Below are positions 1 through 64,000 of a DNA stretch of 64,000 bases, piece after piece. Origin of the DNA: a virus (Duplodnaviria; Caudoviricetes); the IMG/VR virus record IMGVR_UViG_3300005544_000020, positions 128,001 through 192,000 of that record; one strand, written 5' to 3'. Under the pieces are notes generated by a model. The model was not told the origin of the DNA, made no database searches, and saw only the letters and a list, made by a program, of their open reading frames with translations. Position 1 is the stretch's first letter. Every line of letters starts with the position of its first letter. A program made the translations under genes and the position numbers.

Positions 1-290
1 CTGGAAAGCGCTGGTCGCCATTCCCAAAGCCTTCGCTTGTTCTTGCGGCGTGTCCAGTCCAAGGACATTTTTATACTTTCTGCTCATGATCCTCTTCTCC
101 GTATGGAAGGAGATCCGCTTCTTTATGCCGCAGGCCGTGCATCTCGCTGACGGCCTTTGGGACGGTCCTTAGATGCAGGATGCACAGATCCACAAAGAAC
201 TCCTGGCCGTCTCTTTCGTTCCTGATCTGGAACAAGGCCGGCATCAGGCATCCGTTGTAGGCGCAAGACGGCCATAGTCCGAACATCGCA

Positions 291-1373
291 TCAGGACGTC
301 TGAGAGATCAGAGCATCCAGGTCCTCATCTCCGTTGATTGTGTTGTACCAGGTCAGCGCGGAATCCTGTTCCTCGAAGAGAACCTCGTGCTGCCAGGGCT
401 GTCCTCCAAAGGGATCGATTCGTTCGATCTTGAGGACCCAGTTGTTCGTTCGGTCTTCCTCTGGAGAAAGGAGTTCCAGGTTGATATAGCCGACTTTCCT
501 TTTCGAGCTTCCCAGCTCGATCAGCATTTCGGCTCCCATGGTGGCCTTCTTCTTTTTCGGACGATCCTTGAAGCTCCGTTCCTCCGGAGTATGGTAATCG
601 ACGCCCAGGAAGTCGTAGAAATCCCGTTCGTCTGCGGATTGGAGAAGAGGCTCGCCAGTTTTAGCGTCCCAGATGCCGTATTGGTCTAGTTTCCATCCAC
701 GGCGCTTGGCGATCGAGCGCATGGCGATATTGTGCTGCCAATCGCCCGTGTACATAAAAAGCATCGCGCCGAGCTCGTCGACCTTGTGGGCGATATAGAG
801 CTCGACGGGGACGCCGTCCATGATCTTCTTCTGAATTCTTTCCCCGCCCTCATAGCCCAGCTTCTTGAGGTGAAGCAATAGGCCTTCGACATCGCCGTCC
901 TTGGGTAGGATCACCAGCTCGACATCGCCAATCTGAGGCCGCTGCCGGCGGATCGACCCTGCTACCAGAGCTACCTGAACGTACTTCTCGATTTCTCTCA
1001 AGACCCGGGTGGCGAGCTTCTGAGCTTTCGTAAGAGGAATAGTGCTCTTCACGCGCCGGCCCATTTCGATCAGCATCTCAGCGCCCATGGCCGCTTTACC
1101 ACTCTTCTGAGGCGTGATCGAGACGAAGGCGCCGCTGGGAGGATCACCGATCAGGATCGAAACACCGTCATCCGAATACTTCTCCCAAAGCTCGATATGG
1201 GCATTCCACCGAGCCGTGGCATCGCCTTCAGTCTGGCATCCGATGGTATGACTCGCTACCCAATAACCGACGGCGACACCGCTGTCGCCGCAGGCATTGA
1301 CGTCCCTTTCGGCTTCCCGAAGAAGCTTCCAAGCCGCCGCCTGGGTCATGATCGGAAGCTCTTCGAAGTTCAT
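291..1373 (-). CDS. PolX-family nucleotidyltransferase core with unrelated N- and C-terminal segments; acidic triad appears to be D-x-E...E
   Basis: AGSIRR..IGDVELV, VPVELY, LFMYTGD..HNIAMRSIAKRRGWKLDQYG and FLGVDYHTPEER match the PolX palm/thumb; no PHP domain; start placed at the ATG overlapping the upstream TGA. Confidence 0.8.
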   Translation of the reverse strand: MNFEELPIMTQAAAWKLLREAERDVNACGDSGVAVGYWVASHTIGCQTEGDATARWNAHIELWEKYSDDGVSILIGDPPSGAFVSITPQKSGKAAMGAEMLIEMGRRVKSTIPLTKAQKLATRVLREIEKYVQVALVAGSIRRQRPQIGDVELVILPKDGDVEGLLLHLKKLGYEGGERIQKKIMDGVPVELYIAHKVDELGAMLFMYTGDWQHNIAMRSIAKRRGWKLDQYGIWDAKTGEPLLQSADERDFYDFLGVDYHTPEERSFKDRPKKKKATMGAEMLIELGSSKRKVGYINLELLSPEEDRTNNWVLKIERIDPFGGQPWQHEVLFEEQDSALTWYNTINGDEDLDALISQTS

Positions 1374-2332
1374 TGATTGTAGACGACTCTTCCCTGAGGC
1401 AAGCTGAAGGAGGTTCTCTTCTTCTTCCGCTTGCACTTCTTGCAGCCGATGACGTGATTGGGATTCATTTCGTCATGGAGTTCGATAGGACCCAAGGGCA
1501 CTGCTTCGGATCCAAGGAATCCACCGCCAGGATAAACCATCTTGATCGAGATTGGGCTCGAGACGATGGCCGGTGTGCTGTCATCACGGTTCCGGTACAC
1601 GTTGACCGCAACACTGACGGTCTGAGGGAACCAGAAGTTGATGGGATTCGAGAGCAGCGTTTCATTCCGTACATCACCAGCCGGAACCGTCATAAGCTTC
1701 ATGCCGACTTCACTGGGTTCCGGCTTCGACTTGAAGACGACCTGCCCTTCGTCATCCCGGATTTCCAGTCCGACGAAGAACGAGAGAGGATCCTTCCCCT
1801 GATTCCGAATGGAGAAGGCAAACGGCTGGTCGATCAGCATGTTGCGAACTGTGCCGCCCGTCCGATCCTGCCGCGGATCGAGCATGATGCTGAGCCTGCT
1901 GGCCAGCCAGCCCGGAGGCTCATTGGGAACAGGGTTATTCGACGACGGCGGCAGGATGCTGCTTCCGGTCGGAGATGGAGGTTCCGGCGCAGCCGGCTCC
2001 TGGAAGAGGAAGTAAAGACCGGCGGCGATCCCGGCGACGGCGCCCGCATAAGCAGCAGGCTTCCAGTCCTGAGAAAACGTCTCGGACAGATAGTAGGACG
2101 TGAGGCCGCCTCCGATCAAGGCCGAAGCCAGCCCGAGGTTCTTCTTGTTGATCGGGACGTCCGGAACAGCCTTCGCCACGATCAGCGACGCCAGATAAGC
2201 GCCGCCGGCCCAGGCGATGAACGGCAAGCCGAACCGGATCAGGATAGGAACCGCTGCTTGAACCTGACCAAGGTGCAGTCTTGGCCCATTCCCGAGCATC
2301 GGAACCTTTTTGGCTGGCTTCCACTTGGTCAT
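1370..2332 (-). CDS. Membrane protein with Ig-like/beta-rich soluble domain, putative virion or envelope protein
   Basis: Three hydrophobic segments, Pro-rich linker, beta-rich domain; AGGAG RBS before MTKWK. Confidence 0.55.
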   Translation of the reverse strand: MTKWKPAKKVPMLGNGPRLHLGQVQAAVPILIRFGLPFIAWAGGAYLASLIVAKAVPDVPINKKNLGLASALIGGGLTSYYLSETFSQDWKPAAYAGAVAGIAAGLYFLFQEPAAPEPPSPTGSSILPPSSNNPVPNEPPGWLASRLSIMLDPRQDRTGGTVRNMLIDQPFAFSIRNQGKDPLSFFVGLEIRDDEGQVVFKSKPEPSEVGMKLMTVPAGDVRNETLLSNPINFWFPQTVSVAVNVYRNRDDSTPAIVSSPISIKMVYPGGGFLGSEAVPLGPIELHDEMNPNHVIGCKKCKRKKKRTSFSLPQGRVVYNQ

Positions 2333-2339
2333 ATAGCTC

Positions 2340-2579
2340 CTATTGCCATTTCTCTTGTTCTTTTTCGTAGGCTTCCCAGAACGGAACCGTGTATTGCCCG
2401 CTATCGGGGCTGAGCGGCAGGCCCTGGCAGCGCGGACAGCCCATGACGTGCCGCACGTCGCGCTGATCGTGAACTGTGACCGTCCCGAGGCGGATCTGTG
2501 GACGATCAAGAGGATTCCAGACCACTCGTACTTGTCTCATCGGCACGACCTCTTTGCGTTCTTCTTGAGTTTCCCCCAA
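2340..2579 (-). CDS. Small hypothetical protein with CxxC (true start probably MRQVRV)
   Basis: Packed ORF; its TAG overlaps the RBS of the next gene. Confidence 0.5.
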   Translation of the reverse strand: MGETQEERKEVVPMRQVRVVWNPLDRPQIRLGTVTVHDQRDVRHVMGCPRCQGLPLSPDSGQYTVPFWEAYEKEQEKWQ

Positions 2580-2806
2580 ACTACGGTCACATGATTCCCG
2601 CGCTTCTGACTCCGGAAGGTGCGGAAACAGGTCTTCGGCCGCTGCACCACCCGGAAGGATCCCGGCGTTTCGATCGTGATCCTGGCTTCCTTCCGAGAGT
2701 GCCGTTCCGCGATCATGCCGGCTTCTTCCTTCGAATGGACGAAGGGATGGGTCTTCTTCACGACGACCGCCTGTTCGACCCAGACCTTCTTCGGCTTGGC
2801 CATCAT
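2537..2806 (-). CDS. Small basic hypothetical protein
   Basis: ATGA overlap with upstream gene; K/R-rich. Confidence 0.55.
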   Translation of the reverse strand: MMAKPKKVWVEQAVVVKKTHPFVHSKEEAGMIAERHSRKEARITIETPGSFRVVQRPKTCFRTFRSQKRGNHVTVVWGKLKKNAKRSCR

Positions 2807-3294
2807 TATCTCCGAAGGATCAGGCAGAGCCGGCCCCAGAAACGAGCCAGTTGATTCCTGTCTTGGATCACCATGGCGTAGTTCTTCTTGAAGTCTGCCA
2901 TGTCCCCCGAAGCGAGCGCCAGGATGTAACCGCCGGTCGCGGTCACATGGGTGAGGAAGAGTTTCTCGAACTCCTGCTTCGGGAAACCCGGGATCTCGCT
3001 CTCGTAAAGCCTGGTCTGATCGTTCGCATTCAGGATCAGGGCTTCGACCGCGGCATCGACCGTACCTTGGTCCTTGGCGAACGCGGCGTCCGTGAGCTGC
3101 TTCACCAGGGCGATGTGCTGGTTCATGAGCCGGGTGGCGTCAGGGATCTTGAGGAGATCTCCCCATTCCTCGGCGCCTTCGACGAGCTTATTGACGGCAT
3201 TCGCCTGCATCCGGGCATCTTTCTGGTTCGTCGCCGCGACGTACATGTACGTCTCGCCGACGTGATCGAACCACCAGGTTGCGCAGTCAGCCAT
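2806..3294 (-). CDS. All-helical protein with repeated His-containing helices (ferritin/hemerythrin-like bundle?)
   Basis: WFDHV, MNQHIAL, FLTHVTAT helices; packed ORF. Confidence 0.5.
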   Translation of the reverse strand: MADCATWWFDHVGETYMYVAATNQKDARMQANAVNKLVEGAEEWGDLLKIPDATRLMNQHIALVKQLTDAAFAKDQGTVDAAVEALILNANDQTRLYESEIPGFPKQEFEKLFLTHVTATGGYILALASGDMADFKKNYAMVIQDRNQLARFWGRLCLILRR

Positions 3295-3488
3295 TACCGG
3301 CCCTTTCTGGCTTTCTTGACCATCTGAATCATTCGTTCCTGACGAAGGGCGCTCCTCTTACTCCTATGGCGCCCAAGGAGAAGACGAGGCTTCTTCTTGG
3401 AATAGAGGCAGATGGGAAAGCCGGGCTTCTTGTCGCCAGAATAGCAGGGCTTGATGATGCCCAACTGAAGACGGATTCCCCCAGGCAT
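3294..3488 (-). CDS. Small basic phage-type protein (CLYSK..LLGRH.SK..A..QER motif)
   Basis: AAGGAG RBS 7 nt before ATG; motif resembles small basic phage proteins. Confidence 0.55.
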   Translation of the reverse strand: MPGGIRLQLGIIKPCYSGDKKPGFPICLYSKKKPRLLLGRHRSKRSALRQERMIQMVKKARKGR

Positions 3489-3563
3489 GAAACGGCTCCT
3501 TGAAAGCTGAAGGCACGGGGGGAGTACCCTCGCCGATATTATGCCTTGTGGAGGGCGGAAAGT

Positions 3564-3782
3564 CTACTTGAACAGCGCGAAGCTGAGACCGGCGATCGCC
3601 GCTACCGTGGCCGTCGCTAGAAGGGTCCGGGTGAGGTCGTTCTTCCCCTCGTTGACCCACCTGGGCTGTGGGCCTACCGGCACTTCGGCAACTGGAGCCG
3701 GAGCTGGAGCTGGAGTCGGCGCCGGACTTGATTGTCCAAGGCGCGGCGCGCGGACGTTGGAGACCAGATATCGAACGCGCAT
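3564..3782 (-). CDS. Small tail-anchored membrane protein (RLGQ motif, Pro/Ala linker, C-terminal TM)
   Basis: RAPRLGQ, PAPAPA linker, LLATATVAAIAGLSFALFK. Confidence 0.6.
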   Translation of the reverse strand: MRVRYLVSNVRAPRLGQSSPAPTPAPAPAPVAEVPVGPQPRWVNEGKNDLTRTLLATATVAAIAGLSFALFK

Positions 3783-3812
3783 GCCTTCATCATACTCGAA
3801 TCATCCGGAAGA

Positions 3813-4817
3813 TCAAGCCTGACCGACGATAGACCTCCAGTCCTGAACCAGATGGGAAAGGATCACGTCGTCTCGAAAACAGGACGCCCGCTGCATGGCC
3901 GTCTCCGAGATCAGGTTCCAGTTGCTGTCATTCCAGCTTGCTGTTTCCTGAATCAACTTGGCGGCCTCTTCGGGATTCTTGTAGAAGGCTCCAGCTTCGC
4001 TGATGTAGGACCTGGCTGCCGGCACATCGAGAGCCAGGACATAGGATCCCGTCGCCATCGCCTCCACGATAGAGATCGGCATTCCAAAGGCATGGCCTTT
4101 GGGGTCATGGGTATCGAGATAGATGCCCGCGCGCCGATTGATATCGGACGCGACCTGAGGATGAAGATCGATCAAGATCTGCACACGATCCTTGACGTAC
4201 CCGTTCAGCCTGTTGAGCTGATCTAGGAACTCATCGCCACCACCAGCCCTTGAGATCCCCAGGATGAAGCGGAATTCGGGACAGCGATTGGCGACCGCGA
4301 GCACATCCTCAAGACCTTTCGTAGGAAGGCCTGCAGCGAGACGCACCACCAGCTTACGGTCCTTGCAGACTGCCGGCGGGTGAAGCTGAGGATCGTATGC
4401 CACGGGAAGCGGGAAGGCCTTGGCATGCCCACCCATCGCTGCCACGAAATGAGGGAAAAGATACAGTCTCTTGACCGAAGCCTGTTCCCCAAGTTCCCGG
4501 GCAAGGCTCGGATTCCAGTCGAAGGAATGACCGCGGATCGTAACCGGAATGCCCGGCGGGATCTCATGCAGATGACGTTTGGCGACCACCAGATAGTGGA
4601 TATGAACAAGGTCAGGACCGACCGCAGCAATCGTTTCAGCCAGGCTTCCGCGATGGACCATGCATTGTGGAGCAAGATCCGGATGATAGTTCGTCTGCGA
4701 CCAGACATGAACCTCGACTCCGCATCGTTGGGCGAAGGCGATCTCCGTCGCGATGTAGGTCTCAGAGATCTGAGGGTAATTCCAGAGTAGATACAGAACT
4801 CTCATCGGGTTTCCCAT
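3813..4817 (-). CDS. GT-B fold glycosyltransferase (GT4-like)
   Basis: YPQISETYIATEI N-terminus; FGMPISIVEAMATG motif. Confidence 0.8.
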   Translation of the reverse strand: MGNPMRVLYLLWNYPQISETYIATEIAFAQRCGVEVHVWSQTNYHPDLAPQCMVHRGSLAETIAAVGPDLVHIHYLVVAKRHLHEIPPGIPVTIRGHSFDWNPSLARELGEQASVKRLYLFPHFVAAMGGHAKAFPLPVAYDPQLHPPAVCKDRKLVVRLAAGLPTKGLEDVLAVANRCPEFRFILGISRAGGGDEFLDQLNRLNGYVKDRVQILIDLHPQVASDINRRAGIYLDTHDPKGHAFGMPISIVEAMATGSYVLALDVPAARSYISEAGAFYKNPEEAAKLIQETASWNDSNWNLISETAMQRASCFRDDVILSHLVQDWRSIVGQA

Positions 4818-5403
4818 TCGCTTTAAAGAGGATCGAAATTATCTCGTCACGCCAGATGAACGGGTTGTAGTCCGGAAAGTAGAAGTCGGCAGTGCTTCTG
4901 ATAAAATCGTAATCCCCCTCGTATCGGTCCGAAAAACGGCCAAGCTTGCTCTTGATATTGGGCACCGCGACCATCTGACTGCTCACGTTCCCAATGCGAA
5001 GCTGATGGTCTTGCCAGAGAATGCCTTTGCCATGAATCATCCGGAACATGAAGGGATATCCCGGTTTCTCTCGGATCGCGGACTTGATGGACTTGAATGC
5101 TCCCGGAAGGTATTGGTCATCGTCGTCCATGAAGGTGATGTAGGCCTTCTTAGCCAGGTCGATGCCGAAGTTTCGAGCCCTGGCGCCCCAATCGTGGTGA
5201 GGGCCACCGGGAATTTCGAAGTAGCCATATTGAATTCCGTACTGCTGGACGAGTTTTTTTGTTTCTGGATAGGCTCCGTCACCGACGACGAACACCTGGT
5301 CGAACATTTCAAGCTGAGGGACGATCGAATCGAGAGTATCCTTGACCGATGAGCGACCGATCGTAGGAATGATGATCGTCAGGGCGTCATCGATCTCTGT
5401 CAT
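4762..5403 (-). CDS. GT2-family (GT-A) glycosyltransferase
   Basis: LTIIIPTIGR, ARNFGIDLA, YITFMDDDD. Confidence 0.85.
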   Translation of the reverse strand: MTEIDDALTIIIPTIGRSSVKDTLDSIVPQLEMFDQVFVVGDGAYPETKKLVQQYGIQYGYFEIPGGPHHDWGARARNFGIDLAKKAYITFMDDDDQYLPGAFKSIKSAIREKPGYPFMFRMIHGKGILWQDHQLRIGNVSSQMVAVPNIKSKLGRFSDRYEGDYDFIRSTADFYFPDYNPFIWRDEIISILFKANGKPDESSVSTLELPSDL

Positions 5404-6014
5404 GCCTGGATTCCATGCTTCAACCGGATCGCCTCGAGAGACTCTTCGAAAGGCACCGAGGCGGAGATCCCGATATCGAAATGATGGAGCTCAAAGAGAG
5501 TCTTCGGAATGTAAACCCCCCGATGGCCCATGCTCGCGAGCGTCAACCACAGGTCCCAATCCTGGAACCTCTTGATGGTCGAATCGAAGCCCACGAAGGC
5601 TTCCCTTCTCATGAGGCTCATCGTTTCCACGTAATTCCCACGCTTGAGTGATTCTATATTCCAAGGCATGGCCTTGCGAATGCCGTTTCCATTGGGGTAG
5701 GGAATGCCCTGATACATGACGTGGCGCGCATCGGAATATGCGAACGTGGAATCCGGATTCGCTTCAAGGGCTCTCAGCATTTCGATCAACGCAAATTCAT
5801 ATAGGTAGGAATCATCGTCCACGAACATCAAATAGGGTTGCGTGGCCTTCGTCGCGCCGACATTCCTCTTCTCGCAAGCGCCTCCATCCCAATCTTCGAT
5901 GATGATCTCTAGTGGATTGTTGTCGATAACCTGGGGGAGGCAATTCTGAAGGAACCAGCTTTCCCTGTCCTTCCGATGAGGGATCACTACGCTGATTGGC
6001 AGCGGAGCAAACAC
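5400..6014 (-). CDS. GT2-family (GT-A) glycosyltransferase
   Basis: ISVVIP, KRNVG, YLMFVDDD, GFD...FQDWDLWL. Confidence 0.85.
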   Translation of the reverse strand: MFAPLPISVVIPHRKDRESWFLQNCLPQVIDNNPLEIIIEDWDGGACEKRNVGATKATQPYLMFVDDDSYLYEFALIEMLRALEANPDSTFAYSDARHVMYQGIPYPNGNGIRKAMPWNIESLKRGNYVETMSLMRREAFVGFDSTIKRFQDWDLWLTLASMGHRGVYIPKTLFELHHFDIGISASVPFEESLEAIRLKHGIQA

Positions 6015-6033
6015 ACCCTCTCTCCCCAGCAGA

Positions 6034-6867
6034 CTACTTATCGAGCACTACCATGACCGTGTTCACGCCCGTGCCGCTCTCTTCAAAGCTTCCCTCAGGA
6101 AGAGGCTCAATATGGCCGTGCTCCGCCACCAGATTCTGAAAGGCTACAGCTTTCTTATTGGTCCTATAGTCAGTCCCACCGGACATGATGGCGACCAGGC
6201 GTCCACCTGGCTTCAAGAACTTCCAGGCATGAAGGACATGGTCGATGTCCTGCTGTTTTGAGAATGGAGGATTCATCAGGATGCGGTCGTAGAGTGGCTT
6301 CTTCTTCCGATACTTCATGAAGTCCTTGCCGACGAGCTTGTAGCCTTTCTCCTTGAGGACTTGGCGATTGGATGGCTCGATCTCGATCACGTGGATGGAC
6401 GAGATCGGCACATGCGCCCGGATCACGTCCGCAATGGCACCGTGCCCTGCGGAGGGCTCAAGGACCAAGGAGTCCATGTTGGAGACGTGATCCCCGAAGA
6501 TCACCGCCCGATCCATCATGAGATTCGCCACCGCATCGGGCGTCTCAAAGAATTCGAAGGTCTTCTTGACGTCGACGGCTTCGCCGGCCTGCATCGCCTC
6601 CGCGATCTTCTCGCTGGGATCTCCAGGGAAGACATGGCCGCGGGCGCTGCGGTTCCATTTACCTCCCAAGACCTCGAGCGCTTTGTTCAGGCGAACGTAG
6701 GTATCCCGATCAAGCTGTTGAGTGATGTAGGCGACATTGCCCTCGATCCTCAGGTTCATGAGCAGGTTCTTGATATCGTCATCGATGTGGACGACTTTCT
6801 TTTTGATCATGCAATCCTCAGATGACTCTCTTGAGACCCCCGGTTCGATGACGCACCACCGTCCCAT
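6034..6867 (-). CDS. N6-adenine-type SAM-dependent DNA methyltransferase (start probably MIKKKV)
   Basis: VLEPSAGHGAIAD (motif I), ILMNPPFS (motif IV), LKPGGRLVAI. Confidence 0.85.
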   Translation of the reverse strand: MGRWCVIEPGVSRESSEDCMIKKKVVHIDDDIKNLLMNLRIEGNVAYITQQLDRDTYVRLNKALEVLGGKWNRSARGHVFPGDPSEKIAEAMQAGEAVDVKKTFEFFETPDAVANLMMDRAVIFGDHVSNMDSLVLEPSAGHGAIADVIRAHVPISSIHVIEIEPSNRQVLKEKGYKLVGKDFMKYRKKKPLYDRILMNPPFSKQQDIDHVLHAWKFLKPGGRLVAIMSGGTDYRTNKKAVAFQNLVAEHGHIEPLPEGSFEESGTGVNTVMVVLDK

Positions 6868-7010
6868 CTCTCGGACGTTGCTGGGTCGGCCTCCAGGCTT
6901 TGAATTTATTCACGTAGGCCGGGACCACCTCAGCATGCCCGTTGTCCCATCGCGACCAGTAGTAATAGCATCTGAGCCAGGGATCCCAGTGCTTGGTATT
7001 CTCGTGCATC

Positions 7011-7709
7011 CTAGGCCTTTACGGCATCCTTCCAAGCCTTTTCCGTAAGAGGAAGCGCCGTGGCCCCATGCGATGCGGCGATCTGATGGAAGAGGCCGAA
7101 GATCTGCTGATGAGCGACTTCCTTCTGCTCCTCGGGAACCTTGATTGTCAGGGCATCTGGGATGATCGTGACGAGAGCCCGGTCCGTCTGGGAAGTCCGG
7201 CAACTCAGGCACATGTTCTCGTTCTTCTTCCCGAACTCAGCCATCTTCCGCATGAACTGGAAGGTATTGCGGAATCCCTCGGAGAGGGCATTCACGCATT
7301 CCACGCAAGCCCCATCCTTGTCCAGAGGACAGGTGCATTTTGGCGCTTCGACCGTCTCAGGAGCCTTGGTCGGCTGTGCCTGCATTTCCTGCCGCTGTTT
7401 GGCCAGCTTGTTGGGAGCATCCTTGATGTGGACTTCGAAACGGAGAAGAGCATCAGCTCCGAGCTTGCGCGTCGTGGCGCCGGACAACGCCAGCGTCTTC
7501 TTGAGCCACGCTTCCGAGGCTTCCTTGCCCATGGCCTCTCTGAAGTTGGCATATGCGGATGCCAGGAGGGTCGAGATGGCCGTTTCAGCAAACTGGACGA
7601 TCTCCGGCATGGTGTAGGGACGTCCGAGCTGCTCGGTCAGGAACTGATCACAGATCGCAACGTATTGCTCCCCGATCTGCGTAACTACCCGCAGGTCCGC
7701 TTCGGCCAT
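7011..7709 (-). CDS. Hypothetical protein with Cys-rich metal-binding region
   Basis: CTC...CVEC...CLSC; RBS GGAG. Confidence 0.55.
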   Translation of the reverse strand: MAEADLRVVTQIGEQYVAICDQFLTEQLGRPYTMPEIVQFAETAISTLLASAYANFREAMGKEASEAWLKKTLALSGATTRKLGADALLRFEVHIKDAPNKLAKQRQEMQAQPTKAPETVEAPKCTCPLDKDGACVECVNALSEGFRNTFQFMRKMAEFGKKNENMCLSCRTSQTDRALVTIIPDALTIKVPEEQKEVAHQQIFGLFHQIAASHGATALPLTEKAWKDAVKA

Positions 7710-8161
7710 GTTCTATCTCCTTCCATTTCAAACCCCATCTCGCCCAGTGTTATCAATTCCTGAAATCCCTGTTCACCAAAGAACGCCCTCGCTCTCTCGG
7801 TGAGGGATTTCAGAATTTCATACTCTCGCTCGATATCTTCGATGTCCTGCGTCATGTCCATCATCTCGCGAGCGAAATCGTTGAACTCTGGGGCTCTGAG
7901 ATAGAGGTTCATGTCGTAGACCAGCATTTCCAGACTACCTTCGATGGTCGGCCATGTCCGGACGCCGGCCCCTTGGGTATACGGCATCTTGAGAACTACT
8001 CCAGGCCGGTTCAACGTCAGGATGAAGAACTTCTGCCCTGGATGATCTCTTTTACGGCAGATCATCTCAGGATAGACCTCGAGGTAATGGAAGGAGACGT
8101 CGTATTTTCGAATGAACCGTCCTAGCGTCCCTGGAATGAAGGTGATCTTTCTATGCTTCAC
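7685..8161 (-). CDS. Hypothetical protein
   Basis: Packed ORF in the coding frame series. Confidence 0.5.
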   Translation of the reverse strand: MKHRKITFIPGTLGRFIRKYDVSFHYLEVYPEMICRKRDHPGQKFFILTLNRPGVVLKMPYTQGAGVRTWPTIEGSLEMLVYDMNLYLRAPEFNDFAREMMDMTQDIEDIEREYEILKSLTERARAFFGEQGFQELITLGEMGFEMEGDRTWPKRTCG

Positions 8162-8684
8162 GGCCTAACTCCTTGAGAGTAGGCCATGATAGATCACGAG
8201 GGGCTACGTTGACCAGAGGAAGAGGCCAGTCGATGGCGCCGACCGGGCTTATTCCACGCTCCTGGGCAGGCTTGTAATCGTTGTCCACCAGATAAAGCAG
8301 ACTGGCGCCGTCGTCGAGCGCCTGGCACCCATGGGCAACGCCTCTTGGGATGAAAAGAGCATTCGCCTGAGGGTAGAGAATGACGCCATAGGATTCGCCG
8401 TAGGTCGGGCTATCGGGCCGAACGTCCACGATCGCGTCGTAGATACGCCAAGCGACCGCCATCACGATCTTGCCCTGGGCCCATGGATCCGCCTGCCAAT
8501 GCATTCCTCGCACGGTTCCGGACTTCTCGTTCCGGACCATGTTGACCCGGCGGATATCGAACTCGATGCCCTGAGCGGCGAGCTTCTCCCGAACGAAAGC
8601 CTCCGCAAAGGCACCACGATTGTCTCGGAAGAGATCGAGATGGATAAGAAAAGCGCCGGCGACAGGGGTTTTTTCGACGTTCAT
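8151..8684 (-). CDS. rmlC: dTDP-4-dehydrorhamnose 3,5-epimerase
   Basis: DNRGAFAE, GTVRGMHWQ, VDVRPDSPTYG, FIPRGVAHG, LLYLVDNDY. Confidence 0.92.
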   Translation of the reverse strand: MNVEKTPVAGAFLIHLDLFRDNRGAFAEAFVREKLAAQGIEFDIRRVNMVRNEKSGTVRGMHWQADPWAQGKIVMAVAWRIYDAIVDVRPDSPTYGESYGVILYPQANALFIPRGVAHGCQALDDGASLLYLVDNDYKPAQERGISPVGAIDWPLPLVNVAPRDLSWPTLKELGREA

Positions 8685-8718
8685 GAGAAGATCTGAGTGA
8701 TCTCCATGAACTCTCTCC

Positions 8719-9012
8719 TTATCGGTTCTTATCCGGGCCCGTCATCAGCATCAAAACGGCACCGATCACGAGGATCAATACCGCCGTGAAGAACCCCATC
8801 AGCATGATACCGGGTTTACGGCTGGATTCATAGATCCGTGTTTCCGGCTCCAGATTTTGCGGCTGAGCCCACCCTTCCTCGATCCCGATCTGGGTGCAGC
8901 GCAGGCAAAGGGGTCTGCCCGAGAGGATCCTGCAGCCGGCAGGAAAACCGATCACTTCGTCTTCGCAGTGGCCGCAGAAGTATTCGGTACTAGTCGGATA
9001 TTTGTTCGCCAT
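8719..9012 (-). CDS. Zn-finger plus C-terminal TM small protein
   Basis: CxxC...CxxC and a hydrophobic tail. Confidence 0.55.
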   Translation of the reverse strand: MANKYPTSTEYFCGHCEDEVIGFPAGCRILSGRPLCLRCTQIGIEEGWAQPQNLEPETRIYESSRKPGIMLMGFFTAVLILVIGAVLMLMTGPDKNR

Positions 9013-9247
9013 CGTCGTTCTTCTTCCCGCGGACTGCTTTCCACGTCTCAGGCCACATGCCGTCGCCGAACTCGAAGCCGGTCTTGAGTGCGCTCCAGAT
9101 GAATCCGCCGATGATGCCGATGATCCAGAAGATGCCGAGCACGAAGATGAAGAAATAGCCGAGGCCGAGTTCCTTCCGGCGATCCGTCCGCTTCGTGGGA
9201 CATGACGTATCGAGATGGTCGAACTGCTCGCAATATCGGCACTTCAT
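8990..9247 (-). CDS. CCHC Zn-knuckle plus TM small protein
   Basis: CRYCEQFDHLDTSC followed by a TM helix; start reassigned to MKCRYC. Confidence 0.5.
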   Translation of the reverse strand: MKCRYCEQFDHLDTSCPTKRTDRRKELGLGYFFIFVLGIFWIIGIIGGFIWSALKTGFEFGDGMWPETWKAVRGKKNDDGEQISD

Positions 9248-9476
9248 TATTTCTTCCGGGGTCTTTTCAAAACCGCGATTTCTTCCCGCAGTTTCCGGTT
9301 CTCCTTTGACAGCCGGAAAAAGTTGTTTCTCTCCCGGGCCGCCTGATTCTTGTACCATACGAGATCCTCTCTCGCCCGCTCAAGCTTGGCCTTGCAGTTC
9401 AGGCACATGGCCACGGATACAACCGGTTCCAGGCAGTAAAAGCACGGGCCCTGAGCCACTTTACACCATCCCGGCG

Positions 9477-10040
9477 TTAAATGTGTTCCTTACGGCGATC
9501 CCGGATGGCCTTCATGTCCTCCGCATGGGTGCATTCGCCGATACAAACCACTCCGCGGCTATCGCAGCGAGTCTTGATGATGCGCTCGCATTCCCGGTTT
9601 TCCGAGGCAGCTCCGGCGCGCCAGGCTGCATGAAGCAGCACGAGAAGATCATCCAGAATGTCTCCGCGCTGTCCTTCCGTCGACCACTTCTCAACCACCA
9701 TCGCGAGAGCCTGGTAATAGGGTTCCTTGATGCCGATCTTTTCGGCAAAGGCCTTCCAGGCTCCAGGGTTTGCTTCATGATCCAGACGCGCCGCCAGCCA
9801 CGGATCGGTTGATTTCCCGTTCACATTCTCGATCAGGACGTAGTTCACATAGTCGAGAATCGGATTGACATGGCTGGGAGGCTCGTCATAACGGATCGTT
9901 TCGCCATCTTCATCGACGATGGGGATCTCGGCCAGATAAGGCTTTCCGTCTTCCTCCATGGCCGTGACGCGCGCCCGCCATTTGTCTCCGCGGGGCTTGT
10001 AGCCCACGATCTGCCCGATCTTGAATTCCCAAGGGCTCAT
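9477..10040 (-). CDS. Hypothetical protein (SH3/Tudor-like N-terminus)
   Basis: FKIGQIVGY..W.ARV pattern; GGAGG RBS. Confidence 0.55.
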   Translation of the reverse strand: MSPWEFKIGQIVGYKPRGDKWRARVTAMEEDGKPYLAEIPIVDEDGETIRYDEPPSHVNPILDYVNYVLIENVNGKSTDPWLAARLDHEANPGAWKAFAEKIGIKEPYYQALAMVVEKWSTEGQRGDILDDLLVLLHAAWRAGAASENRECERIIKTRCDSRGVVCIGECTHAEDMKAIRDRRKEHI

Positions 10041-12062
10041 CTAATCCTCCAGGAGAGCCTTGCAAAGGGCCTTTGCGGTGTTGCAGGCGACCGCATTCCC
10101 GATTTGCTTCACCTGCTGCTCGCGGGTACCCATGAACTGATAGGTCTTCGGGAAACCCATCGCGGCCGCGAGCTCATGTGGACGCAACATCCGGAAGCGG
10201 ATGTCCAGGCCGACTACTCCGACGCCAGGGATCATGAGGCCGAACCGATCTTTTGCCGTCACGGTATCCAGGGGCTCCTCGACAGAGTTCGCCTTCCCGG
10301 TACCGTTGTACTTGATGATGCAGGGCTTGGCCATCGCCCACGCATCCACCGAGGTGATCGTCGGCATCGGCTTCTTGATCGAATGAACGCGCCTGTCGTT
10401 CTTACCATGGTTGGTCGGAAGAACGAAGGCTCCATCCTTGCCGTTCTTCTTCCCCTTCTTCCCGCCGCCATGCTCCATGCTGAAGACGAAGGACTCGGGT
10501 TCCACGACTGCGAACTCATTCGATCCCGTCTGGCTCTTGAGGGGATCCTCGACGGAATGAGTGCGGCGCTCGACGCCTTCCCCATGACCTGGAGAGACGA
10601 GGAAAGCCTTGGGCTCCACGACTGCGAAGCGATCCTTGCCCATGACCGTCGCCAGAGGATCGTTCACCGAACGGCCATCCCCGAGATCCGTGCCGCCCGG
10701 GGTGATGATCAGCGCCTCGGGCTGCTCGATGGAGTCCCCGTTGCTCTTCCCATTCCCGTTTCCCTTCATCTTCACGATGAAGGCCTTGGGCTTCACCAGG
10801 CCGACTCCGCGGCTGGTGGTCGTCAAAGTCGGCACAGGATCCTTCACGCTGCGCGGCTTGTTCGAACTGTTCTGGGGAAGAATGAATCCGTCCAGTTCCG
10901 GTTCGATCAGGCCGAATTTGCCGCTGCCCGTCGCGGGGATGCTGGGAACCGGCGCATTGACGTCATGGGTCCTAGGCGCTTGGCCCTCCCTCTCATTGTA
11001 GAACGGGATCATGAAGGACTGGGGTTGAACCAAAGCCTGGGCGCCCTTCCCTGCGATCGTGGGAGCGGGCTTTTCGACGGATCGCGGCGCCCCTCCGCTT
11101 TGCTGCTGAAGAATAAAGTCACCGGGCTTCGGCTCGCAGATCGCAACGTGGTTGCCGCTCGCGCATACGGCCGGCAGCGGCCCGTTCACGGACATGGCGT
11201 CCATGTGCTGCCGCAAGATGATCAGGAACGGCTCGGCTGCGGCGCCGCAGAACTTCTTGATGCCTGCGGCGATCCTCTCGAGGGTACTCCGCTTCAGAGG
11301 ATGCTTGCGGCTGAAGATCGACTGTCCTTCGATGCTCCAGTCAATGATCTTCTTCGCTGGCACCCAAGGCTTGAGGTGCTTCGCAAAGAGATCGCTTGCC
11401 TCCGGACTTTTCGTATGACTCGGAGCAGGCCAGTGGATTTTCTTGTGAAAGGGACGCCGACAGAGCATGAAGAGGCGCTGCCTGGTCGTCGCGTCGCCGA
11501 AATCGGCGGAATTCAGGATCTTGTACTCGACCCGATAATCCATGGATTCCAGAGCACCGACGAAGGCCCGGAAGGTCTCCCCTCTCTTTGACTTCATCGG
11601 ACGCCCATCAGCGCCCAACGGCCCCCAATCTTCCAGTTCGGAAACATTCTCGATGAGGATGTTCTCCACGTAGAGTTCCTGACACCACTTCAAAATGTGC
11701 CAGGGTTGAGCCCGTGACTGATCGTTCATCGGCCGAGCACCGCGGGCTTTGGCGTGGTGCGTGCATTCCGGAGAGGCGACTAGAAGCTTGAGACGCCCCG
11801 TGGGTACAACTTTGCGGGGATCGATCTTCTCGATGGCCTCGCAATAATGGGTAGCCCAGGGATGATTCTTCTTGTGGGTTTCGACCGCGATCGTCCAGTG
11901 GTTGACCGCGATCAGTTCGACCGGGGCCCCGAGCTCCTTGCAGGCTTCGGCTAGACCCGTGCTGGTACCGCCGGCACCGCAAAAGAGATCGACGCTCGTG
12001 ACCTTTTCACGCTTGGCCTTCCCACGGAGCTTCTTCAGACGGAGTTTTTGAGCGGCAGTCAC
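10041..12062 (-). CDS. C5-cytosine DNA methyltransferase with about nine repeated TRD-like modules
   Basis: DLFCGAGG, ASPECTHH, IENVSE, RQRLF, QIGNAV; repeats of S-V-x-x-P-x-P-T...E-P. Confidence 0.92.
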   Translation of the reverse strand: MTAAQKLRLKKLRGKAKREKVTSVDLFCGAGGTSTGLAEACKELGAPVELIAVNHWTIAVETHKKNHPWATHYCEAIEKIDPRKVVPTGRLKLLVASPECTHHAKARGARPMNDQSRAQPWHILKWCQELYVENILIENVSELEDWGPLGADGRPMKSKRGETFRAFVGALESMDYRVEYKILNSADFGDATTRQRLFMLCRRPFHKKIHWPAPSHTKSPEASDLFAKHLKPWVPAKKIIDWSIEGQSIFSRKHPLKRSTLERIAAGIKKFCGAAAEPFLIILRQHMDAMSVNGPLPAVCASGNHVAICEPKPGDFILQQQSGGAPRSVEKPAPTIAGKGAQALVQPQSFMIPFYNEREGQAPRTHDVNAPVPSIPATGSGKFGLIEPELDGFILPQNSSNKPRSVKDPVPTLTTTSRGVGLVKPKAFIVKMKGNGNGKSNGDSIEQPEALIITPGGTDLGDGRSVNDPLATVMGKDRFAVVEPKAFLVSPGHGEGVERRTHSVEDPLKSQTGSNEFAVVEPESFVFSMEHGGGKKGKKNGKDGAFVLPTNHGKNDRRVHSIKKPMPTITSVDAWAMAKPCIIKYNGTGKANSVEEPLDTVTAKDRFGLMIPGVGVVGLDIRFRMLRPHELAAAMGFPKTYQFMGTREQQVKQIGNAVACNTAKALCKALLED

Positions 12063-12574
12063 TGAGTAGCCCTAACCTTCATCTTCTTGGCGATCGTCCG
12101 AAGATCGTCGACGATCGGACTTGTTCCAAGAACATCTGCCAGGAGCAGCGATTCTTCAGCGTAGAGCTTGCAGAAATCCGATGGGGCGTCGGTCATCTCG
12201 AGCAGGTTGTCGATGCGATCGAGCGTCTTGATCAGCTTGACCTCTTCGGGGACCTCAGACAGATGCTTCCGATCCAAGGCCTTACGCTGATCCCGAGGAA
12301 GTCCCGTGCCCTTGGACTTGTTCGTCATGCAGTCCACGTAGAAGGCGACCTGGGCGTTCGTCGCCTCCTCGATCTCTGCCTTGGTGATCGTGGTATCTTC
12401 CAGCACATCGTGCAGATAGGCCGCGGCCACCATCTCTTCGGTGACTACGGGCAGAATTCCTACCCGACCGGCCACCCGCGCCGGATGCGTGATGTAGGGG
12501 AATCCCGTGTACTTCCGCTTCTGCCCTTCATGTGCCCGGACTGCGAGCGCCGCCGCCTTGAGAATAATGCTCAT
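12059..12574 (-). CDS. HD-domain (p)ppGpp hydrolase-like protein (small alarmone hydrolase / Mesh1 type)
   Basis: AHEGQKRKY..PYITHP, AAYLHDVLEDT, IKTLDRIDNL. Confidence 0.85.
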   Translation of the reverse strand: MSIILKAAALAVRAHEGQKRKYTGFPYITHPARVAGRVGILPVVTEEMVAAAYLHDVLEDTTITKAEIEEATNAQVAFYVDCMTNKSKGTGLPRDQRKALDRKHLSEVPEEVKLIKTLDRIDNLLEMTDAPSDFCKLYAEESLLLADVLGTSPIVDDLRTIAKKMKVRATQ

Positions 12575-12954
12575 GAGGTGATCCGTTTCTCTTTCAATTC
12601 CTTCCGTCTTCCGACTTCCTGCTCAATCTGGACGAGGCCTCCCAAGGTCTGCCGGAGCTTGATGCGGAGATCTTCGGCGGCCTTGAGCAGATCGCGCTGC
12701 CAGACCTCCAGCGTCTCTTCCCGAACCGACTGGATCATCTCCGGCTTCCAGTGCGCGAAATACTCGATCGTCGAGAGTTCCTCGCCCAGGATCTTGACGG
12801 CCGCGCGCACTCTGAGCGCCGTCGCCATATCTCCTCCCTTCAGCAGCATCAGCCGCTGGATCAAAATGCCCTTGCCGTCGCAGGGCTTGCAAGGCCCGCT
12901 GTTATCCGCCTTCAGGCCCCGCCCGTCGCAGTCTTTGCAGACTTTGTATCCCAC
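12571..12954 (-). CDS. DnaJ-type CxxCxGxG Zn-finger protein with coiled coil
   Basis: CKDCDGRG...CKPCDGKG; GTG start inferred from overlap. Confidence 0.55.
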   Translation of the reverse strand: MGYKVCKDCDGRGLKADNSGPCKPCDGKGILIQRLMLLKGGDMATALRVRAAVKILGEELSTIEYFAHWKPEMIQSVREETLEVWQRDLLKAAEDLRIKLRQTLGGLVQIEQEVGRRKELKEKRITS

Positions 12955-13184
12955 TGTTCTCCTCGGACGGCCAGATAGTTTTCCAGGTCCTGCACGAACG
13001 CGCCGGTGCGACCTCTGGGAATCTTTGGACCGGCGAGAGCATCGCCTAGGAGGCTTTCGTGAAATTTCACGGGGTCGATCACATGGGATCCTGGCGCCAG
13101 GTCGAAAGGCTCTGCTGCAGGGCCGATCTGCTTCAGTCGCCTGATCATCTCCTTCACCCGGGGATTCCATTCGGCGCCGGCCAC
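12912..13184 (-). CDS. Hypothetical protein
   Basis: GGAGG RBS; downstream of a promoter. Confidence 0.5.
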   Translation of the reverse strand: MAGAEWNPRVKEMIRRLKQIGPAAEPFDLAPGSHVIDPVKFHESLLGDALAGPKIPRGRTGAFVQDLENYLAVRGEQWDTKSAKTATGGA

Positions 13185-13205
13185 TTATCTCCTCCTGTCG
13201 ACGCC

Positions 13206-13234
13206 GTTATACCGGTTTACGGGTCGCCGGTCAA
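13206..13234 (-). promoter_or_regulatory. sigma70-like promoter TTGACC-N17-TATAAC (class II, GTAAACCGG spacer)
   Basis: Read directly from the sequence. Confidence 0.65.
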
Positions 13235-13425
13235 TGGCCGTTTTGACACTGAGGCGCCTTGCACTCCCGGTCGTGGCGATCCTTCTGCGGGCTGTTGCCG
13301 CGCATCGACACGCTCTCGTAGTACGGGCTCTTGCAGTATGCGCAGACCTTGGGCTTCTCTTCCTTTTCCGGATGCCACTTGTGGCTGCACCGGAGGCACT
13401 CGAACGTCGGCAGCTTCACCTTCAT
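13231..13425 (-). CDS. Small Zn-ribbon protein (CxxC..HxW..CxxCKSPY), possible regulator, probably leaderless
   Basis: FECLRCSHKWHP...PKVCAYCKSPYY; ATG is 7 nt after TATAAT. Confidence 0.7.
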   Translation of the reverse strand: MKVKLPTFECLRCSHKWHPEKEEKPKVCAYCKSPYYESVSMRGNSPQKDRHDRECKAPQCQNGH

Positions 13426-13432
13426 GGTCTCC

Positions 13433-13470
13433 ATTATATCTTCACCCTCACGATAAGTCTATACTCGGGT
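13433..13470 (-). promoter_or_regulatory. Promoter TAGACT-N17-TATAAT with an inverted copy of the class I motif (CCCGAGTATAGAC) over its -35
   Basis: Motif agtctatactcgggt at 13456-13470. Confidence 0.6.
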
Positions 13471-13472
13471 AG

Positions 13473-13916
13473 TTACTCTTCCGTTCCTTCCCACTGCTTC
13501 GCGAACTTCTTTGCGATGCGGCCGCGCTCGACGATGTTCGCCGTGTCGGGCAGGATCATGCGAAGGACCTTCCGCCCGCCCTCCTTTGCCCAAGCGAACA
13601 TCACGTCGTACTTGTCCAGAATCTCGCCATACCGAATGCCCGGTTCGTAGCGCTTCCCTTCCTTGAGGTGTCCCACCACCGTCCAGAAGATCCCGTGGGC
13701 GACTTCACCGGGAATGGGATAGACGATCTGGATATCCGGGTGCTTCCAGGTCTCCTCGAAACCGTGCGTATGAGCGTTGGCGCCCATCGGACTATCGGTG
13801 TCGTCGAAGACATAATGGGCGTACCACCCATGCTTCTTCATGTTCTCGTCATGAAGTTGCTTCATGCGGCGCCGCGCGGACCTGTCCCGTTCATCCGGGC
13901 TGTCGAAGTTCATCAT
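13473..13916 (-). CDS. DUF4262-like protein
   Basis: KHGWYAHYVF...AHTHGF...HPDIQI pattern. Confidence 0.65.
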   Translation of the reverse strand: MMNFDSPDERDRSARRRMKQLHDENMKKHGWYAHYVFDDTDSPMGANAHTHGFEETWKHPDIQIVYPIPGEVAHGIFWTVVGHLKEGKRYEPGIRYGEILDKYDVMFAWAKEGGRKVLRMILPDTANIVERGRIAKKFAKQWEGTEE

Positions 13917-16228
13917 GCAGCCTTCTTTTCTTCCAGCATTTCATGCAGGACAGCGTCCAGGATGCCGGCCTCCTGGATGGTCCGGTCGCCTTCGCCCAGG
14001 ATCGAGTTGACCACCTCGCGTTTCGCATCGATCATCTTGGCGATCTTCTCCTCGATGCTGCCGAGGAGCAAGAGATAGTAAACCATGACGGGCATCGTCT
14101 GCCCGATCCGGTGGGTCCGGTCCTCGGCCTGGGAATGAATACCGGGCGTCCAGTCCAGTTCGATAAAGACGACCGTGTGGCAAGCCACCAGATTTGCGCC
14201 GATCGACATCGCCCGGATGCCGCAGACCAGGATCTCGAGGTCTCCTTCCTGGAAGGAGTCGATCACGTTCTGACGATCCATCCCCGTCACTCGGCCGTCG
14301 ATGAACGCCGTCTTGATGCCCTTCCCCTGGAAAGCTGCCACGATGCGGTCGATGGTGTCATGGTGGACAGCGAAGACGAGGACCTTCTTCTCGGTCGCCT
14401 GCAGGCCAGCGGTGAATTCGATGCATTCGGTGAACTTGGCGTTCACGGCCGCTTCCTTCAGTTCTTCGATCTCCGCGATCGCAAGATCCTTGAGACCCGC
14501 ATTTCGCGCGGCCTTCTCCGCATGCTTAGCGACGTAGGCTTTGCGATCGGCCTCCGGGAGCGCTTCAATCAGGGTCTTCCATTCCTCCCGTTCCTTGAGG
14601 ATTTTCCTCAGGCGGTCCAGAGCATCCACTTCCTTCTTGCGATAGACCTTGTCTTCGTCATCCTCGACAAGAAAGGGGATCATGGTTCGAGTCTTGGGCG
14701 GGAGCTCCTTCATGACCTGGTCCTTGGTCCGCCGGATCATGATCGTGGAGCGCAGCGTCTTGTCCAGTTCCGCAATATTCGATACGCCGCTGAAATCCCA
14801 GACCATTTTGCCGCCGGCCGCTGGCTTTTGATAGGCGCCGCAATAACGGATTCCATAGTCAAACCGCTTGGGTGCGACGCTCTTGTTGACGATCTGGATC
14901 TGTGTCCAGAGTTCCATCGGTCGGCTATCGATCGGTGTTCCCGTCAGGCAGATGGAGTTCTGGACGATCTCGGAGATCTCGATGGAGGCGACTGTACGCT
15001 GGGCGCTGATTTCCTTGAGGAAATGGGACTCGTCGGAGATCAGCGTCTTGTAGCCGGCCTTCACAAACTCATCGAAGGGAACGCCGTTCACGAAGACGAG
15101 CTTGTATTCCGGATCGGCTCGGACCCTTCGGGCTCGAGATCCCTGGGCCTTGATCAGGTCCAAAACCCGGTTGATTCGGTTCCGGTTGTCGATGTCCGTG
15201 TACTTCTTCATCGCCTTCTCGAGCAGCTCATAAGCCTGAAGGCCGGCCCAGGCCAGATGCTTCTGGCCATACTCCTGGAGCTCCTTCTTCGGCGAAAGAA
15301 GGTTCCGGAGCCAGGTCTTCGGCGTCTCGACCGCCAGAAGGTCATAATTCGTGATCGTGATGTCGTAGCCCGCGAGGGGCGTCAGGGAGACGTCCAGACC
15401 CGCCTTCTTGAAGCTCGAAAGGGACGTCTTCCCCGAGATCAGAAGGGGCTTTAAATCGGTGAATTTCGAGACGGCGCGGTACCAGGTGACCCGAACCAGG
15501 GAGGGGCACAGTACGAGGGCAGGAAGGGCCCTTTCCGGCCTCAGGATGAGGTATCCCAGGCTCTGGGGGGTCTTCCCGAGGCCCATTTCGTCGGCAATCA
15601 GCGCCCGGCCCTCATGATCGTCGATCCACTTCACCCCGGCCCGCTGGAAGGGGTAGAGCTCGATCTTGCTGGGAATCACTATCTCCGCGGTATGGGACCG
15701 GCTTTCCTCGTAAGCTTTCTTGCCGTCGTCGACGGCGACCCTGAGGGCAGGATCCAGATCCAGGGAGCATTTCTCTGCCTTGAACGTGGCGATCGCCGTC
15801 TCAATGTCCACTGGGGTGAACGGGATGAGCCAATTCTTGCCGTCCTTGTCCCACTTTCGGGACTTGAGGCGCTTGACCACGTCGACCAGATGTTGATCGT
15901 AGGGGAACACGACGGCCACCATGGGGCCGCCGGCGGTCTCCACCTTCTTCAGGCTGACGGTCGCCCCGATCGTCACTTCGCTCTCAATGATGTCGAGCGA
16001 GAACGGATCCGGCGGCACGAGCGACTCGAATTCCAGTCCCAACTCCGTCAGCTTGCCTTCATAAGGCCGCAGGATCGTCCAAAGGCTCCAGATCTGCCGG
16101 CTCTGCTTCTGACGGGCCTTCAGGATCGTGCCCACGGAGACGAAATCCGTGTCGGACAAGCCAGCATCTCCGTGCTCATAGAGTCTCTGAGCCGTCTGGA
16201 GGATGCTTTCGATGGTCGGCTCTGTCAT
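13913..16228 (-). CDS. SNF2-family helicase with HARP-like domain (SMARCAL1-like)
   Basis: LYPFQRAG, ADEMGLGKT, ISDESH, LTGTP, QAEDRTHRIGQ; upstream FPYD...WD...W HARP-like segment. Confidence 0.92.
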   Translation of the reverse strand: MTEPTIESILQTAQRLYEHGDAGLSDTDFVSVGTILKARQKQSRQIWSLWTILRPYEGKLTELGLEFESLVPPDPFSLDIIESEVTIGATVSLKKVETAGGPMVAVVFPYDQHLVDVVKRLKSRKWDKDGKNWLIPFTPVDIETAIATFKAEKCSLDLDPALRVAVDDGKKAYEESRSHTAEIVIPSKIELYPFQRAGVKWIDDHEGRALIADEMGLGKTPQSLGYLILRPERALPALVLCPSLVRVTWYRAVSKFTDLKPLLISGKTSLSSFKKAGLDVSLTPLAGYDITITNYDLLAVETPKTWLRNLLSPKKELQEYGQKHLAWAGLQAYELLEKAMKKYTDIDNRNRINRVLDLIKAQGSRARRVRADPEYKLVFVNGVPFDEFVKAGYKTLISDESHFLKEISAQRTVASIEISEIVQNSICLTGTPIDSRPMELWTQIQIVNKSVAPKRFDYGIRYCGAYQKPAAGGKMVWDFSGVSNIAELDKTLRSTIMIRRTKDQVMKELPPKTRTMIPFLVEDDEDKVYRKKEVDALDRLRKILKEREEWKTLIEALPEADRKAYVAKHAEKAARNAGLKDLAIAEIEELKEAAVNAKFTECIEFTAGLQATEKKVLVFAVHHDTIDRIVAAFQGKGIKTAFIDGRVTGMDRQNVIDSFQEGDLEILVCGIRAMSIGANLVACHTVVFIELDWTPGIHSQAEDRTHRIGQTMPVMVYYLLLLGSIEEKIAKMIDAKREVVNSILGEGDRTIQEAGILDAVLHEMLEEKKAA

Positions 16229-16587
16229 GACCTAGCCTTGTTAGGAATGTACCCCTGATCGATCAACAGCTTGAGTTTGCAGGAATTGGAATGCTTCGGC
16301 TTCTGCACTTCGCACCATGGGCAGTGGCTCGGAATCTCTGCCTCTGGATCCGTCCATTCCAAGCACCGGACCATGTCGGCCAAGTCATGATTGACGTTGC
16401 GGATCTTGTCGATCTGGAGATCCGCATCAGAAACATGCTTCCGAGACTGCTGAAGCTGCCCGGTCAACAAGGCTTTGTCGTCCTTCAGCGCCTCCGTCTC
16501 AGCCTTGAGGCGTCCCACCAGAAGCTCTGCGGCCTGGGCTCGTTCTTTCCAAGATTCTAGTTCAAGCTGCGTTTCGTCTTTGAACAT
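16225..16587 (-). CDS. Coiled-coil plus Cys/His small protein
   Basis: Heptad pattern; CPWC...H...C. Confidence 0.55.
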   Translation of the reverse strand: MFKDETQLELESWKERAQAAELLVGRLKAETEALKDDKALLTGQLQQSRKHVSDADLQIDKIRNVNHDLADMVRCLEWTDPEAEIPSHCPWCEVQKPKHSNSCKLKLLIDQGYIPNKARS

Positions 16588-16589
16588 CC

Positions 16590-17891
16590 TTACACCTTCA
16601 TCTCCGCATAAAGAAGGGTATTGATCGCCTGTACGCTCGTGTCCTCGCCGTTGATGAGCAGATCGATCACCGGCATACGCCGCGGCTCCAGGCTGACCCG
16701 AATTCCGATGATCGACCCCTTGAAGCGGATTACTCCGAGTTTGCCGAGCTGCTCGAGTAATTCCTTGGCTCGGCCTTTATCCTGTTCCGGAACGCCCTTG
16801 TAGATCTGCTCGAAGGGCCCGTGGCAGGCGCCGATCAGCGTCTTCGCCTTCATCCGGCGTAGCAGACGCGCGACCAGATCCCTGTTGGTCATGCTCCGCG
16901 TGGGAAGGGTTTCTTCCACCATGTTCTTCGGCCAGAGGAAGGAGAACTCGGATTCGAGCATACTTCGGAGAGGTTCGACCACTTCCGCGACTTCCTCCCG
17001 GAGATGCTTGAACTTGGCCGTCTCGCGGATCTGATGGCGGAGCTTCCGCGTGGCTTCTTCTCGATCCTTCGCCTCAGGATATTCCCGGACGAGATTCATG
17101 AGCGTCCAAATGGCCTGCTCTTTCTCGTCCCCCTCGCTTTCGAGCTGTTCCTTCCTGGCCGCGGCCATTTCCCGAAGTTTCAGTTCGCAGCTCTTGTACT
17201 TGACCTCCCAATCGGCCTTCCGATTGCGATCCAGGCCCTCGATGTACCAGAGCGGCGGACCGTCCCCCTTCATGAGGTCGCGGATCTTTCCGTAAACCTG
17301 CCTGAGGAGAGGAGAAAGATCACAGATATTAGCCGGATGCCGGGAAACCAGCCTACGCCATTGGCTGGCCCAGGAATCGTATTGGGTCCACCGTTCTTCA
17401 TGACTCCAGGGATCGAGATCCAAGGTCTCCATGACTTGAAGAAGACCTTCCATCTCCCTGAGTTCTTCCTCGGACAGAGAACCGTTCCAATGTTGGACGA
17501 TCACCGGCGCAGGCGCGGGCGTGGGCTCGGGCGCAGGGTCGGGTTCTGTCACCGGCTCGACGATGACTTTCATAGGCCCCGGAAGAGCCGGTATTTCCGG
17601 GGCCGGAACGATCTTGGACATCGGGTCGACCAGGCTCTTGATGGCCTCGATCGATGCCGGGATGAGCATGGACTGAAGATCGGCGCGTTCGGTCTTGAGT
17701 TCGACGAGCTTCGATGCGACGTCGACGATGGGCGTCACATTGAGCGCCGACAACTCCGTGGCCTTCTCGGTCAGAAGCTTGATCCAGACATCAAGCTTCT
17801 CGATCTGCTTCGTGATGTCCTGCTTCTTCTTGATGCTCTCCGCCTGGGCGCTCAGCTTGTTCAGGATGCTCTGCAGTTCTTGCTCGTTCAT
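16590..17891 (-). CDS. Coiled-coil protein with possible C-terminal winged helix
   Basis: Long ORF with heptads and Pro-rich linker. Confidence 0.6.
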   Translation of the reverse strand: MNEQELQSILNKLSAQAESIKKKQDITKQIEKLDVWIKLLTEKATELSALNVTPIVDVASKLVELKTERADLQSMLIPASIEAIKSLVDPMSKIVPAPEIPALPGPMKVIVEPVTEPDPAPEPTPAPAPVIVQHWNGSLSEEELREMEGLLQVMETLDLDPWSHEERWTQYDSWASQWRRLVSRHPANICDLSPLLRQVYGKIRDLMKGDGPPLWYIEGLDRNRKADWEVKYKSCELKLREMAAARKEQLESEGDEKEQAIWTLMNLVREYPEAKDREEATRKLRHQIRETAKFKHLREEVAEVVEPLRSMLESEFSFLWPKNMVEETLPTRSMTNRDLVARLLRRMKAKTLIGACHGPFEQIYKGVPEQDKGRAKELLEQLGKLGVIRFKGSIIGIRVSLEPRRMPVIDLLINGEDTSVQAINTLLYAEMKV

Positions 17892-18205
17892 TCCTTCACC
17901 GCCTTTTCGAGAAGCGCATTCGTCTTCTCGATGATCTCGAGGCGCTCTCGGTTCTCATCCTCACGGTAACAGGAGATGTAGGGAGCTTTCTCCAGAGGCA
18001 GCCAGATCTTGCCGCCAAAGCCGAGGAAGCCCTGGAACCGGTATTCGAAGCTGAAGCGATAGTCCCAGTTGAGGGCGCACTGGATAAAGCTTCGACGCTC
18101 GTAATGATGCCCGGAGGCGCCGGCCACCTCTATGAGTAGATCGTAAAATCTCCCAAGCGCCGCCTCGTCGTAGATGCCCGGTTCTTTTTCCTTCTCGAAG
18201 CTCAT
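17888..18205 (-). CDS. Hypothetical protein
   Basis: ATGA overlaps on both sides. Confidence 0.55.
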   Translation of the reverse strand: MSFEKEKEPGIYDEAALGRFYDLLIEVAGASGHHYERRSFIQCALNWDYRFSFEYRFQGFLGFGGKIWLPLEKAPYISCYREDENRERLEIIEKTNALLEKAVKE

Positions 18206-18666
18206 GATCTTTCCCTAGAGAGCCACAGGTCGAACTTCTCGTGATCCTGGTAGAACCGCTGCTTCTCTATCGACAGAGCCCCTACGCCGATATGCGTGTA
18301 CCACTCCTGCCATTTCCTCTGGATCCAGAAGCGGAATTCCAGCATGGCCTTCTGATCGTCATCCAGCAGCTTTGCCGGATCCTTGTAGCCGCGGACTCTG
18401 GCGTACTGGACAAGCCGATCATTCCATCTCATGTCCGACGTCTTGGACATCTCCACCATCTGGCGGACAAAGGAAAGGCCTCGGCCGGGCCCGGGGATCG
18501 GAGGCCCCGGATAGATCAGCTCGAGGCAGCGTTCCTCGCTGTTGGGCGATTCCTTGCTAAAGGCGATCGCGACGGCCTTCCGCTGCTCTTCGAGGATAGT
18601 GTCGGAGACATCCCGCGCGAGTAGCTGGTCGTATACCTTCAGGGCTGCCGCAGTCCTCTTCAGCAT
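18202..18666 (-). CDS. Hypothetical protein
   Basis: Packed ORF. Confidence 0.5.
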   Translation of the reverse strand: MLKRTAAALKVYDQLLARDVSDTILEEQRKAVAIAFSKESPNSEERCLELIYPGPPIPGPGRGLSFVRQMVEMSKTSDMRWNDRLVQYARVRGYKDPAKLLDDDQKAMLEFRFWIQRKWQEWYTHIGVGALSIEKQRFYQDHEKFDLWLSRERS

Positions 18667-18920
18667 GACTTGCTCACGTCGATCTGTTCGATGGTTCTTA
18701 CGATTTCGCTCAGGACGAACTCCTTGGCCACCGGCAGAGCGAGCGCAACGAGCAGCTTGGCGGGAATCTCCACACGCTGCTCAAGCTTTTCCTTCTTATC
18801 CCAGGACCCGAAGACCGCTTCCTTGAAAACGACCGTGGCGTCTCCGGACCAATCGCCGTTGTGAATCACGACGACATCGCCGTCGTATCCGGGGATCTGG
18901 AAGCTTGATGAGTGCGACAT
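18660..18920 (-). CDS. Hypothetical protein
   Basis: Packed ORF with GGAG RBS. Confidence 0.5.
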   Translation of the reverse strand: MSHSSSFQIPGYDGDVVVIHNGDWSGDATVVFKEAVFGSWDKKEKLEQRVEIPAKLLVALALPVAKEFVLSEIVRTIEQIDVSKSC

Positions 18921-19145
18921 AAGCTACTTGACTCCCTTCTTGAGGATCTTGCGCGCCGCACGCTTTGCGTTCGACATGGCCATGGGAATGCAGCCCACGC
19001 CGCTCTTTTCCATGCCCTCGCTGAAGCCGTACGTCAGCTTCTTATTGTCGAGGTCGTAGACCGCCCACCTCGCCACCTTCTCTCCTTCGCGAGGTAGCGT
19101 GACGGTGCAGACGAGCTTCCGCTCCAGAACGAAAACGTCCATGGC

Positions 19146-19295
19146 CTATCCCTTCTTCTCCAGCTTCATGACTTCCATGAAACAACTCGGATGGAAATCC
19201 GCCTTCGGCCTCCGGCAGAAATCGCCCACGATGGTCTTCCTGCAATGGCCGCATGGCCGCACGGGTTTTGCCCGCTTCCCTGTCTTGCCCGGCAT
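19146..19295 (-). CDS. 49-aa Zn-finger protein absent from the ORF track (MPGKTGKRAKPVRPCGHC...FHPSCF)
   Basis: Manually translated; fills the gap; CxxC...HxxC. Confidence 0.55.
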   Translation of the reverse strand: MPGKTGKRAKPVRPCGHCRKTIVGDFCRRPKADFHPSCFMEVMKLEKKG

Positions 19296-19298
19296 GGC

Positions 19299-19868
19299 TT
19301 AGTCCTTGTACTCGTCGTTCAGGAAGCGGATCTTCTGTCCCTTGAACTTGTTGACGACGTATTCCCGGGTCTTGGGGTCGACGCCCTTGATCTGCATGAA
19401 GGCATCGGAACCGATCTTGTCGCCAACCTGGAAGAGCGTCTTCGTCTTGCATGCCTTCCGGAACCGGCGGTCGTCGAGGGTCCGGTTGACCTCGTCCCAG
19501 ACCCAGCAGTCGCGGTTGAAGACGTCGCGGTCCAGGATGTCAAGCTCCTCGTCCTTCTTGTCGGCGGGGATCTTGAGCCGCTGCTCCTCGATGAAGCCCA
19601 TGAACATCGCTTCCTCGGGCGACTCGCCGTGCATCATGTCGAGGAAGTCGAAGTTCATCTCGCCGCCGTTGCCCTCGTCGATGATCTCCGCGACCTTCAC
19701 ATGGTCGCGCAGGAGGATGGCGTTGAGGCCGTGGCCCTCCATCCCCCGGAACGTCTTGATCTTGGCCACCTCGTACTTGTGGCCCTGCTGCTCGAGCTGC
19801 TCGTTCGTGACCGACGGATCGAGCGGGATCTCCGTGACGACGGCGCCGTTGACGATTTTGGTGCTCAT
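19299..19868 (-). CDS. Hypothetical protein downstream of a strong promoter
   Basis: GAAGGAG RBS; strongly G/C-ending codons. Confidence 0.65.
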   Translation of the reverse strand: MSTKIVNGAVVTEIPLDPSVTNEQLEQQGHKYEVAKIKTFRGMEGHGLNAILLRDHVKVAEIIDEGNGGEMNFDFLDMMHGESPEEAMFMGFIEEQRLKIPADKKDEELDILDRDVFNRDCWVWDEVNRTLDDRRFRKACKTKTLFQVGDKIGSDAFMQIKGVDPKTREYVVNKFKGQKIRFLNDEYKD

Positions 19869-19912
19869 GGCTATCTCCTTCCTCAGTCCTTGGTAACCCT
19901 TCGAACATCTTG

Positions 19913-19941
19913 AGTATAGACCCGAGTATATAGGCTGTCAA
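19913..19941 (-). promoter_or_regulatory. sigma70 promoter TTGACA-N17-TATACT (class I)
   Basis: Near-consensus boxes; spacer contains TATATACTCGGGTC. Confidence 0.8.
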
Positions 19942-19962
19942 GGAATAAAAAGTGAGAAGAAT

Positions 19963-19996
19963 AAAAAAGGCCTGAGCAGATTTCTCTGCCCAGGCC
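19963..19996 (-). terminator. Rho-independent terminator
   Basis: GGCCTGGGCAGA-GAAA-TCTGCTCAGGCC followed by TTTTTT, after the vWA gene. Confidence 0.85.
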
Positions 19997-20034
19997 CCCT
20001 GAGTATGCGCGAGCGACAGGCCCGCGACTGGGTA

Positions 20035-20829
20035 CTAGGGATTGCCGAAGCCTCCGAGAGCGGTCTTGGAGAAGCTGGCGGCGTTCTGGCTCGCGCGCAC
20101 CGCGCTCTGGGAGAAGAGCTGGAAGGCCTTCCGGATCTCGGACGGCGTGGTCTTAGGGGTCAGGATCCACTCGTCGCGGAGGCCCATCTCCTTGAAGACC
20201 TGCTTGAAGTCCGTGCCGGCGCCGTCATCGAACCCCATGGCTGCGATGATGTGGTTCTCCTTCCGGAGCATGTCCTCCACGATCGCCTTCACGTTCTTCG
20301 CGTGGCCCCTGGAACTCTCGTCCTTGCCGTCGGTCATGAGGAGCGTCACCGTGCGGACCGGGATGCCGTTGTCGGCGAACTCCTTGGTCTTGGCGAGCAC
20401 GGTGCCGAGGCAGACGACCGCCTGGTCGTAGAGCGGCGTTCCCAGGTTGGGATCGTAGTTCTTGTCCGTCATCTTGACCGCATCGTCGATCTTGACGTAC
20501 GGATAGAGGACCGTCCCGTTCAGGAATCGATTGTGGATCAGGACGGAATCCTTCTGCTTGCTGGCCAGCAGGGCGTTCACGACTTCGTTGTGCCCGTCGC
20601 GGATCGCCTGGCTGTTTCCGCCGAAGCGGATCGAGCCGGAATCGTCCGGCATGAGCGTGACCAGCACGACCTCGGAGGACTGCACGTCCTCCGCACCGAT
20701 CCCCAGGCCTGCCTGGATCTGGGCGCCGATGTCGATGTTGGTCAGGGCCTGCATGGAGGCGGCGGACAGGTCGCCTTCCTTGTGGGCTCCCTTCAGGAGC
20801 TCGTTCGCATTGGGGACTGTCTTGCTCAT
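20035..20829 (-). CDS. vWA (TerY-like) domain protein
   Basis: MIDAS DDSGS, TPLYD, LLMTDG. Confidence 0.85.
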   Translation of the reverse strand: MSKTVPNANELLKGAHKEGDLSAASMQALTNIDIGAQIQAGLGIGAEDVQSSEVVLVTLMPDDSGSIRFGGNSQAIRDGHNEVVNALLASKQKDSVLIHNRFLNGTVLYPYVKIDDAVKMTDKNYDPNLGTPLYDQAVVCLGTVLAKTKEFADNGIPVRTVTLLMTDGKDESSRGHAKNVKAIVEDMLRKENHIIAAMGFDDGAGTDFKQVFKEMGLRDEWILTPKTTPSEIRKAFQLFSQSAVRASQNAASFSKTALGGFGNP

Positions 20830-20860
20830 GGGTTTCTCCTTCCTTCCTCAAATATCGATC

Positions 20861-21391
20861 TCAGTTCTTCACGGCATCCGCATCGACGAACTCGAAGCGG
20901 TGCAACTTCTTCGTCCCTTCCGCGGGGACGACGTAGTAGACCTCCTTGTAGCGGATCTTGACGGAGTCGCCTTGCTTCAGCTTCTTCCAGAGGTTCCCGG
21001 CCCGGGAATCCCTCCCGAGATCTTCGATCAGGAACTTGCCGTGCTGGCACTCGAAGACCACGGCAAACTGATCCTCGACCTTGACGGTATTGCTGCCTCG
21101 GATTGCCGGCACGGAGATCGTCTTGGTATGCATCCCCAGAGGATCATCCCAGCCGCTCTGCGCGATGGTCTTGACGTGTCCAGGCATTTCGCTGCTGGTC
21201 GTAACCGTAGATCCCAGGCGGAAGGCGATCTCGAGGACCTTCCCGCTTTCCGTTACCTCCGGTCCCGTCTCCTCATGGGGAGGCGGTGGTAACTCCGCGT
21301 TCTGGGGGCCGGACATCCGATATCGAGTCGGACGCGGCTCGTCGCACGAGACGGCCAGAAGCGCCAGGACCAGCACGATCGAGATCTTCAT
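20861..21391 (-). CDS. Putative lipoprotein
   Basis: MKISIVLVLALLAVSC lipobox. Confidence 0.65.
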   Translation of the reverse strand: MKISIVLVLALLAVSCDEPRPTRYRMSGPQNAELPPPPHEETGPEVTESGKVLEIAFRLGSTVTTSSEMPGHVKTIAQSGWDDPLGMHTKTISVPAIRGSNTVKVEDQFAVVFECQHGKFLIEDLGRDSRAGNLWKKLKQGDSVKIRYKEVYYVVPAEGTKKLHRFEFVDADAVKN

Positions 21392-21393
21392 GG

Positions 21394-22458
21394 TTACGCC
21401 GGGAAGCCTTCCCAGTCCTCCATGGGAGTCGTGGACTCGACGACGTGCATGCCGGCGTCGTCGAACAGCTTGAGGGCCTTCTCCGCCTGCGGGGTGAAGT
21501 CGGCCAGGAAGCCGCCCTTGCCGTCCGGAACGGCGACCGCGCTCATGCAGTCCTTGAGGACGTAGACCTTCTTGACGAGCTTCGGATCCTGGGCGTTGAT
21601 CGTGTCGAGCAGATCCTTGATGGAGCTGGAGACGCAGTGGGAGGCTGCCTGGCCCGCAATCACGACTGCGTCGGAATCCAGCAACTTCTTAATGAAGGCC
21701 GTGTTCCGCTGCGCGAGGGGCTTCCCGTCATGCCGGGTCAGGACCTCCGGGGAGAGGACGCTGTAGTTCTCGGTCAGGAGATTGCCGCCCTTCACTTCGA
21801 CGGCGTTGACGGACTTCCGGGTGAAGGCGTGGAAGATCCGGGCCTCCTCGATCACGCCGGAGAGGACGTGGCCGGTGGAGCCGATCAGGCAGTGATAGGG
21901 CCAGAGGTAGAGCATGTACTTCCCGGCCTTCTCGAGCTCCTCGCAGTAGAACCTCACCTGCTTGATCAGCCAGGGAAGGTTGCCGTCGCAGACGATCTGC
22001 GCGGCCGCCTTGGTGGGGCACACCTCGCCGGACTTGATCATCTCGCTCTTGATGACCGTATGGGCGCCCAGGGGCTTGCCGTCCTTGTCCTCCCAGAAGC
22101 TCGGGAAGAAGATCTGGAACGGGAAGTGGGTGTCCATGGTGCAGGTGATGTCCGAGATCCTGCCCAGGTTCCGGTAGATGAACTCCGCCATCTTCCGGTT
22201 GTCCTCCATGGCGCCCTTGCCGCTGCGGCCGCCGACGTAGAGCGAGCCCTGGGGGAAGCAGAAGTCCTTCTGGACGTCGATCAGGAGCAGCTCGATCTTC
22301 TTGCCGTCGTGGCCCGAGGGCTTGATGTCGTGCTTCTTGATCCAGGACTCGGCCTGCCCGAAGAGGTCCGCGTGATTGGGCTCATAGGCCCAATCGTCGG
22401 CGTTCTTGGCCTTGAAGAACGTCGGAAGCGGAAGCTGCCGGATTGCCGTGGTGCTCAT
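21394..22458 (-). CDS. pncA: Nicotinamidase / isochorismatase-family cysteine hydrolase
   Basis: LIDVQKDFC, MDTH, WPYHC, EVKG..ENYS, AGQAASHCV. Confidence 0.8.
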   Translation of the reverse strand: MSTTAIRQLPLPTFFKAKNADDWAYEPNHADLFGQAESWIKKHDIKPSGHDGKKIELLLIDVQKDFCFPQGSLYVGGRSGKGAMEDNRKMAEFIYRNLGRISDITCTMDTHFPFQIFFPSFWEDKDGKPLGAHTVIKSEMIKSGEVCPTKAAAQIVCDGNLPWLIKQVRFYCEELEKAGKYMLYLWPYHCLIGSTGHVLSGVIEEARIFHAFTRKSVNAVEVKGGNLLTENYSVLSPEVLTRHDGKPLAQRNTAFIKKLLDSDAVVIAGQAASHCVSSSIKDLLDTINAQDPKLVKKVYVLKDCMSAVAVPDGKGGFLADFTPQAEKALKLFDDAGMHVVESTTPMEDWEGFPA

Positions 22459-22543
22459 GCGTTTCTCCTTCCTATCCTTCTAAAATGAAGACTGCCTACT
22501 TAGTGTACTTATAACACTAATTAACATCTAGAATATTCCGCGT

Positions 22544-22969
22544 TTACTTTCCTCCAGGTTTCACGTATTCCGCGCTCTGAACCATGTACCCGGAGTCCGT
22601 CTGGCAGCCGGGGCGGATCATCCATTCCTTGTACTTCACGATCACGGGCTTCTGGGTTCGCTGGGCTTCCTGGAGAAGCTTCAGACTGGTTTCATCTTCG
22701 TCCGGAATCGTGAAGTGCCAGACATTCGTTTCAAGATGTCCCTGAGAATTAGAAACCATCCCGCCCAGGTTCATCTCTCCTTCCCAAGTCTTGTTCTGCC
22801 AGCCCTTATGGCTGATCTTGGTGACGACCCCGACACGCTCGCCCTCGCTGTAGCTGTCGTTGCATCCGACCGGGCACCCTCGCGTACCGAAGCACAGAGC
22901 CAGGCAGATGCCCACGATCATGATCGTGTAGATGACCTCGAGCAGCGTGACTCCGCGATTCGTCCTCAT
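22544..22969 (-). CDS. Exported protein with a type IV prepilin-like leader
   Basis: MRTNRG-VTLLE-hydrophobic; YSEGERVG..K.S.KG...KTWEGE body. Confidence 0.65.
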   Translation of the reverse strand: MRTNRGVTLLEVIYTIMIVGICLALCFGTRGCPVGCNDSYSEGERVGVVTKISHKGWQNKTWEGEMNLGGMVSNSQGHLETNVWHFTIPDEDETSLKLLQEAQRTQKPVIVKYKEWMIRPGCQTDSGYMVQSAEYVKPGGK

Positions 22970-22973
22970 GGCA

Positions 22974-24857
22974 TCACCCCATCTTCAGGACACGGATTTC
23001 GGAACGGTCTACGACATGCAAACCGTTCTTAGCGGGGAAGAGGTGGCATCCAGAATGTACGAAGGGTTCGGCGTCCGGATACTCGGCGGTCTTCTGAATC
23101 ACCCCTCCAGCGACTTCTAAACGACAGAGGCCTTCGTCCGTGACCATGAACAGGTACTTTCCGAAAGCGCATTTCCCGCGAATTTCTCCGAGGATCCCGC
23201 CGGCATCCTCCTCGAGGTGTCCTTCGACTTGGCCGGCGCTGTCGATGACGGTGCAGCGCGTGACGATCTTCGGGCCCTGCTTCAGGGTCGCAAAGAACCA
23301 AACCCGATCCTTGGTGAAGAAGGTCGTGGAGTCCATGAGATGGCCGTGAAGGGGCGGCAATTTCACGGTGTCGTTCAGTCGGCCCTGGTTCACGTCGAAG
23401 ACGAAGGCCATGGACAGGTTGGCTGCCCGGTAGAAGCCGAAACCGAAAGACTCGCCGACCCAGAAGAGCGTCTGGTTCTGCAGGACGTCTCCGATTCGCT
23501 CCGGGCCCGCGGGACGTTTCCGATAGAGGACGCCGTTCTCGCACCAGATGTAGAAGCTTTCGTTCGCATCGAAGACGGGCAGTTGCCCATAGCGATCAAC
23601 ATTCAGGGTCGCATAGTCGGGATTGCCGTCCTCGGACACGATCCGGACCTGGTCGTCATTGCCGACCAGCGTGTAGTCGCCCATGATCCGATACCGGGCC
23701 CGGAAGCCCGGGTCTTCCTTGAAGGCTACCGATCCGTCTTCACGCTTGAAGTCACGGCCTTCGCGGAATAGATAATTCAGGACCCCACTCTGGGAGACGG
23801 CGAAGAGGATCTCGCCCGAGGTCTTGAAAACGGCCGTCGAAGTCACCTTACCGCGCACTTTGACGGTCTCCTTGATGGCCGCCGGCGCCGCCTTCTGGCA
23901 GCTCGGGCACTTGGGGCGGGCATGCTCGGTGCCGCACCCGCTGCAGACGGTCCAGCGGATATTCATCAGAAGATGCTTCGAAATCTCGCGCTGCGGCCCT
24001 TCGAAGACGCTCTGGAACCAGTCGAGAAAGCTATCCGGAAGCCTATCGAACGGCACCGCGGGCTTCGGATAGATCACATCCTTGTGAAAAACGCTGATCC
24101 GGTATCCAGGCAGCGGTCGCGCGGCATGCGGGATCTGCTTGTTCTTGTTGCTCGGCCTATAGATCCCTCCGAAAGGATCACAGAGCAGGAGCGACCGGAA
24201 AAGCATCACGTTATAGGCGTACCAGTCGGACGATTCCTTGTGGGGAAACTTGAGGATCGGCCGGGTCTCCTTCGGATCACAGTGGAGCGGATCAACGAAC
24301 CGCTCGGTGTACATCCGGCTGAGATATTTCCCGAACTGGAAGCTGTCGGCGTCGATGATGAAGGGATCTCCAGCCCAGTCGACCAGAATGTTCAGGTCGT
24401 TGAAGTCTCCGATCACGACTTTCCAGTTCTGATGCAGCCGATCGACCGTCTGCCAGAGCTTCTGGAAGATCTCGACGACCTTGTTGTTGTCTAGCGTGGC
24501 GCCGCGGAAGGACCGCTCGGACCAGCGCAGGAGAACCTCGGCCTTGGGCACGTACTCCATGGTGTACCCCAGGATGCGCTGCTCCGTGCGATCCGTGACC
24601 AGGCTGATCGGCGCCTTCACGTTCAGGCCGGCGAGCTTGGGGAATTCCCGGAGTTTGGTCTGGTGCTCCAGGAGGCGCTGCCGCGCGCCTTCGGCCTCCT
24701 GGCTATTGTTCATGTAGTCCGGGTGATCCGGCTGCTTATAGATCTTCGCGACCGTCCGAGCGTCGATCTTGTAGACGTCCGCCTCGCCTCCCTTGCCCAC
24801 GGACTGGGAGGGATCGAGCCGTATCCTCTTCCCGCTGATATAGACTTCCATGCTCAC
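22974..24857 (-). CDS. Ser/Thr protein kinase (TerY-P-associated type) with C-terminal beta-rich domain
   Basis: GKGGEADVY, VAKIY, GDFNDLNILV, IDADS, SDWYAY. Confidence 0.88.
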   Translation of the reverse strand: MSMEVYISGKRIRLDPSQSVGKGGEADVYKIDARTVAKIYKQPDHPDYMNNSQEAEGARQRLLEHQTKLREFPKLAGLNVKAPISLVTDRTEQRILGYTMEYVPKAEVLLRWSERSFRGATLDNNKVVEIFQKLWQTVDRLHQNWKVVIGDFNDLNILVDWAGDPFIIDADSFQFGKYLSRMYTERFVDPLHCDPKETRPILKFPHKESSDWYAYNVMLFRSLLLCDPFGGIYRPSNKNKQIPHAARPLPGYRISVFHKDVIYPKPAVPFDRLPDSFLDWFQSVFEGPQREISKHLLMNIRWTVCSGCGTEHARPKCPSCQKAAPAAIKETVKVRGKVTSTAVFKTSGEILFAVSQSGVLNYLFREGRDFKREDGSVAFKEDPGFRARYRIMGDYTLVGNDDQVRIVSEDGNPDYATLNVDRYGQLPVFDANESFYIWCENGVLYRKRPAGPERIGDVLQNQTLFWVGESFGFGFYRAANLSMAFVFDVNQGRLNDTVKLPPLHGHLMDSTTFFTKDRVWFFATLKQGPKIVTRCTVIDSAGQVEGHLEEDAGGILGEIRGKCAFGKYLFMVTDEGLCRLEVAGGVIQKTAEYPDAEPFVHSGCHLFPAKNGLHVVDRSEIRVLKMG

Positions 24858-24860
24858 GAC

Positions 24861-25037
24861 TCACCGTCTCCGAAGCTTTAGCCTGATCTTCCGGTAAAGG
24901 CGCAGATTCCCCCGCTTGAACTTGATATCGTTCTTCACACGAAGGCATTCACGACATTGAGAGATATTGACTTCGAAATAATATTCATCCCCAGCCGTGG
25001 CCGAGCGGTGAACGATATGCCATTTGTGCTTACACAT
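24861..25037 (-). CDS. 58-aa small protein absent from the ORF track (MCKHKW...CREC)
   Basis: Manually translated; fills the gap between neighbouring genes. Confidence 0.5.
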   Translation of the reverse strand: MCKHKWHIVHRSATAGDEYYFEVNISQCRECLRVKNDIKFKRGNLRLYRKIRLKLRRR

Positions 25038-25040
25038 TGC

Positions 25041-25235
25041 TCATTTCTTCCTCAACAGCTCTCGGACCTTCATGAGCTCGTCGTAGGCGGTCTTCGTGAT
25101 CCGGACGCGCTGGATGCGGCTTTCTCCCGCTCCCATGTCCGTCTCATGCCCGAGCCAGTAGCTCTCTCCCTCACGCTTCAGATAGAAGCCGAGCCCGAGG
25201 AAGCGCTTGAAGAAAACTTCGCGTCTTTGCGTCAT
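25041..25235 (-). CDS. Small hypothetical protein
   Basis: ATGA overlap. Confidence 0.5.
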   Translation of the reverse strand: MTQRREVFFKRFLGLGFYLKREGESYWLGHETDMGAGESRIQRVRITKTAYDELMKVRELLRKK

Positions 25236-25951
25236 TTCAGGCCCCAGCGATCCTTCTCACCGCCGAGGATCTTGGCGAAGGCCTTGAGGTACTCTCTGGC
25301 CTTGTCCTTGCCGTGGGCATGGATCATCAACCCGTCGGGCCGGATGTCCATGGTGACCTTCACGTCACCATAGACCTTTTCATTGCCGAGAAGTTCCAGG
25401 GCGAGCTTGTAGTCGTACTCTCCCGGGCCGGGTTCGATCTCAAGATGATAGACACTCTTTCGAGCTCCCAGCCTGAGCGTCCGCCCGACCGGGCCGTTCA
25501 GAGACTTCTCCTTGTCGATCCTCTTTTGCAGCCGGACACGATACCAGGGCTTTGCCGACCATGGATCCGCCTTGGGCCAGTATCCGTTCGGAAGGGATTC
25601 GAAGCAGGCTCCCCCCTCAGCGATGTACTTAGGATTGTCGAGCGGCCCGAACATGAAGCCCGCATCCAGGACCGCCCGGTACCAGAAGTCGAACTCCTGC
25701 AGTGCCTCATAGCGGATCGTACAGCTCTGATGCGCGTGCTCCGCACGATGGTTCAGGAACGTCTGGTCGCGCAGACTTGGGGACGTAAGGTCCCAGCCGT
25801 GCCCACAGATGCAGCAGATCTTCTCGCGGACATCATGAAAGACGCTGCCGCAGGTATATTCGCGATCCTGCCACTTGATGTAGAACTGATTGTACTGGTC
25901 GAACCCGGCCATGCCGTCTGGAGTCACGGGTTTCAGGATGTCGTTCACCAC
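25232..25951 (-). CDS. Hypothetical protein with CxxC..H..C cluster
   Basis: Packed ORF. Confidence 0.55.
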   Translation of the reverse strand: MVNDILKPVTPDGMAGFDQYNQFYIKWQDREYTCGSVFHDVREKICCICGHGWDLTSPSLRDQTFLNHRAEHAHQSCTIRYEALQEFDFWYRAVLDAGFMFGPLDNPKYIAEGGACFESLPNGYWPKADPWSAKPWYRVRLQKRIDKEKSLNGPVGRTLRLGARKSVYHLEIEPGPGEYDYKLALELLGNEKVYGDVKVTMDIRPDGLMIHAHGKDKAREYLKAFAKILGGEKDRWGLK

Positions 25952-26775
25952 TTCTTCCTCCGAATGGCGACCAGAGTCGTATCGTCCCGAAGAGGCCCGT
26001 GGGCTTCAGACATGGCCTTCTTCTCCCAGTCGACCTTCTGGGTGGATCGGTTGATCAGGGCGAGCCGGTGACCGATCATGAAGGGATTCTTGAAGAACCC
26101 ATCCTTCTCCCAGAATTGGGAGATCGGCCCGATCTTCTCCTCCTTGCCCGGGATCGGCTTGTCGAAGGACCGCGCGAGATCGTTGACGCCGTCCGTGCCG
26201 AGCAGGATGGATTTGACCGTCTCAAGCGATCCCATCCAGAGCATGCCGAGCTCCGGAGCCTTCTGGTTGGTCTCGACCAGGTTGTAGCTCAGGTAGGCAG
26301 GCGCGTTGTTCGGCGACGGCATGACCGTGGGGAGGTCGTTCACGTAGAAGATGCCGTCCCCGCAGCCGAAGATGTAGGCCTTCCCATTCTTCGGATCGAG
26401 GACCGCCGCCACGAGCGTGAACAGGAAATACTGGCTCACGTTCTCGGAGAAGCTTCCGGCCATCGCCTCGGCGATCGACTGGATCTTGGTCAGGATGCTC
26501 CGCTGGACATTTTTGAGTCCTGGATTGGGCATATTGGCGTACGGGAACGCGTCCGGATCCGCCCGGTAGTGCTTGAGGATACTGTCGACGGAGATCTTCG
26601 CGCCGATCTTTGCGCCGACCTCCGAATGATCACTGCTCCCGCAGCCGTCGCATACCACCGCGACCGTAATGTCCTTGTGGGACCAGCAATACGCATCGTG
26701 GGAATTCTGCCCGATGCGGACATGATCGCGGCCAGCCACCGTGCCGCCGGCGATTTCGAAAGATTGAACGCTCAT
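25945..26775 (-). CDS. PP2C-like protein phosphatase (TerY-P type)
   Basis: GRDH...NSHDA, VVCDGCGS, GCGDG, LGTDG, DDTT. Confidence 0.9.
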   Translation of the reverse strand: MSVQSFEIAGGTVAGRDHVRIGQNSHDAYCWSHKDITVAVVCDGCGSSDHSEVGAKIGAKISVDSILKHYRADPDAFPYANMPNPGLKNVQRSILTKIQSIAEAMAGSFSENVSQYFLFTLVAAVLDPKNGKAYIFGCGDGIFYVNDLPTVMPSPNNAPAYLSYNLVETNQKAPELGMLWMGSLETVKSILLGTDGVNDLARSFDKPIPGKEEKIGPISQFWEKDGFFKNPFMIGHRLALINRSTQKVDWEKKAMSEAHGPLRDDTTLVAIRRKKW

Positions 26776-27257
26776 GTCAGTTTCACTTTCGGCAGCTTGA
26801 GGATGTCCATCAGGAAGAGCACATGCTTCCGGCGAACCCCATGTTTCGGATTCGTGTGGATGTACAGGAAGTTGGGCTGCTTCTCGGTCCAGGACTCGGC
26901 TTCCTGGCCGATGCCGTCCTCGATCCAGACGCAGACCGGTGTACGCCCCGCAAGGAAGTTCTGCACCCCTTCCAGTTTCCAGTCCATCATCTTCCCGCTG
27001 CGGCAGATCGTGGCATCAGGCCGATCAGGAAGGCCTGCCCACTTCGCGATCAAATTGCCGTCCAGCCGCCAGGCCGTGCACCACTGCACGTCGAAGGTGC
27101 TCCAGGCCCAGCGCATGAACGGCTTCGTGAATTTCGTCGGATAGAGGTGATGGGAATGGCCGCCCGGCTCCTGGAGCAGAACTTCTCTCTGCTTCATGTC
27201 CCGGGAGAAAACGTTCAGAACGCCGTCAACGTCCAGGAAGAGAATAGGCTTGTCCAT
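26772..27257 (-). CDS. HAD-superfamily phosphatase of the Swiss-Army-Knife RNA repair type, probably leaderless
   Basis: ILFLDVDGVLN, WCTAW, WIED. Confidence 0.8.
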   Translation of the reverse strand: MDKPILFLDVDGVLNVFSRDMKQREVLLQEPGGHSHHLYPTKFTKPFMRWAWSTFDVQWCTAWRLDGNLIAKWAGLPDRPDATICRSGKMMDWKLEGVQNFLAGRTPVCVWIEDGIGQEAESWTEKQPNFLYIHTNPKHGVRRKHVLFLMDILKLPKVKLT

Positions 27258-27264
27258 CACCGGA

Positions 27265-27294
27265 AGATTACAGTAAACCCCGTTTACCTGTCAA
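27265..27294 (-). promoter_or_regulatory. Promoter TTGACA-N18-TAATCT with the palindrome GTAAAC-GGG-GTTTAC in the spacer
   Basis: Read directly; ATG 7 nt downstream of the -10 box. Confidence 0.65.
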
Positions 27295-27299
27295 CTGTT

Positions 27300-28154
27300 T
27301 TACGTTCGGAATTCCGCAAAACCTTTCGGGAATTCCCGGCGATAGACATCGATGATCTTCTTGATGTGCTCCGGATAACCATCGCCTCGCGTCCACGATC
27401 CATAGTTGAAGGAGCTATTGTAGAAGTGATCGACGGAAGCCTGGAATTCCGAGGATGAAACGACCCCCGCTCTAAGATCGTCCTTCCCGTTTGCGACGTG
27501 ATGGTAGACCTGGGCGAAGGTATCCACGAAGACAGGCCGATCCTCGGTCTGAGGATGCGCGTGGAAATAGGATTGCCTGGCCTTGTACTCGATCAACATT
27601 TTCGGATAGATGATCGCGGACTTGCCCACGATCTCGTCGAAGAGCCGGCGAGACAGGACGCTGTGCCAAATGCTGATCTTGGGAGCCGAGTAGACCTTCT
27701 CCCCATGGGCGGTTTCATAAGGCTGAAGGCCTGCTCGATCTTCGAACAGGCATCCGATCAAGTCCGCCTCTGGAAATCGCTCATTCAACGGGGTGATGAA
27801 GTCTTTCTTGACGAAGAGATCGTGGTCCAGGATCACCGCCTGGTCGAAATCGGAGTACCGGGCCTGCTTGAAGAGGTTTTCCAGGTTCTTCGCGTGCATG
27901 ACGCTGTAGCGGTACCAGCAGGCGTTGTAGGCCCCCAGCCAGTCGATCTCGTCGACGAGATGGATCTGGGCCAATCCCCGAAGATCCTTGAAGAGGCCCA
28001 GGTCCTTGCAGTAGTCCGAGTAGTTCGAATGGCATCCCAGATGGAGATCGATCTCATATGCCTGATGCGCTCTCAGGAAGGAGCCGATCGTCAGCTTGGC
28101 GACCTCCGGATAGGTGTGGACGGCAACGAAGACCGCAAGTTTCTTCCGGCTCAT
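27300..28154 (-). CDS. GT-A-like glycosyltransferase
   Basis: VILDHD DxD-like motif after a beta strand; N-terminal nucleotide-binding pattern. Confidence 0.55.
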   Translation of the reverse strand: MSRKKLAVFVAVHTYPEVAKLTIGSFLRAHQAYEIDLHLGCHSNYSDYCKDLGLFKDLRGLAQIHLVDEIDWLGAYNACWYRYSVMHAKNLENLFKQARYSDFDQAVILDHDLFVKKDFITPLNERFPEADLIGCLFEDRAGLQPYETAHGEKVYSAPKISIWHSVLSRRLFDEIVGKSAIIYPKMLIEYKARQSYFHAHPQTEDRPVFVDTFAQVYHHVANGKDDLRAGVVSSSEFQASVDHFYNSSFNYGSWTRGDGYPEHIKKIIDVYRREFPKGFAEFRT

Positions 28155-28368
28155 CTCTTATGACCGATCTGTTTCCCAAACGGTTGCTTGCCGAAGCTGC
28201 CTTTACCTCTCCAGGCGCCGTTGCGCCGGCCGCCGAGGCCCGGCACCGAGATTCCCTTCTTGCTCGGCTGCATAAGAAGGACTCCCATCAGGACCATGCC
28301 GATGATGACGGCCGCGGGCTGATCGTCGATGAGCTTCTCGATCTCCGGCGAGAAGATCTTTTTCCTCT

Positions 28369-28734
28369 TCATAGCATGTCTTCTTTAGCCGGTGGCGGAT
28401 CATAGACGACGGAGTGTTCGAGGAAGTGGAGCATGGCGGCCTTCACGAAGGAGCGCCCCATCGTCTCCGTGTCGCAGACGAGCTGCTTCTTCTTCTCGTA
28501 GAAAGTGATCTGTCCGAAGCCGATGCCCTCGGCGCCCCAGTCCAGGATGAAACCACCTTTTGGAACGTCTTCGCTCACCTTGACGTAGACGAACTTGAGG
28601 TTCTTCTGGGCGGCTTCCCGTTGTTCCTGGGACTGGTTCGGGCTCCAGCCGAGTTCCTGCGCTTTCAATGCCATCTTTCGAACGGCATCGCACAATTTCT
28701 TGGGATCGATCTTCGGACGCTTCTTCTTGGCCAT
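28369..28734 (-). CDS. Hypothetical protein
   Basis: Packed ORF. Confidence 0.5.
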   Translation of the reverse strand: MAKKKRPKIDPKKLCDAVRKMALKAQELGWSPNQSQEQREAAQKNLKFVYVKVSEDVPKGGFILDWGAEGIGFGQITFYEKKKQLVCDTETMGRSFVKAAMLHFLEHSVVYDPPPAKEDML

Positions 28735-28737
28735 CTT

Positions 28738-29397
28738 CTATCCGTTGAATCCCAGCCGTTCCGGCATGTTGCCCTGCGAGATCGCATGCAGGCGCTGCTT
28801 GAGGTCCTTGTTGATCGCCGGATGCCGCATGAGTGCCTTGGCCTGGAGCTCGGCACGGCGGTTGAGATCTGCCATCTGCTTGGTCTTGGTGAAGATCTTC
28901 TCCGTCCAGCGATAGACGTCCTCGGGCTCGCCGACGACCAGGTCGAGCGTTTCGGAAACGACCAGGGCTTGAATGTACAGCGCGTCTTCTTTTTCGTTTA
29001 CCGGCACGAAGGCCATTGCGGGGGTGAGGGGCGTAGGATAGTTCCCATAAAATATTTCCAAATGTCGCTTATATTCTGAACATAGCCGGTTTGCGCGATT
29101 CTTCTGGGCCGTGTAGTGCTGGTCGATGCACTTCTTCCGTTCATCGACGTTCTTGATCTGCTTGACCATGTACTGCACGAACTCGGAATGCTGGGCCTCG
29201 AAGCCGAGCTTCTCCATGAGGCTCCGGAGCGTGTGGTAGCCGCCCTCTTTGCCGATCTTGTGCTCGACGGTCACCATCCCGGACCCGTTCTCCGCCTTGA
29301 CCTTGACCGGGGAGATCTTGAAGAGCCGGTCGATCTTCGCCAGAAGATCCTTCTTCTCCAGCTCGTCCAACTTCTTGGTCTTCTGAATCGTCGACAT
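28738..29397 (-). CDS. Hypothetical protein
   Basis: AGGAG RBS; long ORF. Confidence 0.55.
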   Translation of the reverse strand: MSTIQKTKKLDELEKKDLLAKIDRLFKISPVKVKAENGSGMVTVEHKIGKEGGYHTLRSLMEKLGFEAQHSEFVQYMVKQIKNVDERKKCIDQHYTAQKNRANRLCSEYKRHLEIFYGNYPTPLTPAMAFVPVNEKEDALYIQALVVSETLDLVVGEPEDVYRWTEKIFTKTKQMADLNRRAELQAKALMRHPAINKDLKQRLHAISQGNMPERLGFNG

Positions 29398-29412
29398 CGC
29401 CTTTCTCCTTAC

Positions 29413-30222
29413 TTACTTTTCCGCGGGCGAATTGCCCGTTTCATTACCCGAACGCTCGGTGAATTCCGCGTCGATGACCTTGGGTTCGCTCCCATCGGGT
29501 GGAACCGTCTCGATGGGACTAAGTTGATCCGGCACCGTCTGCTGATTCACCTCCTTCACCTTCTTCCGAATGAGGTTCATGTAGCGCTGCACGCGGGAAT
29601 TAATGAAGTCGTACTGCTCGCCTACGAGCTGCCGGAGGATGAAGACCTTCTCGAAGATCGTCTCATGCACACCCGCGGCGGCCTCCTCGTCTCGGACCAT
29701 CTCGAGCGCCATCGTGACCATAGCCCGCCAGCGAGCGCCTTGGTCCGCGATCTGGGTCAGAACTTGATCCAGGTTCTTCTTGTTTTCCTTCCTGGGCTGA
29801 TTGATCGGGATCTCGCCCTTGGCCCGGGAGATCGCCTCGGCATATCCCATGCTCCCATGCTCCCGCTTGAGCTGCTTGATGGTTCGGAGCATCCCGACTG
29901 TGAGGCCGTTCTCGATGAACTCCTTGGCGATATACTTCTGGGTCTTGTCGTCCCAGCCGCTTCCGGCAAACTCGGCCAGCGCCGTGATCGAGATCTTGCC
30001 CTCCACCACCAGATCGAAGACTTCCTGGCAGATCTGCGTACAGATCCGGGAGTAATCTTCCAGCGTGGCAGGGGTGAACTGGGTGAACTCCGGTGCCAGA
30101 GTCGTCGCACGAACCGCGTGCGTCATGTCCTTGGGAAGCTCGAGGAATCTCTTTCGCATCTCCATCAGGACTTCGATGGTGATCCGCTTCTCGAATCCGG
30201 GCTTCTTCTTCTCGCCGTTCAT
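29413..30222 (-). CDS. Helical hypothetical protein, possibly DNA-binding
   Basis: Long ORF; GAGG RBS. Confidence 0.55.
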   Translation of the reverse strand: MNGEKKKPGFEKRITIEVLMEMRKRFLELPKDMTHAVRATTLAPEFTQFTPATLEDYSRICTQICQEVFDLVVEGKISITALAEFAGSGWDDKTQKYIAKEFIENGLTVGMLRTIKQLKREHGSMGYAEAISRAKGEIPINQPRKENKKNLDQVLTQIADQGARWRAMVTMALEMVRDEEAAAGVHETIFEKVFILRQLVGEQYDFINSRVQRYMNLIRKKVKEVNQQTVPDQLSPIETVPPDGSEPKVIDAEFTERSGNETGNSPAEK

Positions 30223-30224
30223 GA

Positions 30225-31520
30225 CTAACCCCTCAGTCCATTATCGAGCATGAAGCGAATCACGGTATCCTTGGTGTAGTGCTCCTGGACGGTCCGATGG
30301 ATCGAGCCCCAGTTTTCCATCGACTCCAGGAACTTCTGGCAGTTCGACAGCACCGGAGGAATGAAGATCACGAGCACCTTGTTCGTGTTCATCCACTCGA
30401 TCCGGCAGTGCTGCAGGATGTCTCCAACGCGCTGGCGGATCTGATGGACCTTCTCCACAACGAAGCACCATTTCTTCTGTGCTTCCTCCTGATTAAGACC
30501 GTCGGAAACCACGACCTGGGGAGGCGGTGTGACCAGGACGTTCGGGGCCGGAAGCGTCTTCGGAACGACGGGTTCGGCTTCGATCTCGACTTTCTCGATC
30601 ATCGTCAGCTTGAGATCGTACTGATGGTTGATGATCAGTTCCTTGTGGGTATCGTCCACGATCTTCTGCTCGATCGCACGTTCGAGCGCAGAGCGGACCT
30701 GATTGTCCGAGAGCCCGGCGAATTCCTTGTACCGGCGCATCTCCACGTAGATCGATCGCTTGGTGGGATATGGACCGGGCCTGAGGCCGGCCAATAGGCG
30801 CGCGGCAAGCGAGGGATTTCCCGGGATCATCCGGAGGCGATCCTCTGCAGTCGTCTGTTCGATGTCTACTTCCAGTCGCTTGCGTTGCTTTTTGAGCGGC
30901 TCCGGCTCCGACCCCTCAGGAGCCTCACCTTCATAGGCTTCGCTGTCCGAAGACGCCAGACGCCAGAGATCGTTCTTCGTGGGAGCAATGATTCCCAGCA
31001 TCTGCAGCTTGGGCAGGAAGAGTTTGCAGTCTTCGGGAGGAGGCCCAGCCATGGCGAGGATCTCGAGCAGCTCCTTCTCCGAGACTTTCTGCCCGATCTC
31101 CAGAATCGTGCGACAAGCTTCCATCATCTTATCGCCGAACTTCTTCCAGATCTCCCCTTCACTGAGACCCAGCGTCGAAGGGGCGGCGGGAGCGGCCGGA
31201 ACAACCGGAGCGTCGGACCCCTCCGGAGCATCCGGAGGGAGAAGACTTCGTTTCTGCAGGGTTTCCTTCATCGCGGCCCATCCCTGGGGGAGCCAGACGA
31301 TGGGCACCTTCGCCTCGCCCTTCACCTGCTCCACCATATTGTGATTCGCCCAGCTCGTGATCACGAAGATATAGTCGGCCTGGGGGAGCGTGTTGTACTT
31401 CGAGCCATGCGTGATGTGCTTCACGATGTCGAAGAAATTCTTCAGGTCGGCCGGCACGTTGTAATCCATGCCTCCGACCAGGATGATCTTGTGCTTTGCG
31501 GCCACGGCTACCTCCGTCAT
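30225..31520 (-). CDS. Multidomain protein: DUF2325-like N-terminus, HTH-like middle, DnaA-N/DnaX-C-like C-terminus
   Basis: IILVGG..ADYIFVITSWANHN..KVPIVW; C-terminal W...L...L...F...I...V...Y pattern. Confidence 0.5.
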   Translation of the reverse strand: MTEVAVAAKHKIILVGGMDYNVPADLKNFFDIVKHITHGSKYNTLPQADYIFVITSWANHNMVEQVKGEAKVPIVWLPQGWAAMKETLQKRSLLPPDAPEGSDAPVVPAAPAAPSTLGLSEGEIWKKFGDKMMEACRTILEIGQKVSEKELLEILAMAGPPPEDCKLFLPKLQMLGIIAPTKNDLWRLASSDSEAYEGEAPEGSEPEPLKKQRKRLEVDIEQTTAEDRLRMIPGNPSLAARLLAGLRPGPYPTKRSIYVEMRRYKEFAGLSDNQVRSALERAIEQKIVDDTHKELIINHQYDLKLTMIEKVEIEAEPVVPKTLPAPNVLVTPPPQVVVSDGLNQEEAQKKWCFVVEKVHQIRQRVGDILQHCRIEWMNTNKVLVIFIPPVLSNCQKFLESMENWGSIHRTVQEHYTKDTVIRFMLDNGLRG

Positions 31521-32050
31521 GCTTCCACCGGTTTCGGTTGCTTGTCCTTGAGGACCTTGATCGCAGTATCCATGCGCTGAATCTCAGCCTGGATCTTCGC
31601 GCTCTCGACCACGAGGCGCTCGCGCTCTCCTTCCAGGAGCGCGATCGCCTTGTTCACCGCTTCTTCGCCCACGGGTTCCTCCGGCAGTTTCTTCGCTGGC
31701 TTGTGAGGATCCTGGCCACCATGGTATTGCTGCTTATGCCAGCCCCAGGGCTTCGGCCCGTCGGTGCCGAAATTGTGCTCGGCGCAATACCATTTCCGCT
31801 TCATGGCGTAGGGAATCCCATTTAGTGGCGGAGATCCATCACACAACGCCAGATGGGCCTGCGTTTCCGCAGCATCCGGCATCAGACACCGACCGCAGCC
31901 TTTGGGGCAGCGGCTCGATCCCTTCAGCTTCGAAGGGATCGGTCGGTGTCTCTCACGATGGACTTCGAGATCCTCCGGACGAAGAAACCTCTCTCCGCAG
32001 TTCGGACAATGGACGGCCGGAATGTCCGCGTAGAATGGATCCATTTCCAT
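31517..32050 (-). CDS. Multi-Zn-finger (C2H2-type) protein with coiled coil
   Basis: CPNCGERF...LEVHRERH; CPKGCG...H..C. Confidence 0.7.
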   Translation of the reverse strand: MEMDPFYADIPAVHCPNCGERFLRPEDLEVHRERHRPIPSKLKGSSRCPKGCGRCLMPDAAETQAHLALCDGSPPLNGIPYAMKRKWYCAEHNFGTDGPKPWGWHKQQYHGGQDPHKPAKKLPEEPVGEEAVNKAIALLEGERERLVVESAKIQAEIQRMDTAIKVLKDKQPKPVEA

Positions 32051-32178
32051 GGCAGTTCAAGCCTCCTAGAGGCTTATTGTGGGAAGCTACTGCGTCAAGA
32101 AGGGTCTCGCTTGAAGAACTCGTCACAGGCATATGGTTACCGGTTTAAGGGTCATTGTCAAGCGAATTCCACTGCGCT

Positions 32179-32631
32179 TTATTTTATTGCTCCTGCCAGA
32201 ATCCTCTTCACCTTAGCCACGTCCGGCTTATGGCTGCCGCGAGGGCCGGCGACGTTCAGCACCTTGATGTTCTGGAGCAGTTCCTTCATAACACGGATGC
32301 CGGCTTCTTCATCTTCAAGCAGGCTCACGACGGCGAATGGTTTCTTGGCTTGGCGACACAGATTCACCGTGAGCAGACAGCCTGGCTCATTGTTGAGGAG
32401 ACCGTTTGTGAAGACCACCGTTGCGTCGGCTAAAGCGATATTGGCTTCTGTCCTTGGCGGGTACATGTTGGAAGGATGCTCGGTCATTTTGTATTTGGCC
32501 GGGATTGGACCAGCTTCCGATTTGCGGCCTCGAGGTACATAGCCTCCGTGCGGAATATTGTTCTCGATCGCAAAGTCAAGTCCGGCCTGGTCGACGCCAG
32601 TCTGGCCGCCGGAGATGATCTTCTCGATCAT
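32179..32631 (-). CDS. SLOG-superfamily protein (putative molybdenum-carrier family)
   Basis: IISGGQTGVDQAGLD, YPPRTEAN, LNVAGPR. Confidence 0.85.
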   Translation of the reverse strand: MIEKIISGGQTGVDQAGLDFAIENNIPHGGYVPRGRKSEAGPIPAKYKMTEHPSNMYPPRTEANIALADATVVFTNGLLNNEPGCLLTVNLCRQAKKPFAVVSLLEDEEAGIRVMKELLQNIKVLNVAGPRGSHKPDVAKVKRILAGAIK

Positions 32632-34082
32632 GAAAGCGCTTTCCGCGCTTCGGCCAGGAGCTCGTTGCGAAGAATGATCGTGTCCCCGCTCCAGACCGAT
32701 GCTTGGGTAGCATTCTCCGCGGCAATCCAGCGCATATCCAAATCGGTGAGGCTTGGAGTCAGTTCCGCGGCCCGCTGATAGCCTCCCCGGATGAACGTTT
32801 CGCTTTCCTGCGCGATGACTCCAGGCGGTTCATCACCAGGAGCACCGATGCGGCGCCAGACGACCGGACGGCCCGGAATGCTGATCTTCCCGTTCTTGGC
32901 CTCGTTTCCGAACTTCATGACCGCCTTCGGGCCCGTCTGGGAGAGCTTGTAGACTGCCGCGACCCGGTCTCGATGCAGATTGCCGAAGCCGGGCTTGGCT
33001 ACCAGGGCGCCGCCATATCCGTAGACCTGCTGGCTCGCTAGAATCCCAAGCTGTTTACGAAGAGTCTCGAACCGGATCGTCTGCTCGAGATCGAGCGCAT
33101 CTTCCAGGATATGGACGGGCTCAAGTCCTGCTTCCTTGGCCTTCGAGACTGCATAGAGATACTGGGCTTCCTTGTTTCCAGAGTCATAACGAATCGAATC
33201 GCCACGGCGCGGACTCTCCGCCATCACCTTGAATGCAGCCGGCAGTCCGGACAGGAATGTGTCGTAGGTATCGAGAAGATAGCTAGAACGATAGGGGCGG
33301 CGATCACGCATCGCTCTGAAGGCCGCTTCATCGCTCCCGTAGCGCATGACGTGCTCATGGCCCATCGTCCCGACGGGCTTCATCCTCAGTTCCCGAGCGC
33401 CGTCCACATGGGACGTCCGCTTGATCCCTGCTTCCTTGCAGGATTCAAGCGCCATCCTATGCATGACCCGGCAGCTCGCCGACCGAAGGCCGACCTCGAA
33501 GATACGCTCTGGATCCTCGACGGCCTGAACGAGCGCCTTGGCCGTCTGGAATACCGATCTCCGGTACTCGTCAGGTCTTGCGTCCATGGGAGGAGCCTTG
33601 ATCTTCAAGGTATCGAGCAGTTCTCGTAGCATGAGAAGTTCTTCGGCACAGTTCCGGATTGCCATCTGCTTTCGGAACTCGTCCAGATTGGAGACCGCAA
33701 GGGTCGCTGCCTGGATCAGCCAGTTTAGCTGAAGCAGCTTAGGTTCAAGCCAGGACACCAGAGTTGAAGGCCCGGTGATGGAGAAGACCGGTTCTCCCGG
33801 ATAGAAAATGGAGAACTGCGGAAGAGCATTGATCTTGAGATCGCGATGGTTCCCCAAGGCCGTCTGGGCTCCGATCCCCAGGTTGTATTCGTTCGTCTCG
33901 AGGTAGGCCAGGTCCGAAGGGTTGACGAACGGAAGATTCTTCTTGATGAAAGCTTCCACGTCGATCGGCAGGACCGCCGGGCCTCCTTTTCGATGGGAGT
34001 AATAGAACGTCTCCTCGCGCAGCGGCCAGCCGGCCTCTGCCATCGAGAACTTATACCCGTCGGTCTCGAGCACGCTGCTCAT
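32628..34082 (-). CDS. pncB: Nicotinate phosphoribosyltransferase
   Basis: TDGYKFSM, GLRS, GTMGHE, LLDTYD, IRYDSG, YGYGG, VYKL. Confidence 0.82.
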   Translation of the reverse strand: MSSVLETDGYKFSMAEAGWPLREETFYYSHRKGGPAVLPIDVEAFIKKNLPFVNPSDLAYLETNEYNLGIGAQTALGNHRDLKINALPQFSIFYPGEPVFSITGPSTLVSWLEPKLLQLNWLIQAATLAVSNLDEFRKQMAIRNCAEELLMLRELLDTLKIKAPPMDARPDEYRRSVFQTAKALVQAVEDPERIFEVGLRSASCRVMHRMALESCKEAGIKRTSHVDGARELRMKPVGTMGHEHVMRYGSDEAAFRAMRDRRPYRSSYLLDTYDTFLSGLPAAFKVMAESPRRGDSIRYDSGNKEAQYLYAVSKAKEAGLEPVHILEDALDLEQTIRFETLRKQLGILASQQVYGYGGALVAKPGFGNLHRDRVAAVYKLSQTGPKAVMKFGNEAKNGKISIPGRPVVWRRIGAPGDEPPGVIAQESETFIRGGYQRAAELTPSLTDLDMRWIAAENATQASVWSGDTIILRNELLAEARKALS

Positions 34083-34267
34083 TTAAGCCTTCTTCTTGCA
34101 AATGCAGTGAGGACTACATCTCAGAACCGTCTCGATCGACGCACTCGGCTGCTGACAGGATGGAACCGCGCGCCTGGCTCTGCAGCCTTTTACGTGGCAT
34201 TTTTCGTAAGACCGAGACCTGGGAGAATCGGCTACTTCCAGCCAGCGATGCCGATGGACTTTTTTGA

Positions 34268-34399
34268 TCATGATCTCCGCTTGCCTCCAAAGATCAGGAT
34301 CAGAAGTGAAAGCCCTAGATGAAGGGCTCCGAAAATGGCAAGAGCTCCCACAATAACTAGGCCCCAGAAAGCAGGTTCATCAACGTTCGGGATCGTCAT
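34268..34399 (-). CDS. 43-aa membrane peptide absent from the ORF track
   Basis: MTIPNVDEPAFWGLVIVGALAIFGALHLGLSLLILIFGGKRRS; ATGA overlap with the next gene. Confidence 0.55.
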   Translation of the reverse strand: MTIPNVDEPAFWGLVIVGALAIFGALHLGLSLLILIFGGKRRS

Positions 34400-34401
34400 C
34401 T

Positions 34402-34632
34402 TCAGACTTCCTTCATGACGTAGATCCGAAGCGAGGGCTTATCCTCTCCCTTGGCCTTGTGGAAGAGCTTTCCAAACCAGCCGGTCTCGGAAACGACGAT
34501 CGCATAGGTCGCCGCGATCTCCGCGGCTGGCTTCTTGAGCAGGCCTTCCTTCTCCAGGGTAAGAAGAAGCTGGTCCTTGACGGCATTGCTGTTGGCCGTC
34601 AGATCGGCGGCATCCATCGGATAGGTCTTCAT
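34402..34632 (-). CDS. Small hypothetical protein
   Basis: Packed ORF. Confidence 0.5.
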   Translation of the reverse strand: MKTYPMDAADLTANSNAVKDQLLLTLEKEGLLKKPAAEIAATYAIVVSETGWFGKLFHKAKGEDKPSLRIYVMKEV

Positions 34633-35477
34633 GAAATTGGCGCAAGCGCCCTCTCCAGTATGCCGGCATCCTTCTCCACGCAGATGGCATTGCGGCCGTT
34701 CCTGATCGCAGCCTTGCCTGTCGAGCAGGATCCCGCGAAGATATCTAATATGAGCTCGCCGGCATTGGTAGCAAAGCGGATCAGCTTTTCCAGTAAGCCT
34801 AGCGGCTTTTCATTCGGATGGACCCGGTGACAGTGATGGGCCTGGCGCTCCACAATAAGATCGGGTATCGACAGATCGCAGGGTTTCCTTCTTGCTCCTT
34901 TTGACATGAAGAGGATTGCTTCATAACGAGCCCGACCGTTGTACCCCATGCCCAGCATCACCCGGTCCCAGATGAAGCGTTTGTTGAATCTGAAACCGCA
35001 ATCCTCAAGCGTCTTGATGAATTTTTCGATATGACCGCGCGTAATCGCCGTCTCTGCGGGGACGAAGAAGAACGCATGAGCCCCATCCTTCAAGATCCGG
35101 TAAAGCTCCAGGCCTAGTTCGCGGTCGATCTCCTTCTTTTCATAGGCCCAGCGCATCCGTGGCCGAGTCGTCGTGTGAAGTTCGACGTGCTCCCTCAACC
35201 ATGGGTAAGGTGGATCCGTGACGAGGGCGTCAATGGACCGGGTCTCAAGGTCCTTCACTGCTTCCAGGGCGTCTTTGGCCACAACCACACAGGTTGCATC
35301 CCCCTGCTTGGCCACATAGATGCCATGGCCAATCCGCGTGAACTCCTTTCCGAGATTCTCGTAGATCCTAGCTCGGATAGAGTGCTGCTTGGCCTGGGGC
35401 ATATGGGCGTAGAGGTCCTGCAGATGGACTTCTTCTCGCCCCTTGAAGAACTCGCGGATCGCCTCGATCAGCGTCAT
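34629..35477 (-). CDS. N4-C/N6-A DNA methyltransferase (beta class) with N-terminal HTH
   Basis: LVTDPPY, HPNEKP, ILDIFAGSCST; HTH-like first 60 aa. Confidence 0.9.
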   Translation of the reverse strand: MTLIEAIREFFKGREEVHLQDLYAHMPQAKQHSIRARIYENLGKEFTRIGHGIYVAKQGDATCVVVAKDALEAVKDLETRSIDALVTDPPYPWLREHVELHTTTRPRMRWAYEKKEIDRELGLELYRILKDGAHAFFFVPAETAITRGHIEKFIKTLEDCGFRFNKRFIWDRVMLGMGYNGRARYEAILFMSKGARRKPCDLSIPDLIVERQAHHCHRVHPNEKPLGLLEKLIRFATNAGELILDIFAGSCSTGKAAIRNGRNAICVEKDAGILERALAPIS

Positions 35478-35743
35478 TTCTTTTCGGGTGTGGGAACTCC
35501 CGGCACCGGAAGCCATTCGAACTTGGTATGCCCGAACTCATCGACCACCTTGTAAGTGGCATGACCCGTCTTCACGGCCTCGGCCTGGATCTTTGCGTAG
35601 CCTCGGGAATGGGCGATCACGACCGCCGGGATCGAAATAAGTGCTCCGATGAGGAAAGCTACCAGCAGATACCCCATCCTCTTTTCCTGAGGAGGGATAG
35701 GCGTCGGCATGTCGGGTTCCTCAGGCGGATCGAAGTCGCTCAC
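35474..35743 (-). CDS. Small single-TM protein
   Basis: YLLVAFLIGALISIPAVVIA. Confidence 0.55.
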   Translation of the reverse strand: MSDFDPPEEPDMPTPIPPQEKRMGYLLVAFLIGALISIPAVVIAHSRGYAKIQAEAVKTGHATYKVVDEFGHTKFEWLPVPGVPTPEKK

Positions 35744-36042
35744 TGTCTTCCTCCTTGAGCAGGTTTCGGTGTCTCATGGACCTGGGTATGCGCCTTGATG
35801 CTGGCCACGCCGAAGACGCAGCCTACGGCAACGTCCAGCAGTTCTTCAATGATTCTCTGGGGTTCCTTGATCTGGACCGCCTCTTCGACTTCGTTCATTT
35901 CGAGACGCAGGTCGCCCAGGATCTCCTTGGGATTGATAAAGGAATCCCGTCCCTTTTCAAGCAGCCGCCGGCGGAGATTGATCCCGAGCATGGTAAGCGC
36001 GTTCGAGATCTGCTCTTCCGTGACTTCGACGCTCTGCTTCAC
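35740..36042 (-). CDS. MazG-like nucleotide pyrophosphohydrolase
   Basis: EMNEVEEAV...IEELLDVAV; GTG start inferred. Confidence 0.65.
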   Translation of the reverse strand: MKQSVEVTEEQISNALTMLGINLRRRLLEKGRDSFINPKEILGDLRLEMNEVEEAVQIKEPQRIIEELLDVAVGCVFGVASIKAHTQVHETPKPAQGGRQ

Positions 36043-36328
36043 TTGGCCCTCTTGATCAGGGCATCGATGAGCATTTTCAGCTCTCCGACCTTGACGCTGG
36101 CCTCGATCAGATCCGCAAGAAGCTTCCCATCCGGCTTCGCCTTTTGAAGAGGCGGAAGCAGGATAATCTCCGCGGAGCCCTTGCACTTCTGCAAGTGCTT
36201 CGTGAACTCAATCGAGTTCTTGAACTTTGTCCGCGTGCACTTGCGACAGATGTAGCTGTTGGGCATGGGCTTCGAGGCGTGTTTGTTCATGGAGTTAGTT
36301 ATACCCCGTTTACACCTGAAATTACCAG

Positions 36329-36778
36329 CTATTTCTTCTTCTTTTTGCTCTTGTTTTTGGGCTCCGGCGCCGGAAGCGCATGCTGCGGCGTCGTGCGGCC
36401 GGTGGTGGCGAGGCCTCGGACCTGCTTATACTGCGATTCGAAATCGAGGCCCAGGACCGGCACGAAGCCACCGCTTTCCCGCTTTTTCCGGAGCTCCTCA
36501 GCCGCTCCCATCATATCGCCGCTCTTGGCCGATGCCTGCATCTCGAGGTTCTTGATGTGGTTGTCCTTCATCTCGAGCAGTCCGGCTGCAGCCTTAAGAG
36601 GATCGTCCAGGCCGCCCTTCCCCAGAGCGAGAGCGGTCTTCAGCTTCCCGCGGCAGGAATCGCAGGAGAACATCGTCTTCCCGTCTTCCTGGTAGGTCTT
36701 GCCCTTGATCTCGTGGGCCTTTTCCTTCACCTGCACGTCCTCGCAGATGTCGCACTTCATCGCGTACATGACGCCCAT
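36329..36778 (-). CDS. Zn-finger hypothetical protein
   Basis: CDIC...CDSC. Confidence 0.55.
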   Translation of the reverse strand: MGVMYAMKCDICEDVQVKEKAHEIKGKTYQEDGKTMFSCDSCRGKLKTALALGKGGLDDPLKAAAGLLEMKDNHIKNLEMQASAKSGDMMGAAEELRKKRESGGFVPVLGLDFESQYKQVRGLATTGRTTPQHALPAPEPKNKSKKKKK

Positions 36779-36780
36779 GC

Positions 36781-37353
36781 CTATCTCCTGCCTCTGATGT
36801 AGATCTTGTGGATGATCGGGTACGGATTAGGCGGCGGAGGAACGACGCGACCTACCTTAGAATCCTTCCCGCGCTGTTCGAACCACTGCTGAAGCTGGGT
36901 CATTCGATCAGGACATCGGCCATCTGGACCCTGAGGTCCATCAGCCCCCTTAATGCCTTCGAACCCCGGCTCACCGTTCTGCCCCTGGATCTCATGGATG
37001 CTCATCGGAAGGATCGGGGGAACAGGCGGCGGAGACGGAGGCGGCTTCTGGGGGAAGACTCCACCGCATTTCTCGTAGATCTCCTCGAATGTCAGGCCCT
37101 TGTCGTGGAGATCGCGCTGGAATTCCGCGTACGAGTAGTTAGGATTCGGCTTCCTGGGAGCGTCCGGGTCATCCAGAGCTCCTTCCAGAAATTCGACATC
37201 CGGATCCTTAGGCTTCGCCGCCTCTTTCTTGGCAAAGAATAACTTCAGGATCTTTGCCGTGGAAAAGATGACGCCCAGGAAGACCATCACGAAGACGGCC
37301 GAAGATCCATAGGCCGTCCATGCATCCTTGACGACTTGCCAGTTCCAGGCCAT
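36781..37353 (-). CDS. Membrane-anchored Pro-rich protein
   Basis: N-terminal TM helix; Pro-rich region; short GxxGxxG stretch. Confidence 0.55.
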   Translation of the reverse strand: MAWNWQVVKDAWTAYGSSAVFVMVFLGVIFSTAKILKLFFAKKEAAKPKDPDVEFLEGALDDPDAPRKPNPNYSYAEFQRDLHDKGLTFEEIYEKCGGVFPQKPPPSPPPVPPILPMSIHEIQGQNGEPGFEGIKGADGPQGPDGRCPDRMTQLQQWFEQRGKDSKVGRVVPPPPNPYPIIHKIYIRGRR

Positions 37354-37360
37354 AGAGCAC

Positions 37361-37903
37361 CTACTTTTTCGTGTTAAAAACGTCGACGTCGTCTTCCTTC
37401 CGGGTCTCGAAGGTCTTCTCGGTCTTGGTGCTCGTCACGATCTTGATCTCGACGGGAGGACGTGAACCGACGAAGAAACTCCCGGGCATCGTCGTCAGGA
37501 CGTTGTCGTGCTCCCGCTTCAGATCGATCAGCTTCTGCTGATCACGCATGAAGGCCGTCCGCTGTCCTTCGATGGAGTTGGACACCTTCTCGAAGAGCCG
37601 GATATCGAAGTTCGGGTTGGCCTCCGTGATGAACTTCATGAGCTGGCCACCTTTCCCGTACTCGCGACCCTGCATCAGGGATACGTAGATCTCCTTGAAG
37701 CTGTCCTTGTACTTGTCGGCGACCTGGGCCTGTCCCTGGATGATCTTCCAGCAAGTATCGAAGCTCGTGGTGTTGGCCTCCTGCTGGGCCTTCACCGCAT
37801 TCCGAAGACGCACCTCGGAATTCGAATAGCTCATGTACATCACGAAGACCATGACCACGATTCCGAGCAAACCACCGATTGCCGCGAGTGCCTTCATCGC
37901 CAT
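37361..37903 (-). CDS. LemA-like N-anchored membrane protein
   Basis: N-terminal TM, YSNSEVRLRN, helical body; paired with the upstream membrane gene. Confidence 0.55.
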   Translation of the reverse strand: MAMKALAAIGGLLGIVVMVFVMYMSYSNSEVRLRNAVKAQQEANTTSFDTCWKIIQGQAQVADKYKDSFKEIYVSLMQGREYGKGGQLMKFITEANPNFDIRLFEKVSNSIEGQRTAFMRDQQKLIDLKREHDNVLTTMPGSFFVGSRPPVEIKIVTSTKTEKTFETRKEDDVDVFNTKK

Positions 37904-45482: not shown

Positions 45483-45556
45483 TGGTGCTCCCGACGGGAT
45501 TCGAACCCGTATGCGGACTTTTAGAGAGTCCTAGCCCGCCTTTGGCCCACGGGAGC
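45483..45556 (-). tRNA. Amber suppressor tRNA, anticodon CUA
   Basis: GCTCCCG-TG-GGCC(AAAGGCG)GGCT-A-GGACT(CT CTA AA)AGTCC-GCAT-ACGGG(TTCGAAT)CCCGT-CGGGAGC-ACCA; 74 nt, encoded CCA. Confidence 0.92.
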
Positions 45557-45564
45557 AGGATAAA

Positions 45565-45903
45565 TCAGCCGATCACCCGATAGCGATTCCCGTCAGGGAA
45601 CTCGATGAAGACACGATCCTGGATTCCGCCGGAAGTCTGGCCGCCGGAGCTAGAGGCTGGCTGAGAGATCGCCAGTTCTTCCAGCCTCTTGATTCCCGCT
45701 TCCCTAGCCTTCTTTTCCGTGGAGAACTCCTCCAGGTTGTACCACTCATTGGAGAATGTATCGTACCCGAGAAGTTTGAAGACGGCTTTCTTCTTCTTAG
45801 ACGGAGCCGGTTCTTTCTCCTTCTTCTTGGGAGCAAGGCGTCCGATTCCGTTCCGCTTCTTCCATTCGTTGATCGACATCCAGGGCATGTCCCCTCCTCT
45901 CAA
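45565..45903 (-). CDS. Small hypothetical protein
   Basis: Packed ORF upstream of the tRNA. Confidence 0.5.
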   Translation of the reverse strand: MRGGDMPWMSINEWKKRNGIGRLAPKKKEKEPAPSKKKKAVFKLLGYDTFSNEWYNLEEFSTEKKAREAGIKRLEELAISQPASSSGGQTSGGIQDRVFIEFPDGNRYRVIG

Positions 45904-46511
45904 TTGTCCCGGGCGAGTTCCTTGACCGCGATCTCCTTCAGAACAGGTTTCATGAAGACTTCGAATGCCGCGCTGGCCGTGGATAGCTGTTCTAGACTCA
46001 CCGGACGCAGCGGTTCGATCTTGAGCACGGAGCAGCAGTCCCCGCAGATCGACAAGATCCCGCCGCCCATATCCACCAGCATCCGGAAATCTTCCCGGAT
46101 ATAGGGTAGCGCATTCTTGCAGGTCTCCGCGCTCAGGACGAAGATGCAGCGCTCTTTGAGCCTGATCCTGTGCTCAGGAGCAAACGGATTGACCGGACCT
46201 CCGTGGATCTTCTCCTGTTTCTGCATTTCGATCAGGATCCGCATGAAGAACTCCTGCTGGCGCAGGCCGGTATTCATGCAGACCCAGCATTTCGGCTGCA
46301 TCGGATCGGAGGACCACTTGGGCTCCATCCGTCGCTCAAGCTTCTGGACGCTCTTCGCCTGGTCGACCGCCTTCTTCACGTCGAGCGCCGCCTTCTTCTC
46401 CATGACGCCTTCATGAACCTTGCAGGCTCGGTCTTCGCCACCGACGTGGTAGGTTGCGGCCTTGTTGACCGTCTGCTTGCAGATCGAGCAGACGACTTGC
46501 TTGATTGGCAT
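45900..46511 (-). CDS. Multi-CxxC Zn-finger protein
   Basis: CSIC...C..H, CWVC, CGDCC. Confidence 0.6.
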   Translation of the reverse strand: MPIKQVVCSICKQTVNKAATYHVGGEDRACKVHEGVMEKKAALDVKKAVDQAKSVQKLERRMEPKWSSDPMQPKCWVCMNTGLRQQEFFMRILIEMQKQEKIHGGPVNPFAPEHRIRLKERCIFVLSAETCKNALPYIREDFRMLVDMGGGILSICGDCCSVLKIEPLRPVSLEQLSTASAAFEVFMKPVLKEIAVKELARDN

Positions 46512-46512
46512 C

Positions 46513-47982
46513 TCAGCCTCTCAGTTCCTTCATCTTCTCAGGCGAATGGAGCGCCACGTTCACGAGCGCCGCGCCCAATCGGCAGCACTCGTCATGGAAT
46601 GACGAGCTCAGGTGGTCGGATACCCGATAATGGCTGAACTCATGGATGAAGAGTTCATCCACCGCCGTCCAGTAGGGCGCGTCGAACCAGGAATGTCCTA
46701 GGCGCCCAAGGTTCAACGTCAGTTCCCCGGAAGGCCCGAAGGTCGCTGCGAAGGGCCAGGAGATATCCGTCACGATCTTGACCCGGATCTCGGTCGAGAG
46801 GATGTTCTTGGCCACGTACTTGGCATAGGCCACGATCTTCTTGACCCCCGGCGTCCACTTCTCCTCCGGAAGGATCTTCTGGGCTTCGCCATTCGGAGAG
46901 TACGGCCGCGGCGACGGCGTCACCTGTCCCGCCGGCAGCGCCACAGCGAAGCGCTTGACGTTCGTCCACTCGTCTTTCGAAAGCGATCCCGGGGTGATCA
47001 CTTCATAGCCCTGGGAGACGGCGATCTTGGTCCCTTCCTGGTCGGAAGGATCCATGATCACGCGCTTCTCGCTGAAGCGCTGGGTGATGATGTGTTCCAT
47101 AGCAGGCTTCGAGATGCTCTCGTCGGAGGCCGCATCGCGGGCCCAGGGCTCGACCGCTTCTTCAGCCGTGATCTCCTTGTACATCTCGTTCATCACGAGA
47201 GTCCGGATTTCGCGGAGATAGGCTGGGGTCACGTTGTCCCGGTCGGCATTCAGCGGGACCTTCTGGAGGACGTTGTAATGCCACTTGTCGCCGCCTTCCA
47301 AAAGGGCGACGACCGGGATGCCCATCTCATAGACCGAGGCCACTTCACCGACCTTGGCCTCGAAGATCTCGATCTGAGTCTTCCTGGCCGAACGCCGCAG
47401 GATGCCCTCGGCGTCCGCTACTTCCGTCGCGAGCGTCGCCTCGATCGTCCGGATGGGGGTCCGGGAAGAGATCAGGGCGCCGTTCACGAAGGTCTTGACC
47501 CCGCGCGGAGGGAGGAGCTTCATGACGGCCTGAAGCGCATCCTCGCGTTCCATCTGGTTCATGCGGATGCAGGCCCAAAAGCGAGAACCCGCGGCCCGCT
47601 TCGTCCTGAGCGTATGACGCCCGTCGACGTCGAACATGACGCCGCCGGTCGTCGTCTCGATCCGAGCCTGCTTGCAGAGCGCCAGAACCAGCTTCTCGCC
47701 CAGGTTGAAGCGGCCGCGCTTCTCCGCATTGCCCTTCTTTTCGCTCTCAGCATAGAGCGTCCAGGCATGGGTAAGATCCTTCCAGCCGTCCGGGTGATCG
47801 TCGATGACCTCGATCTCGGAGTATCCCTTGAGGTCCTCCGAGGCCTTGACCGTCACCATGATCTCCTTCGCATCCGTATCCCAGGCGTTCTGGATGAGCT
47901 CGTAGAGGACGAATTCCTTGCCTTTCCTCTCGAGAAGCTTGGCGAGGCCCTCCTTGTCGACGTCGAACCAGGTCTTGCTCAC
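46513..47982 (-). CDS. GHKL (Hsp90/MORC-like) ATPase domain protein
   Basis: ELIQNAWD, IDDHPDG, RGRFNLGEK, GSRF. Confidence 0.85.
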   Translation of the reverse strand: MSKTWFDVDKEGLAKLLERKGKEFVLYELIQNAWDTDAKEIMVTVKASEDLKGYSEIEVIDDHPDGWKDLTHAWTLYAESEKKGNAEKRGRFNLGEKLVLALCKQARIETTTGGVMFDVDGRHTLRTKRAAGSRFWACIRMNQMEREDALQAVMKLLPPRGVKTFVNGALISSRTPIRTIEATLATEVADAEGILRRSARKTQIEIFEAKVGEVASVYEMGIPVVALLEGGDKWHYNVLQKVPLNADRDNVTPAYLREIRTLVMNEMYKEITAEEAVEPWARDAASDESISKPAMEHIITQRFSEKRVIMDPSDQEGTKIAVSQGYEVITPGSLSKDEWTNVKRFAVALPAGQVTPSPRPYSPNGEAQKILPEEKWTPGVKKIVAYAKYVAKNILSTEIRVKIVTDISWPFAATFGPSGELTLNLGRLGHSWFDAPYWTAVDELFIHEFSHYRVSDHLSSSFHDECCRLGAALVNVALHSPEKMKELRG

Positions 47983-48112
47983 TTGTTCTCCTTCCCTTTT
48001 CCCCAGAAAAACTTGGTCAGGCCAGCCTTGATGTTTTTGCGCTGTTCAACGGGCGCATCCGGTCGCGCCTTGTCGAATCCACGCATGATGACCTTGAGAG
48101 TGGCGCGTTTCC

Positions 48113-48487
48113 TCACTCCTCGTCTCCCTTCTTGTTCGGATTATCGGGATGACGATCAATGCGGATCGCATACATGTTCGTCCGGCTGGCGACCTCGAGC
48201 AGATTATTTATGCTCTCGGCGACCGTCAGAGAATGCTTCTGCTCGAGTTCCTGGACTGCGGTGAAGATCTCCAGGCCGGGAGCGTCGAGATCCGTCAGAG
48301 GCTTCCGGTCTTTCAGGTCTTCGACTTTGTTCGTCTCGAGCGCGATCTGGAGGAGAATTTCCACGATACGGTTAATCGTGAGGTCATATTTCTCCTCGAC
48401 GCGAATCACGCTCATGTCGAGACTGCACTTCGCCTCGACCACGATGAAATAGCGCGGGTGGATTCGCATTCTTGCGGCTCCGATCAT
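48113..48487 (-). CDS. Hypothetical protein
   Basis: Packed ORF. Confidence 0.45.
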   Translation of the reverse strand: MIGAARMRIHPRYFIVVEAKCSLDMSVIRVEEKYDLTINRIVEILLQIALETNKVEDLKDRKPLTDLDAPGLEIFTAVQELEQKHSLTVAESINNLLEVASRTNMYAIRIDRHPDNPNKKGDEE

Positions 48488-48685
48488 TTGTCCACTATCT
48501 TTTATCAGTTAAGGATGTCAGGACAGGTCACAACTATTTCGGCTTCCAGTCTTTCCCGAAGAACTTCTTTCCGGCAGCTTCGATCCGCTTTCTGGTCTTG
48601 GCGGAGAAGTCGGAGATCTCGCGCACTTGGTACGGGCCTCCCGTGATAATGACGTCGACCGATCCCAGACGGATCTTCTGCTTCT

Positions 48686-49522
48686 TCATGAGGCCACCTT
48701 GTCCGTGCTCTTGGGATACGCGGGGGACTTGGATTCCTCGCGAGCAGCGGCGAGAGCCGGACGCATGTGCTTGTCGAGCGCCCACGCGTACTTGTGATTC
48801 CCCCCATGCTTGAGGGGACGGGTAACGAGCGGGAGCCAGTGGGAGAGCCACACAGCCGGAACCTCGTCCAGCGGGCCCGCGCCGTAGGACTGGAGTTCCT
48901 GGACGGCGCCCTTCCAGCCCTGCTCCATCTTCCGGATCTTCTGCTCCGTGCGATGATTGAAGACGCGCCCATCCGGCAGCAGATGAAGGCGGCGTCCATC
49001 CGCGCGGCCGAGGTACGTGCCGGACAGCGCCTGATAGATCGTCCCGACGTGACCCGGAAGGACGATCTCGCCGGCGGCGGTCGCCCGGGGCATCGGATCG
49101 CTGAAGCTGACGACGCCCAGAACGCCGCGGAGTTCGCGGCCGGTGTCATCGACGATGACCTTTTTCTTGAGGGCGTCGAAGCAGCGCGCCAGGAACCACG
49201 TCTCGCCGTTCCCAGGAACCTCGTCGAGCAGGACGAAGCGGCCGAGTTCCGTGGCTTCCTTCCGATGGACCGGAAACACGTTCGTCAGGGTCCGGTCGTT
49301 CACCGGATGACTGAAGACCGCGACGCCCACCAGGATTCCATGACGGTAGAGGCCGTAGCGGAAGCGCGCGGCGGGGTAGTCGCCCGAGTAGTGGTGTTCC
49401 TGGACGAAGGCCTTGGGAATCTCGTCCGTGAGGATCTCCGCCACCTCGTACTCCGAGGGGCGGATCACTTCGCCGGACGGGCGCCAGCGGGCCCGGCCTT
49501 CCTCCCAGCGCTGGTTGAGCAT
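48686..49522 (-). CDS. Mom-like GNAT-fold DNA adenine modification protein
   Basis: FVQEHHYSG, GVAVFS, ELGRFVLLD..PGNGETWFLAR, VSFSDP, GHVGTIYQA...YLG. Confidence 0.82.
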   Translation of the reverse strand: MLNQRWEEGRARWRPSGEVIRPSEYEVAEILTDEIPKAFVQEHHYSGDYPAARFRYGLYRHGILVGVAVFSHPVNDRTLTNVFPVHRKEATELGRFVLLDEVPGNGETWFLARCFDALKKKVIVDDTGRELRGVLGVVSFSDPMPRATAAGEIVLPGHVGTIYQALSGTYLGRADGRRLHLLPDGRVFNHRTEQKIRKMEQGWKGAVQELQSYGAGPLDEVPAVWLSHWLPLVTRPLKHGGNHKYAWALDKHMRPALAAAREESKSPAYPKSTDKVAS

Positions 49523-49525
49523 GGC

Positions 49526-49891
49526 CTACGCCCCCATCCTGCGCTCGGCCTCGTAGATCGCGTCGACCTCGCGCAGGTCGCGGCGATGCTGGTAGTAGGC
49601 CTTCAGTTCCTTCTCGAGGCCTTGGCGCTTGCACTCTGCGGCGTCGACGACCAGTTCCACGCGCTTGCCCTCGCAGCGCTCGCACGTGATGTCGTAGCGG
49701 CCCGAGAAGTAGCCTTCCTCGAAGTCCGGGTCGTCATCGAACTCTTCCTGGCCGATGCCGTTTCCGTCGATCGCGGGGTTGACGTGCTTGCCCTCGCCGT
49801 CGCAGCGGCTGCAGACCTCATACTTGGCCGGCAGCTCCACTTCGATCTCGCAGGTTTCCTCATCCAGGGTCGTGAACGTGATCGTCGCCAT
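49526..49891 (-). CDS. CxxCxGxG Zn-finger protein
   Basis: CSRCDGEG...CERCEG; strong RBS. Confidence 0.65.
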   Translation of the reverse strand: MATITFTTLDEETCEIEVELPAKYEVCSRCDGEGKHVNPAIDGNGIGQEEFDDDPDFEEGYFSGRYDITCERCEGKRVELVVDAAECKRQGLEKELKAYYQHRRDLREVDAIYEAERRMGA

Positions 49892-49921
49892 ACCGCCTCT
49901 CCTTCCTATCGAACTGTTGAG

Positions 49922-49950
49922 AGTATATACTCAAGCATATACTCAGTCAA
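49922..49950 (-). promoter_or_regulatory. Class I promoter TTGACT-N17-TATACT
   Basis: Spacer GAGTATATGCTTGAGTA. Confidence 0.75.
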
Positions 49951-49985
49951 TAGGTGAAAGCGGAATTCGAAAAAATAAATTCGGC

Positions 49986-50759
49986 CTACATTTTCCAGTC
50001 AGCGACCTGTCCGGAATCCTGCCCTGCTTCCACGGCCTCGAGGACCTCGGCGATCTTGAAGTCCTTACGAAACGAATGGCCGATCTCCTTCTCGACGGCG
50101 ACGTACTCCTTGAGCAGTTCCTTGTTCTCTTCCTGCTTTCCGGCCAGGACAAGCGCCGCCTTCGGCGCGAAGATGCAGAAGACGCAGGAGAGCCGCGGCA
50201 TCCCGAGCGAGTAGGCGACGTGCTGTGGGATCGCATTCGCCTTGATCGTCTCCCAGACCTCTTCGATCTTCATGTCCAGGATCGGAAGCCAGTCGTCAAC
50301 ATGGCGGCGGCCGTTGGTCCGCCGTTCGTTGACCTTGAAAGGGACCTTTTTCGCCCTGGCCGGCGACTCCTGGGCCCTGAGACCCATCACGTTCAGGACC
50401 TTGAGGCGGCGCTCGAGGCCGGGCGCCAATTGCGTGATCAGCTTGTCTATCGGCGCGCGTTTGAAGTCGCTCGTGCAATACCGGGCCATGGACGATGGCC
50501 ACATCTTCCGCCGGCGGACGTAGTCCAGAAGGCCTTCGCCGCGGGTCACGATGTGGAAAGGAATTCCGAGCTGCTCGGCCTGCTTCTTCACGACCGTATC
50601 CGCTCCCTTCCATTCTTCGCGGAAGGTGGCATGGCCTAGGACCAAGCGATCCTTGACGCCCTGGGCCTCCGCCATCTTGGTCACGTTCCAGGCCATCACG
50701 GAGGAGTCTTTCCCGCCGCTGGTGTTGAGCAGGACCAGGTCGTAGGCCGTGAGATCCAC
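49986..50759 (-). CDS. PAPS-reductase-family (PP-loop) protein
   Basis: SGGKDS, RYCTSDFK, GLRAQESPARAK, RLSCVFCI. Confidence 0.88.
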   Translation of the reverse strand: MDLTAYDLVLLNTSGGKDSSVMAWNVTKMAEAQGVKDRLVLGHATFREEWKGADTVVKKQAEQLGIPFHIVTRGEGLLDYVRRRKMWPSSMARYCTSDFKRAPIDKLITQLAPGLERRLKVLNVMGLRAQESPARAKKVPFKVNERRTNGRRHVDDWLPILDMKIEEVWETIKANAIPQHVAYSLGMPRLSCVFCIFAPKAALVLAGKQEENKELLKEYVAVEKEIGHSFRKDFKIAEVLEAVEAGQDSGQVADWKM

Positions 50760-51264
50760 TTAGCCTACTTCTTTCATGGCGACCACATAGCGAACGTAGG
50801 AGTCCAGAGCCTCCTTGAGTTGAAGCTTGGCCTCTTCCTTCGCCTGGCTTTCCCGAGCGCAGAAATACCCTCGGTCATACTCGCACTTTTCTGCTGCGGC
50901 CTTGTACTCGGCATTCGCCGTCGCATACTTCTCGATCGCTGCCAGCAGATTCTCGAATGCACCCATATCACCTTCCTTTCATGCGCTTTTCCAGCGCGCG
51001 TTCGCAGACTCCGTTCCCGCAGGACTCCCCGAACTGCTTCGCCGCTTTCTGGGAAAGGGCTTTCATGTTCCGATAGATCTCGCGGGTAATCACTCGGGCG
51101 TCTTCGAGACCGAGCTCCTTGTTGTAGTATCCCAGGCAGTATTGGCGACCCATGACCTCCACGAAGTATCCACTATCTCCACAATGGATGTCCATGTGCG
51201 CCGGCGACAGGTACACCCGCTTGCGGCCCTCGGGATAGAACCTATGGTCCATCTTCTTCATGGC

Positions 51265-51999
51265 TCAGTCCCAGTACGCCATAGGATCTTCGTACGCCGG
51301 GAAGTTGGCCTCGATCCACATCTCCATCTCGAGTTGGATCATCTTCTGGACCCGATCGATGTCGAAGACGTTCTTCGGAACGAAGAACGGCTCGCGGCTG
51401 CGATAGACGATCTTCGGCTTGACGCCGCCGTGGTATTCCTCCTTCCGATCGAATTCCACGCCGTTGTCGTGAACCTCTCCCCAGAGCGGCTTCTCTCCGG
51501 GTCCCTTGAACTTATAGTCGCACTGGACCCGGACCGTATACCGACGGCTGAGCGCCCACCCGAAGGCCTCATAGTCGTAGAAAGCCCCCTTGAAGAAGAT
51601 CGTCCAGCGGGCCCGCTTCTTCTGGTCGAGGACGTAGCTGTACATCGAATGGAAAGGCGACGCGATCTTCGTCCACCCTTCGGGAAGCGTGCCCTCCTGG
51701 AGCATCTTGTCGATCGGACGGCCGAACTTGAAGCCCAGCTTGTCGAAGAACTCCTTCGGCGAGCCGAGCTTGATCGGAAGCTGCTCGTTCCGAACGAGTT
51801 CCTGCTGCTTCTGTCGTTCCTGGCGCTCGATGCCTCCGGGGGTCGCGGCCGCGATGAAGTTCTCCGTGAACTCCGGACCCTTCTGCATTGCCCTCGACAG
51901 GAGCTCAATCGGGATGTCCGAAGGTTCCACGATCCTGCAATCCTCCTCCTCGATCCAGACTCGTCCATCGAAATCCTGATAGATGCGCTTGGGTGCCAT
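51265..51999 (-). CDS. Hypothetical protein
   Basis: GAAGGAG RBS; long ORF. Confidence 0.6.
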   Translation of the reverse strand: MAPKRIYQDFDGRVWIEEEDCRIVEPSDIPIELLSRAMQKGPEFTENFIAAATPGGIERQERQKQQELVRNEQLPIKLGSPKEFFDKLGFKFGRPIDKMLQEGTLPEGWTKIASPFHSMYSYVLDQKKRARWTIFFKGAFYDYEAFGWALSRRYTVRVQCDYKFKGPGEKPLWGEVHDNGVEFDRKEEYHGGVKPKIVYRSREPFFVPKNVFDIDRVQKMIQLEMEMWIEANFPAYEDPMAYWD

Positions 52000-52616
52000 C
52001 GTCTTCTCCTTCCTTTAGAGGCTGTCCTCACACAGGCGTTTAGGCGCGCCCGTCCGCGCCGCAGAGCGAACAGCGATCGTCGTCATTCCAGACGTGCTGG
52101 TGCAGGCGGAGCACCCGAACCTCCTGGAGCGCCTTCTCGAGCATCTCCTCGAGGATCTTGTACGGATCGTGGGGCTCCCCCTCACTGTCCTCATAGATGC
52201 CGGTCAGATCCTGCATCTCCTTATCCCGGTTCGCCTTCTCCTTGGCGCCCTCGATCGCCATGAACAGCGTGTCCATCGTGACTGGAGTCATAACCCTCTC
52301 CTATAAAGATTCCGCTTCTCGGTTAGCTGTTGAACTCGGAGTCCTTCATCTGGTCCTTCCAGGCATCCCAGTCGAAACCGGAATCATCGTTCTCCGCCAT
52401 GATGCGGGCGACATCGGCCCAGCTTCCGGGAGGAGGTCCCTGGATCACAGTATCCTTCTCAGGAATCTGACCGCTCCCGTCACACTCCGCGCAGGCTCCG
52501 ATGAATCCATGGTCGCACATGATGGCCTCCTTTATCTTTCTTTCCGCCCCGGGCTCACCGGGGCGGGAAGGAAGTCCCGGGGCCCCATACTGGCGGCCCC
52601 AGGGGAGAGGGGTCTT

Positions 52617-53360
52617 TTAGTTCCGAGCTACCCCGCAGGCCGTGTCCATCAGGCCGTGCAGGGCCTGCGTGGCGCGCGGGCGCTCGAAGAGGTTCGACTC
52701 CTTCAGGATCTCGGTGAAGGCGTTGAAGAGACGCCAGCCGTTCCGGGCCGTCGTGAACTCGGCGTGCCGGGGCTCGCGCCACTCCTTCAGGATCTTGGGG
52801 ATGTACGTCACGGGCGCGATCCGGTTGTCGAGGGCCTGGATGACGATGTCGTGGGCCTGCGTGTCGGACATCTCGAAGCGCTTGTAGGTGTCGATCCGGT
52901 CGTCCTGCCGCTTGCGGAGGTCGCCGATCCGGCCGACGGCGGACTGGATCAGGTTGGGGAGATCGCGCTCGATGAAGACGGTGTGCTTGCGGCCGATCTT
53001 GACCTCGCCGCTGAAGGCGAGGTTGTCGCAGACGAAGACGCCCGAGCCGACCACGAGACCCGCGGGGAAGCTCTTGTCGTGCGAATTGCGGAGGCCGACG
53101 ACCAGCGAGTAGTCGACCGGGTTGTTGCCGTTCTTGAGCTGGAACATGCCGAAGTAGCGCTGGCCTTCGTGCGCGAGCGCATGGGCCTCCGTCACGACGT
53201 GGAGGCCGCTGCGGTCGAGCGATTCGATCACGCCGTTGATGAACCGCTTGTGGGGAATCGGGTGCCACGTCTCCGTCTTCCGAGGGGTCTTGACCACGTC
53301 CACCTGGGCGCGCTCGACACTCATCGCTCCCGCGTGCAACATCAAGTTCAGAGCCTTCAT
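52617..53360 (-). CDS. DUF932/DUF945-family phage/plasmid protein
   Basis: LRNSHDKSF..G...FVCDNL...KHT...WRLFNAFTE. Confidence 0.85.
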   Translation of the reverse strand: MKALNLMLHAGAMSVERAQVDVVKTPRKTETWHPIPHKRFINGVIESLDRSGLHVVTEAHALAHEGQRYFGMFQLKNGNNPVDYSLVVGLRNSHDKSFPAGLVVGSGVFVCDNLAFSGEVKIGRKHTVFIERDLPNLIQSAVGRIGDLRKRQDDRIDTYKRFEMSDTQAHDIVIQALDNRIAPVTYIPKILKEWREPRHAEFTTARNGWRLFNAFTEILKESNLFERPRATQALHGLMDTACGVARN

Positions 53361-53400
53361 CGTTGTCTCCTTCCAATCGCTCCCCTATTGGAGCTACTGG

Positions 53401-53429
53401 AGTATAGACCCGAGTATATAGCAGGTCAA
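53401..53429 (-). promoter_or_regulatory. Class I promoter TTGACC-N17-TATACT
   Basis: Spacer shares CTATATACTCGGGTC with the 19.9 kb promoter. Confidence 0.8.
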
Positions 53430-53459
53430 GACCTTAATCGCGATTTCTGAAAAATACTT

Positions 53460-56400
53460 TTAGTCGGGCCCGACGCTTGAGAAGAGAGGGTCGATCCGGA
53501 TCTCGAAGCGCCGGCGCGCGACCTCGAGATCATTGAAAGGCCCAAAGATGGCATCAGTCTCCATGCAGGCGACGTAGTTCTCTTCCATCCCACCAGGGCC
53601 TTGCAGCCAACCCCAGAAAGGACCGTAGTCCGACTGCTTCAGGATCCGGACTTCGAAGCCGGTCTTGGGGTCGATCATGTCTTCTCCTTTTCGGCCCAAT
53701 GATCCGTCCCCGGCTTCAGATTCCGATCCGTCTTGCATTCGTTGGCGCCATGCTCTCCACAGCAGCCCCATTCGCCGCACTGATCGGGCCAGACCATCTG
53801 CTGGAGCTTGAACTCGGCGCTCTCCAAGGCCTTCCTGGCCGCGTGGTGAAGACCGGGATTCGTGTCGAGTTCATGCAGGATCAGGTAGAACAGATTCCGA
53901 GCCTCGCTCGTCGTGAGCGGGCCGTCCTTGGAGCTTTCCGGAACGTACTTCTCCATGACGTGCCCCTGCTTCAAGCACCAAAGGCATCCTTGCCTTTCAA
54001 GGCTCTCGACCTTCTCCTCGGCATGGAAGTCGTTTGAATAGACTCCCATCCTCACTCCGTCCTCGTAGATGGCGCCGCCAGGGCAGAAGACGATGTGCAG
54101 GGGCTTGAAGTCGTTCATAGGATGTTCTCCAGGATCTCTCGGACCCCCTTCGCCTGGTCCTTCAGGATCTTGTTCTGTTCCTTGGTCGAAAGCCCGTTCC
54201 AGAATTGCGCAAATTTCGTGTGCTTGAGCAGCTTCTCCATGACCCGGTCGATGAGGCGCTTTACATTGTCTTCGATCCGGTGCCGGATCATGACCAGCTT
54301 GAGGTCGGCCCTCCCCGCGGTCTTCTTGTAAAACTGCCTGGCCGCTTTCTCGCTCGTGAAGAATTTCTTGAGCTCGTACTCGACTTCCCAGACCTGGCCC
54401 TTCATGCTTGCCTCACGATTTCCATGGCGACGTCGAGCGTCGACTTACGGAGCCGGTCGACGAAATCGTCGCCGACCATCCTCTTCTTCAGATCCGCGAG
54501 CTTCCTGATGATGTCCATCTTCTGCTCATGGAGCTGCTGCTGCCAGCAGGCCCGGTCATGATCGCCCTGCTCCATCCCGCAGGTTGTGCAACGAGTCGCG
54601 TTCATCACAGCTTCTTCCCCGTCAACAGATAGACCATGTTGGCCTTCTTGCGGTCCGTATCGAAGCCGCCGTTCAGGATGGATCCCAACATCATCCTGTC
54701 CCGAAGAGCTTCGCCCTTCATCATGAGATCGGTGACCGTGGCCGCTTGCTGCCGGGCCTCATCGCGTTCCTGGAGCGCCTGGTAAAGTGCGTTCTCCAGG
54801 TCGGCGCAACGGTCGCATTTGTGGATCATGGCTCTTCTCCTCAGCGATTCGGATTCTTGGCTTCGGTCGACTTCTTGAGCGCATCCCAGCATCGAGAGAG
54901 GATCACGCCGGCCTCGGTGCCCATGAGGGCGTCCCACTTCTCTCGCTCGAAGTCGCGGACGTAGCGGAGAGCTCCGAGAGCCTGGATCGCCGCGGCCTCC
55001 ACGGAAGGAGTTGGATCATCCTTCGCGAAGACCTCTCCCACGATCTTGGGAGACGGCATCGGGACCGCCGCCGCTTTGCTGGACGGAGGATCGAACGGAT
55101 GCATCTCCATGAGATCGCTCAGGCAGCGAAGGGTATCTCCTTCTGGATGATGTCCCATCTTCAGGAAGTCTGCCTTGTTGTTCCGGACAGCCCGGAAGAG
55201 TTGCTCGAGGGTCATCACCCATCGGCAGTTCTTGCTATGGGTGGATTCGAGCCCGCAGAATGGGCACGGCTGCTGGGTCGTTGTCCAGGCCTTCACTTGG
55301 TTGCCTCCCTATTCCAGTCCTTCTTGTATTCGCCCATCTGGTCGAAGAGTTCCTTGGCCTCTTCCTCTGAAATCTTCATAGTCATTTCGCCCGAACCCTG
55401 ACCAACCCTGATGAGGAAGATGCGCGGCTCGCCAGGCGCCTGACCGGACGTCCAGAGGAACTTGATGTCGCGTTTCATCGCATCACATCGTGTTGAACAC
55501 GATCTCCATCGCCTGTTCCTTCGTGAGCCCGATCGACTGGTTCTGCTCGTCGGCGAATTTCTTGGCGTCGTCCCAGGTCTTGAAGTCGAAGCCGCCCACG
55601 CGGATCGGCGTGTAGCCGCGGATCCCGTAGTCCGCGCGGCCGATGATGAAGCCTTCCGGCACCACGATGGCGGTGAAGGCATGCTTCCCGATCAGTTCTT
55701 TCTTCAGCAGTCCAGTCTTCATCGTTTTCCTCGGCATTTCAGGCTATCTGGGCGGCGCACGACGGGTGCGCCAATGCAGATGGCCTTGTCATGCGGCACC
55801 TCGCGGTACCGGCCGGGCTGCATCCTTCCCAGCCTCGTCTACTTCTACCAGCCGAATTCCCGGCCGGTCCTGTTGATCATGGCCTGCACTTCAGGCGGAT
55901 TCTTGTTGTACTTGTAGCCGCAGGCCGGCCCGAGGCACATTCCCATCGTACGGCCGCCATTGTGGAGCATCCGATGGAAGCCAAGCGCACACCGGAGCGG
56001 CTGCTGCGAGCCGGACGCCCGGAGCTTGTGCCGGAAGATAGCCACCCCCACAACGGCCAGCATGATCACGATTCCAACCGTCATACCGATCATGAATTCC
56101 ATGGTGCTCTCCTTCAGTGGATCCGGACCTTGACCCGATTCCCGGTCCTGGTGTCCACCAGGATGAAGTACTTCAGATCTTCCGTGGGATGGTTCGGGAA
56201 CATCACGTAGTGATCCTTCCCGAGCTGCTGGCCCATGTGGTAGAGATCGTGGTTGAAAGGGTTGCCGGGGCCGGTGGGCGCCATCGGCTCCAGATGGCAG
56301 ATCAGGTTTTCCGTGTCGGTCATGGTTCCTCTCTTTCTAGTCGCAATCCGGCTCGCCCATGCACGGAGGGCACATGGGCTTGTCGGAACTCTTGGGCTTG

Positions 56401-57465
56401 CCGCAGTCGCAATGGAACGGGTCGCGATCATCTTCCGGGTCCATCAAATCCTCCGCCATGAAAAAGAACCGGGGGAGCTGCTCACTTAAGCGCGGCCCCG
56501 ATAGCAGCCATGCCGTACCGCGCGCCCGATTCGTTTCTTCAACTGCTCTGTTCGGTCTCCTTGGATTCCTTGGGTTGCGCCGCTTCCCATCCGGAGAGGA
56601 AGGCGTCCCTGATCCAGTCGCGCACGATCCCCTGGTTGAACTCCCTCGTGTTGCGCTGAACGCCGGGTAGATGCTCCTGCGCGTACTGGTTTGCCTGGGC
56701 TCTGACGTTCCGGGGGATGCTCACGCCTTCACCAATCCCCGATTGGGCTGCTCGGCCCTGGCGATCGCCCGCTGGAGGATCCCCATGGCCTTGTCGACCC
56801 AGCTCTTGCCCGGGGCGCTCTTCGTCTTGTGGGCTTCGAGCCAATCGGCCAGCCGGAAGACCGGGAACTGGCGAAGCTGCCAGTCATGCATCCCGGCCTC
56901 GAGCATGGTCTCGACGTGGGTGTGGATCCAGGGCTCCTGGATCTCCTTGCCCTTGGCCTCGAGCCAGCAGTCGAAGTGCGCCCAGTGCCGGGCCGCGTAC
57001 TTGAACATGTTCTGGCGCTTGTGGTCCTGTTTGCAGAAGCGGCACGTGTGCATGTTACCCTCTCGAAATCATCTGGTCCGCGGTCGTCACCTTCTCCCAG
57101 CCGATGGGGACGCAGACGTAGGCATCGTTCCCCATCACGAGGACGTCGCCGATATGCGTCGAACGGAACCGGTTGCGGTCGGCCATCTTCACCTCGACCT
57201 CGCGATTGAGAGGCCAAGAGTGATTGATGTTCTGGGTCAGCCGGTAGGCCTCGTCCAGAGCGCGCAGATCGATGCTCTTCGTCTCGACGGAGGCGACGAG
57301 CTCGTGATTCTCGGGGAAGTTGATCGGCGTCATGCCGTCGCCGATCTCGGACAGCAGGCTCCGTTCACTCAGGGACCGCGCGTCCTTGACGTGGTACACC
57401 AGGATCTTGGTCATCGCGTCTCCTTCCTTTGACTGGGTTGAGTATAGACTCCAGTGTATACTCAT
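53460..57465 (-). other. Cluster of about 14 short hypothetical ORFs (early-gene-like region)
   Basis: Abutting short minus-strand ORFs with GGAG RBS downstream of the 57441-57470 promoter. Confidence 0.6.
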
Positions 57466-57470
57466 GTCAA
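57441..57470 (-). promoter_or_regulatory. Class I promoter TTGACA-N18-TATACT
   Basis: Spacer TGAGTATACACTGGAGTC. Confidence 0.75.
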
Positions 57471-57512
57471 GCGTTGAAAACGGATTTCTGAAAAATAAAT
57501 TCCGGGTGGGAG

Positions 57513-57672
57513 CGTGAGCCTTATGCTACGGCGTGGGCTTGAGAGGAAGTACCTGAGTTACTCACGCCGGCGAAGGCGCCGGCGGTTGTGACGAGTCCTC
57601 AAGACACTCTTTCAAGAACAGTGGAAATGCAATCCATCGTTGATGACCGCACGCCGTAGCATAAGGCTCACG
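57513..57672. ncRNA. Intergenic structured element closed by a perfect 23-bp inverted repeat
   Basis: 57513-57535 is the exact reverse complement of 57650-57672; internal hairpins; no ORF. Confidence 0.55.
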
Positions 57673-57765
57673 ATGACTTCTCTTCCTGCATCGGAACAGG
57701 GCAAAACACGACTTCTTCTCAACTTCACGCGATTGAACCCAGTTTACCGGATCTAGGAAGGCTGA

Positions 57766-58209
57766 TCAAGGAGTCCTGATGGTGGGATGACCAGGATGGG
57801 TATCGGTCCAGTGCGCATGATCCTGCGTTAGTTCGGCCTTCTGATAGTCGGAGAGATTCGGGGCGCCGCATTCCACAAATCCCGACTGGACCGCCTTCCG
57901 GAAGTTTTCTCTAACCTCGCGCAACTCGGTTCTGACGCTGGTCATGGCTTCGCGAGTCGGAGTTCCTTTCAGCAGTTTGGAGATCTTCTGGACTCCCTCG
58001 CCGATCCTTTTCACTTCTTCGGGAGACGTCTTCAGATTCTTCTTGAGCGCCCCAAGACTATCTTTGATTTCGCCGAGCGCGCCGCGGCTCTTGAATAGAT
58101 CGATGTCCTCGGTGATATCCACCTCGATATGGAGCTCGTTGAGCGCCTGGCCGATCCGGCCGATGGCGATTCCCTTCCTGAGACAGCTCACCTTCATGTT
58201 CACCATCAT
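57766..58209 (-). CDS. Helical hypothetical protein
   Basis: ATGA overlap; coiled-coil pattern. Confidence 0.55.
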   Translation of the reverse strand: MMVNMKVSCLRKGIAIGRIGQALNELHIEVDITEDIDLFKSRGALGEIKDSLGALKKNLKTSPEEVKRIGEGVQKISKLLKGTPTREAMTSVRTELREVRENFRKAVQSGFVECGAPNLSDYQKAELTQDHAHWTDTHPGHPTIRTP

Positions 58210-58757
58210 GCCACCAGGAAAGTAGCTCCGACGATCGCAAGAACGCCCAGGACCATGGGCAGCACGGGAGAGCTTTCTTCGGTCTTCTCTTCAACGAAGG
58301 CTGGAAGCTCCATTGGAACGTCCTTCGGCGGCCGCGGCGTCGACGCGCGCTTGATTCTCTTCATTTCCAGAAGAGCTTGGCCTTCACCTTCCTCCGGCCG
58401 ACGCTTGCCGCAGGTCTTGACCACGACCTGGGCGACGGACTTGAGCTCCGATCTGGCCGCCGCTAAGTTTTCTGCCGCCTTCTCCTTGTTGAAGCCGAAG
58501 CCGCTTTCGACTTCCTTGTATTCCTGCAGTTTCGCAAGAATGATCTTCAGTTGGGGACGGACGGTTGTCTGAAGTTTCTCGAGCTGCCGGGCGGCATCGT
58601 AAGCGGCTTCTGCGCCTGGACGCACAGCGTAGGCGGGAGACCATTTCTTTTCGTTTCCAAGGCCTCGCTCAAAGGATGCAAGGCCCGCCGCCATCCGACC
58701 TAAGAGGATGCCGCTCGCCATACAGCGGGCAGGCGTGTAGACATCCTTCTTAGCCAT
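58206..58757 (-). CDS. Tail-anchored helical protein
   Basis: C-terminal VLPMVLGVLAIVGATFLVA. Confidence 0.55.
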   Translation of the reverse strand: MAKKDVYTPARCMASGILLGRMAAGLASFERGLGNEKKWSPAYAVRPGAEAAYDAARQLEKLQTTVRPQLKIILAKLQEYKEVESGFGFNKEKAAENLAAARSELKSVAQVVVKTCGKRRPEEGEGQALLEMKRIKRASTPRPPKDVPMELPAFVEEKTEESSPVLPMVLGVLAIVGATFLVA

Positions 58758-59221
58758 CAGGCAGCCGGAACGGCCTCGTAACCAGGGACCTTGCCCTTCA
58801 CGGCCTGGATCGCCTTCACCATGGCCATGAAACGCTCAGGGTCGAACTCCATGGACTGGAGCGCAACCGCCGTCGGGAGATCGAAGAGGATCGTGCCGCG
58901 CTCCGTTAGGAAGGCCCGGTTCTCTCCGTCCTCGTAGATCATCTCGGCGCCTTGCCGGAGGCGGTCCAGGCGGATCTTCTTGGCCTCGTCCGCGATGAAC
59001 TCGATGGTGTCGGCGTCCGCCAGATGTTCAGGATGCTCGTTGTAGTAGAGCGTCCAGCAGTCCCCGCACCAATAGCGCCCCTGATAGGGGCCAGCCTGGA
59101 ATGGATCGCCGGCTGGGATGCCCGACTGAGGCACCTTCACCGGCGCCTCGCAGATGCCGCACCCGCGTTTTGCAGCGTTGATTTTGATCAGCGGAGTCTT
59201 GGGATCATCCAAAGGAAGCAT
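58757..59221 (-). CDS. Zn-finger hypothetical protein
   Basis: CGIC...WCGDC. Confidence 0.55.
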   Translation of the reverse strand: MLPLDDPKTPLIKINAAKRGCGICEAPVKVPQSGIPAGDPFQAGPYQGRYWCGDCWTLYYNEHPEHLADADTIEFIADEAKKIRLDRLRQGAEMIYEDGENRAFLTERGTILFDLPTAVALQSMEFDPERFMAMVKAIQAVKGKVPGYEAVPAA

Positions 59222-59856
59222 CAGAGGCCTTCACGCAGGAAGTACTTGGTTTCTTGCTCATGTTCGGTATCGCTCGGACAGGAACGACGCCGGCGCTGGA
59301 TCTCGATGAAGACGTCTGCGGCCGCCCGGGCATCGACGATCGCCCGATGGGAAGTTTCCGACTTGAGTCCGAAGAAGGCGATGGCTTCAGAAAGCTTGGG
59401 ATATTTAGGGGAACCGTTATAGCGTGTTTCCAGGGCTCCCTCGGCTTCCATGATCTCCATGGCCATCAGCATGATGCAATCACCCCAGCGATTGATCGGG
59501 GTGTTCCAGGGATCCTGTCTCAGGAATTGGCTGTCAAAAATGTTGTTGAAAGAGTGAAGCGTCGCTCCCCGGTGCCTCTCCACAAGCGCCTGGAAGCCCT
59601 CTGCCGCCTCCTGCGACCTCGGGGCGTCCTTGAGGTCCTCCGCGGTCAGTTTATTCACTGCCATGGCCTCTGGATGCGCTTTAGCCAGGGCCTCCCTGCC
59701 GGGATTGACGAGGGTGCCCCAACGCTCGATCTCAACGAGGTCTTGATCTAAGACGATGGCAGCTACCTCCACGATCTTGGAATTATAGGGATTGCGCCCT
59801 GTCGTTTCAACGTCTGGAATAATGAATTTTAGCACGCTGGTCCCCGCTCTACCCAT
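59221..59856 (-). CDS. DEDDh 3'-5' exonuclease (DnaQ-like)
   Basis: DVETTG, FNNIFDSQFL, HRAIVDA. Confidence 0.88.
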   Translation of the reverse strand: MGRAGTSVLKFIIPDVETTGRNPYNSKIVEVAAIVLDQDLVEIERWGTLVNPGREALAKAHPEAMAVNKLTAEDLKDAPRSQEAAEGFQALVERHRGATLHSFNNIFDSQFLRQDPWNTPINRWGDCIMLMAMEIMEAEGALETRYNGSPKYPKLSEAIAFFGLKSETSHRAIVDARAAADVFIEIQRRRRSCPSDTEHEQETKYFLREGL

Positions 59857-60022
59857 TGTAACCCATATATTTCGGATTGACTAAGGAATCTTCGGCGTTA
59901 TACTTATAGTGCGATCGGGAGGCAGAACTCGGCGCCCTTGCGGGGTACCGAATTCTGTTTCCCCCTCTCTCCAGGGCCAGGCCGTCGAGAAGTAAAACTC
60001 GGTGGCCTGGCTCCTTTTATTT

Positions 60023-60817
60023 CTAGACCGCTAGAGCCTGCGGAAACTCCTGAACCTGTAGATCCAGAGGCCATTCCGTCGAGTCCTTCCCTGCTATGTC
60101 CTTGCAATGCATCTCACGCGCCAAGACCGTGCCTTTCTGCTTGAAGTGGAAGGAAGCACCGGTCTCGCGACACTGTTTGAGGATGTCCCGGGCCCAGCCC
60201 GCATCCATCCGGCGCGCACCATGACCGCTTTCGCCGCCGACGACGGCCCAGCGCAGTCGATCAGGAGCCAGCCAGCGGCGGAGATCCAGAGGCCCCATGA
60301 GCGGCTCAGCCGAAAGCCAGTGGCAGACGGCTGGCACCTCGAGCAGCTCCGGGATCCGCTCATCGGCCCAGACCTGATTCGCCGCCGTCACACCGAGCCA
60401 GACGTTCGGCCGCGGATTCTTGATCCATTCCGGCGGCAGCATGGTCTTGTAGTTCTTATGCCGTTTCGTGAGCAGGAGCCAGATCAGATTCTCCGTCTGC
60501 TCGATCAGAGGCCATAGCCGGGCCCGGCCTCCGTCGAGATCCCGGCGGTCTTCCAGGATGTCCGACATCGAAGCACAGAAGACGTAGGCTTTCGTGCCTG
60601 CCTTCGCCGCCGCCCGGTTCCAGCGCAGCGGATCATTCCAGTAATGATCGCCGTTCATCTTGCGGGGAGCCTTCTCACCCCACAGCTCATGCCCGAGCCG
60701 CTTGCTGAAGTCCCTCGCATAGCAATGGGAACAGGCGGGATCCTCCGGGACTTCATCGCACCCCCACCAAGGAGAGAAGGTATGATCGGTCCACGAAATC
60801 TTGCTGTCCTTACCCAT
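60023..60817 (-). CDS. DUF5131 (phage Gp37/Gp68) family protein
   Basis: SKISWTDHTFSPWWGC...CSHCYA, FCASMSD, LLTKR, SAEPL, VGGESG. Confidence 0.92.
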   Translation of the reverse strand: MGKDSKISWTDHTFSPWWGCDEVPEDPACSHCYARDFSKRLGHELWGEKAPRKMNGDHYWNDPLRWNRAAAKAGTKAYVFCASMSDILEDRRDLDGGRARLWPLIEQTENLIWLLLTKRHKNYKTMLPPEWIKNPRPNVWLGVTAANQVWADERIPELLEVPAVCHWLSAEPLMGPLDLRRWLAPDRLRWAVVGGESGHGARRMDAGWARDILKQCRETGASFHFKQKGTVLAREMHCKDIAGKDSTEWPLDLQVQEFPQALAV

Positions 60818-61055
60818 GGCTACTCTTCCTCATCGTCATCTTCGGGGAATGGATCGTCCACGATCAGCGTGCTTGAGGCCCGGTTTACCTGTAGAAGATA
60901 CCCGCCCTTCTTCAGATAGGCAACGAGCTGATCGCATTCCTCTTTGGAATGGACTTTCGCAGTCACCTGATCGAGGCACTTGTCATGTGGCGAATTCTTC
61001 CGAGCCTCGATGACGTACATCAGATGGCTCTTGGTCTCGTCGGGCTTATATTCGC

Positions 61056-62867
61056 TCATGCAAGTACCGGGCTCGCAAGGATCGTCCAGGCCGACAGCTT
61101 CACATGCTGCTTCCACTCGTTGGTACCGTACTCGATCATCTCCGAGGTATGGAGGCGGCTGAGATCGTTCAGGAACGTCCCGCTGACGGTCTTCTGCAGC
61201 TTCTCCGCGAGCTCCTCTCGACCGATCCACTTCGGGAATACCGTCCGGCAGGCCTTGAGGATCGCCTGCTGCGGCCCGGTGACGGCGCTCAGGACCTGAC
61301 TGAAGACGCCGTCCGGCGTCACCTGCCACTGAACCTTGGGAGCGTTTCTCAGCCCATCGTTCGTGAGGATGACGGCCTTCTCATTCGAGGGCGTCGTGTA
61401 GTACTCGACCAGATGCAACGTCTTCAGCCGCGAGAGGTCGTTCAGGAAGCTGCCCGTCACCTTCTTCCCCAGCCATCCGGCAAGCTGTGGCCGCGAGACA
61501 TGATCAATGTCGATCGCGTTGAACTCTCGGAGAGCCCGCAGCATTGCGATCTGAGGTCTGGAAAGAGGCTCTCCATCAGATTGAAGTTCCCCTTCCGGCT
61601 GATCATCATCAGAAGCGTCCGGCGCCGGCATCCGTGCGATCCGTCCTTCATCCGCGATCACGGGGGTGCGGCGGGCATTTTCCTGAGCTTCGACTGCATC
61701 ATTCAAATCCTTGCTCAGCTTCCCGCACCAGTTGTCGATCTCTGCCTTCATCTCGAGAAGCTTGTCGAACCTGCCGGCAGCCCGTTCGATGTTCCAGACG
61801 ACCTGGTGGACCGCCTTGATGGTCTTCGCGTCGACGGCGGGGATCTCTACGACCTTTTCTACCGCCTTCTCGACGGTCACGGTCACCGTCTTCTCGGTCA
61901 GCTTCCGCTCCGCGACGGTCAGGCGGCCCTTCAGATTCGCGATCTCCTGCCGGAGCTCCTCCTCGGTCCGAGCCTTGTTCTCGGCATGAACCGGGATATC
62001 GGCAAGTTGAGGAAGCAGGTGCTTGATGGACTCCGGCGTCGGCGGGATCATCGCCGCGGCCGGCGTCCCGGGCTCCGGATGGGTCGTCAAGACCGGTCCT
62101 ACGTGCAGCAGCTTTCGGTCGGTGGCGACAGCCTGGCCGAAGGCCCAGAAATGGCCGGGCTTCATTTGCTTGAGACCAAGTTCGAACTCCGCGCGGTCGG
62201 CCCGGCGCACGGACATGAGATCCACGGCCCGGTCGACGTCCAGGTCCTCGATCGTCCGGCCGATGAACCGGTTGAGGAGCTCGGCGCTCGCGTTCTTCGA
62301 CAGTTTCCCCAGGCGCTGAGTGGCGTAGACGGCACAGAAGCCGCGCTTCCGGCCGTCCGTAGCCAGGTCGATCATCGAGCTGTAGGCTTCGCTTTCGCCC
62401 ATGCCGCGCTCGGGGCAGAGACGATGAGCTTCGTCCACCATGACCACGACGGGGTGCCAGAGCGTCTTCGGCGCGTTCATCAGCGCATCGAGGAAGTTCT
62501 TGGCCCAGGTATGGCGATCAGGCTCCTTCAGATCGTACAGATCGAAGATGGCGGAGGCCCCATTCTCGAGGAGCGTATAGCACAGCATCTCGGCCGTCCG
62601 CGGATCGGTGGGTGTTTCGCCATTCTTGCCGGCCTGGACGTATCCGAAGCGTTCGCGGAGGGTCCCGAATTCGCCTTCGCGGTCGATGATGAAGGTCTGG
62701 ACCTTGTCGAAGAGCTGTTCCGCTAGGCGCCGGAGGGTTCGGCTCTTGCCGCCGCCGGAGGAAGCTTGAACGAGGCAGCGGGTAGTGAGGAAGGTCTTGA
62801 GGTCGATTTCGACGGGAGCGCTATCGGTCCCGTTCCCGATGATGATATTTCCAAGAGCCTTGCCCAA
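61056..62867 (-). CDS. HerA/DUF87-like P-loop ATPase with C-terminal winged-helix repeats
   Basis: ASSGGGKS, IDREGEF, MVDEAH, GRKRG, ATQR; duplicated TGSFLNDLSRL / SGTFLNDLSRL. Confidence 0.88.
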   Translation of the reverse strand: MGKALGNIIIGNGTDSAPVEIDLKTFLTTRCLVQASSGGGKSRTLRRLAEQLFDKVQTFIIDREGEFGTLRERFGYVQAGKNGETPTDPRTAEMLCYTLLENGASAIFDLYDLKEPDRHTWAKNFLDALMNAPKTLWHPVVVMVDEAHRLCPERGMGESEAYSSMIDLATDGRKRGFCAVYATQRLGKLSKNASAELLNRFIGRTIEDLDVDRAVDLMSVRRADRAEFELGLKQMKPGHFWAFGQAVATDRKLLHVGPVLTTHPEPGTPAAAMIPPTPESIKHLLPQLADIPVHAENKARTEEELRQEIANLKGRLTVAERKLTEKTVTVTVEKAVEKVVEIPAVDAKTIKAVHQVVWNIERAAGRFDKLLEMKAEIDNWCGKLSKDLNDAVEAQENARRTPVIADEGRIARMPAPDASDDDQPEGELQSDGEPLSRPQIAMLRALREFNAIDIDHVSRPQLAGWLGKKVTGSFLNDLSRLKTLHLVEYYTTPSNEKAVILTNDGLRNAPKVQWQVTPDGVFSQVLSAVTGPQQAILKACRTVFPKWIGREELAEKLQKTVSGTFLNDLSRLHTSEMIEYGTNEWKQHVKLSAWTILASPVLA

Positions 62868-62885
62868 TAATCCTCCTCAACTAAC

Positions 62886-63329
62886 TCAGCCGGTCACGAG
62901 ACTGTCCATGGACCAGAAGTTTCTCAGGCCATAGCAGGTATAGCGGGCCGTCGCACGCCGCTGCTTCCCGGAGATTTCCGCGATCTGGAATACATAGCCG
63001 AAACCATGCTTGGGGAAGTTCTCCCGATCTGGACCGTCTACTCGTACTAGACCGAGACCGCATTCCTGTGCCCAGGTTTGGGCATCCTTCCTGAGAGTAT
63101 CAAGATCAACCGGAGGGATTTCTTCAGGAACCCGATGAATGATGGTATCCACAACGGCTGCAGCGGCAGCAATCACCGGTTTCTCCTTCCTCTTCCTGGG
63201 TTTCCTGGGCTTCTTATCCGGCGCGATGCAATTTTGACAGCGAAGCTGTGAAGAATCAACAGCATCCCGAATGAGCGTCCCCTTCTCGACTTCCAGTCCG
63301 CATCCTTCGCATTTTTCGACTTCAGCCAC
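62886..63329 (-). CDS. Zn-finger hypothetical protein
   Basis: CEGC...CQNC. Confidence 0.55.
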   Translation of the reverse strand: MAEVEKCEGCGLEVEKGTLIRDAVDSSQLRCQNCIAPDKKPRKPRKRKEKPVIAAAAAVVDTIIHRVPEEIPPVDLDTLRKDAQTWAQECGLGLVRVDGPDRENFPKHGFGYVFQIAEISGKQRRATARYTCYGLRNFWSMDSLVTG

Positions 63330-63331
63330 GG

Positions 63332-63643
63332 CTATCCTTCGATCACATAGAGCATCGGAGGGCCTTGGAGTCCCAGCTTCAAACTGGCGGCGAGCTCCTT
63401 GAGAGCCTGCTGCTCCTGGGCATCCGGGATCTGGATGCCGGCGTATTCCTGGCCGTTTCGGATATCAACCGTTCCCAGATGTCGTCCGACGAAGGAGGTC
63501 TTGCCGTTCATCGTCATCGTGAGCGTGATGCCGGCATTCAGGGCATCCTCGCCCTTCTCCATCATCATGCTGTTCCGGATCTCGTCGGAGACCTGCCAGC
63601 CGTGAACCAGGTACAGATTCTTCGGGATCGGCATCATAGGCAC
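63332..63643 (-). CDS. Hypothetical protein
   Basis: Packed ORF. Confidence 0.45.
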   Translation of the reverse strand: MPMMPIPKNLYLVHGWQVSDEIRNSMMMEKGEDALNAGITLTMTMNGKTSFVGRHLGTVDIRNGQEYAGIQIPDAQEQQALKELAASLKLGLQGPPMLYVIEG

Positions 63644-64000
63644 ACGTATTCCTGATCTGGATCTCCACCTGGCCGGCGACGGCCTGATTTAGGTTCGCGC
63701 ATCCAGCCCTTAGGCTCTTTTTCCTTCGTAGGATCCCACCGATAGAGTTCGCGCACGGCGACCTCAGGATCGTCGTATCACCAGCCTTGGTCGTAGGTCA
63801 TGAGATCGCCCGGCCCCAGGCAGAGCCGCGCCCGGCCGAACGTCAGGGGCACGACCGCGAGAGCCCGACCATCAGGCAGCATCCGTACCGCCAGGAATTC
63901 GTCGCTCATAGAAGCTGTCCCTGGGCTACTTCGAAGTGCTTTGGCCTGCTCCAGCAGCCGCATTCGGAACCATGGCTCTGCAGGCAGGCCTCGAACTCCT

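What the first reader, a model, noticed from the sequence alone, without database searches (positions are those of the whole stretch)
45483..45556. Amber-suppressor tRNA(CUA) in a genome that still uses TAG as a stop
Seen in sequence: a fully canonical 74-nt tRNA with anticodon loop CT-CTA-AA. Many bona fide genes here end in TAG (for example at 2340, 8151, 10041, 20035, 36781, 37361, 43204), and long genes are not fragmented by TAG, so this is not code-15 recoding. It is not tRNA-Pyl-like (5-bp anticodon stem, 2-nt 8/9 linker) and lacks the U1-A72/G73 signature of tRNA-Gln. Its amino-acid identity (G1-C72, A73, short variable loop) is unclear. Inference: it provides conditional, targeted readthrough.
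Basis: partly seen in the sequence, partly recalled or inferred. Interest (0 to 1): 0.7.

Follow-up and report, generated by a model that had tools for sequence, protein, structure and literature searches.

The report
Phage amber-suppressor tRNA with a dedicated target
A 236-kb phage that uses the normal genetic code carries a real stop-codon-reading tRNA, and its job appears to be to unlock one conserved gene (a peptidyl-tRNA-hydrolase-like enzyme) whose fifth codon is the amber stop UAG.

Summary
Window 45483-45556 (minus strand) is a canonical 74-nt tRNA with anticodon CUA and an encoded CCA (ARAGORN; Rfam 54.2 bits).

The genome is a 236,090-bp phage record that uses the standard code. TAG ends about 22% of my 420 gene calls and behaves like TAA.

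A genome-wide scan found one stop followed by coding sequence with no usable start. It is the TAG at codon 5 of a 118-codon gene (41979-42335, minus), 3.1 kb downstream of the tRNA. Its product folds like Pth2.

The pairing recurs. In 39 dereplicated phage lineages the homologous gene starts ATG, 1-6 codons, TAG. At least 31 carry a tRNA(CUA), often within 1 kb. Five ungated homologues have none. One TGA-gated homologue sits with a tRNA(UCA). Cultured phages have the pair too, and XacN1's published "orphan" CUA tRNAs gain a likely target.

The amino-acid identity is unresolved and may not matter.

New here: the phage's release-factor-2 gene has the classical +1 frameshift site with TAG in place of TGA. 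A survey found TAG in none of 8,164 bacterial genomes.

Other agents of this scan already reported the tRNA-Pth2 link on this same genome. I used their note as a lead and re-derived the link independently. No wet-lab evidence exists.

The parts
45483..45556 (-). tRNA with anticodon CUA (amber suppressor), CCA encoded
   Evidence: ARAGORN. Rfam RF00005 gives 54.2 bits. Covariation in 14 homologues. The loop CUCUAAA is shared by 35 of 43 distinct linked tRNAs.
45457..45488 (-). 10-bp hairpin that pairs the tRNA's 3' end (GCACCA...) with the sequence just downstream. It may be a processing or terminator-like element. No U-run follows.
   Evidence: ViennaRNA fold of 45440-45495 (minus) gives -22.8 kcal/mol. 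It was not compared across relatives.
45565..45888 (-). Upstream ORF (107 aa) whose TGA stop lies 8 nt before the tRNA. With the next ORF (44714-45439) starting 44 nt after the tRNA, this suggests the tRNA is processed out of a polycistronic transcript.
   Evidence: Gene calls. Sequence. No promoter-like site next to the tRNA.
41979..42335 (-). Amber-gated Pth2-fold gene, reading M-N-E-T-UAG-V-A-A-P-K-K-Y-V-Y-I-G-I-R... It is the proposed target of the tRNA.
   Evidence: Sequence and translation. AlphaFold2 pLDDT 87.9. The top 12 Foldseek PDB hits are all Pth2/Bit1, TM 0.64-0.73. A profile search hits PDB Pth2 at E 5e-4. There is no Pfam hit.
42321..42323 (-). The in-frame UAG (codon 5) that the tRNA must read. 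The next in-frame start is 41 codons further on, beyond strand 1 and helix 1 of the fold.
   Evidence: It is the only such site in 236 kb. TAG holds this position in 39 dereplicated lineages.
42343..42371 (-). Possible promoter TTGACA-17 nt-TAGTCT ending 7 nt before the ATG, which would give a leaderless or nearly leaderless mRNA. It is weak.
   Evidence: Read. The consensus scan did not report it. Relatives have a clear Shine-Dalgarno sequence here instead.
41649..41971 (-). Array of CCA-ending tRNA-shaped RNAs directly behind the gated gene. Two are called 'tRNA-Ala(cgc)', but they have G32 G33 and a closed GNRA-type hairpin in place of an anticodon loop.
   Evidence: ARAGORN drawings. Rfam gives 55 and 49.4 bits with an inserted anticodon arm. 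Sequence. ARAGORN reports odd tRNA-like calls behind the gene in L001, L008 and L020.

Best explanation
The gene is a functional, selected elongator-type tRNA that reads UAG. It does not recode the genome. It acts as the 'key' to one conserved 'lock': a UAG placed 2-7 codons after the start codon of a small Pth2-fold (peptidyl-tRNA-hydrolase-like) gene, here at codon 5 of the ORF at 41979-42335, 3.1 kb downstream on the same strand.

Likely sequence of events. The tRNA is cut out of a polycistronic phage transcript. Its CCA is already encoded. A host synthetase charges it. At the gate codon it competes with release factor 1. Only ribosomes that insert an amino acid there go on to make the folded enzyme. 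Termination instead yields a four-residue peptide.

The gate lies in a non-conserved N-terminal tail, so which amino acid is inserted probably does not matter.

Shown by computation: the tRNA is real. TAG is otherwise a normal stop. The gate is unique in this genome. The gate and tRNA(CUA) co-occur across many unrelated phage backbones.

Inferred: charging, actual suppression, and the purpose. My best guess for the purpose is that it makes production of a tRNA-recycling enzyme depend on the cell's UAG-decoding state and on tRNA processing and charging.

A second UAG decision point may belong to the same circuit: the +1 frameshift site of the phage's own release-factor-2 gene.
For: (1) A real tRNA.

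(2) Standard code. The stops are TGA 229, TAA 97 and TAG 94. TAG and TAA behave alike in in-frame merges. TAG stops show no regional bias. No other amber leaders exist: 3 of 85 for TAG against 8 of 101 for TAA and 8 of 233 for TGA.

(3) A single target. In 236 kb exactly one stop is followed by a coding-like frame with no start for 20 or more codons. It is the TAG at window 42321-42323.

(4) The product downstream of the TAG is a confident Pth2 fold. A restart at the next start codon would remove strand 1 and helix 1, including invariant residues.

(5) Conservation of the gate. All 13 of the first IMG/VR loci and 4 further metagenome lineages have ATG, 1-5 codons, TAG. After dereplication at 90% identity, 39 of 46 clusters are amber-gated. 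In 37 of 45 amber-gated loci, before dereplication, a Shine-Dalgarno sequence precedes the upstream ATG and not the codon after TAG.

(6) Co-occurrence. A tRNA(CUA) lies in the fetched flank in 28 of the 39 gated clusters and elsewhere on the record in 3 more. It is in 0 of 5 ungated clusters (Fisher p 0.004 and 0.001). One TGA-gated homologue (L217) has a canonical tRNA(UCA) on the same locus.

(7) Only this gene is shared between the loci, whose GC content ranges from 36% to 64%.

(8) Cultured phages have the pair: Acinetobacter ME3, Cronobacter GAP32, Serratia BF and Ralstonia RsoM2USA. In Xanthomonas XacN1 and Xoo-sp13 a Shine-Dalgarno sequence, ATG, AAG (AAG AAG in Xoo-sp13) and TAG precede the fused ORF. 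The XacN1 paper reported CUA tRNAs with no identifiable target (PMC5852040).

(9) The gate context looks tuned. The base after TAG is a purine in 39 of 40 gates, against 62 of 94 genuine TAG stops (p 4e-5). Thr precedes the TAG in 22 of 40.
Against: No experiment or expression data.

In this phage the tRNA is 3.1 kb from the gate, not adjacent. The gated gene has no clear Shine-Dalgarno sequence.

The tRNA also reads the stop of about 22% of the phage's own genes. There is no enrichment of back-up stops after TAG: the median extension is 42 codons, against 38 after TAA (p 0.26). So either suppression is weak or timed, or readthrough is tolerated.

The link is not exclusive. Of 98 sampled IMG/VR loci with a tRNA(CUA), 22 have the gene nearby. 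Of 50 further records, 12 have it elsewhere. Of 16 near-complete records, 11 lack it. Eight gated clusters showed no CUA tRNA, and most of these are fragments.

The covariation with another stop codon rests on a single locus.

The family has no Pfam PTH2 hit, and its catalytic activity is untested.
Confidence: 0.8

Rival explanations
1. The tRNA mainly tunes synthesis of the phage's own release factor 2. That prfB-like gene (G000 15054-16122, minus strand, outside the window) needs a +1 frameshift at CTT-TAG-C. Any factor that decodes the A-site UAG would prevent the productive shift. Such factors are host RF1, the phage tRNA(CUA), or the phage RF2 itself if its altered SRF motif reads UAG. 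With the suppressor, the 0 frame ends 11 codons later at TGA. This can coexist with the main explanation.
For: The gene matches TIGR00020 prfB at 379.9 bits, over the 370 cut-off, and PF00472 at 121 bits. The motif is complete: an internal GAGGAG, a 3-nt spacer, CTT, a stop, then C. The same CTT-TAG-C is kept in two relatives of 87% and 75% identity whose flanks have diverged. A relative of 59% identity has CTT-TGA-T. None of 8,164 bacterial prfB motifs uses TAG (PMC12421855), so the change to the codon read by this tRNA is unlikely to be neutral.
Against: Co-occurrence of this prfB type with tRNA(CUA) could not be tested. The relatives' contigs are partial and not held for whole-record searches, and IMG/VR has no close relatives. 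Most phages with the tRNA-Pth2 cassette have no RF2. Six of 45 have a different, short RF1-like ORF. The direction and size of any effect are pure inference.
Confidence: 0.3
2. General leaky readthrough. The tRNA extends the C-termini of the 94 phage genes, or of host genes, that end in TAG. This would make alternative isoforms or disturb the host proteome. On this view the Pth2 gate is only a by-product or a sensor of that activity.
For: TAG ends 22% of the genes and no back-up stops are enriched. Any active suppressor must therefore produce extended proteins. Half or more of the sampled phage CUA tRNAs have no detectable Pth2-like partner.
Against: Nothing points to conserved extensions. In-frame merges across TAG are no more frequent than across TAA. 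The XacN1 authors found no similarity beyond 18 amber stops. This view does not explain why TAG is fixed at codons 3-8 of one gene family in 39 lineages, with the tRNA usually next to it.
Confidence: 0.1
3. An evolutionary intermediate or partial switch to genetic code 15. In published models, phages acquire a suppressor tRNA before in-frame TAGs spread to late genes.
For: The phage has both parts of the published 'code-change' kit, a tRNA(CUA) and an RF2 (Borges et al. preprint; PMC13037316).
Against: The published route starts from low GC content and TAG depletion. This genome has 57.7% GC, and TAG is as common as TAA as a stop. Only one gene needs UAG decoding. TAG stops show no block structure (chi-square p 0.23). 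The relatives show no sign of recoding either.
Confidence: 0.05
4. A degenerate or non-functional tRNA copy, an assembly error in the anticodon, or a carrier of a non-standard amino acid (Pyl-like).
For: ARAGORN labels it tRNA-Pyl. The whole-window Rfam run missed it.
Against: All stems are perfect and CCA is encoded. There are 43 distinct homologous or analogous CUA tRNAs from independent assemblies, with compensatory changes. The tRNA has G18G19, a TTCGAAT T loop, a 5-bp anticodon stem and a 2-nt 8/9 linker, all unlike tRNA-Pyl. The ARAGORN label follows from the anticodon alone.
Confidence: 0.02

Closest known systems
Suppressor tRNAs of stop-codon-recoded phages (code 15 crAss-like, Lak, Agate and others; Borges et al. 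preprint 10.1101/2021.08.26.457843; Peters et al. PMC9523058)
   Same: A phage-encoded tRNA(CUA) acts in a standard-code host. The idea is that a suppressor tRNA gates translation of particular phage genes. RF2 is sometimes encoded alongside.
   Different: In those phages many late genes carry in-frame TAG, TAG is rare as a stop, and GC content is low. Here one small gene carries a single TAG near its start, TAG ends 22% of the genes, and GC is 58%.
The 'orphan' CUA tRNAs of Xanthomonas jumbo phage XacN1 (PMC5852040)
   Same: A standard-code jumbo phage with canonical tRNA(CUA) genes. It also has a homologue of the gated gene (ORF364), 38% identical over the domain.
   Different: The authors looked only beyond the C-terminal amber stops and found no target. 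I find SD-ATG-AAG-TAG four codons upstream of the annotated start of ORF364, with the same arrangement in Xoo-sp13. There the domain is fused behind about 180 extra residues, and an ATG lies 4 codons after the TAG.
Laboratory amber suppressors (E. coli supE, supF; T4 psu) and synthetic amber-gated genes
   Same: A CUA anticodon in an otherwise normal tRNA that competes with RF1. The loop CU-CUA-AA matches what I recall as the efficient 'extended anticodon' context (my knowledge, not tested here).
   Different: Those are mutants or engineered parts. This is a natural, conserved tRNA-target pair.
Dedicated recoding systems (Sec: tRNA-Sec + SECIS + SelB; Pyl: tRNA-Pyl + PylS)
   Same: A stop codon is read as sense in specific genes, while it stays a stop elsewhere.
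   Different: There is no special tRNA architecture and no dedicated synthetase. Searches for PF00749 and PF00152 find none in the genome. I saw no obvious downstream element. The inserted residue lies in a non-conserved tail.
PTH2 genes of jumbo phages (Iyer et al. PMC7824862; RaK2 ORF188, PMC3622015)
   Same: Archaeo-eukaryotic-type peptidyl-tRNA hydrolase fold in large phages, discussed there with tRNA repair.
   Different: Those papers do not mention suppressor tRNAs or an in-frame stop ('suppressor' occurs 0 times). The family here escapes the Pfam PTH2 model.
Bacterial prfB autoregulatory +1 frameshift (Prince et al. 2025, PMC12421855)
   Same: The phage RF2 gene keeps the SD-like element, the spacer, CTT, a stop and a following C.
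   Different: The stop is the RF1-specific TAG, which was seen in none of 8,164 bacterial genomes. The SPF tripeptide is SRF.

Membership tests
Canonical elongator tRNA (Rfam RF00005) | Cloverleaf with 7/4/5/5 stems, U8, G18G19, U33, T-loop TTCRA, and a score above the gathering threshold | tested here: met
   54.2 bits against 29, over the full model. ARAGORN drawing. Hand parse.
Canonical elongator tRNA (Rfam RF00005) | Structure maintained by compensatory changes among homologues | tested here: met
   Of 14 sequences, 98.3% of cells are paired and 15 of 21 pairs change on both sides. No shuffle of 500 reaches this. Slid controls reach at most 48% paired.
Amber suppressor tRNA | Anticodon 5'-CUA-3' in a 7-nt loop with U33 and a purine at 37 | tested here: met
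   The loop is C-U-C-U-A-A-A. The same loop occurs in 35 of 43 linked tRNAs.
Amber suppressor tRNA | Aminoacylated and able to insert an amino acid at UAG in vivo | not testable with these tools
   No expression or proteome data.
tRNA-Pyl | 6-bp anticodon stem, 3-nt variable loop, one base between the acceptor and D stems, a small D loop without G18G19, and no T54-Psi55-C56 consensus | tested here: not met
   The tRNA has a 5-bp anticodon stem, a 4-nt variable loop, a 2-nt linker, G18G19 and TTCGAAT. The feature list comes from my own knowledge.
Bacterial tRNA-Gln | U1-A72, G73, G2-C71, G3-C70 | tested here: not met
   G1-C72, C2-G71, U3-A70 and A73. The identity rules come from my own knowledge.
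Bacterial tRNA-Glu-like body (lead only) | 4-nt variable loop (no residue 47), a GCNCC acceptor, A or G at 73, and a U11-A24 type D stem | tested here: inconclusive
   The 4-nt variable loop and the acceptor match. Among 108 prokaryotic tRNAs that share the T arm and a GCNCCCG acceptor, 56 are Arg, 30 Glu and 9 short Leu(UAA). Full-length identity is only 0.68-0.77 for all classes. The D stem has G11-C24. The best phage BLAST hit is the 3' half of tRNA-Glu at 81%.
Genetic code 15 (TAG = Gln) phage | Many genes interrupted by in-frame TAG, and TAG rare as a terminator | tested here: not met
   for this genome. for the relatives.
Pth2 / PTRH2 family (for the target gene) | Pth2 alpha/beta fold | tested here: met
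   pLDDT 87.9, pTM 0.81. The top 12 Foldseek hits are Pth2 or Bit1 chains, probability 1.00, TM 0.64-0.73.
Pth2 / PTRH2 family (for the target gene) | Match to the curated sequence model (Pfam PF01981) and retention of the catalytic residues | tested here: inconclusive
   No Pfam hit. A profile of 20 members hits PDB Pth2 chains at E 5e-4 and 8e-4 over nearly the full length. The catalytic residues were not mapped.
Release factor 2 with programmed +1 frameshift (second UAG site, outside the window) | prfB equivalog score, plus an SD-like element, a 3-nt spacer, CTT, an in-frame stop and C near codon 25 | tested here: met
   TIGR00020 gives 379.9 bits against 370. The motif reads GAGGAG-TCG-CTT-TAG-C at codon 24.
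Release factor 2 with programmed +1 frameshift (second UAG site, outside the window) | The in-frame stop is RF2-readable (TGA or TAA), which gives autoregulation | tested here: not met
   The stop is TAG in G000, L401 and L402. Bacteria show 0 of 8,164 with TAG.

The most novel reading that the evidence does not exclude
The tRNA is one node of a UAG-centred control circuit that the phage brings into the cell. The circuit has three parts. (1) A tRNA(CUA). (2) A Pth2-like hydrolase that can only be made when UAG is read as sense, followed by anticodon-less tRNA mimics. (3) A release factor 2 with an altered SRF motif, whose frameshift gate has been switched from UGA to UAG. Together they would sense or reset the balance between termination and readthrough at UAG in the infected cell. 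This could happen, for example, after the phage or a host defence disables RF1 or damages tRNAs. Natural single-gene 'amber locks' would then be a widespread regulatory device of standard-code phages.
Probability: 0.25. Interest if true: 0.85.

Novelty: new variant of a known kind. Interest (0 to 1): 0.72.

Why it matters
Suppressor tRNAs in phages that keep the standard code have been a loose end. The XacN1 authors stated that they could not find a target. A conserved amber codon at the start of one gene family gives these tRNAs a concrete, testable job.

It would be a natural case of a trick used in synthetic biology, where a gene's expression is made to depend on a suppressor tRNA.

The pair occurs in cultured phages of Acinetobacter, Cronobacter, Serratia, Ralstonia and Xanthomonas, so ordinary phage genetics and proteomics can test it.

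It also exposes an annotation problem. The gene is truncated or missing in GenBank records such as GAP32, BF and RsoM2USA. Some metagenome pipelines rescue it only by calling the whole contig as code 15.

The UAG-type frameshift site in the phage RF2 gene breaks a rule that held for 8,164 bacterial genomes. It suggests that phages rewire termination control around UAG.

Tried and rejected
(a) Whole-genome or block-wise TAG recoding. ORF statistics under four codes, in-frame merges, regional stop usage and the relatives all argue against it.

(b) 'Gln at the gate position'. Homologues P0014 and P0040 show Q where others have TAG, but the DNA is TAG and the Q comes from code-15 gene calling. This gives no evidence on the inserted residue.

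(c) Amino-acid identity by similarity. BLAST against phages gives only a 47-nt match to tRNA-Glu at 81%. BLAST against E. coli genomes gives nothing. A genome-wide pattern scan for the same T arm and acceptor gives Arg, Glu and short Leu(UAA) tRNAs, with no clear winner. Comparing each phage's suppressor with its own tRNAs gives 0.6-0.7 identity to different isotypes. Acceptor stems and discriminators differ among the 43 linked suppressors (A 22, G 12, U 7, C 1). Identity is left open.

(d) Selection for back-up stops after TAG: none.

(e) Other amber-leader genes in this genome: none above the TAA and TGA background.

(f) A promoter or terminator next to the tRNA: none by the consensus scan.

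(g) Phage-encoded GluRS/GlnRS-type or LysRS/AspRS-type synthetases: none.

(h) Searches that found nothing. Related loci were not found with single proteins, for either the Pth2-like gene or RF2. A profile search for the RF2 clade in IMG/VR gave only distant hits. Whole-record searches of the RF2 relatives were not possible.

(i) My first dot-bracket string for the tRNA alignment was off by one column. It was corrected.
Full report
WHAT IS THERE

ARAGORN finds three tRNA-like genes in the window. One of them lies at 45483-45556 on the minus strand and has anticodon CTA. Searched locally, Rfam's tRNA model scores it 54.2 bits (gathering score 29) over the full model. The whole-window run at gathering threshold missed it, which is a filter effect.

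Read, the gene is a textbook cloverleaf. It has a 7-bp acceptor stem (G1-C72, C2-G71, U3-A70), U8, and a 4-bp D stem with a 7-nt loop that holds G18G19. The anticodon stem is 5 bp, the loop is C-U-C-U-A-A-A, and the variable loop is 4 nt. The T stem is 5 bp with a TTCGAAT loop. The discriminator is A73 and CCA is encoded.

The previous ORF ends 8 nt upstream of the gene and the next ORF starts 44 nt downstream. No promoter-like site lies next to it. The tRNA is therefore probably processed out of a long transcript. A 10-bp hairpin pairs its 3' end with the following sequence.

THE GENOME USES THE STANDARD CODE

The window is bases 128001-192000 of a single 236,090-bp virus record with 57.7% GC. 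CheckV rates it about 90% complete. It holds only these three tRNA-like genes.

I called genes with a codon-usage model trained on the genome itself. This gave 420 genes, 349 of them on the minus strand. The stops are TGA 229, TAA 97 and TAG 94. Among the 161 best-scoring genes, 35 end in TAG.

- If TAG were sense, neighbouring genes should often merge across it. They do so no more often than across TAA: 24 of 92 against 25 of 97.
- TAG stops are not concentrated in any part of the genome (chi-square p 0.23).
- There is no enrichment of back-up stops behind TAG.

So this is not code 15, and there is no block-wise code switch.

THE TARGET

The scan's notebook for this genome (note e1-5361998) pointed to an amber codon in a small gene at 41979-42371. 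I treated this as a lead and tested it from scratch.

On the minus strand the gene reads ATG AAC GAA ACG TAG GTC GCC ... and ends at TGA 41979-41981. The TAG is codon 5 (42321-42323). The next in-frame ATG, GTG or TTG lies 41 codons further on.

I scanned every stop codon of the 236-kb genome for a coding-like frame of at least 60 codons that lacks a start codon for at least 20 codons. Exactly one site came back, and it is this TAG. The TAA and TGA controls gave none. A second scan looked for short ATG-(1-8 codons)-stop leaders in front of called genes. TAG showed no excess: 3 of 85, against 8 of 101 for TAA and 8 of 233 for TGA.

Pfam has no model for the protein. AlphaFold2, run with 19 homologues, gives a confident model (pLDDT 87.9, pTM 0.81). 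Its 12 best Foldseek matches in the PDB are all Pth2/Bit1 peptidyl-tRNA hydrolases, with probability 1.00 and TM 0.64-0.73. A profile of 20 family members also reaches two PDB Pth2 chains at E 5e-4 and 8e-4.

The first beta strand (residues 12-18) and the first helix (23-41) lie between the TAG and the next possible start. This stretch includes residues that are invariant in the family. A folded product therefore needs translation through the UAG.

THE PAIR IS CONSERVED ACROSS MANY PHAGES

A database search gave 49 homologues. Many were called as 63-72-residue stumps, which is what a gene caller produces when it meets a stop near the 5' end.

In the first 13 IMG/VR loci, every copy begins with a Shine-Dalgarno sequence, ATG, one to four codons and TAG. 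Ten of the 13 carry a tRNA(CUA) within 8 kb, mostly within 0.1-1 kb. Four further metagenome lineages show the same arrangement.

Two homologues showed Gln at the gate position. That turned out to be an artefact of gene calling under code 15, because the DNA is TAG.

A wider profile brought 54 IMG/VR loci. Together with the other loci, and after dereplication at 90% identity, there are 46 clusters.

| Cluster type | Number | Suppressor tRNA found |
|---|---|---|
| Amber-gated | 39 | tRNA(CUA) in 31: 28 in the fetched flank, 3 elsewhere on the record |
| Ordinary start, no gate | 5 | none |
| TGA-gated (L217) | 1 | canonical tRNA(UCA), 4.5 kb away |
| Ordinary start, plus an out-of-frame amber leader (L238) | 1 | tRNA(CUA) adjacent |

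Gated against ungated gives Fisher p 0.004 to 0.001. In the gated clusters plus the window's own gene (40 gates), TAG is codon 3 in 24 cases, codon 4 in 3, codon 5 in 12 and codon 8 in 1.

The loci share nothing else with the window, and their GC content spans 36-64%. What travels together is therefore the tRNA and the gated gene, and in three loci ARAGORN also reports tRNA-like RNAs behind the gene.

The base after the gate TAG is a purine in 39 of 40 cases, against 62 of 94 genuine TAG stops of this genome (p 4e-5). Thr precedes the TAG in 22 of 40.

CULTURED PHAGES

A tblastn search finds the gene in 24 GenBank phage records.

- Acinetobacter phage ME3 has ATG ACT TAG, with an annotated 'tRNA-OTHER, anticodon CTA' 0.45 kb upstream.
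- Cronobacter GAP32 (M-A-Q-TAG) and Serratia BF (M-T-H-TAG) have a tRNA(CUA) about 3 kb away.
- Ralstonia RsoM2USA (M-L-TAG) has one 13 kb away.
- The 595-kb uncultured phage LR756511 (M-T-H-TAG) has one 8 kb away.
- In Xanthomonas XacN1 and Xoo-sp13 the domain is the C-terminal part of a 280-residue ORF. The Shine-Dalgarno sequence precedes an ATG three or four codons before a TAG, which sits four codons upstream of the annotated start. The flanking codons differ between the two phages but the TAG is kept.

The XacN1 paper reports CUA tRNAs (four gene copies). [quoted passage not shown] ORF364 is a candidate target.

Papers that describe PTH2 in jumbo phages do not mention suppressors. My text searches found no description of the pairing.

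THE REVERSE QUESTION

I asked whether phage CUA tRNAs always have this partner. They do not.

- Of 98 IMG/VR loci sampled by a CUA-loop pattern and confirmed by ARAGORN, 22 hold the gene in the same short locus.
- Of 50 further records searched whole, 12 hold it elsewhere.
- Of 16 near-complete records, 11 lack it.

The gate nearly always comes with the tRNA, but the tRNA has other uses in other phages.

THE tRNA FAMILY AND ITS AMINO ACID

Fourteen tRNAs from the closer loci align with 98.3% of stem positions paired. Compensatory changes occur in 15 of 21 pairs. No shuffle of 500 comes close, and slid controls reach at most 48%. G1-C72, C2-G71, C4-G69 and C5-G68 are invariant in that subset.

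Across all 43 distinct linked suppressors the loop CUCUAAA is kept in 35. The acceptor stems differ: 30 start GC, 9 GG and 2 CC. The discriminator is A in 22, G in 12, U in 7 and C in 1.

Similarity searches do not settle the isotype. The body resembles Glu-type tRNAs (4-nt variable loop, GCUCCCG acceptor) and Arg-type acceptors. Full-length identities are only 0.68-0.77 for several classes. The genome encodes no GluRS/GlnRS-type or LysRS-type enzyme, so I infer that a host synthetase does the charging.

The gate sits in a variable tail of low model confidence, and the tRNA bodies differ between hosts. I therefore think the inserted residue is unimportant and the codon acts as a switch. This is inference.

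A SECOND UAG WITH A FUNCTION, OUTSIDE THE WINDOW

While looking for release factors I found a full prfB gene at genome 15054-16122, minus strand. It scores 121 bits for PF00472 and 379.9 bits for TIGR00020, over the 370 cut-off.

It has the classical autoregulatory +1 frameshift site: a Shine-Dalgarno sequence, ATG, 23 codons, an internal GAGGAG, the spacer TCG, CTT, a stop and C. However, the stop is TAG. Two relatives of 87% and 75% identity keep CTT-TAG-C although their flanks have changed. A relative of 59% identity has CTT-TGA-T.

A 2025 survey found TGA in 98.6% and TAA in 1.4% of 8,164 bacterial motifs, and TAG in none. It argued that the stop must be readable by RF2 itself (PMC12421855).

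Here the A-site codon is the one read by host RF1 and by the phage's own tRNA. Either would block the productive shift. With the suppressor, the 0 frame runs 11 more codons to a TGA. The usual SPF tripeptide is SRF in this protein. I did not test what that does to its stop-codon specificity.

This suggests that the tRNA, the gated hydrolase and the release factor belong to one circuit built around UAG. I could not test co-occurrence. Most cassette-bearing phages have no RF2. Six of 45 have a different, short RF1-like ORF with a PPT motif.

VERDICT

The most likely function is that of a dedicated decoder for a conserved amber gate in a Pth2-like gene (confidence 0.8). A possible second role at the RF2 frameshift site has confidence 0.3 and is not exclusive.

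Why a phage would lock a tRNA-recycling enzyme behind its own suppressor tRNA is unknown. Plausible purposes are a time delay, a check on tRNA processing and charging, or a read-out of the balance between RF1 and the suppressor.

The tRNA itself is a new member of a known kind. The one-gene lock-and-key arrangement in standard-code phages is a new variant of suppressor-tRNA-gated translation.

Other agents of this scan reported the tRNA-Pth2 link on this same genome before me. The RF2 observation was not among the notes I could see.

Noticed in passing
G000:C1:15054-16122 (minus strand; outside the window; L394:1055-2123): A phage-encoded release factor 2 gene with the classical +1 frameshift motif, but with TAG instead of TGA (GAGGAG-TCG-CTT-TAG-C). 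TAG is kept in two relatives (L401, L402), while a more distant relative (L403) has TGA. The SPF tripeptide is SRF, SDF or SEF. Bacterial prfB never shows TAG here (0 of 8,164, PMC12421855).
   Followed up: partly
window 41649-41971 (minus): Four CCA-ending tRNA-shaped RNAs lie directly behind the gated gene. ARAGORN and Rfam call two of them as tRNA, but the anticodon arm is a closed hairpin with a GCAA or GAAA tetraloop and there is no U33. ARAGORN reports odd tRNA-like calls behind the gene in L001, L008 and L020.
   Followed up: partly
window 45457-45488 (minus): A 10-bp hairpin pairs the tRNA's 3' end (GCACCAUCUA) with the sequence just downstream. No U-run follows. It may be a processing signal. 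It was not compared with relatives.
   Followed up: no
window 43204-43560 (minus): A small GNAT acetyltransferase ORF (Pfam Acetyltransf_7, E 1.7e-6) lies between the tRNA and the Pth2-like gene. Some GNAT toxins acetylate aminoacyl-tRNA, and Pth reverses this (my knowledge). The ORF is not conserved in the related loci, apart from a weak hit in L007.
   Followed up: partly
L171:1943-1951 (XacN1) and the same place in L176 (Xoo-sp13): SD-ATG-AAG-TAG (XacN1) and SD-ATG-AAG-AAG-TAG (Xoo-sp13) lie in frame, with the TAG four codons upstream of the annotated start of the fused Pth2-like ORF (ORF364 / Xoosp13_327). This is a candidate target for XacN1's published orphan CUA tRNAs.
   Followed up: partly
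L217:5970-6010 and L217:1395-1469: One homologue is gated by TGA (M-M-N-K-N-T-A-Y-E-TGA) instead of TAG. Its locus carries a canonical tRNA with anticodon UCA. This is the only case I found where the stop codon and the anticodon change together.
   Followed up: partly
L238:5782-6010: A variant in which the Pth2-like gene has its own Shine-Dalgarno sequence and ATG. A tRNA(CUA) and a short out-of-frame leader, ATG GAA TTT CGG TAG ..., sit just upstream. The readthrough frame of the leader ends at the gene's Shine-Dalgarno sequence, which might allow translational coupling.
   Followed up: no
L008:8415-8487 (= G001:C1:5062-5133): A tRNA-like gene right behind the gated gene has an 8-nt loop, UCUCUAAC, that contains CUA. 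It might be this locus's suppressor in an expanded loop. No canonical tRNA(CUA) was found on that 17.6-kb fragment.
   Followed up: no
L011/L012:7916-7992: An initiator-like tRNA-Met(CAU) lies immediately upstream of the amber-gated gene, in the place where other loci have the tRNA(CUA). The 103-kb record has about 30 tRNAs but no CUA tRNA in the part that is held.
   Followed up: partly
L026, L032, L087, L099, L104, L107, L123 (genome-contig hits): These are 74-76-nt tRNAs with anticodon UAA (Leu by codon) but a short, type-I variable loop. They occur in Actinomycetota (Nonomuraea, Demequina) and in a Prochlorococcaceae MAG. Of all the prokaryotic tRNAs retrieved, they are the most similar (0.73-0.77) to the window's suppressor. 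Bacterial tRNA-Leu normally has a long variable arm.
   Followed up: no
L395-L400: Six of 45 cassette-bearing phage records encode short (about 230-275 aa) RF1-like proteins with GGQ. Five of them have a PPT tripeptide. They lack the N-terminal domain of cellular release factors.
   Followed up: no
window 1-64000: A technical point. The Rfam search of the whole window at gathering threshold did not report the suppressor tRNA, which scores 54 bits when the region is searched alone.
   Followed up: yes
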